The notes below the pieces were generated by a model. The model worked only from the letters and a program-made list of their open reading frames with translations. It was not told the origin of the DNA and ran no database searches. A stretch of DNA of 32,000 bases from Candidatus Saccharimonadota bacterium (GTDB taxonomy: Archaea > Micrarchaeota > Micrarchaeia > Micrarchaeales > Micrarchaeaceae). Positions within the stretch are counted from its first letter, which is position 1; every line of letters starts with the position of its first letter. Shown piece after piece: positions 1 to 32,000 of this stretch. Position numbers and translations under genes: made by a program. Location of the stretch: assembly GCF_002214165.1 (NCBI RefSeq), contig NZ_CP019964.1, positions 300,001-332,000 on the forward strand, given 5' to 3'.

Positions 1-77
1 TTACAGCAAGCGGCAGCCAGCCAAAAAGCAAAACATTAAATATTGTAAAAGCAATATAATAATGAAAAGGTGCTAAA

Positions 78-3000
78 TTGGGTAACAAAAGGTCTATAAA
101 GACAAAAAGTTCCAAAACAAAGCATTCTCATAAAAAGAATGCCCAATCGGCTTTGGAATATTTAGTAACTTACGGCTGGGCTATATTGATAATTGCAGTA
201 GTAATCTCACTTCTATACTTTTTCGTTGCAGTCCCATCTAACGTAGTGCCTAACAGCTGCTCATTTGTTACAGGAGCAAACTGCGAGGACATGGAGCTCG
301 GGTCAAATTCAATATCCCACACGTCAACAATATCATTGCTTATAACGAACAGCAAAGATTATGCGATAAAAGATCCTTCTATAACTGTTGAATATAATAA
401 GGTAAATGTTACCCATTCATGCTACCCTAGTTATGTGCTTCCTGGAGGATCCATAATATGTGTCGCAAATATGTCAACGTACTTGCCAACAAATACATAT
501 ACATATGGTAATCTTTATTTAAACTCTGAAGACTGCGGTTCATCCAATTCTTCCTCGTGCGCAAATGCGCCGAAGCAGATTTATGCAGGGAAGTTCAATA
601 CCCATGTCGCATTGGTGGTAAAGCCTTCATTGACAATTTCACTTAATGCATCAAGTGGTCACAACGGAAGATGGCCTGCTGATAATTATCCTGACGAACT
701 GACCGCAAATGTCATATTCCTCGGATATCCTCTTGCAGGATCAACTGTGAATTTCACAGAGGTTCCAGATGAGGAAACATTGTTCCCTACTTATGCATCT
801 ACCTCGTCGCAGGGAATCGCACACTCATTTGTATATGGAACAACTATTGGCAACATAAAAGTGAATGCGACTTTTGGAAATTACACAAGCCATTACGTAT
901 ACATAAACTTTTCACCTGTAACCCAGTACCACTTGATATTCAATGTCCCTTATGGTAAGGTTACCATAACAACTCCAATCAACAGCACCACATTCACAAA
1001 GAATGCAACTGGGACCACAATATGCAATTCCGAACTTAACTACTCAACGCCATCACAGGTTACACTGGTATCAAACGAGGCATACGAGAACTTCACATAT
1101 GCGGAATCAAACGGCGTAAAGTACTACAATTCGACAGGATCAATACCAATATACTGCAATTCAACGACAGTTTCATTCAATTACACAACTTACTACAAGC
1201 TAAATGAAAATGTCAATCCATCATATTCTTCAGGTGTTGTATCATCGTCCCCATTATCCTCGAACGGGTATTACAAGAAGGATTCATCATTGCAGCTTTC
1301 CGCGAAATCCTCCAATCCAAAAGAATGGGTTTTCGCAAACTGGACATGTGCTGCATCCACATCAATAGGAAGCACATGTTATTCTGGAAACAGCCAATCC
1401 CCAACAATTATAATGTCTAATCCAGTAAATGAGACAGCAAATTTTGACCCTATGCTTTCATTGAGAGTAATCCCAGGAGGCGATGGGACAATAACCGCCT
1501 CATCACCTTCAGGAGCTTCAACAAGTTCATCAACATTCACCAGCTATCCAGAACCCTATGGTTCAAAGATAACATTGGGAGAATCTCCAGCAAACTCAAC
1601 TTTCAGGTTTTATAAATATGTAGGTTTAGGTACAGGAAACTACACAGGAAATAGCACATCGCCCACGATAACGTTTGACAATCCAATAAATGAAACAGCT
1701 GAATACGATGTATATTTAAATGAACTTGCATCGCCTTCAAGTGCAGATGCATCTCTTTCACCTGGCAGCGGCTGGTACTTCCCGAATTCAACAATTACTT
1801 TATCTGAAGTTAACAACACCGGCTACAGGTTTGCAGGATGGACAGGATATGAGAACAATGCATCCTCATCATTTACAATGACAGTTCCAAATACAGACTT
1901 CACGGAGCAGGCCAACTACGATGTATACCTTACAGAGCTCTCATCACCTTCAGCAGCTGCAAAGACACTTTTACCTGGAACTAACTGGTACATTCCGGGA
2001 TCTACAATTAACTTATCAGAGACCAACAACACAGGCTATAAGTTCATGAACTGGACGGGCCAGTTCAGCTCAACCCGTAATCCAATGTCAATAACTGTGC
2101 CAAGCACCCCATTCACGGAAACTGCAGAATACGCAGTTGCCCTAAAACTATCCGTATATGAACACGGGGATGGAAAGGCAACAGTGTCTCCAGGAGGATC
2201 AACTAATTCATCTTCTATTTTCTGGGAAACACCCGGGGCTTCCCTGTATTTCACAGAGACCAATACAACAGGATACAAATTTGCGAAATGGGTAGGATAT
2301 GATAGCGGCAATTCTTCAAACTTTACAATGACCGCACCAAATTCACAATTTAACGAAACTGCAGAATACGATGTATACCTTACAGAGCTTTCTTATCCAT
2401 CAAATGCAGCCTCATCATTATTACCTGGCAGCGGCTGGTACCTACCAAACTCATCAATCACGTTGTCCGAGAAGAACAACACAGGCTACAAGTTTGTCAA
2501 CTGGACAGGATATGAGAAGAGTACTTCTTCATCCTTTACAATGACAGTTCCGAATACTGATTTCACGGAGCAGGCGAACTACGATGTATACCTATCTGAA
2601 CCATCATACCCTTCAGGAGGTGCAAAGACACTTTCATCTGGCAGCGGCTGGTACTTCCCTGGAACTTCAATTACATTGTCAGAGACGAACAACACAGGCT
2701 ATAGATTTATAGACTGGACAGGATATGAAGGTAGTAATTCTTCATCCTTTGGCATGACAGTTCCTACAGAACCATTTACCGAACAGGCGAACTACGATGT
2801 ATACCTAACTGAGCTTTCTTATCCATCAAATGCGGCTTATTCATTATCACCTGGCAGCGGCTGGTACCTACCAAACTCATCAATAACATTGTCCGAGAAA
2901 AACAACACGGGCTACAGATTTGTCAACTGGGAAGGTTACGAGAATAGCACTTCTTCATCCTTTACAATGACAGTTCCGACAGTACCGTTCACGGAGCAGG

Positions 3001-4811
3001 CCAACTACGATGTATACCTAACTGAGCTCTCTTATCCATCAAGTGGGGCTTCTTCCTTAAAACCGGGAGATGGCTGGTACTTCCCTGGAACTTCAATTAC
3101 ATTGTCAGAGACGAACAATACGGGTTATAAGTTTAAGGATTGGACAGGCAATGAAGGAAGCGCTTCTTCATCCTTTACAATGACAGTTCCGACAGAACCA
3201 TTTACCGAACAGGCGAACTACGATGTATACCTTACAGAGCTCTCCTATCCATCAAGTGCACCGTCATCAATTTCACCAGGAACAGGATGGTACTTCCCAG
3301 GATCATCAATAACTGTATCAACATCTGCAAATACCGGTTACCAATTTGAAAATTGGGAAGGTTACGAGAATAGTACTTCTTCATCCTTTACAATGACAGT
3401 TCCGACAGAACCATTTACAGAGCAGGCGAACTTCAAGGTTGGTCTTTATATATCAATAGACCCAAGCAACGGTGGATCTTCCAATCCAACAGCAGGTAAA
3501 TGGGCCTATTACTATCCAAATACAACCACAATAATAAAACTTTCTGCAAATGTAACATCAGATGCAGAATGGTCCTTTACAGGATTTAGTTGTAGTTATA
3601 ACGGAAATGATAGATGCCCAAGCAATGTAAACCCATCCGTCGCATTCATAGGCGATTCCCCATTGTATGTTACTGCATACTTTGAATCCGTAGACCTTTA
3701 TTATATAGCAGGGTTTGATACATCTGCTGGCTATCACACTAACCATGTTTACTATGCACCTATAAATTACAGCAATGGACAGATGGGTGAATGGTATGAA
3801 ACTGAAAGCATATTCGGTCCTAATGGACCTAACAACAAAGGTGTCAATAGCGAGTCGTCTGTATCAAATCAAGGATGTGCTGTAGAAAGTCCAAATAATA
3901 CCTACTCATTCCCTAGTGTGTGGTGTGCAGGTGGAAACAATGCGACAGTTGGAGAGTATTACCAAGTGGAATCCGCATCATTAACGCCTTCAGGAATACA
4001 AGATAATACATGGTATGTGCAGTCACCTCCAGGAAATGATACGCTCAATCATGCGACTACCGAGGCATCCGCAGTAATATCTGGAGACTACATGTATTAC
4101 ATAGGAGGAGAAAAATTAGATGGATGCAGTTTCTTAGGAGTTGCACAAGACTGTGTTTATAATCATGTAGATGAAGCTGAACTGTTCCCCGGAGAGTCAA
4201 GCAGCTGGTCTACAGTTGGCAATTATCCAATAAAGGATTATATCATATATGAAGCAGCTGTATCCTATGATGGATACATATACATAGTAGGGGGGGCAAC
4301 ATCTGGTGAAAGTAGCGAAACTAATGCTGTTTATTCAGCAAAGGTAAACTCTGATGGTACAATAGGTAGCTTAACTGCACAAAACGACTATCCATACTCA
4401 GTGGCTCAGTTGAGCTGTACTGCAAGCGCTGGTTATATATACTGCGTAGGAGGTTACGTAGAAAATGGTTGCACGGTTGATGGCATATCTGCATCATGTA
4501 CCTACAACCAGGTATGGTCTGCACCTATAAGTAATGGGTATGTAGGAACATGGACAAGGCAGGCAAGCTATCCAAGAGGAGCATATGGAGAGAGCTGTGC
4601 TTCATACTACGATGGTATTAACAGTAATAGTGTCATATACTGCGTAGGGGGCGAAAATTCATCTATACCTGGATATGAAGGGGTCCATTATGCCTATGCG
4701 GATGATGGCACAATAAGTGGCTGGTACGATGGAACAACCTATCCATACAATGTAACTCGTGGGGTTGCGGTGCTAGCTGTTACGGGAGGGCCTAATGTTC
4801 TAGGAAGCTAA
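78..4811 (+). CDS. Giant secreted surface protein / putative adhesin. It has an archaeal class III (type IV prepilin-like) signal peptide, a Cys-rich head, an Ig-like module, about 11 InlB-B-repeat-like units and a C-terminal six-blade Kelch-like beta-propeller.
   Basis: Longest ORF in the window. The TTG start at 78 is preceded by AGGTG (68-72), and the next in-frame Met lies after the signal peptide. The N-terminus KKNAQSALEYLVTYGWAILIIAVVISLLYFF is a basic stretch, then Q-S-x-x-E-Y-L, then about 20 hydrophobic residues (prepilin pattern). DELTANVIFLGYPLAGSTVNFT...GNIKVNATFG reads like a bacterial Ig-like module. Eight conserved units (seven of 71 aa, one of 79 aa) follow YDVYLTELSYPS..GSGWY.PGSSITLSE.NNTGY.F.NWTGYE..SSSFTMTVPT.PFTEQAN, plus about 3 degenerate units upstream and downstream. 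The last ~370 aa contain six blades of the form (I/Y)Y(I/C)(V/A)GG ... W ... YP. The protein is very rich in N-x-S/T sequons. Confidence 0.85.
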   Translation: MGNKRSIKTKSSKTKHSHKKNAQSALEYLVTYGWAILIIAVVISLLYFFVAVPSNVVPNSCSFVTGANCEDMELGSNSISHTSTISLLITNSKDYAIKDPSITVEYNKVNVTHSCYPSYVLPGGSIICVANMSTYLPTNTYTYGNLYLNSEDCGSSNSSSCANAPKQIYAGKFNTHVALVVKPSLTISLNASSGHNGRWPADNYPDELTANVIFLGYPLAGSTVNFTEVPDEETLFPTYASTSSQGIAHSFVYGTTIGNIKVNATFGNYTSHYVYINFSPVTQYHLIFNVPYGKVTITTPINSTTFTKNATGTTICNSELNYSTPSQVTLVSNEAYENFTYAESNGVKYYNSTGSIPIYCNSTTVSFNYTTYYKLNENVNPSYSSGVVSSSPLSSNGYYKKDSSLQLSAKSSNPKEWVFANWTCAASTSIGSTCYSGNSQSPTIIMSNPVNETANFDPMLSLRVIPGGDGTITASSPSGASTSSSTFTSYPEPYGSKITLGESPANSTFRFYKYVGLGTGNYTGNSTSPTITFDNPINETAEYDVYLNELASPSSADASLSPGSGWYFPNSTITLSEVNNTGYRFAGWTGYENNASSSFTMTVPNTDFTEQANYDVYLTELSSPSAAAKTLLPGTNWYIPGSTINLSETNNTGYKFMNWTGQFSSTRNPMSITVPSTPFTETAEYAVALKLSVYEHGDGKATVSPGGSTNSSSIFWETPGASLYFTETNTTGYKFAKWVGYDSGNSSNFTMTAPNSQFNETAEYDVYLTELSYPSNAASSLLPGSGWYLPNSSITLSEKNNTGYKFVNWTGYEKSTSSSFTMTVPNTDFTEQANYDVYLSEPSYPSGGAKTLSSGSGWYFPGTSITLSETNNTGYRFIDWTGYEGSNSSSFGMTVPTEPFTEQANYDVYLTELSYPSNAAYSLSPGSGWYLPNSSITLSEKNNTGYRFVNWEGYENSTSSSFTMTVPTVPFTEQANYDVYLTELSYPSSGASSLKPGDGWYFPGTSITLSETNNTGYKFKDWTGNEGSASSSFTMTVPTEPFTEQANYDVYLTELSYPSSAPSSISPGTGWYFPGSSITVSTSANTGYQFENWEGYENSTSSSFTMTVPTEPFTEQANFKVGLYISIDPSNGGSSNPTAGKWAYYYPNTTTIIKLSANVTSDAEWSFTGFSCSYNGNDRCPSNVNPSVAFIGDSPLYVTAYFESVDLYYIAGFDTSAGYHTNHVYYAPINYSNGQMGEWYETESIFGPNGPNNKGVNSESSVSNQGCAVESPNNTYSFPSVWCAGGNNATVGEYYQVESASLTPSGIQDNTWYVQSPPGNDTLNHATTEASAVISGDYMYYIGGEKLDGCSFLGVAQDCVYNHVDEAELFPGESSSWSTVGNYPIKDYIIYEAAVSYDGYIYIVGGATSGESSETNAVYSAKVNSDGTIGSLTAQNDYPYSVAQLSCTASAGYIYCVGGYVENGCTVDGISASCTYNQVWSAPISNGYVGTWTRQASYPRGAYGESCASYYDGINSNSVIYCVGGENSSIPGYEGVHYAYADDGTISGWYDGTTYPYNVTRGVAVLAVTGGPNVLGS
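1704..3431 (+). repeat. In-frame tandem array of 8 coding repeat units: seven of 213 bp (71 codons) and one of 237 bp, all inside the adhesin gene
   Basis: Each unit starts at the TAC of the YDVY/YAVA motif, at 1704, 1917, 2130, 2367, 2580, 2793, 3006 and 3219. The array ends at 3431. A 47-nt stretch (2646-2692) is identical to 3072-3118, exactly 426 nt (2 units) away. Confidence 0.9.
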
Positions 4812-4836
4812 ACATGAAATATATAGAGGTTTTAAT

Positions 4837-5760
4837 ATGCCTTCAGTAACAAGCGACAAATACATTCAGTTTGATGGGATTAAATTCTATCTGCCCCAGG
4901 TTTCAACTAAGTCATCACCCAAGATATCAGGATATGCTTTATCCCAAATGATCTACGATTTTGACAGGAAGTATGAAACTTCAGGTTACCTTCTTGGGAA
5001 GTACGATGCAAGCGCTGGAGCTCCACAATTTTACCGATACCTCCCTATGAAAGGGCTCAAAAGGCTGAGAGACAGTGTCGAAGTAAAAAATGGCAATAAA
5101 GAATTGAGGCAGTTAAAAAGATTAAAGAAGAAAGGCTATACATCCATAATAAGAGTGCATGTCCATCCCGATCAGGATTATACGAAGTTTGCTGATAATG
5201 AACCTGGATATACTGATTCAAGTGCATTTGTAGGATTTGACAGTTACGCCAAAGCCATTGGATTCCAAGAAGTGTACAGCGGAATACAATTTGGAGGAAG
5301 CAGGCTAAAGTCATCAAAGGGACTTAACCTGTACCATTTGACAGGTATAGGATTGGAGAAAACTTCATATGAAGTTGTCAATTTTGATCAAAGCAAAATA
5401 TACAAAGACAAAAAACTTAGGAAGTTTGCACGCAGCACTCAAGGGGTAAAGCATGCATTTAGCGAGTTCAGATATGTGACTACAACAGATGTTAACAAGT
5501 ACCATTTTGAACCAGGCTACTATAAAAATGTCCTTTCATTGAAAGTCCTAAAGAAAGAAGTCAATGAAATGCTATTAAATAAGGGAATAAAAAACATAAA
5601 ACTGAAAGGTAAAAGGTCTGATCTTTACCTTAAGGAAGTAGTGAAGCCATACATGAAATTAAGGAGGGGCTATAATCCCGATTTACTATATATAATAGGC
5701 GAGCAGTTAAAGAGCTCTATGGCCAATTACAAATCAGGTAACCTATCAATAAATATATAA
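4837..5760 (+). CDS. Hypothetical protein with an N-terminal JAB/MPN-like (JAMM metalloprotease-like) motif set and a Lys/Arg-rich C-terminal half
   Basis: The ATG lies 25 nt after the adhesin stop and is preceded by AGAGGT. YETSGYLLGK resembles the E-x-x-G-x-L-x-G element. IIRVHVHPDQDYTKFADNEPGYTDS resembles H-x-H...P-S-x-x-D, with Ser replaced by Gly and about 6 extra residues. Residues ~180-307 are strongly basic. The family assignment is tentative. Confidence 0.4.
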   Translation: MPSVTSDKYIQFDGIKFYLPQVSTKSSPKISGYALSQMIYDFDRKYETSGYLLGKYDASAGAPQFYRYLPMKGLKRLRDSVEVKNGNKELRQLKRLKKKGYTSIIRVHVHPDQDYTKFADNEPGYTDSSAFVGFDSYAKAIGFQEVYSGIQFGGSRLKSSKGLNLYHLTGIGLEKTSYEVVNFDQSKIYKDKKLRKFARSTQGVKHAFSEFRYVTTTDVNKYHFEPGYYKNVLSLKVLKKEVNEMLLNKGIKNIKLKGKRSDLYLKEVVKPYMKLRRGYNPDLLYIIGEQLKSSMANYKSGNLSINI

Positions 5761-5810
5761 AATAACCTAATAACCCAATTTTAAATTGTCTTTATACGGA
5801 TTATTAATAT

Positions 5811-6023
5811 TCATTTTCTAAGTTTAGCTGTTTTTTTAGAAAACTTGTTAGGAGTATTTTTTTCAAGCTCTTTTTCAAGTTCAGGGTCTTTTTCTAATGC
5901 CTCAAGTGAAGACCTAAAAAATTTGTTGAATTTCAATGCATATTCCTTGTCTTTCATAAACTTTATTCCAGTCTCCTCTTCAATTTTCTTCTCTTTTTTT
6001 ACCTCCTTGAAGAAATTTTTCAT
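5811..6023 (-). CDS. Small Lys/Glu-rich hypothetical protein (70 aa)
   Basis: ATG-initiated ORF with a plausible charged helical composition. The overlapping plus-strand ORF (5845-6054) is a Ser/Phe low-complexity mirror. No recognisable family. Confidence 0.4.
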   Translation of the reverse strand: MKNFFKEVKKEKKIEEETGIKFMKDKEYALKFNKFFRSSLEALEKDPELEKELEKNTPNKFSKKTAKLRK

Positions 6024-6139
6024 TCCACCATCATTAACAATACTGCATAAATAATATTTATTAGTATTGTGGTTATAAACTTCAATTATATAGGAAATAG
6101 AAAAATACGCTTAAGCTTTAAATAAAAAAGAAATAAAAG

Positions 6140-6463
6140 TTACTTTAAGTAATCTGATAGTATTGGAACCTTTATATCCACGCCTTTGTAAGCTTCATAA
6201 CCTATATACATTCCGTATAACCATATTAACAAAACTACAATTCCGGACAAAGGAAGGAATACAAAATCCAATATAAAGCTTAATACTATAGACACTATGC
6301 CAAGCACTATAGCTTGTATTGCATGAAATCTTGCTCTTTTATCTTTCTGTCCTACTGTGAAATATACTATTACACCAGTCAGCCATTCAAGCAGATAAGT
6401 TATCAAAAAGGTTAAATTGTCAGTACTATCTCCAGAAACACTCTTTTTAGATTTTGCAGACAT
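6140..6463 (-). CDS. Small integral membrane protein, DUF4870-like
   Basis: Three hydrophobic segments. VYFTVGQKDKRARFHAIQAIVLG matches the ...k.d...RFHA.QA... signature I associate with the DUF4870 family. A TATA-like TTTAAAAA lies ~30 nt upstream on the minus strand. Confidence 0.6.
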   Translation of the reverse strand: MSAKSKKSVSGDSTDNLTFLITYLLEWLTGVIVYFTVGQKDKRARFHAIQAIVLGIVSIVLSFILDFVFLPLSGIVVLLIWLYGMYIGYEAYKGVDIKVPILSDYLK

Positions 6464-6501
6464 GTTATCAATTATATTCCAATGTAAAGATTTTTAAATA
6501 C

Positions 6502-6515
6502 GACCTATATAGGTC
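6502..6515. promoter_or_regulatory. Perfect 14-bp palindrome GACCTATATAGGTC just upstream of the TATA-like box of the 6140-6463 gene
   Basis: The sequence is its own reverse complement. It lies 39-52 nt upstream of the minus-strand ATG at 6463. Function unknown. Confidence 0.25.
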
Positions 6516-6615
6516 AATAAATAGGTAATACGATTTATAAAAATTCAGATAACAAAGTCGAAGCATAATTCCATTAAGTTGATTTCAAACGCTTTGAATA
6601 TGCAAGCTATAAAAA

Positions 6616-6690
6616 TGCTCCCGCCGGGATTTGGACCCGGGTTCTAGGCTCGAAGGGCCTATGTCCTTGACCGGGCTAGACGATAGGAGC
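6616..6690 (-). tRNA. tRNA-Glu (anticodon UUC), 75 nt, no encoded CCA, with unusual positions
   Basis: Minus-strand sequence: GCUCCUA UC GUCU AGCCCGGUCAA GGAC A UAGGC CCUUCGA GCCUA GAAC CCGGG UCCAAAU CCCGG CGGGAGC A. The cloverleaf was folded by hand. A TTTTT run follows. Oddities: C at position 33, an A7-C66 mismatch, and C55. Confidence 0.75.
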
Positions 6691-6719
6691 ACAAAATTTA
6701 AAATTCCTTGTTTATTCAG

Positions 6720-7298
6720 TTATTTCAAATTAGTATTTATAAGTTCAATTATAGTCTGCTGTACCTCATCTATGGATTTGCTTCCATCTATTATAAAGCA
6801 GTTACTATATTTTCCAGCCAAAAATTTATAAGCCTTCCTAACTTCTGTCAAAAATTTAATGTTTTCGAAAGCCTCCTTCGAATCTCTTGCACTTATCCTG
6901 CTTAAGCTTACATCTGGTTCAAGATCTATTATTATAGTCATATCGGGCACAGGAAACTGAGAATTCACTCCAATAAGCCATTGCGCATCTAATCCCGAAG
7001 CTATCCCATAGGACAAGGAAGAAAAGATGTACCTGTCGGAAACCAGTATCTCATTAGAGTCAATGCTGTCTTTTATAAGGCTATTTAAATGCTCTTCTCT
7101 ATCCGCTGCAAACAGAAGCTGCATCTTTAAGTTGTCCAAATTCTTACCTGAAAGCAATTCTCTTATGAGCTTTCCAATCTTTCCATCTGTAGGCTCTTTT
7201 GTTGTCCTGACTGATTTTCCACCAACAACTTTTCCTTTCAAGATATTAACTTGGGTTGTCTTGCCCGCTCCATCTACACCTTCTATAACAATAAACAC
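6720..7298 (-). CDS. tmk: Thymidylate (dTMP) kinase
   Basis: The N-terminal P-loop MFIVIEGVDGAGKTTQ, a DRY motif (VSDRYIFSS), and the length (192 aa) are all typical of Tmk. Confidence 0.9.
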   Translation of the reverse strand: MFIVIEGVDGAGKTTQVNILKGKVVGGKSVRTTKEPTDGKIGKLIRELLSGKNLDNLKMQLLFAADREEHLNSLIKDSIDSNEILVSDRYIFSSLSYGIASGLDAQWLIGVNSQFPVPDMTIIIDLEPDVSLSRISARDSKEAFENIKFLTEVRKAYKFLAGKYSNCFIIDGSKSIDEVQQTIIELINTNLK

Positions 7299-7306
7299 AA
7301 AACCCC

Positions 7307-7864
7307 CTATATTAGCCAGTCGCTTTTTAGCTTTACTATCATTTTATCCAGATCTTCATGGAAAAATGTGGGACTCTGTGTATTTGATATAACTATATCA
7401 GCCATTTTCATAGCCGCTTCAACACCAAATCCCTTTTCCTTTTCATCCCTCTCCTTCAATCCTTTTAATGTATGGGGATCATCGTACCTTCCCCTCTCTG
7501 CCAATCTCTTATACCTTATATCATCAGGTGCTGTTATGGCAATAAGGTAAAATCTTTTGCCATCAAGGACCTTTTTGAAGTATGCAACCTCCTCAGGTCC
7601 TCTTATGCCATCTATGCATATATTGCCATGCAGCTTGAGCAAAAAGTCAGCAGTCAATTTTGCTGTCGCATCCCTTCCCATCTCATCCCTAAGCTGCCCA
7701 GAAAAAGCCCTTAAGCTTTCGTTAGTTATCTTTATTCCTTTTTCATTCATAGTCCTCCTTACAACTTCCCCCATGTTTACTATAGAAAAATTGTGGTGTT
7801 CCTTTAGATATAGTGAGGCATCGCTTTTGCCGCTTCCTGGCATCCCAGTAAATCCTATTATCAT
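7307..7864 (-). CDS. P-loop nucleotide kinase, archaeal UPF0200 / dephospho-CoA-kinase-like family
   Basis: MIIGFTGMPGSGKS Walker A motif at the N-terminus. The ORF track extends to 7891, but the second ATG (7864) gives the canonical kinase N-terminus. It also sits ~30 nt downstream of an AAAAATTTTTAAA TATA-like box, consistent with a leaderless mRNA. The stop lies 9 nt upstream of the tmk start, suggesting an operon. Confidence 0.7.
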   Translation of the reverse strand: MIIGFTGMPGSGKSDASLYLKEHHNFSIVNMGEVVRRTMNEKGIKITNESLRAFSGQLRDEMGRDATAKLTADFLLKLHGNICIDGIRGPEEVAYFKKVLDGKRFYLIAITAPDDIRYKRLAERGRYDDPHTLKGLKERDEKEKGFGVEAAMKMADIVISNTQSPTFFHEDLDKMIVKLKSDWLI

Positions 7865-7987
7865 ACAATCATCAGACTTGTAAATTAACATTTAAAAATT
7901 TTTAGCCAAACAATAATTTAATCGAAGAATTGCTAATAAACTATATAAGCTTTTTCAGCAATAACTAATTGGTTATCCAGTTGCTAA

Positions 7988-8060
7988 GGGGAACTACGCT
8001 AACCTGGTAGACTGCTAGCTTTGGGAGCTAGTAATAGGAGTCCAAATCTCCTGTTCCCCA
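7988..8060 (+). tRNA. tRNA-Pro (anticodon UGG), 73 nt, no encoded CCA
   Basis: Acceptor stem GGGGAAC/GUUCCCC plus discriminator A. Anticodon arm CUAGC UUUGGGA GCUAG. T arm AGGAG UCCAAAU CUCCU. The D arm pairs poorly in my hand fold. TATATAA at 7943-7949 is a candidate promoter. Confidence 0.8.
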
Positions 8061-8136
8061 CTTGATTTTATAGGGAAGTTCAAAGAAATCTATATCAATC
8101 CTTAAATAATTTATTATCTTTATTCATATCGATAAA

Positions 8137-10089
8137 ATGCCCAAAAATATCGGATTCTCAATAAAGGATATGGATCTTTCGGTTGACCCATTTGAAGATT
8201 TCTATAAGTACTCGGCAGGATCATGGATAAAAAGCCATCCGTTGCCAAAGGACAAAATACGCATCGACTCATTCTACGAACTTCACGACAGAAACCAACT
8301 TATACTGAAGGAGATAACTGAATCATGTGCGTATGGAAAGGCAAGGTACAAGAACGCAAAGATAATACGCGATTTCTATCTTTCGTATATTGATGATAAA
8401 ACAGTGGAGGGATTAAAATTCAAACCAATAAGCAGCATCATGGACAAGATAGCATCCATGAGCAGCAAATCACAGCTGCCCGAAATCGTGGCATCTATAA
8501 TACCGTTTGGGGCAATGCCTTTCTTCGATATTAATTCTTCTCCGGATGACCGGAACAGCAGCGTCTACGCATTGTACCTGTGGCAGGGAGGAATCACCCT
8601 GCCTGAAAGGGATTATTACTTAAGCAAAAATTTCTCAGCAATACTTGAGAAATACAAGGAACATATAGAAGAAATGTTCAGGATCTATGGAAAAGCATAC
8701 AAATCTCCGGAACTATCCGCCAAGGCCGTACTGAAATTGGAAACTTCCCTTGCAAAAGCCAGCAGGAGTTCCGCGGACACGAGAGATGCGATTAAAAATT
8801 ACAACAAAGCATCAGTAAAAGAGGTTTCATCAAAATATGCAAATTTCAATATAATAAAGATGTTCAAATCCCTCGGGGTAAATAAAATTCCATACTTTGT
8901 ATTAGGGCAGCCCGAGTTCTTTACCGCATTTGACAAAATGGTAAAGGAAAGCAGCTTAGATGACATAAAAGCATACCTTCAATGGAATGTACTACATGCA
9001 TCTGCTCCATTGCTTCATAAAAAGGTAAAAGATGAAAGTTTTAGGTTCTTCAATAAAGAGCTGCTGGGCCAGAAAAAAAGGAGCCCTAAATGGAAAAGGG
9101 CACTCTCTCTTATAGAATCCTTAATTGGTGAGGCTCTGGGGGAAGTATATGTTAAGGATAATTTTACAGACCGGAGCAGGAAGGAGGCGGAGAGGCTATT
9201 CAAGGACATCAAACAATCATTCAGGGCAAGGATACAGAAAGTGGATTGGATGAGTAACCAAACAAAAAGCAAGGCGATTGACAAGCTCGATTCAATAAAT
9301 GCTAAGATAGGATACCCAATAAAGTTCAGGGATTATTCAAAATTAAAGACTTCCCCAAAAGACCTGTTTGGGAATAAAATGAATGCATACATGCTCGAGT
9401 TTAACCGTGATATGAGTAGGATAGGAAAAGAGGTTGACAAGAACGAATGGCTGATGAATGCATACGAGGTAAATGCATATTACGACCAATCAAAGAATGA
9501 GATAGTCCTTCCAGCAGGGATATTCCAGCCTCCTTTCTTTGATTACAAGAAAGATTTTGCGATAAACTACGGAGCTATAGGAGGAGTGATAGGGCACGAG
9601 CTGACACATGGATTTGATGACCAAGGAAGCAAGTACGACAAGTTTGGCAATATCAACGAGTGGTGGACCAAAGCGGACAGGAAGAATTTCGGCGAGCGTG
9701 CAGGCAAGATAGTGGAATTATACGATTCACTTGAGATAATGCCAAATGTAAAGCTGGATGGAAGGCTCACATTGGGAGAGAATATTGCGGACTTGGGTGG
9801 CATAAGCATAGCATATGACGCATTGAAGAGCAGGATGAAAGAAGCAATGCCCTACAAGGCAGGAGGATTTAACAGAGAGCAATTATTCTTCATATCGTGG
9901 TCGCAGCTTTGGAAGGGAAATACAAGCGAAGGCGCACTGAAGATGCTTTCTAAGGTCGATCCTCATTCACCAGACAAATTCAGGGGAACGGTGCCTCCAG
10001 TAACGCATCCAGAATTCCCTGGAACATTCAAGCAGAAGTCAAAGCTAAAGAAGCCAAAATATAAATTCAAATACGTAAACTTGTGGTAA
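8137..10089 (+). CDS. M13-family zinc metallopeptidase (neprilysin / PepO-like endopeptidase)
   Basis: HExxH zinc motif in VIGHELTHGFD. A downstream ENIADLGG motif supplies the third zinc-ligand Glu. The N-terminal DPFEDFYKYSAGSW block is typical of M13 enzymes. No N-terminal signal peptide or TM anchor is visible. Confidence 0.9.
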   Translation: MPKNIGFSIKDMDLSVDPFEDFYKYSAGSWIKSHPLPKDKIRIDSFYELHDRNQLILKEITESCAYGKARYKNAKIIRDFYLSYIDDKTVEGLKFKPISSIMDKIASMSSKSQLPEIVASIIPFGAMPFFDINSSPDDRNSSVYALYLWQGGITLPERDYYLSKNFSAILEKYKEHIEEMFRIYGKAYKSPELSAKAVLKLETSLAKASRSSADTRDAIKNYNKASVKEVSSKYANFNIIKMFKSLGVNKIPYFVLGQPEFFTAFDKMVKESSLDDIKAYLQWNVLHASAPLLHKKVKDESFRFFNKELLGQKKRSPKWKRALSLIESLIGEALGEVYVKDNFTDRSRKEAERLFKDIKQSFRARIQKVDWMSNQTKSKAIDKLDSINAKIGYPIKFRDYSKLKTSPKDLFGNKMNAYMLEFNRDMSRIGKEVDKNEWLMNAYEVNAYYDQSKNEIVLPAGIFQPPFFDYKKDFAINYGAIGGVIGHELTHGFDDQGSKYDKFGNINEWWTKADRKNFGERAGKIVELYDSLEIMPNVKLDGRLTLGENIADLGGISIAYDALKSRMKEAMPYKAGGFNREQLFFISWSQLWKGNTSEGALKMLSKVDPHSPDKFRGTVPPVTHPEFPGTFKQKSKLKKPKYKFKYVNLW

Positions 10090-10226
10090 CCAATCGAATT
10101 CTGCCTAAATGTTATTGGTAATGCAAAACATAGAAGAGACTATAAAGTATGAAAGTATAAAATTTAATGATATGCAGATAAACTTAATCAGCAAAATGAT
10201 AAAACAGCCTTAAATCCCAAGCCCCC

Positions 10227-11726
10227 GTGTTGATTTTGAACCTTAACCTAAAAGATAACAAACACCTTTTCCTTGTATTATTAATTGTCCTGTATGTATT
10301 TTCATTGGTGGCGCTGTTCAGCATATACAATTTGCGGGGAGTGTCATGGGATTTTGTAGCACATTACTTGAATGCGAAATCTATGATAAGCAGCAATTTC
10401 CTAAACTACATCAAACCTCTAGGGCAAAGCACAATAGTAATAAACAGCCACATATACTTCGAGACCGACCGTGCACCTCTTGACTCTGTTATAATGGGCT
10501 TGATAATGCTTTCAGGCGCAAAGGAAATAATACCAATTTACATAACTATTCTTGCAACACTATTGTTCATCTCTATCTATTTATTTTCAAAATACTTCAA
10601 GGTTAATCCTCTTATATCCGCTTCGGTTATAATAACACCTTATATATTGAAGTTCTCTTTTCTACTGAACAGCTCAGGCGCACTTTCAATAGCAATGCTC
10701 CTAATCTCATTGGCATTAATAAAAAAAGGAAGCATCTACGCAGGTGCATTTATGGCATTGGCAGGTCTTGCAAAGTACATTTCAATAATCTTCTTCCCCT
10801 TATTGCTTTTGTTGGGCAGCAACAGGAAAAGAGCCGAATCCATTGCCTTGCTGTTTATCGTGTCCCTTCCATGGCTTCTATTCAACCTAATTGCATTAGG
10901 AAACCCGTTTTACAGCTATCTGGCGTCATTCAGCGTTTATTCAAATAGCACTCCGGGAGGCCTGCCGATTTTAGGCGCTATTGGAGAGGTCCTAGGAAAT
11001 CTTGTATTTCCAATAATAGTGCTATTGATTCTGGCGGGTTATCTATTTTACCGTAGATCAAGGATGTCCCGCAAAGACAACGATAAGAATATTATGCATT
11101 ATCTTCGTTCGAATATTGCAGACCTAAAGTCAATTATAATGAATAAGGGAGGCACGGCTCAGATATTGGCATCACTCTTTTTATTGTCTGTTATCCAGTA
11201 CCTGATTGTAGTGCCAAGGATGATGGAGTTTGATCAAATCAGGCTGAGCTATTTTGTTTATATCGCAATCGCATTGATGATTATTACGGCTTTAAATGGA
11301 TACCTAAGGAAGTTGCCTAAAAATAAAAATATAAGATTAATACCAACACTGGTAATAATGATAATATTCTCGGTAAGCCTGCTTAATGTGGCTTACCTAT
11401 CTTATTCTGTGAGGCAACCAAGTTCCAACTGGATGATCAGCGCCACCAATAATAGCACGTTGAAAGATACTGTTGCAGAACTACAGTTATACAATCTATC
11501 CAACTGCAATGTGGTTTCAAACTCATGGATTTACTTAAGGTATTATGGTATTAAGGCGTATTCCCCATTCTATTACAACAATACAATCCTAAAGTATCCT
11601 GTAGTATTGATAGAATACCAGGGAGTTAATGAGACTTACGTAAAGGACAAAGGAGCATCCCTTTTGTTCAAGGAGGATATGGTAGATATATATCTTCCAA
11701 GCGGCTTCGAGTGCGTAACAACCTAA
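10227..11726 (+). CDS. Polytopic integral membrane protein, possibly a GT-C-fold glycosyltransferase-like protein
   Basis: GTG start. More than ten hydrophobic segments by eye. An acidic motif (FETDRAP) sits in the first predicted loop, and the C-terminal ~100 aa appear soluble. The function is a guess from architecture only. Confidence 0.35.
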   Translation: MLILNLNLKDNKHLFLVLLIVLYVFSLVALFSIYNLRGVSWDFVAHYLNAKSMISSNFLNYIKPLGQSTIVINSHIYFETDRAPLDSVIMGLIMLSGAKEIIPIYITILATLLFISIYLFSKYFKVNPLISASVIITPYILKFSFLLNSSGALSIAMLLISLALIKKGSIYAGAFMALAGLAKYISIIFFPLLLLLGSNRKRAESIALLFIVSLPWLLFNLIALGNPFYSYLASFSVYSNSTPGGLPILGAIGEVLGNLVFPIIVLLILAGYLFYRRSRMSRKDNDKNIMHYLRSNIADLKSIIMNKGGTAQILASLFLLSVIQYLIVVPRMMEFDQIRLSYFVYIAIALMIITALNGYLRKLPKNKNIRLIPTLVIMIIFSVSLLNVAYLSYSVRQPSSNWMISATNNSTLKDTVAELQLYNLSNCNVVSNSWIYLRYYGIKAYSPFYYNNTILKYPVVLIEYQGVNETYVKDKGASLLFKEDMVDIYLPSGFECVTT

Positions 11727-11893
11727 TTATAACGCTACCAGAGTCTTGGGCAAATAACAATGCATAGCATATTGCAAATAACAAACAATTGAAGCCGATT
11801 CTATAAAATGTGAATGCCTGTGTTATCATATAACAACATTTAAATACTTATTAGTTTAATAATAAACTACTGAAGCTTATTATTTATAATTAG

Positions 11894-12619
11894 GTGATGA
11901 ATTTTACCAAGCAAGTCAAAAGTGTAATAGAGGTCAAAAATCTAGTCAAGATGTACAGCTACGGAAATTCCGAGTTCGCAGCTTTGGATTCTATAAGCTT
12001 TGATGTAAAACTAGGTGAATTCGTATCAATAATAGGGCCTTCTGGATCTGGAAAGACTACTCTTCTAAATATGCTAAGTGCCATGGACAGGCCAACAAGC
12101 GGGGATGTAATAATAAACGGCAACAATATAAACGAGTTGTCAAATTCAGAATTAGCAACTTTGAGGAACCGCGAGATAGGTTTTATATTCCAGTCATTCA
12201 ATCTGATAAATACGATGACTGCACTGGAGAATGTAGAGCTTCCTTTAATGCTGCAAGATGTTGATAGAAAAGAGAGAGATGTAAGGGCAATGGAGCTCCT
12301 GAAGATGCTTGGAATCGACAACCGCGCCCATAACCTCCCATTGATGATGTCTGGAGGGCAGCAGCAAAGGGTTGCAATAGCAAGGGCAATAATTACCAAG
12401 CCAAAGATAATATTGGGAGATGAGCCAACAGGCAACCTCAATACGGAGGACACGGAAGTGGTTATGGGGATTCTTGAAGACATACATAAGAATTTCGGAA
12501 ATACCCTGGTCATAGTTACGCACAATCCTGAAGTTGCCAATAGGGCGGAAAGGATAATACGGATAAAGGATGGAAAGATAGAAGGCATAGACAGCAAACT
12601 TAAGCTTAAAGAGATATAA
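11894..12619 (+). CDS. ABC transporter ATP-binding protein, MacB/LolD/FtsE-like
   Basis: Walker A GPSGSGKTT, Q-loop, signature MSGGQQQRVAIARA, Walker B ILGDEPTGNL, and H-loop VTHN. The start is either GTG 11894 or the adjacent ATG 11897. Confidence 0.95.
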   Translation: MMNFTKQVKSVIEVKNLVKMYSYGNSEFAALDSISFDVKLGEFVSIIGPSGSGKTTLLNMLSAMDRPTSGDVIINGNNINELSNSELATLRNREIGFIFQSFNLINTMTALENVELPLMLQDVDRKERDVRAMELLKMLGIDNRAHNLPLMMSGGQQQRVAIARAIITKPKIILGDEPTGNLNTEDTEVVMGILEDIHKNFGNTLVIVTHNPEVANRAERIIRIKDGKIEGIDSKLKLKEI

Positions 12620-12630
12620 GAGGGATAAAA

Positions 12631-14379
12631 ATGTCAAAATTTATAGTATACTTGTCGGTTATGATTTTTGCCACTGCGTTATTGGGAGTTGCATCCGCAC
12701 AGGGTTCTGATTCATTTACGCTGATAAACGCGTATTTTGGCTCCAATGGGACAGTAATAAATCCGGTTCCAGGGCAGAACAGTGTCCCTTTGACTCTGGT
12801 AATTGAGAGTAACCAAGACAAGCTGCTTTCCAATACCTCACTTGAACTATACAATTTCAATTCCGGTTTTAAGCCCATAAATGGCCAAGGCAGCATAACA
12901 GAGGAGTTGCCGGATGTAAAGCCAGACCAGACATTTTCAATTACCTATTACATAGATATACCATCTTATGCAAGGGAAGGCACATACTACCTCGATCTTG
13001 AGATAGAGCCTAACAACACGGTTTCTGAGGAATACACAATGCTGGTGCCTTTCATATACGGCGGAGTTCCAAGCATAAAGTACACATCAGATGCCCCACA
13101 TTTGATTCCAGGAGAAATAAACAATTTAACAATAAATATAAATGACACAGGCTCAGGCAGCGTTACTTCACTACAGCCATATTTTTCATCAGAGCAGCCA
13201 ATTAATGGACAAAATTCAAGCATCCCTTCAATCAAAGTTTTAAGTTCTCCTGCCAAGATTGGTTATCTTGGGGTAAACCAGACAGTTCAGGAAAATCTCA
13301 GCGTCTATGTCCCAGAGAGTGCAGCCGGATCGATTGCAAATATCGAAATAACCTCAAAATACCTAAACTATTACGGGCAGCAGGGAATGCAGAATTATAC
13401 ACTGAGCATACCGGTCGAAGCCCCGTCAAACTTGGTAATAAATGAAACCGACAGTTCGGCATACTTAGGAAAATCAACAGCCCTTGCATTTAAAATAGAA
13501 AACATAGGAGGTTCAGCAGTTAAATCGGTCGTTGCCACTTTGTCTACAGAAGTATCAGGAATATCAATAACGGGCAACAGCACTTCATATTTCACAAGCA
13601 TTCCTGCAGGGTCTAATGTGACCTACTCACCAACAATAGCGGTTGGTCCATCTGTAAGCGAAGGAGGTTATGCAGGAACTTTGGACATATCATATGAGAA
13701 TCAGCTGGGGCAGCAGGAGCAGATAAGCTATCCGATTGGGTTCACCGCAGTAGGATTGACAAGCTTGGTTACTGAAACACCTTCTGTATCAGCCATATCG
13801 GAAGTTGGCAATGTGCCAATAGCAACGGTATCAGGAAGCTTGGTTGATGAAGGATCGGGAAATGCTTACTATGTCACGGTATATGCATACTTAAAGAGCA
13901 ATGGCAAGGTTATAGGAAGCAATTCCTCATATGTAGGAGAGATACAGCTGAATTCCCCAATGCCATTCAGTGTTACTGTAATACCTAACACGACAAATTC
14001 CAATAGCTTTGCAGCAGGGTTTGCAGGAAAAGGAGGATTCGCAAATAAAACCGGGGCTTTTGCAAACAGAACAACAGCGAACAAGTCAGCAGCAAACAGC
14101 ACTGACGCAGCAGAGCCCAATTACCAAAATCTTACAATTGAGGTTTATGAAAAGTACCAGAATTCATTCAGCCAGAATATGGTATCCACCCCGGAGACAT
14201 TTGCAGTCCCTAAGCCTGTCGCATACAACGCATCCGCATTTGCAAAGTACAAAGTAAAGACCAATAATTACACAGGATACTATGTGATAGCTGCAGTAAT
14301 AATAGTAATAATATTGGCATTTGCCTACAGAAGCAAGAAATCAAAATCCAAGAAGCACAGGACAGGATCAGTAATATGA
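12631..14379 (+). CDS. Secreted, C-terminally membrane-anchored surface protein with COG1361/CARDB-like beta-rich modules
   Basis: Sec-type signal peptide (MSKFIVYLSVMIFATALLGVASAQG). Repeated modules follow the pattern KIENIGGSAVKSVVATLS...IPAGSNVTYSPTIAV...GGYAGTLDISYENQLGQQ. An Ala/Asn/Gly-rich linker precedes a C-terminal TM helix (YYVIAAVIIVIILAFAY) and a basic tail (RSKKSKSKKHR). GAGGG lies upstream of the ATG. The gene sits between the ABC ATPase and permease genes. Confidence 0.7.
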   Translation: MSKFIVYLSVMIFATALLGVASAQGSDSFTLINAYFGSNGTVINPVPGQNSVPLTLVIESNQDKLLSNTSLELYNFNSGFKPINGQGSITEELPDVKPDQTFSITYYIDIPSYAREGTYYLDLEIEPNNTVSEEYTMLVPFIYGGVPSIKYTSDAPHLIPGEINNLTININDTGSGSVTSLQPYFSSEQPINGQNSSIPSIKVLSSPAKIGYLGVNQTVQENLSVYVPESAAGSIANIEITSKYLNYYGQQGMQNYTLSIPVEAPSNLVINETDSSAYLGKSTALAFKIENIGGSAVKSVVATLSTEVSGISITGNSTSYFTSIPAGSNVTYSPTIAVGPSVSEGGYAGTLDISYENQLGQQEQISYPIGFTAVGLTSLVTETPSVSAISEVGNVPIATVSGSLVDEGSGNAYYVTVYAYLKSNGKVIGSNSSYVGEIQLNSPMPFSVTVIPNTTNSNSFAAGFAGKGGFANKTGAFANRTTANKSAANSTDAAEPNYQNLTIEVYEKYQNSFSQNMVSTPETFAVPKPVAYNASAFAKYKVKTNNYTGYYVIAAVIIVIILAFAYRSKKSKSKKHRTGSVI

Positions 14380-14392
14380 AATAGGTGGTTAG

Positions 14393-15760
14393 ATGAAGCA
14401 GCAGGATATACTGGGTATAGTAATAAACTATATGAGGCAGAAAAAGGTCAGGACTACCCTTACCGTATTCGGCATAATGCTGGGTCCCGCTGCAATAGTA
14501 GCCCTTTTAGGCCTTGTCGGAGGATTTGGGGCTTATATAACATCCGAATTGGGTAGCACAGGGGTTACGACAATCTATGCCACGCCCCTGCCCAATTTTA
14601 CCTTAAACAATAATGTGGTACACACGATAAGCGGAATGGAGGGCGTCAAGGTTGCGCTTCCATACTATACGGCCAGCGGAACATTGACGCAAGGTACTCA
14701 AAATACTTCCGTAAGCATATATGCGGTCAACATATCCGCTGTTCCGGAAATAATACCCAACCTAAAGCTTCAGAACGGGTCCATACCTTCCAATGGATTT
14801 TATACGGCAGCTGTTGTTGGCTATGACATTGCCCACCCAAACATAACAGGAGCAAGGAATATTTCATTAAACCAGGTTATAACAGTAAACGGCAATTCCG
14901 GATTCGCAGGGTTTGGAGGAGCGTCTGCAAGTCCAAAGAGCTATTCATTCCTTGTGCATGGTATATATGCTCATTTTGGGCAGGCATTGTTCTTAAGCCC
15001 TGACAGCTCAATATTCATACCTTTGTCCGGAGGAATTCTCCTTACGAATGACACCGGAAAATACAGCGGCATACTAATATCTGCAACTAATGCATCTTCC
15101 GTAAGCTTGGTAAGCTCTGAATTGACTGCGGAATACGGCAATAATATCAAAGTAATAACCGTCTCAAGCATACTTTCTGAAATAGAATCGATAGAAAGCA
15201 GCATTTCGCTTATACTTCTCGCTGTTGCATCAATATCACTGCTTGTCGCGTTCGTAAGCATAGTCACGACGATGTATTCATCTGTTACCGAGAGGACTAC
15301 AGAAATAGGGATAATGAAGGCGCTTGGATTTACAAGCAACAAGATAATGCTTGTATTCCTTTACGAGTCCTTGATAATTGGCCTTATAGGAGGAGTTTTT
15401 GGAGTTGCATTAGGCACTGCAGGAAGCTATGGAGCAAGCGCTGTGATGAGCCATCTATCCGTGGGCAGCTCCTCTGCAGGTCCACCAGCAGCTTCATCAT
15501 CATTTGGGGGAAGTTCATCATTCGGTTCAAGCAAAGGTGCAGGATTTTCGGGCCGCAGTGGATTTTCCGGAGGGAGTGGATTTTCAGGTTCTGGATCAAG
15601 CACAATATCAAGCTCAAGCATCAATATAACGCCTGTTATATCGTTGCAGCTTATACTTGAGGTAATACTTCTTACTATAACAATAGGAGTGCTTGCCGGG
15701 ATATTCCCCGCATGGAAGGCGTCAAGGCTCGTCCCCGCAGAAGCACTTAGGTCAAACTGA
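14393..15760 (+). CDS. ABC transporter permease, MacB/FtsX family, with a Gly/Ser/Phe-rich insertion
   Basis: An N-terminal TM helix, then a ~230-aa extracytoplasmic domain, then the FtsX-type TM bundle (TEIGIMKALGFTSNKIMLVFLYESLIIGLIGG...). The C-terminal PAWKASRLVPAEALR motif is typical of the family. GGTGG lies 4 nt upstream of the ATG. Confidence 0.9.
   Translation: MKQQDILGIVINYMRQKKVRTTLTVFGIMLGPAAIVALLGLVGGFGAYITSELGSTGVTTIYATPLPNFTLNNNVVHTISGMEGVKVALPYYTASGTLTQGTQNTSVSIYAVNISAVPEIIPNLKLQNGSIPSNGFYTAAVVGYDIAHPNITGARNISLNQVITVNGNSGFAGFGGASASPKSYSFLVHGIYAHFGQALFLSPDSSIFIPLSGGILLTNDTGKYSGILISATNASSVSLVSSELTAEYGNNIKVITVSSILSEIESIESSISLILLAVASISLLVAFVSIVTTMYSSVTERTTEIGIMKALGFTSNKIMLVFLYESLIIGLIGGVFGVALGTAGSYGASAVMSHLSVGSSSAGPPAASSSFGGSSSFGSSKGAGFSGRSGFSGGSGFSGSGSSTISSSSINITPVISLQLILEVILLTITIGVLAGIFPAWKASRLVPAEALRSN
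15542..15595 (+). repeat. Three tandem 18-nt repeats (GGATTTTCNGGNNNNNGN) encoding GFSGRS-GFSGGS-GFSGSG within the permease gene
   Basis: Direct reading: ggattttcgggccgcagt / ggattttccggagggagt / ggattttcaggttctgga. The repeats sit inside a ~55-aa Ser/Gly-rich segment (about 15461-15620). Confidence 0.85.
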
Positions 15761-15792
15761 TTAAGAAGAAGCAATAAAATAGGAGTAGCTGT

Positions 15793-16269
15793 CTAACTTT
15801 TTAATCTTTCAATCTCCTCCTTTATAGTGATCTCAATCGGCTGCTCCCCTTCCTTGTAATGGTACCTCCTCCTAGGCAAATATTTATAAAATCCATCCTT
15901 GTAATTCCTAGGTATCAAATGCACATGCGCATGAGGGATGCTCTGGCTGACTATTGTGTTGTTCAATATCACTATGCCCTCCGACTTAGTGGCTTTAATT
16001 ACCGCTCTTGATATGAATTTAACATCAGAAAAAAGCTTTGCGATTATAGGATCCGGTATATCAAGCAGTGTCTTGTAATGTTCTTTTGGTATGACTAATG
16101 TATGCCCGGGGAATACAGGATTTTTATCAAGAAATGCGATTACATCATCGTCTTCATACACCATATCCGCCGTCAATTCCTTTGACACTATTTTGCAGAA
16201 CACGCAGCCATCCTTTTCCCAGTTGCTTATCAATTTACCACTCCAATATCTAAAATCAGCGTATACCAA
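15793..16269 (-). CDS. HIT-family (histidine triad) nucleotide hydrolase/transferase
   Basis: Histidine triad HAHVHLIP, an N-terminal CVFCKI motif, and typical length. Confidence 0.9.
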   Translation of the reverse strand: MVYADFRYWSGKLISNWEKDGCVFCKIVSKELTADMVYEDDDVIAFLDKNPVFPGHTLVIPKEHYKTLLDIPDPIIAKLFSDVKFISRAVIKATKSEGIVILNNTIVSQSIPHAHVHLIPRNYKDGFYKYLPRRRYHYKEGEQPIEITIKEEIERLKS

Positions 16270-16792
16270 ATTTTTCTTTCCAACTGCTATGAAGGTTCTT
16301 TACGGATATGTCAAACAGCTCTTCATTGCCGAACGCTATAAATCCCTTTTTATCCTCATATATTATCTCTTTTATTTTGGACTGTGTATAAATTTTTTCG
16401 GCACATCTGGTGCAGTATGGTTTGAGTTCCTCAAATTTGAACACCTTTCCATCCTTTGACCTTACAACTACCATCGACGCACCCTCAGAATCCTCTACAC
16501 TTAGCTTTTTGTCAAATAGCATGTTGTTTATAGCAGATTCCTCTGCATGCACGGAATAACAGAGCTCAAGCCCTATCCCATTATGGAGATCCTGCTTTCT
16601 CCTAGGGCATTTGTCACAGGTGTAACCTTTGATCTCAGGGACATAATTGTACCCTTCGCCAAGCACCTTCCCATCTTTGAATATGACTGCGCCATAATTC
16701 GATTCAAAGCAATCGCTGTTTTTAAGAAGTTCCTCTGCCCTATCTCTGTAAGCTTTGATAGCTGCTGCTTCCTCCTCGCTTAAATGTCTCAT
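16256..16792 (-). CDS. Cytidine/deoxycytidylate deaminase family protein (probable dCMP deaminase)
   Basis: Zinc-binding motifs HAEESAI and PYCTRCAEKI (H-A-E ... P-C-x-x-C). The gene overlaps the downstream HIT gene by 14 nt. Confidence 0.8.
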   Translation of the reverse strand: MRHLSEEEAAAIKAYRDRAEELLKNSDCFESNYGAVIFKDGKVLGEGYNYVPEIKGYTCDKCPRRKQDLHNGIGLELCYSVHAEESAINNMLFDKKLSVEDSEGASMVVVRSKDGKVFKFEELKPYCTRCAEKIYTQSKIKEIIYEDKKGFIAFGNEELFDISVKNLHSSWKEKFGIR

Positions 16793-16862
16793 GGAATCAA
16801 AATTCTATAAATTTAAATATTTATAAACCTTTTTAAATTCTAGCCCTTAAATCCAAAAAGCT

Positions 16863-17489
16863 TCAATCTAAATTTGAAAGGTCTACCTCATATACCTCCC
16901 CCGCAGGAGATTTCTCCTTGAAAATCTGTGTCTGGAATTTATATAATTTAGCGGAACCATCCTTCCATTCATTTCCTTTAAGCCCTGCCTTCATGCATAC
17001 CTCCTCAAGGAAAGTCTTGCTGTCAAACTTCTCTTCAACCGCAACTATAGGAAGGAGCAGGCCGCTGTATCCTTGGTATTCGATCAAAAGGCCGTCTTCG
17101 CCTATATTGACATTTTCCATTAGGTAATCAGGATTCCCTTCAATCCTCTCCATAGGTGATAGCACACTGACTTCCAATACAACATTGCCCAATTCGCCTT
17201 TCCCTAAAGAGCCGAATCTATAATCTTCAAATGCAGCTGACAGTGCAGCATCTATTACACTATCCCTAAGTTTTCCAACAGCCCTTGGAAAACCTACGCA
17301 CCCCCTTAAATTGGAGTTTTTGTAATTGTACAGGGTTACAAATATTCCATATCTTTTATCAAATCCACTGCCTTTTAGTTTTGATTCTATTTCATTTCTA
17401 TCGAAATCTGATCTGTTTAGATACTCGGTGATCGATTCCCTAGCTGCCCATACCAGTTTGACCCCATCATCAAAATTAAGGTAATTCAT
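16863..17489 (-). CDS. AMMECR1 domain protein
   Basis: The characteristic LRGCVGFP motif and a ~200 aa length are typical of archaeal AMMECR1 homologues. Confidence 0.85.
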   Translation of the reverse strand: MNYLNFDDGVKLVWAARESITEYLNRSDFDRNEIESKLKGSGFDKRYGIFVTLYNYKNSNLRGCVGFPRAVGKLRDSVIDAALSAAFEDYRFGSLGKGELGNVVLEVSVLSPMERIEGNPDYLMENVNIGEDGLLIEYQGYSGLLLPIVAVEEKFDSKTFLEEVCMKAGLKGNEWKDGSAKLYKFQTQIFKEKSPAGEVYEVDLSNLD

Positions 17490-17631
17490 TTTATCAACTT
17501 TATTGCCATAATGGGCGTAATAAGACCAATCAAATTATGGGTTTTCAAGATATATATACCTATCAGAAAATCAAAAACTCGTGGAATTTACCCGGGCAAT
17601 CAAAATAGCATCAAATTTAACAAAGTGAGCG

Positions 17632-17662
17632 GGAAATCCCACACGCTTTAGCGGTGGGATGA
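17632..17662 (+). repeat. Left-end (LE) imperfect hairpin of the IS element
   Basis: ATCCCAC (17636-17642) pairs with GTGGGAT (17654-17660). An inner CGC/GCG stem closes on a TTTA loop. Confidence 0.6.
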
Positions 17663-17697
17663 AAGCGAACTGCTGAATAAAGTAAAGGTGTATAAAT

Positions 17698-18945
17698 ATG
17701 AATGGTTATACAAACAACATGGATTCCACAAGAGCCTATAAATTCAGGATCTATCCAGATACTAAAAGGCAGAATGAGATAGATGAAAGGCTAATCCTTG
17801 CACAGCAGTTCTACAACAAGATTCTGGAGAAGTCCATTGAATCCTATAAGAATGGAAAGGCAAAAGCCTCAATGGCACAGTTCAACAGGTTCGTCAAAGA
17901 AATAATCCAAGATGACAAGAAATACCTGAAACTATACTCGCAGACGAGATGCGAGATTGAATATAGGCTTCTCAAGGCATACCAGAACTTCTTCAGGAGA
18001 ATCAAGGAAGAAAACAGAAAGGCAGGATTCCCGAGATTCAAGTCAAGGAACAGGTACAAGTCAATAACATATCCTCAGTACAATGGCTCTTTCTCAATAA
18101 AGAGGGGCAGGCTGAGAGTCTCAAGGATAGGAACAATGAGGATAGAATTGCATAGGAAGATTGAAGGCACAATCAAGACGCTTGCAATAAAGAGGGAGGG
18201 AAGAAATTATTATGCTGTTCTTACCACAATAAACGAAATCAAAACCCCACAAGTGGAGGACACAAATCCAATCGGAATAGACATGGGATTGAATTCATTC
18301 GTTGCAATGTCAGATGGAACAAAAATAGAAAAGCCGAAATTCATGCAACAGGAAAGAAAGAGGATTGCGCATTGGCAGAGAATAGTCGCACGGAGAAACA
18401 AAGGTTCAAAGAGAAGGGAGAAGGCAAAAACACATCTCCAAAAAACATACGAATACTCCACAAACCAGTCGGACGACTACTTGCACAAACTTTCAGACAG
18501 GCTTGTCGATTCAGGATATACTTCATTCGCAGTAGAGGATTTGCACATTCAAAACATGGTAAAGAATCATAGATTGGCAGGTTCGATACAAAACGCTTCA
18601 TGGAACAGGTTCATCCAAATGCTTTCATACAAGGCTGAAAGTGCTGGTATGAAAGTAATAAAAGTAGATTCAAGGGACACGACGCAGGAATGCAGTAACT
18701 GCCACCATATAAAGGAAGGCAGTGAAAGGTTGACTTTAGGAGACAGGTCATACCGCTGCAACGTCTGCGGACTGGAAATTGACAGAGATATAAATGCATC
18801 AATAAACATATTGAACAGAGCAACTACCCTCGGACAGAGGGAAAGTCACGCTCAGGGAGAGAGTGTAAGGCCTCAAAGGGAGGCAGTTCTCGCTGAACTG
18901 AGAACCGATAAAACACATCCTTTGCGGGATGCAGTGATTGCATGA
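17698..18945 (+). CDS. tnpB: TnpB (IS605 OrfB-type RNA-guided endonuclease), apparently intact
   Basis: AAGGTG lies 7 nt upstream of the ATG. RuvC-I is GIDMGLNSF, RuvC-II is FAVEDLHIQNM, the zinc finger is CSNCHH...CNVCG, and RuvC-III is DRDINASINI. The N-terminal YKFRIYPD block is typical of OrfB/TnpB. Confidence 0.92.
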   Translation: MNGYTNNMDSTRAYKFRIYPDTKRQNEIDERLILAQQFYNKILEKSIESYKNGKAKASMAQFNRFVKEIIQDDKKYLKLYSQTRCEIEYRLLKAYQNFFRRIKEENRKAGFPRFKSRNRYKSITYPQYNGSFSIKRGRLRVSRIGTMRIELHRKIEGTIKTLAIKREGRNYYAVLTTINEIKTPQVEDTNPIGIDMGLNSFVAMSDGTKIEKPKFMQQERKRIAHWQRIVARRNKGSKRREKAKTHLQKTYEYSTNQSDDYLHKLSDRLVDSGYTSFAVEDLHIQNMVKNHRLAGSIQNASWNRFIQMLSYKAESAGMKVIKVDSRDTTQECSNCHHIKEGSERLTLGDRSYRCNVCGLEIDRDINASINILNRATTLGQRESHAQGESVRPQREAVLAELRTDKTHPLRDAVIA

Positions 18946-19000
18946 ATGCAGAGGAAGCCCACACTGCTTGCGGGTGGGAGGATGTCACATCCCAGATATA
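18800..19000 (+). ncRNA. Predicted omega (right-end) guide-RNA scaffold overlapping the tnpB 3' end. Extent is approximate.
   Basis: Inferred from known TnpB biology. Stacked hairpins are visible at CATCC/GGATG (18915-18930), CCCAC/GTGGG (18958-18978) and GGATG-TCA-CATCC (18980-18992). There is no expression evidence. Confidence 0.3.
18953..18982 (+). repeat. Right-end (RE) imperfect hairpin of the IS element, homologous to the LE hairpin
   Basis: CCCAC (18958-18962) pairs with GTGGG (18974-18978), with an inner CTGC/GCGG stem. About 24 of 30 positions match the LE copy. Confidence 0.6.
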
Positions 19001-19047
19001 ACTTAAATATATTTACTCATAATTATAATCGACCAGTTCGTGATTTC

Positions 19048-19779
19048 ATGGCATCAAGCGAGGAGGAAGCCGTTGTTGCAGAAGACTTCAATTTAGAGGA
19101 GTTTATAAAAAATGCCACTTGGAAAGAGCTTTTGATACATCTGGTAGAGACGAACAAGCTGGATCCATGGAATATCAACATATCAGAGATAGTGGAAAAG
19201 TATACAGATACGATAAAGAAAATAAAAATGCTGAATCTTATAATACCTGCAAACATGGTGCTTGCGGCATCGGTACTGCTCAGGATAAAAAGCGACACAA
19301 TATCGATAGCGGATACAAGCGTCGAAGAAGTTAGCAATCCAGAAGAAGACGAATCCGGAAGCATATATGTGGAAAGACCCAATCTGGAGCCATTGGTGTT
19401 CAAGATAAGGCCTGCTCCATCAAGGAAGATAACGCTGGAAGAATTGATGCAGGCGTTGGATCAGTCGATAAAGAAAGAGATAAAAAGGGAGGAGACTTTA
19501 AAGGAATCAAATATTGTTCTTGAATTTAAGGTGGACAGAAGCGACATAGACAAGAAGATTGATTCTGCCTATCAACTGATAAAAGGGAATGCAGATAGCT
19601 ATGGAGTTGCAATGTTCAGCAACCTCTCAAGGAACTTTGAGGACAAGAGCACGATACTTCTTGACCTTTTCGTGCCAATGCTGTTCCTGGCAAAGTACCG
19701 CAGGGTCTCGATATCGCAGGAGGAGTTTTTTGGCGATATAATGATAAAGCTCAAGGAAAGCAAAACGGATGGTGATTAA
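19048..19779 (+). CDS. scpA: Segregation and condensation protein A (kleisin ScpA)
   Basis: ELLIHLVETNKLDPWNINISEIVEKY is the typical ScpA N-terminal block. The ORF track starts at 18946, but those 34 codons run through the IS right-end hairpins. The ATG at 19048 (MASSEEE...) follows a TATA-like TTAAATATATTT (19003-19014). Confidence 0.85.
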   Translation: MASSEEEAVVAEDFNLEEFIKNATWKELLIHLVETNKLDPWNINISEIVEKYTDTIKKIKMLNLIIPANMVLAASVLLRIKSDTISIADTSVEEVSNPEEDESGSIYVERPNLEPLVFKIRPAPSRKITLEELMQALDQSIKKEIKREETLKESNIVLEFKVDRSDIDKKIDSAYQLIKGNADSYGVAMFSNLSRNFEDKSTILLDLFVPMLFLAKYRRVSISQEEFFGDIMIKLKESKTDGD

Positions 19780-20251
19780 AATTAGCTCATTGGATTCGGA
19801 CACAAGGAAGTTGATTGAAGCTGCACTTTTCATATCAGCGGAGCCCTTATCCCTAGACGACTTGTCAAAGATAGTCAATATCAGTTCAATAGGTTATGTC
19901 AAAAACATGCTACAGGATCTTATAGACGACTATGCAAAGAGAGACACCGCAATGAAAATAGAAGAGCTTGACAAAAAGTACCTTCTTACATTGAAATCGC
20001 CTTATATGGAGAAGGTTTCATCATTGGCGGCAAAGCCTGATCTTTCAAAAGGAGCTTTGAGGATATTGGCTTACATCAGCAAGAACGAGCCCATACTGCA
20101 GAGCAAGATAGTCAACATATTCGGGCCGTCATCCTATAGTTATATAAAGGAGATTCTAGAAAAGTCTTTTATAGAATCCTCAAAATCGGGAAGGACAAAG
20201 AAATTGAAGACAACCGAAAAATTTAAAGAGTATTTTGAGCTTAATCAATAG
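19769..20251 (+). CDS. scpB: Segregation and condensation protein B (ScpB)
   Basis: IEAALFISAEPLSLDDLSKI is the typical ScpB winged-helix N-terminus. The gene overlaps scpA by 11 nt. Its stop lies 4 nt before tRNA-Val. Confidence 0.85.
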   Translation: MVIKISSLDSDTRKLIEAALFISAEPLSLDDLSKIVNISSIGYVKNMLQDLIDDYAKRDTAMKIEELDKKYLLTLKSPYMEKVSSLAAKPDLSKGALRILAYISKNEPILQSKIVNIFGPSSYSYIKEILEKSFIESSKSGRTKKLKTTEKFKEYFELNQ

Positions 20252-20255
20252 AAAG

Positions 20256-20327
20256 GGGCTCGTAGTCCAGTGGTAAGACGTTACCTTCACAAGGTAAAGA
20301 TCCGGAGTCCGATCCTCCGCGGGCCCA
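20256..20327 (+). tRNA. tRNA-Val (anticodon CAC), 72 nt, no encoded CCA
   Basis: GGGCUCG UA GUCC AGUGGUA AGAC G UUACC UUCACAA GGUAA AGAUC CGGAG UCCGAUC CUCCG CGGGCCC A. The fold is by hand. There is a C13-A22 mismatch and C at position 55. Confidence 0.8.
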
Positions 20328-20339
20328 TTTTCAGTTTTC
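20328..20339 (+). terminator. Oligo-T tract (TTTTCAGTTTTC) directly after tRNA-Val
   Basis: Archaeal transcription commonly terminates at T-runs. The position fits the end of the scpAB-tRNA unit. Confidence 0.4.
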
Positions 20340-20608
20340 GAGGAAGCCTGTTCTGATTTTAATATTTTGAATTACTTATAAGCAACAGCAGGAATATGGA
20401 CAGATAAAGATAAGAGTATATAAAATGAATGACCAAGCCAAATGAGTAAACTACTCCAGCTTTACAGGCATTAGTTTAACAGTAATTTCATCATTACAAA
20501 AAACTACATAAGGTATATTGAAAATACTTAGTTGCAAGATTTTAGGTATTCTTCCGTTCTGAAGTAACTTTAGGCCATGCTACTCTAATGATGGGGATAC
20601 TTGAATAG

Positions 20609-21067
20609 TTAGAAGAAGTTTTCCATTATATACTTGAGATTCTGTTCAAATATTCTATCGTTTCCTGCACGAGAATACTGATCCGCTCTTTTATCCAAAT
20701 GTGCCTTTGTTATGTGGGCGTATTTTATGCAGTCCTTTATATCTTCCATATCAGAATCATTTAATCTTGAAATCTTTGAGCATATAATATCTATAGGGCC
20801 TAATATCCTAACATTGATTTTTTTAAAGTTGGTTTTGTATTCTATTGTTGATTTTACATAGTCTTCCGGTAAAATTTCGCTAAATATCATATTAGAAGAC
20901 CAAGAATCAATTTTTACTCCCGGTTTAATTCTATCATAAACCCGATTAAATTCATTAAAATCATCTTCCAGAGGTATGTTAAAATCTATATCTTTTGTAG
21001 AAGCCTTAATACCCAACAAGGTCATTGCAGTGCCGCCAACAGCTATAAGTAAAATCTCTCTACCCAA
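20609..21067 (-). CDS. Small pol-beta-fold nucleotidyltransferase (DUF6036-/MNT-/AbiEii-like core)
   Basis: TTG start; an in-frame stop 12 codons upstream excludes a longer form. LLIAVGGTAMTLLGIKASTKDIDFNI fits the hGG-x(9-13)-D-h-D nucleotidyltransferase motif. The C-terminal CSKISRLNDSDMEDIKDC resembles the helical tail of DUF6036-type proteins. The gene is very AT-rich. Confidence 0.6.
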   Translation of the reverse strand: MGREILLIAVGGTAMTLLGIKASTKDIDFNIPLEDDFNEFNRVYDRIKPGVKIDSWSSNMIFSEILPEDYVKSTIEYKTNFKKINVRILGPIDIICSKISRLNDSDMEDIKDCIKYAHITKAHLDKRADQYSRAGNDRIFEQNLKYIMENFF

Positions 21068-21069
21068 CT

Positions 21070-21088
21070 CTTGATCAAAGAGATCAAG
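21070..21088. promoter_or_regulatory. Perfect 7-bp inverted repeat CTTGATC-aaaga-GATCAAG between the two islet genes
   Basis: Seen directly. It lies 3-21 nt upstream of the minus-strand TTG start at 21067. It could act as an RNA hairpin or as an operator. Confidence 0.3.
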
Positions 21089-21124
21089 GAAACCTAAAAG
21101 TCATTTTTTTGAAACTCCTGCCAT

Positions 21125-22150
21125 CTAATCATACAACTCTATATATCTTTTAATCAGCTTGCTATCATAAATATATGGCTTATCTGGAATGAGGCCAATA
21201 TAATATTCGATTTCGTTATTATATGGTTCATTAATCAAATTAACTAAAGACAGCAAAATTCCCTTCAATTTACCCAAACTGTCGTACCTTTTATAAATAT
21301 AATACAGGTAAGCCAAATTTATTTTGCCGATATCTTTATACAAGAGTAAAATAGCCCCATAATTTATTCTAGTCTCTTTATTGATGCTCATTGAGAATAT
21401 TATTGGTTCAATAGCTATTTTTTTATTAGGTTTGATATCCTCATTTAGTTGATAACCAAACCTATTATAGTTATATGCCAATTCATCCCTTGTTAAATCT
21501 TGTAGAAACTTATTAAATTTTTTATATTTAGTATCTATTTTATAAAGCTTTATTAACTCCCAAAAACCATTGCTATTATATAGGATATTCTTATCCAATA
21601 GCAAATCCTTTATTAAGTCCAATTCATCAGATTTCATTGTCTTTATGAATTCATCTATTGTAAATATAATTGGGTCTATTTTAATATTGTAATCAGATTC
21701 CACTTTGAGCAATGATTTTATAAGGTTGCTATTTTCATCGTGATTCCTGGTAAGAATCAATAATTCCAGTCTATTAATTTTCTGGTATTTCTCTAGGCCT
21801 AAAGAACAAATAGAGAGTATATCGAATTCTTGAGTCAAACTAAGTATACTGTCAAGCAGCTCTTTAGAGGTACTTATTTTTTGATTTTTGTAATTTTCCA
21901 CCTCCGATATATAGTAGTTAGAAAGTGGATTTTCTATATTAAGTTTTATTAACCTACTATTTCCTTGCCGTTCTATATTTATGATACCTTTTCTTTCAAG
22001 CTTTTTTGCAGTACTGTATATATTTGAATAATATGCAGGCCCATATTTTCTATTTATATCTTTTGACATTTCCAATATGCTGCCGCCATTACCAAAATTA
22101 TCCGATAAATAACTCATTATTTTGATCTCTTCCTTGTTCATTTTAGTCAC
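21125..22150 (-). CDS. Winged-helix DNA-binding protein with a possibly degenerate nucleotidyltransferase-like middle region and a helical C-terminal domain
   Basis: The N-terminal ~70 aa (ILEMSKDINRKYGPAYYSNIYSTAKKLERKGIINIERQGNSRLIKLN) reads as a MarR/ArsR-like wHTH. ILSICSLGLEKYQKINRLELLILT resembles an NTase G-S...D-x-D strand pair with the acidic residues lost. The start is GTG 22150 or ATG 22141. The gene is very AT-rich. Confidence 0.5.
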   Translation of the reverse strand: MTKMNKEEIKIMSYLSDNFGNGGSILEMSKDINRKYGPAYYSNIYSTAKKLERKGIINIERQGNSRLIKLNIENPLSNYYISEVENYKNQKISTSKELLDSILSLTQEFDILSICSLGLEKYQKINRLELLILTRNHDENSNLIKSLLKVESDYNIKIDPIIFTIDEFIKTMKSDELDLIKDLLLDKNILYNSNGFWELIKLYKIDTKYKKFNKFLQDLTRDELAYNYNRFGYQLNEDIKPNKKIAIEPIIFSMSINKETRINYGAILLLYKDIGKINLAYLYYIYKRYDSLGKLKGILLSLVNLINEPYNNEIEYYIGLIPDKPYIYDSKLIKRYIELYD

Positions 22151-22160
22151 ATATACTATT

Positions 22161-22178
22161 TACTATACTATTATAGTA
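22161..22178. promoter_or_regulatory. Inverted repeat TACTATA-ctat-TATAGTA in the promoter region of the wHTH gene. Candidate autoregulatory operator.
   Basis: Seen directly, 11-37 nt upstream of the candidate starts and embedded in TACTAT direct repeats (22154-22170). Confidence 0.3.
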
Positions 22179-22278
22179 ATTCTAATATTTAGAGGTTTTC
22201 ATTAATTAATATAATTGATGTTAGCAAATTTTCAGAAGCCCAAACGGTGGGAATATTTACAATGAAAAAGAAATCATT

Positions 22279-22695
22279 TTACTTGTCCTTGTAGGTTACC
22301 ATGAAGCGTGCAAAAGCCACTGCTGCGATAACTACTGCCAATGCTATCATGCTGCCGACCACCAATCCAGAGTCAAGGATTATTATTATCGTTTCTCTAA
22401 GCAAAAAGGATAAAGTTGCATCTATGATGTAAATCGTGCTCCTTCCATTTCCATCGAAGAAATCCACCATGCTAAGGTACAGCTCTATGAATACGACCAG
22501 CAGCAATGCATTTTCAAGGGTCACATCAACCACTTGGAACATGCTTACCCCAATTGACTGTACTATCTGCTCAGCTGCATTTATCAGCACGGCAACCAGA
22601 CCTATGAGAAGGAGTACTTCAACTATAAGCGATATGATATTCACTACCATATGCTTTGGCACTATATGACTCTTTGCAACCGCTTTTTTTGCCAT
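22279..22695 (-). CDS. PsiE-like (phosphate-starvation-inducible E family) membrane protein
   Basis: Four hydrophobic segments. LLLVVFIELYLSMVDFF...IYIIDATLSFLLRETII parallels the E. coli PsiE core (YFLYFEFIALIVKYF...YIGITAIVRLIIV) as I recall it. Confidence 0.5.
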   Translation of the reverse strand: MAKKAVAKSHIVPKHMVVNIISLIVEVLLLIGLVAVLINAAEQIVQSIGVSMFQVVDVTLENALLLVVFIELYLSMVDFFDGNGRSTIYIIDATLSFLLRETIIIILDSGLVVGSMIALAVVIAAVAFARFMVTYKDK

Positions 22696-22718
22696 GCTGA
22701 TCTTCCTAACCCTTATTT

Positions 22719-23153
22719 TTATTTACCCTTTTTATCCTGCTCAACCTTGTCAAGAAATAGGTTTATTGCATGGTCAACCTTTGCGATGCACTCAAATTCA
22801 CGTGGCTTGTTGACAAGCTTTACCGATTTGAACTTCTTTATTATATCTTTGGCCTTAAGGTTAAGCTCCGCCATTTCAGGAGATTTGACTTTGTAAATGC
22901 CATTGATCTGGCTGACCACCAGCTTGCTGTCCGAATAAAGTGTAATCTCTGTATCATTAGGCTTTGTGTTATCAACGCACCACTGGAGCGCATTGATTAT
23001 CGCATTGTATTCTGCGTAATTGTTTGTCTTTATGCCGTTGTATATCTCCTTTTTGGCTATAACCTTTCCTGATTCATCGTAAATCTGGAATCCTGAGGCA
23101 CTGTCTCCAGGGTTCCCTCTTGAAGCCCCATCAGTGCAGATTGAAATCATCAA
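22719..23153 (-). CDS. rnhA: Ribonuclease HI (type 1 RNase H), compact form
   Basis: Candidate catalytic residues in CTDGASRGNPG (Asp), NNYAEYNAII (Glu), LYSDSKLVV (Asp) and a C-terminal AKVDHAIN. Length 144 aa. Confidence 0.85.
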   Translation of the reverse strand: MMISICTDGASRGNPGDSASGFQIYDESGKVIAKKEIYNGIKTNNYAEYNAIINALQWCVDNTKPNDTEITLYSDSKLVVSQINGIYKVKSPEMAELNLKAKDIIKKFKSVKLVNKPREFECIAKVDHAINLFLDKVEQDKKGK

Positions 23154-23311
23154 AATACCTCCATTAATTTTATCAAAGCAAATTTATAAACCATACATGC
23201 AATTTGCAAGCAGGTTATGCTCCACGATACCTATTTATACCTTCCTTTTTCAAATATCACTATACAAAACAAATTTTTGTACTACTGATTGGAAATATAT
23301 TGGTGAAATAA

Positions 23312-23533
23312 ATGGTAGCTAGCGCATTAGTTGAAATTGCAGCTTCAATTGCATTTGCTGGAGGTTTAATAGGAACTGGAATGGCTCAGCAAGGGATAGG
23401 TGCATCAGGAATGGGGATCATTGCGGAGAAGCCTGAAAAGTTTGGTCAGGTGCTTTTCTTCTTTGTCATACCAGAAACTCTATGGATAATTGGATTCGTA
23501 CTGGGATTAATACTGCTGTTGCAGATACTTTGA
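23312..23533 (+). CDS. atpK: A1Ao ATP synthase subunit K (proteolipid c subunit), single hairpin
   Basis: Two TM helices, a Gly-rich helix 1 (GGLIGTGMAQQGIGASGMG), and a conserved carboxylate in VIPETLWI. GGTGA lies upstream of the ATG. It is the first gene of the operon. Confidence 0.9.
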   Translation: MVASALVEIAASIAFAGGLIGTGMAQQGIGASGMGIIAEKPEKFGQVLFFFVIPETLWIIGFVLGLILLLQIL

Positions 23534-23566
23534 GCAGAGGTATCTGTTATGCATGGTGGTGCTTAA

Positions 23567-24127
23567 ATGGCAATGGAAGATATTATAAGCAAGATAAAGG
23601 AGAATGCTGACGCTGAGATAGAAAAGGCAAATTCGGATGCTGATTCTAAGATACAGCAGATAAACGACGATAAATCCAAAGCTATAAGCGACTACCAGTC
23701 GCAGATAGATGCGAAATTAAAAATTGAGCTCCAGCAGATAAAATCCCAATCAGATTCAAAGGCAAACACAGATTCCAGATCTATTTATAACAAGGCGCTT
23801 GAAGAAAAGCTTGACGAAGGATTTAAAATAATAAAGGATAATTTTGATGAGTTCTGCAAGACTGATACATACAAGGAAGTGCTTGGGGCCATAGTAAAGG
23901 ATGCGCTCAAAGAACTTGGGGCAGGAGCAACAATAACAGTCAATCCAAGGGACAAGGATCTTTTAAAGGTACCAAAAACCTGTAAGGTTAAGACTGATGA
24001 ATCGGTATCTGGCGGAATAAGGGCGGTATCAAAGGATGGATCAATGGGAATGGACGAAACTCTTGATGACATATTGGATTCTGCAAAAGACAGCGTAGCT
24101 ATTGAATTTTTAAAACTTATAAAATGA
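23567..24127 (+). CDS. atpE: A1Ao ATP synthase subunit E
   Basis: The N-terminal coiled coil (IISKIKENADAEIEKANSDADSKIQQI), size and operon position are typical. GGTGGT lies upstream. Confidence 0.85.
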   Translation: MAMEDIISKIKENADAEIEKANSDADSKIQQINDDKSKAISDYQSQIDAKLKIELQQIKSQSDSKANTDSRSIYNKALEEKLDEGFKIIKDNFDEFCKTDTYKEVLGAIVKDALKELGAGATITVNPRDKDLLKVPKTCKVKTDESVSGGIRAVSKDGSMGMDETLDDILDSAKDSVAIEFLKLIK

Positions 24128-24131
24128 TCTT

Positions 24132-25205
24132 ATGGATACAACATATCTAGGCAAGTATGGTCAACTCAGCTGCCTAAATACAGAATTTCTCAAGAACTCC
24201 GACTTGGAAAGCCTGATAAACCTTGAAACAGAAAAGGAATTCTTAAGCTACCTTGAAAATAGGTTTTATAAGGTAGAAGTGCAGAAATTCTCAAACAGCT
24301 ATACTATGCCGGACCTTTATACGATGATAATAAACTACCATATGGTTAGCCATATAAAGGATGCGCTGCAATCGCTTCCATATGGAGGGAAGGCTTTCGT
24401 GAGCGCATACCTAAACAAGTTTGATACTGAAAATATAAAGGTAATATTATCCTCAAAATCATTGAACTACAAAGTGGACCAATTTGAGCCTTTTCTTATG
24501 ATAAACGATATGCCTGTAGGGTACATAACCGGTTCGATTCCCGAAGAGGAGTACAAAGCTTTAATGGAGCAGCCGGATGTTGAAGGAATTGTCAACAGCC
24601 TTGCGGAATACGGCTACGGTGTTGCCCTTATGGAGCGCCTTGAAGATTTCAGGAGCCAGGGCAACCTGATCGGTATGTTCAATACACTGGACAGCTATTA
24701 TTATACAAGGCTTTTTGAGCAGTTCAATATGTACGTAGGGTCACAGCCTTCGATAGGCAATTACCTGAGGAGCTTGGTAGACATCCACAATGTCTCATTG
24801 CTTGCAAAACGCATAGTATCTAGCAACAAGGACAAAGATATAGACGATTTGGATGACTTTATTGTTGACTCCGGAAGCATAACGAAGCAGGAGCTTCTGA
24901 ACTCCAAATTTGACACCATCGAAAGCCTTGCGGGCCTAAATATCCCAGGGGCATCAAAGGCAGTGGAAGCATACAACAGGAGCGGCTTGCTTGGGAGCAT
25001 TGAAACGGAGATGAAATATGCGCTTTACAACGAGTACCTGCCGAAGCTGAAGATGTCAAGCATGGGCCTGAATACGGTAATGTACTATATAATAAGGTCT
25101 GAGATAGAGAGGGACAACCTTAGGGTAATAATGCTTGGAAAATACTATGACATGGGAAACGAGTTCATAAGGTCAAATGTGATAAAACTTTCAAATGAGG
25201 CTTAA
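24132..25205 (+). CDS. atpC: A1Ao ATP synthase subunit C (V-type d homologue)
   Basis: A helical protein of ~357 aa positioned between E and F. Called from position and size. Confidence 0.8.
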   Translation: MDTTYLGKYGQLSCLNTEFLKNSDLESLINLETEKEFLSYLENRFYKVEVQKFSNSYTMPDLYTMIINYHMVSHIKDALQSLPYGGKAFVSAYLNKFDTENIKVILSSKSLNYKVDQFEPFLMINDMPVGYITGSIPEEEYKALMEQPDVEGIVNSLAEYGYGVALMERLEDFRSQGNLIGMFNTLDSYYYTRLFEQFNMYVGSQPSIGNYLRSLVDIHNVSLLAKRIVSSNKDKDIDDLDDFIVDSGSITKQELLNSKFDTIESLAGLNIPGASKAVEAYNRSGLLGSIETEMKYALYNEYLPKLKMSSMGLNTVMYYIIRSEIERDNLRVIMLGKYYDMGNEFIRSNVIKLSNEA

Positions 25206-25208
25206 ATA

Positions 25209-25559
25209 ATGCAATTAGAAAAGATAGCGGTTCTGGGAGAGAGGAAGATTGCACTGGGGTTCGAATTAGTTGGAATCAAGGATGTTTTTATAAGCGAGGA
25301 CCCAAAAGGAATGCATGACAAGCTGTTTGAGATAATAAATGGAAAAGCTTACAATCTTATACTTGCATCCGATTCAGTTGAGAAATACTTGGGCGAGGAT
25401 GAGCTCAGGTCAATAGAGACCATGATGAAGCCTGTTGTCATATTCATACCGGTTTCATCGGATGTAGAGAACAAGGAGTCGGTCGAGAAGTTGGCGAAGA
25501 GAATATTGGGGATAGATTTGTCGAATCTGAAGAACAGCCCAGCAGGGGCAAAAGAGTGA
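25209..25559 (+). CDS. atpF: A1Ao ATP synthase subunit F
   Basis: [23 protein letters not shown] is the typical subunit F N-terminus. Size 116 aa. Confidence 0.85.
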
Positions 25560-25563
25560 TAAT

Positions 25564-27318
25564 ATGGACGGTTATATATATAGAATATCAGGACCTGTAG
25601 TAACAGCGAGAGGGCTGGAAGGGGCCAAGATGAACGATGTAGTTAAAGTTGGAAAGAGCAACCTGGTAGGGGAGATAATAAAACTGAATGGCGATGATGC
25701 AATAGTCCAGGTTTATGAGGATACCTCGGGGATAAGGCCAGGGGAGCCTGTAGAGGATACAGGGAGACAGCTTTCGGTAACCCTTGCTCCCGGCCTAATG
25801 GGAGGAATATACGATGGAATACAGAGGCCTTTGGACAAGATAATGGCAGCAAGCGGAGACTTCATAAGCAGGGGAGTGGAAATACCATCAATAGACTACG
25901 AGAAGAAATGGCATTTCACACCAACGGCAAAAGAGGGCGATGCCGTAGACTCGCTTTCGATAATAGGCACGGTCGAAGAAACCAGCATGATAACAAACAA
26001 GATAATGATTCCTTACGGCATCTCCGGAAAGATAAAGGAGATAAAGGAAGGCGATTTCACAGTGCAGGAAACGGTTGCGATTATAGAAACAGAGGAAGGT
26101 GAAAAGGAGATATCAATGATGCAGGAATGGCCTGTAAGGTATCCAAGGCCTGTCAAGGACAAGCTTCCTCCAGACGTTCCATTGATAACAGGGCAGAGGG
26201 TAATAGATTCGCTTTTCCCTGTCGCGAAAGGAGGCACTGCAGCGGTTCCAGGGCCTTTTGGATCAGGAAAGACCGTAATACAGCAGCAGCTTTCGAAATG
26301 GAGCGACAGCAAGATAGTCGTTTACGTAGGATGCGGGGAAAGAGGAAACGAGATGACAGAGATATTGACAACGTTCCCCGAATTGAAGGACCCTAAGACG
26401 GGAAAGCCGCTCATGGACAGGACTATACTTATAGCCAATACCTCCAATATGCCTGTAGCGGCAAGGGAGGCCAGCATATACACGGGAATAACTATAGCGG
26501 AATACTACAGGGATATGGGTTACGATGTTGCATTGATGGCTGACAGCACGAGCAGATGGGCTGAAGCATTGAGGGAAATATCAGGAAGGCTTGAGGAGAT
26601 GCCTGGAGAAGAAGGATATCCAGCTTACCTGGGAAGGAAGATAGCAGAATTCTATGAGCGTGCAGGAAGGGTGCACTCCCTAAACGGAAACCTAGGATCG
26701 GTAACAGCGATAGGCGCAGTATCGCCTCCAGGAGGAGACCTTTCGGATCCTGTAGTGCAGAATACATTAAGGGTTACAAGAGTGTTCTGGGCGCTTGATG
26801 CATCCCTTGCGAACGCAAGGCACTTCCCTTCAATAAACTGGCTGAACAGCTATTCCCTATACATAGATGACCTGAAGGGATGGTTCAGCTCAAATGCAAG
26901 CGAGTTATGGAGCGGGCTTTATTCAGAATCTATGAACATATTGCAGAAGGAAGCGGACATTAACGAAATTGTGCAGCTGGTAGGGTATGACGCATTGCCC
27001 GAGTCCGACAAAGCCGTGCTTGACATTGCAAGGATGATAAGGGAGGACTACCTACAGCAGAATGCTTTCGATGATGTTGATACTTACACATCAATGCACA
27101 AGCAGTTCTTGATGCTCAAATCAATAATTGACATAGGAGAAAAGGAGAAGGCTGCGGTGGCAAGAGGCGTGATGACATCCCAGATGAGCAGGATTGACGC
27201 AAAGGCAAAGATTGCAAGGATGAAGTTTACTCCAGAGGACCAGATAGATGCATATTACAAAGATCTCCAGTCCTCAATAGCAGATATAGACAAGATTGTG
27301 AAAGTTAGCGGTGATTGA
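25564..27318 (+). CDS. atpA: A1Ao ATP synthase catalytic subunit A (no intein)
   Basis: Walker [10 protein letters not shown]. The N-terminal [13 protein letters not shown] block and the non-homologous insertion region are typical of A subunits. The ORF is a contiguous 584 aa. Confidence 0.97.
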
Positions 27319-28698
27319 TTGGAAAATGTTTATTACAAGACAGTGAAGCAGGTAACCAACGTACTGCTTTTCGTGGAAGGCATAAAGGATGCGGCTTACA
27401 ATGAAATAGTAGAGATAACGCTAGAGAATGGAAGCGTGGTCAGAGGCCAGGTCCTTGACACCAAGGACGGAATTGCGGTTATACAATCATTCGGCGACAC
27501 AACCGGGATGAACCTAGGAAATACAAAGGTAAAGTTTACCGGAAGGACTGCAAAGCTGAAGGTAAGCACCGACATGATAGGAAGGATATTCAATGGAATG
27601 GGCAGGGTAAGGGACGGGGGCCCGGAGATATACAGCGATGAAGAAGCCGATATAAACGGCAGCGCAATCAACCCATATGCAAGAGATGAGCCTTCAGAGT
27701 TCATACAAACCGGAATCTCAACGATAGACGGGATGAACACGCTGGTAAGAGGGCAGAAGCTCCCTATATTCTCAGGATCCGGATTGCCGCACAACAGGCT
27801 GGCAGCCCAGATTGCGCGTCAGGCAAAGCTGCTTGGCAGCGATGAAGGTTTCAGCGTGGTGTTCGGAGGGATAGGGCTTAACAGCGAAGAGGCAAACTTC
27901 TTCATGAATGAATTCAGGAATACAGGCGCTTTGGACAAGTCAATCGTGTTCCTCAACCTTGCATCAGAGCCTTCTATGGAAAGGTTGATGCTGCCAAGGA
28001 TGGCTCTGACAGCGGCGGAATACCTTGCCTACAAGCACGACATGCATGTGCTTGTCATACTTACAGACATGACAAATTACTGCGAAGCCTTGAGAGAAGT
28101 CTCGGCAGCAAGAGAAGAGGTGCCTGGAAGGAGGGGTTACCCGGGTTACATGTACACAGACCTGTCAACTATATACGAGCGTGCAGGCAAGATAAGGGAC
28201 AAGAAGGGGTCCATAACACAGATACCCATACTGACGATGCCAGGAGACGATATAACAAACCCAATACCAGACCTTACGGGATATATAACTGAAGGGCAGA
28301 TAGTGCTCAGCAGGGATCTTTACAGGAAAGGGCTTTATCCTGCCGTGGACGTGCTTCTTTCCTTGTCAAGGCTAAGGAACCAGGGGATAGGAAAAGGCAA
28401 GACGAGAGAGGACCACAGCAACGTTGCGGACCAGATGTTCGCGGCATACGCGCATGGAAAGGACATAAGGAACCTTACCGAGATAGTCGGAGAGGAAGCG
28501 CTGAGCGATGCGGACAAGGAATACCTGCATTTTGCAGACCTGTTCGAGTCAAAGTTCGTGAAGCAGGAGTACTATGATGACAGGTCAATAGACCAAACCC
28601 TAGGCATTGGATGGGACATACTTTCAAATATTGACAAATCAGAGATGAAGCGCATAAAGGATGCTTACATAGAGAAGTACGGCAAGTGGAAGAAATGA
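27319..28698 (+). CDS. atpB: A1Ao ATP synthase subunit B
   Basis: TTG start immediately after the atpA TGA. The conserved N-terminus [16 protein letters not shown] requires this start. Typical B-subunit blocks are present ([29 protein letters not shown]). Confidence 0.95.
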
Positions 28699-29321
28699 GC
28701 AACATCAACATAAAGATAACAAGGATAGAGCTTATAAAGACAAAGAGCTCAATAAAGGTAGCCAGGAAAGGGCTCAACCTCCTGAAGATGAAGCGCTCCA
28801 GCCTTGTGATGGCATTTCTGGACCTGGCAAGGCAGATAGAGGCGATGAAGGAGGACATGCGTAATTCAATAGACAGGGCAATGAACTCGAACAGGATGGC
28901 CGACATATCATTGGGAAGCATTGTCTTTGACAGGATTGCATATGAACAGGCCAATAGGACAGCAGTGGTGTCATCAAGGAACATAATGGGTGTAAAGATA
29001 CCAAATATAGAGTTGGGAAGCACCAAGATGACCACATCGGAAGAGTACCTTCCGCTTTACGCGGTTGATGTGATACATGCCTACAACAATCTGCTCAATA
29101 TGCTTATAGAGGTAGCGGCGAAGGAGAGCGCGCTGAAGGAGATATTGTACGAGATAGAGAAGCTCAACAGGCGCTCAAACGCGATAGAGCATGTTTCCAT
29201 ACCTGCTCTCGTCTACAAGGCAAAGTACATACAGGCGAGGCTGGAGGACATGGAGAGGGACCAGACGGTCTCGTTAAAGTTTATAAAAGGCAAGCTAGAT
29301 GAATACAAGGAACCTGCTTAA
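28695..29321 (+). CDS. atpD: A1Ao ATP synthase subunit D
   Basis: [26 protein letters not shown] is the typical subunit D N-terminus. The ATG at 28695 overlaps the atpB TGA (ATGA coupling). The ORF track also allows GTG 28686. Confidence 0.9.
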
Positions 29322-29535
29322 GTATGGAGGCAAGACGCTGGAGAAGTACGACTACGTATCGAAATACGCAAAGTACGATAAATACGGAGGAAGGGTATTG
29401 GACTACCGTGATGACTACGCCAAGGAGCAGGTGAGGAGGTTTGCGAGGATAATCAGGATATCCGAAATATTGAAGATAGCTGTATTAGCAGCTTTAGTGG
29501 TAATAATAATTGCATTTGGTGTTTTACATGTCTGA
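29299..29535 (+). CDS. Small tail-anchored protein (78 aa), Tyr/Lys/Asp-rich N-terminus, embedded in the ATP synthase operon
   Basis: The ATG overlaps the atpD 3' end by 23 nt. Its TGA overlaps the atpH ATG (ATGTCTGA). KYDYVSKYAKYDKYGG repeats are followed by a C-terminal TM helix ILKIAVLAALVVIIIAFGVL. No family recognised. Confidence 0.55.
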   Translation: MNTRNLLKYGGKTLEKYDYVSKYAKYDKYGGRVLDYRDDYAKEQVRRFARIIRISEILKIAVLAALVVIIIAFGVLHV

Positions 29536-29893
29536 AAAAGATTCAAGTTCAAGCGCAAAAGGGGTCCAGCAGGATGCCGCCGACCTTAAAGTGTTAAGCG
29601 ACATAAAGAAGGCAGGCGACGATGCCGATGCCTCAATAGCAAAGGCGAAGGCGGATGCCGCGAAGAGAGTTGAGGATGCACAGAAGAGTGCGGAGGAGGA
29701 GATCGCAAAATCCAAAGAGTCTGCCATGGAGAGCTACAGCAGCGCGATTGCCAAGGCAAAGGATGAATCAAAGGAATCCTATGATGTAGCGATAAGGGAA
29801 GCACAGGAGAAAGCGGCGAAGATAAGCAGCATCGACAAGGACAAGGCGATGGGCGTATTCGAGAAGATAATGAAAGAATTATTTGGTGTATAA
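29528..29893 (+). CDS. atpH: A1Ao ATP synthase subunit H (peripheral stalk, V-type G-like)
   Basis: An Ala/Lys/Glu-rich coiled coil (IAKAKADAAKRVEDAQKSAEEEIAKSKE...) of ~120 aa lying directly upstream of subunit I. The ORF track starts at 29510, but the ATG at 29528 is more plausible. Confidence 0.7.
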   Translation: MSEKDSSSSAKGVQQDAADLKVLSDIKKAGDDADASIAKAKADAAKRVEDAQKSAEEEIAKSKESAMESYSSAIAKAKDESKESYDVAIREAQEKAAKISSIDKDKAMGVFEKIMKELFGV

Positions 29894-29894
29894 A

Positions 29895-31865
29895 ATGTTC
29901 ATGATGCCTGAACGTATGGTAAAGATAAGGATAATCGTAGCCAGGGATTTCTACAAGCCCGCAATATCCTACCTGTACGATTTGGGCGTGATGCAGATAA
30001 ACGAGATGCCCCAGGAGCTTAACACTGTAATAAAAAGAGACGAGAATGCAGGCTATAATGAGATATCAAAGTATTCTGCAAAGTTCAGGACATTGAAGTC
30101 GACGCTCTACCAAAGGCCAATAGTAAAGAAATACAAGTTCGAGAGCCTTAAGGACCTTATAGAGCAGGCAGACTCTGTGAAGATCTATGACGAAGCCATT
30201 GAGACTACAAAAGAGATGGAAAGGTACAATGCGATAATATCAAACGATGCAAAGGCGAAGAGCCTGGTGCAGAAGCTGCCGAAACTTGAAGTTGACCTGG
30301 ATGCGCTCAACACCGATATAATAATATCCTATGCCGTTTTCAAGAATCACTCGGATAAGGCTTACCGCGCCAGCATGCAGAAATTCCTAAACGAGCTGAA
30401 AGGAAAGCTGGGAGATTCGATAATAGTGGAGAACGAGAGCCTTTACCTTGTCGTGATAAAGAGGTCCGAAGAGGGTGTGTTCGGAAAGCTTGCAAGCAAC
30501 TACAAGATGCTTGTCGAGGTAATACCCCATCTTGAAGGGACGGCGGAAGAGGCTGTAAAGGCGCTTGACAGTGATATAAAAAGTGCCGAGGAAAAGATAA
30601 AGAAGCTGCAGAGCAGCATGAATGCAATGTCGGACCAATACTACGACTTGGTTGCCGCATTGGACGAGCAATTCGATATAGAATCACAGGAGCTAAGCAT
30701 AATGAACAAGCTCGGAATCACAAAATACATGGTGATACTCGAGGGATGGATCGCAAAGAAGAGCCTTGGCAGCCTTGAGAAGATGCTTGACAAGGCCACT
30801 TTCGGGAAATACATAATACAAGTCCTCAAGACAGATGAAGTGGCCCCTACAAAGATGGACAACAACAAGCACATAAGGATTTTCGAGTCGTTCGTGAAGT
30901 TCTACTCTCTGCCGCAAAGCAACGAGATAGACCCGACTTTCCCATTCGCAATCGTATTTCCTATATTCTTCGGATTGATGGTGGGGGACGCAGGGTATGG
31001 AGCCATACTGCTGCTGCTCTCGCTTTTCCTTATGTGGAGGGTGAAGAAGCCTGCCAAAGTCCCCAAGAAAGAGAGCAAGATATCATCGTTCATACATTCT
31101 ATTGTGAGCGATAACGGGCTGGCCATGATAGCCAAGGGCATACTGCCTGGATCCATACTTGCGATAATATTCGGTATCCTGTTCAATGAGTACCTGGGAT
31201 TTTCGCTTCCATTCTACCAAGGATTCAACCTTGAGACAAACCTGTCTACAATGCTTGTCATAGCCGGATGGATAGGAGTTGTGATGGTTGCCGCGGGTAT
31301 GTTCTTCGGATTCATAAACGCTTTGATTGTAAACAACAAGAAACGTGCGGCTGGAAGGATTGGATGGATACTTATAGAGATAGGCATAGTGATGGTAGGG
31401 CTTATGCTGCTCCATTCCGGTGTAACCGAGCTTTCAACGCTTCCGGCGATGATATACTACGTGCTAATAGTGATAGGGCTTGGAATAGTCCTGTATTCTG
31501 AAGGAGGGGGATCGCTGATAGAGCTTCCTTCTCTGATAAGCAACGTGCTGTCATACATGAGGCTTATAGGGATATTGCTGTCAACAATAATACTCGCTGA
31601 GGTAATAGACCAGATATTCCTGAAATCGCTCTCGCAGTCAATACTGTTTGCAATAGTCGGTGTTATAATACTCTTGGTAGGGCAGATATTCACGATAGTG
31701 ATAGCCGCATTTGAGCCCGGCATACAAGGAGTGAGGCTTATATATGTAGAGTTTTTCTCAGGATTCTTCAAAGGGAACGGCATGCCGTTCAAGCCCTATC
31801 ACGGAGAAAGGGTGCACACCATAGGGCTTATAGGAGAGATGAATGAAAAGCTGGGAGGGGATTAG
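29895..31865 (+). CDS. atpI: A1Ao ATP synthase subunit I (V-type a homologue)
   Basis: A ~330-aa cytoplasmic N-terminal domain followed by a multi-TM C-terminal domain with the conserved MRLIGILLS (essential Arg) block. The ORF track allows TTG 29883, but the ATG at 29895 (MFMMPERMVKI) is preferred. Confidence 0.9.
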   Translation: MFMMPERMVKIRIIVARDFYKPAISYLYDLGVMQINEMPQELNTVIKRDENAGYNEISKYSAKFRTLKSTLYQRPIVKKYKFESLKDLIEQADSVKIYDEAIETTKEMERYNAIISNDAKAKSLVQKLPKLEVDLDALNTDIIISYAVFKNHSDKAYRASMQKFLNELKGKLGDSIIVENESLYLVVIKRSEEGVFGKLASNYKMLVEVIPHLEGTAEEAVKALDSDIKSAEEKIKKLQSSMNAMSDQYYDLVAALDEQFDIESQELSIMNKLGITKYMVILEGWIAKKSLGSLEKMLDKATFGKYIIQVLKTDEVAPTKMDNNKHIRIFESFVKFYSLPQSNEIDPTFPFAIVFPIFFGLMVGDAGYGAILLLLSLFLMWRVKKPAKVPKKESKISSFIHSIVSDNGLAMIAKGILPGSILAIIFGILFNEYLGFSLPFYQGFNLETNLSTMLVIAGWIGVVMVAAGMFFGFINALIVNNKKRAAGRIGWILIEIGIVMVGLMLLHSGVTELSTLPAMIYYVLIVIGLGIVLYSEGGGSLIELPSLISNVLSYMRLIGILLSTIILAEVIDQIFLKSLSQSILFAIVGVIILLVGQIFTIVIAAFEPGIQGVRLIYVEFFSGFFKGNGMPFKPYHGERVHTIGLIGEMNEKLGGD

Positions 31866-32000
31866 CTTATTATTGTGCCCTTGACATTATCAGGGTAGCG
31901 GGACAGGTCGTTCAAGTCATTGGTCACAACAACCTCTATATTGTTCTTCTCGCATATCTTTGCCGCTTCAGGATCGAATATATAGTTCATTCCGGGCATC
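31862..32000 (-). CDS. pyrH: 3' end of a probable uridylate kinase (amino-acid-kinase fold). Partial; continues beyond the window.
   Basis: Minus-strand translation gives ...MPGMNYIFDPEAAKICEKNNIEVVVTNDLNDLSRYPDNVKGTIIS*. This resembles archaeal PyrH C-termini (DP.AAKI...I..V......L....KG...GT.I). The stop overlaps the atpI stop by 4 nt (convergent genes). Confidence 0.5.
   Translation of the reverse strand, partial: MPGMNYIFDPEAAKICEKNNIEVVVTNDLNDLSRYPDNVKGTIIS

Follow-up and report, generated by a model that had tools for sequence, protein, structure and literature searches.

[quoted passage not shown] 2021, PMC8179133). They include Streptococcus sanguinis PilB, which carries a vWA module, and PilC, which carries a lectin module, while multi-repeat extremes have been described from ultra-small episymbiotic bacteria (Ca. 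Falkowbacteria, 860 aa; PMC8179133). Among archaea, the Epd pilins of Methanococcus maripaludis are substrates of the peptidase EppA, with sites of the form [KR][GA]/Q, Gln at position +1 and Glu at +5 (PMC4371748). The archaeal pilus "system 1", found in methanogens and some DPANN archaea, comprises one ATPase and two platform genes (bioRxiv 10.64898/2026.04.22.720090). Large adhesin-like proteins have been predicted in archaeal pilus systems (PMC4858521; bioRxiv 10.64898/2026.04.22.720090), and large DUF2341 "PilY-like" proteins in archaeal pilus loci (PMC4858521). Class III signals are also present on the sugar-binding proteins of the Sulfolobus bindosome, which are not classical filament subunits (PMC4371748).

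Among DPANN archaea and their hosts, Mia14 together with Cuniculiplasma divulgatum is one of the few cultivated pairs. Mia14 is a cultivated episymbiotic archaeon, a DPANN ectosymbiont, whose genome is reported to contain two type IV pilus loci and one A24 prepilin peptidase (MIA14_0570, A24A); this single enzyme is FlaK-like, and no separate EppA has been reported (PMC5498576). Pilins of this genome bear the tags MIA14_0118 and MIA14_0254-0260, the latter in the pilus loci. Giant surface proteins and type IV pili have both been proposed as the interface between Mia14 and its host, as separate items (PMC5498576).

The window, that is the whole stretch of 32,000 nucleotides that was analyzed, contains at 78-4811 of the forward strand an open reading frame of 1,577 aa, exactly as first described in an earlier note made from the sequence. 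Its product is 100% identical to NCBI ASI13657.1 / WP_088819821.1, annotated as "cell surface protein" of Ca. Mancarchaeum acidiphilum Mia14, so that the guess of an episymbiotic archaeon as the source of this DNA proved right (PMC5498576). Judging from the distance of the gene to the ATP synthase operon MIA14_0355-0364, its locus tag is probably MIA14_0331. The same window encodes, at 12631-14379, an ordinary anchored surface protein with a Sec-type signal and a C-terminal anchor.

We read the product of the long open reading frame as a giant modular type IV pilin-like adhesin for which processing, uptake into a pilus and binding to the host are proposed, and assign this reading as a whole a probability of roughly 0.55. 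That the protein is a surface adhesin led by a pilin module we consider likely. The following features were assigned:

78..4811, forward strand: whole open reading frame, TTG start, 1,577 aa plus stop (read from the sequence)
69..72, forward strand: Shine-Dalgarno-like GGTG, 5 nt upstream of the TTG start (read from the sequence)
78..143, forward strand: leader peptide, residues 1-22, basic (8 Lys/Arg, 2 His), ending in K-K-N-A
144..230, forward strand: predicted mature N-terminus and hydrophobic alpha-1 helix, residues 23-51 (QSALEYLVTYGWAILIIAVVISLLYFFVA; AF2, alignment A1)
231..632, forward strand: pilin globular head, residues 52-185, an eight-strand beta domain (AF2 pLDDT about 90)
633..917, forward strand: Ig-like Big_1 domain, residues about 186-280 (Pfam sub-threshold; family-level matches)
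918..1202, forward strand: conserved beta-rich domain, residues 281-375 (family alignments A3 and A4)
1203..1706, forward strand: two divergent InlB-B-like units, residues 376-543 (376-456 and 471-543; own-repeat HMM iE 0.0075 and 0.0005)
1707..3434, forward strand: eight tight InlB-B repeats, residues 544-1119 (Pfam PF18998; own-repeat HMM)
3435..3686, forward strand: eleventh, divergent InlB-B-like unit with a Cys pair, residues 1120 to about 1203 (own-repeat HMM iE 0.15)
3687..4808, forward strand: six-bladed Kelch propeller, residues 1204-1577 (homologues, AF2, Foldseek)

Because an in-frame stop is located at 63-65, 5' of the TTG start, there is no alternative start upstream of the helix. 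The earlier note had allowed that the true start might lie downstream of it. No relative lacks the helix, however, and in MAG HSP2.bin36 the syntenic orthologue begins with an ATG placed 32 codons before Gln +1, on which grounds we take the helix to be translated. With the cut point marked by a slash, the N-terminus reads MGNKRSIKTKSSKTKHSHKKNA/QSALEYLVTYGWAILIIAVVISLLYFF, the predicted site being KKNA/QSALEY. Among relatives, the leaders differ in length and sequence, and from Gln +1 on the sequence is nearly invariant.

Criteria of the FlaFind type, as given in PMC4371748, were applied by hand. Position -1, where Gly, Ala or Ser is called for, is occupied by Ala22, directly before Gln23, and A, G or S occurs there in 97/104 related sites of metagenome loci. 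The hydrophobic domain lies after the processing site, not before it, as seen from the AF2 helix at residues 21-51 (mean pLDDT of the model 83) and from the conserved block that starts with Gln +1. One of the six positions departs from the strict rule, position -2 being Asn21 instead of a charged residue; Lys is found at -3 and -4. Lys or Arg stands at -2 in 101/104 of the related sites of metagenome loci and in 93/116 close family representatives, Asn in 4/116 of the latter, and Glu in the paralogue as well as in the orthologue. Archaeal prepilin peptidases reportedly depend critically on a charged residue at -2 (PMC4371748), and cleavage of this protein is therefore uncertain. Neither the N-terminus nor the related small pilins yielded a usable match in NCBIfam, and the N-terminus did not match PF04021 (Class_IIIsignal) even at E 10; a related small pilin reached only 13.3 bits with this model (cut-off 23.7). 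Compared with the PF04021 motif, which we take to be QxSxExxxL, Q+1 and E+5 fit while S+3 and L+9 do not. The pilin-type N-terminus proposed in the earlier note is borne out by Ala -1, Gln +1, Glu +5 and the helix of about 30 residues, with the qualification that -2 is uncharged.

An ordinary Sec signal peptide or signal anchor, with a fortuitous resemblance to class III signals, would agree with the lack of PF04021 and NCBIfam matches, with the uncharged -2 position and with a leader as long as 22 aa. We nevertheless regard this explanation as highly improbable: the conserved block begins exactly at Gln +1 after variable leaders, the hydrophobic stretch of about 30 residues is followed by Pro without a signal peptidase I site, and homology to pilins encoded in ATPase-platform operons is direct and includes the head (see below). 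Nor does the genome lack a prepilin peptidase, which the earlier note had named together with an ordinary Sec signal as grounds for abandoning its proposal; an A24 peptidase is reported for Mia14 (PMC5498576). The gene of one relative adjoins a likely A24 peptidase gene (Peptidase_A24 24.8 bits, cut-off 26.5; weak Arc_PepC match).

Within the helix, alignment A1 shows no variation at Q23, E27, Y32, A35 or L37, and all of 18 relatives, pilin-sized proteins among them, have Q23 and E27. The part that the earlier note had called a Cys-rich head does bear cysteines, although only six (C61, C69, C115, C128, C153 and C161, present without exception in 42 large relatives), and corresponds to the globular domain of the pilin module. 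When compared without the helix, this head aligned with small pilins at an hhalign probability of 69% (E 4e-5). In the AF2 model an N-terminal alpha-1 helix is joined to a small beta domain. Foldseek matches of this N-terminal model were generic helix-plus-Ig-like structures, the archaeal pilin 8fk7 ranking only 49th (E 7e-3), and the fold therefore provides no discriminating support. Judged by sequence and model together, residues 1-185 are read as a complete pilin module with a leader, a predicted A/Q site with Glu at +5, an alpha-1 helix and a disulfide-braced beta head.

A metagenome scan covered 80 loci carrying an N-terminus of this type, and a T2SSE ATPase is present in eight of them. 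The gene order is the same in 8/8 cases, namely the ATPase, two polytopic membrane proteins and one to three pilins of 145-198 aa; in loci L024 and L085 the two membrane proteins were identified as T2SSF by Pfam. The operon pilin of L024 (190 aa) shares 36% identity with residues 23-156 of the Mia14 protein, head and Cys pattern included (E 2e-30). In the L085 pilin (147 aa), encoded directly after T2SSE-T2SSF-T2SSF, the first 15 mature residues are identical and 17/20 of the first mature residues are shared, and the pilus-operon-linked pilins in general agree with the Mia14 protein at 13-17 of the 20 positions from +1 on. At the level of sequence, the N-terminal module is homologous to small stand-alone pilins of 145-200 aa encoded directly 3' of ATPase and platform genes on other metagenomic archaeal contigs.

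The open reading frames of the window include neither a recognizable pilus ATPase nor a platform protein nor a prepilin peptidase, just as the earlier note had stated, and no pilus gene is present near the gene itself, its orthologue or the approximately 15 large relatives examined. The same holds true for adjacent pilus operons in the case of P0143, P0145, P0149, P0160 and P0139, which are small or LamG-fused; at L010 a lone T2SSE is located about 4 kb away. That this gene and its large relatives never adjoin genes for pilus machinery speaks for a helix-anchored surface fibre, in which the pilin-like N-terminus, cleaved or not, would serve only as membrane anchor and the protein would never be polymerized, so that the stalk would cross the S-layer and the propeller would be shown from the cell body. 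A standing envelope component of this kind would also fit the observation that distant relatives have the conserved chassis in comparable housekeeping surroundings, downstream of a pyrophosphatase gene in L003 and L006. Moreover, Asn at -2 may weaken or prevent processing, and archaeal class III signals are found on non-filament proteins as well (PMC4371748). The Sulfolobus bindosome proteins are a precedent here, although they are solute-binding and lack the pilin head, the stalk and the propeller, all of which are present in the Mia14 protein. Hydrophobicity would, however, suffice for an anchor. Here the sequence after the predicted cut point, with Gln +1, Glu +5 and most of the other positions up to +20, is nearly that of operon pilins, and the pilin head is kept with its six cysteines, while the ordinary surface protein of the same window is anchored by a Sec-type signal and a C-terminal anchor. 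Taking these points together, we consider the helix-anchored fibre possible, though unlikely; on the narrower point of whether the protein is displayed on a pilus or left anchored in the membrane, we see even odds. The earlier note had offered a tip or minor-pilin adhesin or a helix-anchored fibre; the pilin-type N-terminus and the domain assignments behind this pair hold, and the choice between the two is as it was there.

The region following the pilin module starts with the Ig-like domain. Big_1 (PF02369) matched residues 216-278 with 24-27 bits, below the Pfam cut-off of 34.9; it matched 7/8 and 36/42 relatives with E values of up to 1e-13, and the family profile found intimin 6tpl_A with an E value of 1.7e-5. 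The Ig-like module is, in other words, supported at the level of the family, the query alone staying below the Pfam cut-off. Residues 281-375 had no Pfam or PDB sequence match. PF18998 (Flg_new_2) was found in eight stretches in tandem with 123.5 bits against a cut-off of 23.6 (E 3.4e-36), and the divergent-unit region at 376-543 falls within this match. With an HMM made from its own repeats, 11 units were detected in the protein, eight tight and three divergent, in agreement with the approximately 11 InlB-B-repeat-like units proposed earlier. Seven of the tight repeats comprise 71 aa and one comprises 79 aa (686-764), while on the DNA level a period of 213 bp and a two-unit super-repeat of 426 bp are apparent. 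The eleventh unit is the weakest assignment; its equivalent is conserved in the orthologue. N-N-T is present in 6/8 tight repeats and N-T-T in a seventh, and the protein contains 50 sequons compared with 31.7 +/- 4.8 in shuffled sequences, which bears out the statement that most repeat units retain N-N-T. Judged from its sequence, the stalk forms a rod built of some 14 small beta domains, made up of Big_1, the domain at 281-375 and the 11 InlB-B units, and N-glycosylation sequons are abundant in it.

The C-terminal domain has 461 homologues with Kelch Pfam domains, and the consensus of this propeller family comprises six repeats. Its AF2 model reached a pLDDT of 80 and a pTM of 0.85, and the top Foldseek matches were Keap1, KLHL12, K13 and designed six-blade Kelch proteins (E about 1e-15, target TM 0.83-0.88). 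Pfam gave nothing above cut-off for this domain (PF24681 37.7 bits vs. 50, Kelch_1 16.1 vs. 20.1). The terminal six-blade Kelch-like propeller seen in the earlier note is confirmed by homologues, model and structure search alike.

In the genome paper, MIA14_0331 is counted among giant "surface layer" proteins (PMC5498576), a wording that could be taken to mean a lattice-forming S-layer protein and that would suit a large protein with few charged residues and many sequons. Identity as an S-layer protein was rejected, as S-layer domains (S_layer_N / TIGR01564, TIGR01567) are absent according to Pfam and NCBIfam searches. The S-layer protein of a related micrarchaeon possesses TIGR01564/TIGR01567-type domains and belongs to a different family (bioRxiv 10.1101/2021.04.28.441871), and a rod of tandem small domains with a terminal propeller is the architecture of an adhesin, not of a lattice. 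We therefore give the S-layer explanation hardly any weight.

With the pilin module at residues 1-185 followed by the non-pilus modules Big_1, InlB-B (11 units) and Kelch, the protein has the make-up of a modular pilin. Like its bacterial counterparts it combines an N-terminal pilin module, consisting of class III signal, alpha-1 helix and small globular domain, with C-terminal adhesion modules, and, as with those, a molecule of such bulk would be expected at the tip of the filament. Unlike them it belongs to an archaeal sequence family, with Gln at +1 and without the bacterial IPR012902 motif, and its 1,577 aa take in some 14 stalk domains and end in a Kelch propeller; incorporation into a pilus is only inferred here. 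With the Epd pilins it shares the predicted A/Q site with Gln +1 and Glu +5, and the operons of the related small pilins resemble system 1, that of the Epd pilins, in having one ATPase and two platform genes. The Epd pilins are, however, small, whereas the Mia14 protein is a giant with Asn at -2 and has no Class_IIIsignal score in Pfam. The stalk families are the same as those of intimin/invasin and InlB B-repeat adhesins (PF18998 above threshold; Big_1 at family level), but these rod-like adhesins are bacterial and anchored by beta-barrel, LPXTG or GW modules, and none is known to be anchored by a pilin module. PilY1 is a pilus-associated adhesin that ends in a beta-propeller. The Mia14 protein is similar to the PilY1 and PilC tip adhesins of bacterial type IV pili in its large size, in the beta-propeller at its end and in a proposed tip position mediating attachment. 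PilY1 is no pilin itself and is held by minor pilins, whereas the propeller is here covalently joined to a pilin module. In the Pfam search the protein matched none of the PilY1, PilC and DUF2341 domains.

According to our preferred reading of a pilin-like adhesin, for which we infer cleavage, pilus assembly and host binding, the precursor would enter the membrane via Sec and its 22-residue leader would be removed by the single A24 prepilin peptidase of Mia14, known from the literature as MIA14_0570. The alpha-1 helix, near-identical to that of ordinary pilins, could then allow uptake as a minor subunit by one of the two pilus machineries, with the bulk of the protein confining it to the filament tip. 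By means of the stalk, which is probably glycosylated, the propeller would stand out from the cell by tens of nanometres and may there bind a protein or glycan of Cuniculiplasma, a host without a wall. The protein is, at 1,577 aa, nearly twice as long as the largest cited bacterial modular pilin (860 aa, PMC8179133), and this counts against the pilus-tip reading.

As a good candidate for a host-gripping factor, the protein provides a concrete molecule to test for host attachment. It also joins two candidates for the Mia14-host interface, since one giant protein begins with a pilin module of the type found in operon pilins of other archaea. The idea of the "modular pilin", so far surveyed only in bacteria, is thereby extended to a large archaeal family.

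A profile of helix plus head matched 9,238 cluster representatives, and large proteins are numerous among these. The module is always N-terminal, in proteins ranging from 118 to 2,365 aa, and relatives have kept the chassis that runs from the pilin module through Big_1 and the beta domain to an InlB-B unit. The design, which the earlier note had called unusual, was overstated in this respect, the module heading thousands of proteins. P0016 is a 486-aa pilin fused straight to a Kelch domain; P0001 ends in a propeller and P0002 does not. Our most speculative suggestion, against which we would put the odds, is that the helix-plus-Cys-head module defines a very large and so far undescribed archaeal family of modular pilins built on the chassis of pilin, Big_1, beta domain and InlB-B. 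Its distal modules would be interchangeable (Kelch or other propellers, LamG, Hint, glycine-rich), DPANN symbionts would use them as host-recognition heads at the tips of system-1 pili, and turnover of paralogues would set the host range. Filamentous "pili-like" connections have been seen between ARMAN cells and Thermoplasmatales. If the suggestion is true, these connections would be tipped by proteins like the one studied here.

With regard to the surroundings of the gene, a small downstream open reading frame was considered as a conserved partner and rejected, because the downstream open reading frames of distant relatives are mutually dissimilar. Upstream of the orthologue in MAG HSP2.bin36, genes for diphthamide synthase and pyrophosphatase are located. 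Pfam does not list a Kelch domain for this orthologue, and a swap of the distal module was considered for it and likewise rejected, as its propeller proved to be 72% identical on direct alignment.

The long reading frame at the start of the window was confirmed as a real gene, its 1,577-aa product being 100% identical to ASI13657.1 / WP_088819821.1 / UniRef A0A218NMG9, with ASI13657.1 annotated as 'cell surface protein' of Candidatus Mancarchaeum acidiphilum. As an in-frame stop lies at 63-65, sequence reading leaves no alternative start 5' of the hydrophobic helix. The source organism, Mia14, is a cultivated DPANN archaeon of the ARMAN type and an ectosymbiont of Cuniculiplasma divulgatum (PMC5498576), in line with an earlier guess at an episymbiotic archaeon. 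Since the 3' third of the window is the A-type ATP synthase operon, numbered MIA14_0355-0364, the ORF most probably corresponds to MIA14_0331, which belongs to a set of four giant 'surface layer' proteins mentioned for Mia14; Kelch-bearing giant surface proteins were already noted in the same genome paper (PMC5498576).

Features of the window, with the counterpart in the syntenic orthologue locus L003 where stated
78..4811, + strand: adhesin ORF, TTG start, 1,577 codons, SD-like GGTG 5 nt upstream
4837-5760 (L003 8392-9315): 307-aa very basic protein, directly downstream of the adhesin gene
10227-11726: 499-aa polytopic membrane protein
11894-12619: ABC ATPase, first gene of a three-gene cassette (11894-15760)
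12631-14379: 582-aa surface protein, second gene of the cassette
14393-15760: MacB/FtsX-type permease, third gene of the cassette
17698-18945: TnpB / Cas12f1-like (IS605 OrfB) gene, adjoining the ScpA and ScpB genes

The N-terminus of the adhesin is a pilin module, more than a helix. Among relatives, a leader of about 10-40 residues, variable also in sequence, precedes the near-fixed block QSAxEYLxTYGWAILII, which begins with Gln +1, the predicted first mature residue; 18 aligned sequences all share Q23 (+1), E27 (+5), Y32, A35, L37, C61 and C69. The AF2 model of this region (mean pLDDT 83) consists of a helix (21-51) and an eight-strand beta domain, and a Foldseek search with it returned generic helix-plus-Ig-like matches only. 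The same N-terminus is common to pilin-sized proteins of 160-200 aa and LamG-fused proteins of Micrarchaeota, and the head without its helix aligns with the small pilin-sized proteins at an hhalign probability of 69% (E 4e-5).

Judged by sequence comparison, the module is homologous to pilins of pilus operons. A metagenome scan for EY[LI]xTYGWA yielded more than 600 stretches, 539 of them confirmed and 80 kept as loci. A gene for the pilus ATPase T2SSE is present in 8 of these 80 loci, most of which are short, while about two would be expected by chance according to a rough estimate. All eight share the order ATPase, two polytopic membrane proteins and then one to three pilins of 145-198 aa with the site pattern [KR][GA]|Q[SA]A[LM]E[YF]L.TYGWA, and T2SSE together with two T2SSF platform proteins was confirmed by Pfam in L024 and L085. 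An ATPase-platform-pilin order has been reported as the 'system 1' layout of methanogens and some DPANN archaea (bioRxiv 10.64898/2026.04.22.720090). The L085 pilin is identical to the adhesin over the first 15 mature residues (17/20 over the first 20), and the L024 pilin (190 aa) matches residues 23-156 with 36% identity (E 2e-30), head cysteine pattern included.

This homology and the conservation of Gln +1 and Glu +5 uphold the pilin-type signal claimed in the earlier note and an ordinary Sec signal is unlikely, whereas the residue at -2 and the curated models, with the N-terminus unscored by Pfam Class_IIIsignal and by NCBIfam, call for caution. Position -2 is Asn, so that a strict FlaFind-type rule is broken at a single position; a charged residue there is, according to PMC4371748, critical to the prepilin peptidases of archaea. 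Lys or Arg occupies -2 in 101 of 104 related sites and in 93 of 116 close representatives, four of which carry Asn; Glu is found in the Mia14 paralogue and in the orthologue. The odd -2 residue fits the main rival reading, in which the protein is anchored in the membrane by its helix and forms a fibre on the cell body, as does the lack of linkage between the genes for large proteins and pilus genes. As noted earlier, a family search of the window ORFs revealed no pilus ATPase, platform protein or prepilin peptidase, and no pilus genes were found near the adhesin gene, its syntenic orthologue (1,662 aa, propeller 72% identical) or the other large relatives examined, with the sole exception of P0004. 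The gene for this 1,157-aa protein (L007, MAG GCA_027337045.1) converges on that of a likely A24-type prepilin peptidase of 288 aa (L007 13796-14662; Peptidase_A24 24.8 bits vs. the Pfam cut-off of 26.5, weak Arc_PepC match), and P0004 is the only large relative seen adjoining such a gene. Published analysis credits Mia14 with a single A24 peptidase (MIA14_0570) and with two pilus loci (PMC5498576). A membrane-anchored fibre accounts less readily for the conservation of Gln +1, of Glu +5, of most of alpha-1 and of the pilin head, and we consider it rather unlikely. As an example of an ordinary anchored surface protein in this genome, the 582-aa cassette protein combines a classical Sec signal (…GVASA|QGS) with a C-terminal membrane anchor, 21 sequons and weak CARDB/NPCBM_assoc matches.

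The combination of pilin and adhesion modules, previously regarded as an unusual design, is widespread in the lineage and not exceptional, as is evident from the size of the family, its spread of lengths and its attached modules. At E <= 1e-3, an exhaustive profile search with helix and head retrieved 9,238 cluster representatives (196 at E <= 1e-30), and in the best 150 the module lies at or near the N-terminus of proteins of 118 to 2,365 aa. Among 144 close representatives, 25 have <= 220 aa, 62 have 500-999 aa and 15 have >= 1,000 aa. Of 42 large representatives, 36 contain Big_1 and 13 contain InlB-B, with Kelch, other propellers, glycine-rich, Hint and other modules found once or twice each; P0016 (486 aa) is a direct fusion of pilin module and Kelch domain. 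Some proteins with this N-terminus, among them large ones such as P0006 and also the 401-aa P0146 (alignment A4), end in Hint / pretoxin-HINT domains, a hint that the chassis also occurs in variants that cleave themselves or deliver toxins. The Mia14 paralogue P0002, encoded outside the window, has 1,365 aa and is 81% identical over the common part; it shares pilin module and stalk and ends in Cys-rich InlB-like units without a propeller. A chassis with two alternative heads could point to two different ligands.

In the stalk, the predicted array of about 11 InlB-B-like units was recovered: PF18998 matches in eight stretches (E 3.4e-36), and 11 units are recognized by an HMM derived from the repeats of the protein itself, namely eight tight copies (residues 544-1119, iE 1e-33 to 1e-44) and three divergent ones (376-456, 471-543 and 1120-~1203). 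At the DNA level the period is 213 bp; a 426-bp two-unit super-repeat is better matched (82% vs. 73% for single units, window 2268-3432), which indicates that unit pairs were duplicated. A late repeat contains a Cys-rich insertion in paralogue and orthologue that is absent here. The proposed Ig-like module holds at family level, with Big_1 in 7/8 and 36/42 relatives and intimin 6tpl_A matched by the family profile (E 1.7e-5), whereas the Big_1 match of the protein alone (residues 216-278) is sub-threshold. Residues 281-375 form a conserved beta-rich domain without a Pfam or PDB sequence match. Sequons of the type N-x-S/T number 50, as against 31.7 +/- 4.8 in 2,000 shuffles (two reach 50), at 3.2 per 100 residues vs. 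0.3-1.0 in the cytoplasmic proteins of the window. N-N-T, said to be retained by most units, is indeed present in six of eight tight repeats, with N-T-T in a seventh. By these counts the protein is likely to be heavily N-glycosylated. The 499-aa membrane protein, with a weak EpsG match only, could be a GT-C-type glycosyltransferase candidate relevant to surface glycosylation.

The C-terminal 374 residues are a six-blade Kelch-like propeller, as originally assigned: 461 homologues carry Kelch Pfam domains, the family consensus has six repeats, and the AF2 model (pLDDT 80, pTM 0.85) resembles the six-bladed Kelch domains of Keap1, KLHL12, K13 and the designed SAKe6 (E about 1e-15, target TM 0.83-0.88). 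Named homologues are few among its best matches and stem from Thaumarchaeota/Nitrososphaerales, which suggests acquisition by domain shuffling.

We read the protein as a modular minor pilin. It would be inserted through Sec, its leader removed by MIA14_0570, and a pilus machinery would take it up through the pilin-identical alpha-1 helix, its bulk confining it to the pilus tip. The propeller would be held outward by a glycosylated rod made up of some 14 small beta domains, with a length of a few tens of nanometres to judge from general domain sizes, and may there bind a ligand on the host surface. A role as lattice S-layer protein is unlikely: Pfam and NCBIfam searches revealed none of the S-layer domains, while in a related micrarchaeon the S-layer protein carries TIGR01564/01567-type domains. 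Closest in concept are bacterial modular pilins such as PilB and PilC of S. sanguinis, of which >1,200 with up to 860 aa have been catalogued (PMC8179133), followed by large proteins resembling adhesins or PilY that have been predicted for pilus systems of archaea (PMC4858521; bioRxiv 10.64898/2026.04.22.720090); the site type is that of EppA substrates in Methanococcus (PMC4371748). What the analysis adds is recognition of the pilin module and of how large a family shares it.

With regard to neighboring genes, the 307-aa basic protein matches no family. The orthologous locus of MAG HSP2.bin36 has a conserved counterpart in the corresponding place; the ORFs that follow the genes of more distant relatives bear no similarity to it. 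The TnpB gene has no adjacent TnpA. In L001, L006 and L008, similar genes also lie close to pilin-like ones, which may just reflect how abundant TnpB is in these genomes. In L001 and L008, from different genomes, a proteasome/SBDS/exosome/L37ae cluster shares its stretch with P0143 and P0149; the LamG-fused P0149 directly follows the cluster and the small pilin-like P0143 lies about 6 kb downstream, so that stand-alone pilin genes sit among housekeeping genes.

Follow-up and report, generated by a model that had tools for sequence, protein, structure and literature searches.

A candidate autorepressed nucleotidyltransferase cassette in a low-GC islet beside tRNA-Val

Introduction

A short AT-rich islet directly behind a tRNA-Val gene raises the question whether the two genes that it carries belong together and, if so, what kind of system they encode. 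The islet covers positions 20328-22278 (1951 bp) of the 32,000 nucleotides that were analysed, which are referred to as the window. A first-pass annotation had proposed an accessory unit consisting of a DNA-binding regulator and a minimal nucleotidyltransferase (NTase), with the logic of toxin-antitoxin modules, and this proposal is supported by the analysis described here. The reading that we favour, with modest confidence, is that of an autorepressed AbiE/MenAT-like toxin-antitoxin cassette, in which gene B would code for the toxin and gene A for a protein that is repressor and antitoxin in one. Few defence or toxin-antitoxin systems are reported to have been recognised in DPANN archaea.

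Results

Composition and borders of the islet

The islet has a GC content of 0.292, the minimum for a span of this length across the whole window (mean 0.406, sd 0.042); the lowest value outside the islet is 0.328. In a sliding analysis, GC is 0.26-0.32 over 20400-22400 and about 0.40 on both sides, and thus the sharp drop described at first sight is real. GC3 is 0.30 for gene A and 0.29 for gene B while the 20 other genes of the window have 0.36-0.62, so that the AT bias is synonymous as well. Two sizeable ORFs, both on the minus strand, are the only ones in the islet, as had been noticed: a 341-aa ORF with GTG start (22150..21125) and a 152-aa ORF with TTG start (21067..20609). The features of the region, with revised gene starts, are the following.

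20256..20327, plus strand: tRNA-Val(CAC) (ARAGORN; Rfam tRNA, 59.6 bits)
20328..20608, no strand: AT-rich non-coding spacer from the gene B stop codon to the tRNA (281 bp, GC 0.317)
20609..21124, minus strand: gene B, DUF6036 minimal nucleotidyltransferase, putative toxin (Pfam PF19502)
21101..21103, minus strand: in-frame TGA, codon 8 of gene B (junction and frame read against other loci)
21125..22141, minus strand: gene A, 338 aa plus stop codon, intact, putative autorepressor/antitoxin (53 homologues of about 338 aa, 47-80% identity)
21128..21544, minus strand: C-terminal all-helical domain of A, approximately residues 203-341 (secondary structure of the model; invariant columns)
21545..21874, minus strand: middle domain of A, approximately residues 93-202, MNT-antitoxin-like NTase fold with dead active site (Foldseek, PADLOC, alignment)
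21875..22141, minus strand: N-terminal winged-helix region of A (Foldseek top matches, probability 1.0)
22142..22199, minus strand: conserved promoter block with TATA-box-like TAAATATTAG, operator and short leader (six-locus DNA alignment)
22160..22179, no strand: palindromic putative operator TTACTATA-N4-TATAGTAA, between TATA box and start codon of A

The tRNA gene is convergent with the two genes and is a neighbour at the islet border, outside the cassette proper. A PsiE-like gene is found on the other flank (22279-22695; Pfam, 24.1 bits), and an IS200/605-type tnpB is located 1.3 kb away from the islet. The spacer at 20328..20608 has no blastn match in the other loci and is unconserved elsewhere; when downstream regions are aligned, homology stops at the stop codon of gene B. 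An Rfam scan of the islet returned the tRNA and one sub-threshold match of the snoRNA-like C/D-box type (E 0.15), and nothing else.

An 8-mer, ATTTTCAG, does occur at both borders as had been reported, but its interpretation as an att-like duplication did not hold: there are 4 copies in the window as compared to 2.6 expected, 29 of 100 shuffles reach 4, and this chance-level count rules against it. A blastn comparison of tRNA-Val plus 3′ flank with the window did not reveal a partial tRNA copy. The islet ORFs do not include an integrase gene, as stated previously, and a repeat-bounded element is absent. Of the hallmarks of a tRNA-integrated island, deviant GC (0.29 vs 0.41) and tRNA adjacency are thus found, while integrase and 3′-end direct repeat are not.

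The islet could nevertheless be what is left, in decay and with no present function, of an element which had integrated at tRNA-Val in the past, with the gene pair as passenger DNA that is being lost. Such a history is suggested by the low GC, the position beside the tRNA, the non-conserved spacer and the nearby tnpB, and also by tRNA 3′-half-like fragments which adjoin the cassette in another locus, L016. The missing integrase, att repeat and partial tRNA copy in the window speak against it; further evidence comes from the promoter and from the state of the two genes.

A conserved promoter with a palindromic putative operator

Alignment with homologues places the start of gene A at a conserved ATG (22141), which results in a protein of 338 aa and replaces the 341-aa GTG call. 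When the DNA of six loci is aligned, a stretch of about 55 bp before A is nearly invariant, and the sequences are unrelated past that point. By this alignment, the promoter block is the upstream boundary of the putative mobile unit. It contains the TATA-box-like TAAATATTAG (plus strand, 22182-22191), followed by the palindrome. The latter is single in the window even if 3 mismatches are allowed, and it occurs as one exact copy, 35-40 bp before A, in each of 20 loci that were fetched. Its arms are conserved and the 4-nt spacer is variable. The layout of TATA box, palindrome and A start is common to 19 of 21 loci, among them the distant L033, and flanks are otherwise unrelated. L009, the most divergent relative, has another perfect palindrome at the same position. 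As the palindrome is located between the TATA box and the start codon, binding of A at this site would repress the operon.

In the islet, promoter and operator are identical with the family consensus, and the conserved unit is sharp-edged, beginning 55 bp before A and ending with the stop codon of B. Both observations are difficult to reconcile with mere debris.

Domain architecture of protein A

The AlphaFold model of A is of good quality (pLDDT 90.7, pTM 0.88). Together with Foldseek searches it confirms the domain order that had been proposed from the sequence, with a winged helix, a degenerate NTase of MNT-antitoxin-like fold and an all-helical domain. The window copy has retained 35 of 35 family-invariant residues, which again argues against debris.

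For the N-terminal region, the best Foldseek matches are RosR, MarR-family and ArsR/SmtB-family proteins and SSV1 F-93 (probability 1.0). Y40, Y41, N43 and Y45 are invariant in the recognition helix.

In the active site of the middle domain, the glycine of the GS motif is lost (replaced by Cys), the first catalytic Asp has become an invariant Arg (R127), and E129 takes the place of the second; a further invariant residue is D159. When a truncated model was submitted to Foldseek, the MNT antitoxins of HEPN-MNT systems (7aer_A, 5yep_A, 7ae9, 7bxo, 6m6v) and HI0073 were found, with a target-normalised TM of 0.45-0.65 and a probability of 0.92-1.0. PADLOC reports a weak MNT-type match of residues 49-184 to PDC-M05A (E 2.7e-5). 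By sequence, the first two domains are closely related to wHTH-MNT proteins of 200 aa in which GS...DxD is intact, and these relatives with an active MNT domain match Pfam NTP_transf_2. We considered that A might be a simple fusion of a wHTH-MNT pair and rejected this, as the 199-aa gene which follows such a protein in L041 is unrelated to the C-terminal domain of A.

The C-terminal domain has the invariant residues N227, Y228, R230, G232, E248, R261, K272, K287 and R288. Neither the PDB fold search (Foldseek) nor the sequence search gave a convincing match, and there was none in Pfam. Aligned by hhalign with a 219-aa partner of a DUF6036 gene from a Nanoarchaeota genome (L011), A is matched in the C-terminal domain only (E 2.9e-6, probability 88%); the similarity of A to the partner of DUF6036 in Geobacter is not significant. 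The polar invariants could point to an enzymatic or RNA-binding role of this domain rather than to simple neutralisation. PDB sequence searches with the family profiles of A and B gave spurious matches alone, and an NCBIfam search gave zero matches.

Two alternative functions were considered. One is that A and B form a non-toxic two-protein NTase or signalling unit with a regulatory or RNA-maintenance role, in which B is catalytic, A binds the substrate or senses a ligand, and the winged helix couples product or substrate to transcription. The invariant charged and polar residues of the C-terminal domain (N227, R230, E248, R261, K272, K287, R288) would suit such a role. The invariant R127/E129/D159 triad of the pseudo-active site could still bind a nucleotide, and HI0073 in the Foldseek list is the nucleotide-binding half of a two-protein nucleotidyltransferase of the HI0073/HI0074 type.

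The other is a reversed polarity. The nucleotidyltransferase of HEPN-MNT (type VII) systems acts as the antitoxin (see the PDB titles 7aer and 7ae9). By analogy, B might be an antitoxin that nucleotidylates and silences a toxic helical domain of A. The toxin would then be A, for instance as a divergent RNase that forms one protein with its regulator. By fold, the middle domain of A is nearest to the MNT antitoxins of these pairs, PDC-M05A is the NTase of a candidate system of NTase plus HEPN, and the helical domain has invariant Arg, Lys and Tyr. However, Pfam, PADLOC and Foldseek gave no HEPN match for the C-terminal domain of A or for B, and in the alignments of A neither an R-x(4-6)-H motif in the C-terminal domain nor a His is conserved. 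In addition, the MNT-like domain is found in A, not in B, and is catalytically dead.

Gene B is a nonsense-interrupted DUF6036 nucleotidyltransferase

B is a clear member of Pfam PF19502 (50.2-50.4 bits, cut-off 23.6), and all 17 aligned homologues match this family (best E 6e-17). Homologues have 171 aa, and the full frame of the window copy has 171 codons, with an ATG at 21124 directly past the stop codon of A. Codon 8 of this frame is a TGA. In 15 other loci a sense codon occurs at this position (E, D, A, N, S, G, R, K or I). Recoding of the TGA was considered and rejected, as TGA terminates 9 of the 24 window ORFs and is an ordinary stop codon here. What is left is the 152-aa ORF from TTG 21067 to 20609, so that the reported TTG start is an ORF-calling artefact which results from the nonsense codon. 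In genome annotation, the 152-aa ORF should be replaced by a gene of 171 codons that is interrupted by a nonsense codon. Its product is probably inactive or at best a low-level, N-terminally truncated protein made by reinitiation at TTG 21067.

The motif that had been recognised in B (GG...DxD) is genuine and, as far as its residues are concerned, invariant in the homologues, but the gene is not intact. G30/G31, D45, D47 and D73, as expected for an active pol-beta NTase, do not vary among 17 sequences, in which identity goes down to 33%. The complete set of invariant residues (G30, T32, K40, S42, T43, D45, D47, D73, D112, K117, R120, D125, D128) is present in the window copy. As every catalytic residue has been retained, the lesion should be recent. 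The nonsense codon would by itself agree with debris; its apparently recent origin does not, and taking this together with the intact gene A and promoter, we regard debris as quite unlikely.

More than 2600 relatives of B exist at 90% clustering, mostly of 168-175 aa. For DUF6036 we found no mention in the literature, and DUF2204 occurs in one paper, in passing. One homologue of B is labelled "nucleotidyltransferase component of viral defense system" by JGI. The toxin-antitoxin-like logic that had been proposed was borne out, but the searches gave no evidence for a role in defence in particular: PADLOC has no match for B and the weak MNT-type match for A, and copies on viral contigs were not found. 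The lack of a defence-family match for B in PADLOC would also agree with a non-toxic unit.

Linkage, distribution and mobility

Judged from sequence comparison, the islet represents a bicistronic cassette which is self-contained and has a length of about 1.6 kb (window 22199 to 20609, minus strand). This unit occurs across Micrarchaeota and other DPANN archaea, in 17 species-representative genomes as detected by a pattern-limited scan. A and B are strictly linked in all Micrarchaeota loci read, with pairs at 47 to 80% identity, and in two distant DPANN loci. In each of the loci read, B starts immediately behind the stop codon of A or overlaps with it. In archaeon ADurb.Bin336, a full-length relative of A with 313 aa precedes a DUF6036 gene (hhalign probability 99.5%). 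Another relative (P0180), at about 29% identity, is also found upstream of a DUF6036 gene. A bacterial DUF6036 pair adjoins hipBA and other toxin-antitoxin genes.

In every locus, GC of the cassette is below that of at least one flank, and it is below both flanks except in L028. Flanks are not shared: when ten neighbour proteins from the window were compared by tblastn with the fetched loci, the sole matches were an RNase H and an AMMECR1-like gene, 5 kb away in L008 and in a different arrangement. Thus, the pair is not fixed at this position with native composition across the loci compared. A tRNA gene (various) is found within 700 bp of the cassette in 7 of 16 loci (binomial p ~5e-5, with a background of 45 tRNAs per 952 kb, PMC5498576). 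In L032, all that remains is the operator together with about 20 codons of A.

No cassette copy was found in the viral contigs searched. B had no relative in IMG/VR. Five IMG/VR matches of A were discarded, as they reflect a chance match of IIYNSEGFW in a 558-aa protein (portal-like, as judged by eye). In PHROGs, A has no match and B matches one family of unknown function.

Damage to gene B

The interrupted B of the window is not the only damaged copy. B of L008 has a frameshift and a replacement of the catalytic D73 by Q, and the P0001 contig has a 73-aa product at the B position, followed by an IS200/605 element. B is possibly damaged too in L030, where the start codon is absent, and in L017. 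Some of the lesions in B are found in metagenome assemblies of low coverage or from long reads, and may be errors of assembly. The "truncated" B of L007 was dismissed as an artefact caused by an N-run in the scaffold. A, which has twice the length of B, is damaged just in L032, the locus that has lost the whole cassette but for the remnant.

Repeated breakage of B, with A staying intact, would be expected if B were the harmful one of the two. It is hard to square with B as the obligate catalytic subunit of a non-toxic unit. The strict co-conservation of A and B over deep divergence would fit such a unit. It is at odds, however, with the patchy-looking distribution (17 species-representative genomes in the pattern-limited scan), the foreign composition and different context that are always found, and the remnant cassette of L032. 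The predicted tight autoregulation of the promoter is typical of toxin-antitoxin modules. On balance, we consider a non-toxic unit unlikely. With reversed polarity, loss of the antitoxin would be lethal, and yet it is B that decays and A that stays intact; we regard this possibility as very unlikely.

Discussion

Proposed mode of action and significance

For the favoured reading, an autorepressed toxin-antitoxin cassette, we infer DNA binding by A, the toxicity of B, its target and the way in which it is neutralised as follows. B would be a growth-inhibiting effector. MenT toxins put nucleotides on tRNA acceptor stems, and by analogy B might transfer nucleotides onto RNA, such as tRNA 3′ ends. 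The winged helix of A, as a dimer, is predicted to bind the palindrome TTACTATA-N4-TATAGTAA. A may restrain B through its dead MNT-like domain and, most of all, through its C-terminal helical domain, either by direct binding or by inducing a self-modification of B. The cassette would be transferred between genomes as a unit, staying low in GC and tending to land beside tRNA genes.

A more far-reaching version, which we think unlikely, is that of an undescribed class of NTase toxin modules which is widespread in DPANN archaea. Here, the antitoxin would combine a dead MNT domain (Arg in the metal site) with a new helical domain, and the latter would be the universal partner of DUF6036 enzymes. 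The cassette would be a minimal, integrase-free, tRNA-side mobile unit and might, by acting on tRNAs, serve as a growth switch related to abortive infection or to symbiosis in host-dependent cells.

For DUF6036, with its thousands of members, a concrete hypothesis can be formulated, consisting of a MenT/AbiEii-like toxin, a pseudo-NTase antitoxin and a defined 20-bp putative operator. If it is true, a dead enzyme domain has been recruited for controlling an active relative, as a pseudo-enzyme antitoxin. Owing to its conserved promoter and operator and its tRNA-side insertion, the cassette may be a useful marker of gene flow among Micrarchaeota.

Comparison with known systems

By the searches described above, the cassette falls outside every curated family, in agreement with the initial view that it fits neither AbiE nor MNT-HEPN. 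DUF6036 (PF19502), to which B belongs, is an uncharacterised nucleotidyltransferase family, as is DUF2204 (PF09970), and its obligatory partner A belongs to no family. With HEPN-MNT and PDC-M05 systems the cassette shares the MNT antitoxin fold in the middle domain of A, with its weak match to PDC-M05A. It differs in that this domain is without the GS glycine and has an invariant Arg instead of the first Asp, and in that the active NTase is a separate DUF6036 protein.

The catalytic residues of MenT1 are T39, D41, D43, K137 and D152 (PMC10435456). B has T43, D45, D47, K117 and D125/D128 in the same order and with similar spacing, a likeness at the level of sequence pattern. MenT antitoxins are diverse and can induce phosphorylation of the Ser/Thr beside DxD (PMC11375011), a position that is occupied in B by the invariant S42 and T43. 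In contrast, MenA antitoxins are unrelated to A, and the hosts are actinobacteria rather than DPANN archaea. In a PDB sequence search, the B profile did not match the MenT structures (MenT1, MenT3 and MenT4 of Mycobacterium tuberculosis).

The likeness to AbiE is found at several levels. In the AbiE operon the regulator gene comes first, and the nucleotidyltransferase has the motifs hGG, DxD, Lys/Arg and DxxD (PMC3985639). The cassette, too, is bicistronic with the regulator first, and both systems are found on mobile DNA. The first AbiE protein has a wHTH and a C-terminal antitoxicity domain and represses its own promoter via inverted repeats, which is likewise predicted for A. B has VGG, D45-x-D47, K117..R120 and D125-x-x-D128, which may correspond to the AbiEii motifs I (hG[GS]), II (DhD), III (Lys...Arg) and IV (+DxxD) (PMC3985639). 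As compared by sequence, the AbiEii spacing K173...R180, D192 (PMC3985639) differs from K117-x-x-R120, D125-M-E-D128 of B. The B family reaches 18.1 bits (E 0.0027) at best with AbiEii PF08843, below the cut-off of 22.5, and 6 of 17 members give colinear sub-threshold matches. The objection that AbiEii toxins are much larger is correct; however, B has the MenT/AbiEii core residue pattern, and MenT1 is a smaller member.

There are also clear differences to AbiE. B falls short of AbiEii by about 100 residues, and its Pfam family is DUF6036 rather than AbiEii/DUF1814. A has no Pfam match to AbiEi (COG5340) families at E<=1; it adds a dead MNT domain and an unrelated helical domain and, with 338 aa, is large for an antitoxin. 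The cassette operator is a single 8-N4-8 palindrome, whereas AbiE has two 23-bp repeats. Shared with toxin-antitoxin operons in general is the organisation as a bicistronic unit with the regulator first and an inverted repeat in its own promoter, the putative operator being found in 19 of 21 loci.

The AT-rich islet

The islet holds what we regard, on balance and with some reserve, as an autorepressed toxin-antitoxin-like cassette built around a nucleotidyltransferase, of the AbiE/MenAT kind but in a new protein guise and with its toxin side disabled in this genome. The drop in GC content next to tRNA-Val, which the first-pass annotation had judged by eye, is real. Sliding GC is 0.26-0.32 over 20400-22400 and about 0.40 on either side, and the GC of 0.292 for 20328-22278 is the minimum of the window among spans of equal length (lowest elsewhere 0.328, mean 0.406). 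Third-codon-position GC is 0.30 for A and 0.29 for B, while all other genes tested are higher (0.36-0.62). The genome of Candidatus Mancarchaeum acidiphilum Mia14 has a GC content of 39.4% and codes for 45 tRNAs (PMC5498576). There are two ORFs in the islet, both on the minus strand and thus co-oriented as described before.

20256-20327: tRNA-Val(CAC), bordering the islet
From ATG 21124, minus strand: gene B, 171 codons, DUF6036 nucleotidyltransferase, putative toxin
21125-22141, minus strand: gene A, putative autorepressor and antitoxin
22160-22179: putative operator
22279-22695: PsiE-like gene flanking the islet, followed by an RNase H-like gene

Both gene models had to be corrected. Homologues of A begin at ATG 22141, not at GTG 22150, and the protein therefore has 338 rather than 341 residues. 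Homologues of B have 171 residues, not 152. ATG 21124 comes immediately after the A stop codon, the same layout as in relatives, and is in frame with the TTG-initiated ORF. Codon 8 of this frame is TGA (21103-21101), a normal stop in this genome, while a sense codon is found there in all 15 other loci read. The TTG "start" is thus an ORF-caller product of a nonsense mutation within a 171-codon gene. Among the 19 residues lost, L9 is invariant in the family and L10, D17 and L20 are nearly so. As all catalytic residues downstream of the TGA have been kept, the lesion is recent, or B may still be produced in truncated form.

Genomic context

The view of the islet as an accessory unit is borne out by its relatives. 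Flanking genes differ in every genome compared, and the cassette is lower in GC than its flanks in nearly all loci, a genome with 53-57% GC included. Homology between loci extends from about 55 bp upstream of A to the stop codon of B. In 7 of 16 loci, the cassette has a tRNA gene no more than 700 bp away (Val-CAC, Val-TAC, two Arg, Glu-CTC, Glu-TTC, Gly-GCC, Gly-TCC), where about 7% would be expected (binomial p 5e-5, or 0.004 if just five loci are independent). A search for an integrase, an att repeat or a viral copy found none of these, so that the lack of an integrase stands while the att-like duplication proposed for the islet borders does not.

Several further observations were made in the surroundings. 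In the window, a TnpB/IS200-605-type ORF (415 aa, 17698-18945, assigned by eye on the translation) lies 1.3 kb past tRNA-Val on the far side of scpA/scpB. A second AT-rich stretch (5650-6550, GC 0.26-0.31) adjoins tRNA-Glu (6615-6691, minus strand) and may be another small tRNA-side insertion; it holds just two small minus-strand ORFs, one coding for a Lys/Glu-rich protein of 70 aa, the other for a protein of 107 aa that is membrane-protein-like by eye. In the spacer between B and tRNA-Val, Rfam matched 20409-20498 (minus strand) below threshold with a fungal C/D-box snoRNA family (23 bits, E 0.15). The stretch has a C-box-like motif, AUGAUGA, but a clear D box was not seen, and the match is probably due to chance. 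In Micrarchaeota MAS4.bin50 (L016, JAJZOD010000003.1, 5643-5860), two tRNA-Arg genes occur just upstream of the cassette. Each is followed by a tRNA fragment of 35-45 nt which resembles a T-arm plus 3' acceptor strand, similar to the tRNA-Val type found in the window (84% identity over 37 nt). The fragments may have been left behind by earlier integrations, or the tRNA genes may be built in an unusual way. Genes for a MoxR-type ATPase and for two Fic-domain proteins lie within 4 kb of the cassette on an 853-kb Micrarchaeota chromosome (L001, 8512-11156).

Protein A

A matches no Pfam or NCBIfam family. The AlphaFold model is confident (pLDDT 90.7; a second model lacks the N-terminus) and shows the winged helix, the degenerate nucleotidyltransferase and the helical C-terminus that had been read from the sequence, with Foldseek identifying the first two.

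Residues 4-92: winged helix, similar to RosR, MarR-family and ArsR-family proteins and SSV1 F-93 (Foldseek)
Residues 93-202: middle domain, closest to the MNT antitoxins of HEPN-MNT pairs and to HI0073 (Foldseek)
Residues 203-341: C-terminal domain, eight helices in the model; structural and sequence searches gave no convincing relative

A weak PADLOC match of A to PDC-M05A, the nucleotidyltransferase of a candidate system made up of a nucleotidyltransferase and a HEPN protein, agrees with the MNT-like fold of the middle domain. A sensitive search resulted in 346 representatives of A relatives. Full-length relatives retain the degenerate site down to 25-29% identity, while relatives of about 200 aa consist of a winged helix and an MNT domain with an intact GS...DxD site. 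When the two are aligned, A has lost the glycine of the GS motif, the first catalytic Asp is replaced by the invariant R127 and the second by E129. As the site is degenerate in A but intact in these shorter relatives, we infer that A is a pseudo-enzyme which descends from a wHTH-MNT protein, and the family of about 200 aa (L041 1392-2588, P0296, P0312, P0320) appears to be ancestral. At locus L041, the wHTH-MNT gene is followed by a gene for a 199-aa protein which has no Pfam match and does not resemble the C-terminal domain of A, and the two genes may form a further uncharacterised pair.

B directly follows A in every Micrarchaeota locus. In another DPANN lineage, a 313-aa relative of A precedes a DUF6036 gene (hhalign probability 99.5%), and a DUF6036 gene likewise follows an A relative with about 29% identity. 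The gene upstream of DUF6036 in a Nanoarchaeota genome codes for just 219 aa, and this protein shares with A only a motif from the C-terminal domain (E..YN.sRFGY, E 2.9e-6), which suggests that the core of the partnership with B lies in the helical domain. Metagenome bins of Micrarchaeota or of other DPANN lineages are the source of all homologues.

Promoter and putative operator

Conservation is higher in the 55 bp upstream of A than in the coding sequence. A TATA-like box is followed by the palindrome TTACTATA-N4-TATAGTAA, whose arms are conserved and whose spacer varies, and, after about 20 nt, by the ATG of A. Exactly one perfect copy at a constant position was found in each of the 20 fetched loci, and the copy at 22160-22179 is the only one in the window even when three mismatches are allowed. 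The palindrome is positioned where an archaeal transcript would start, an arrangement one would expect of a dimeric winged-helix repressor. The most divergent full-length A relative (L009, 3027-3042) has a different perfect 16-bp palindrome, ACCATAATATTATGGT, at the same position, consistent with covariation of operator and recognition helix. In L017, the promoter carries an extra operator half-site (around 4255-4300, with TATAGTAAAT occurring twice), which suggests a local duplication.

Asymmetric decay

Damage to B in the window and in other loci
Window: nonsense codon
L008: frameshift, and catalytic D73 replaced by Q
Contig with the closest A homologue: 73-aa product in place of B, then an IS200/605 element (Y1 transposase and TnpB)
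L030: possible damage; start codon absent
L017: possible damage; early stop, low coverage

A, which has twice the length of B, is damaged solely in L032. In that locus (Micrarchaeota TL1-5.bin118, 3651-3846), the exact operator palindrome and about 20 first codons of A are followed by unrelated sequence and B is absent, which shows that loss of the whole cassette occurs. If damage were random by gene length, the chance that three to five lesions all fall into B would be 0.04-0.004, (1/3)^3 to (1/3)^5. This bias fits B being the harmful partner of the pair. The main rival, that A and B form a non-toxic two-protein nucleotidyltransferase or sensor, seems unlikely to us, and we rank below it, as rather improbable, that the cassette is inert debris. 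In HEPN-MNT pairs it is the nucleotidyltransferase which acts as antitoxin. Such a reversed polarity is very doubtful here, as B and not A is the gene that is repeatedly damaged. The reading as an autorepressed cassette with B as toxin can be tested directly on its operator, on the pseudo-enzyme and on the repeated loss of the toxin.

Protein B and comparison with known systems

B is a clear member of DUF6036 (Pfam, 50 bits), a family not mentioned in the literature searched. A profile search resulted in more than 2600 relatives, mostly of 168-175 aa, one of which is labelled by JGI with the COG name that AbiEii-type proteins bear. In a Geobacter sp. MAG (L013, 1283-5252), a bacterial DUF6036 gene is the first of a pair, followed by a gene for a 223-aa protein of unrecognised family. 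This pair adjoins hipBA, a TumE-like gene and an HTH gene, and the region resembles a toxin-antitoxin cluster.

Tests for membership in AbiEii, AbiEi and HEPN-MNT were negative, and the cassette should thus not be filed under any of these, in line with its earlier placement outside the AbiE and HEPN-MNT families. Invariant residues in the alignment are G30, T32, K40, S42, T43, D45, D47, D73, D112, K117, R120, D125 and D128; the nucleotidyltransferase motif recognised in the first pass is thus upheld, with D45/D47 as its DxD. Pfam AbiEii matches to the B family are colinear but remain below threshold. The invariant residues appear to reproduce AbiEii motifs I-IV (PMC3985639), and they also occur in the same order as the catalytic residues of MenT1 (T39/D41/D43/K137/D152; PMC10435456).
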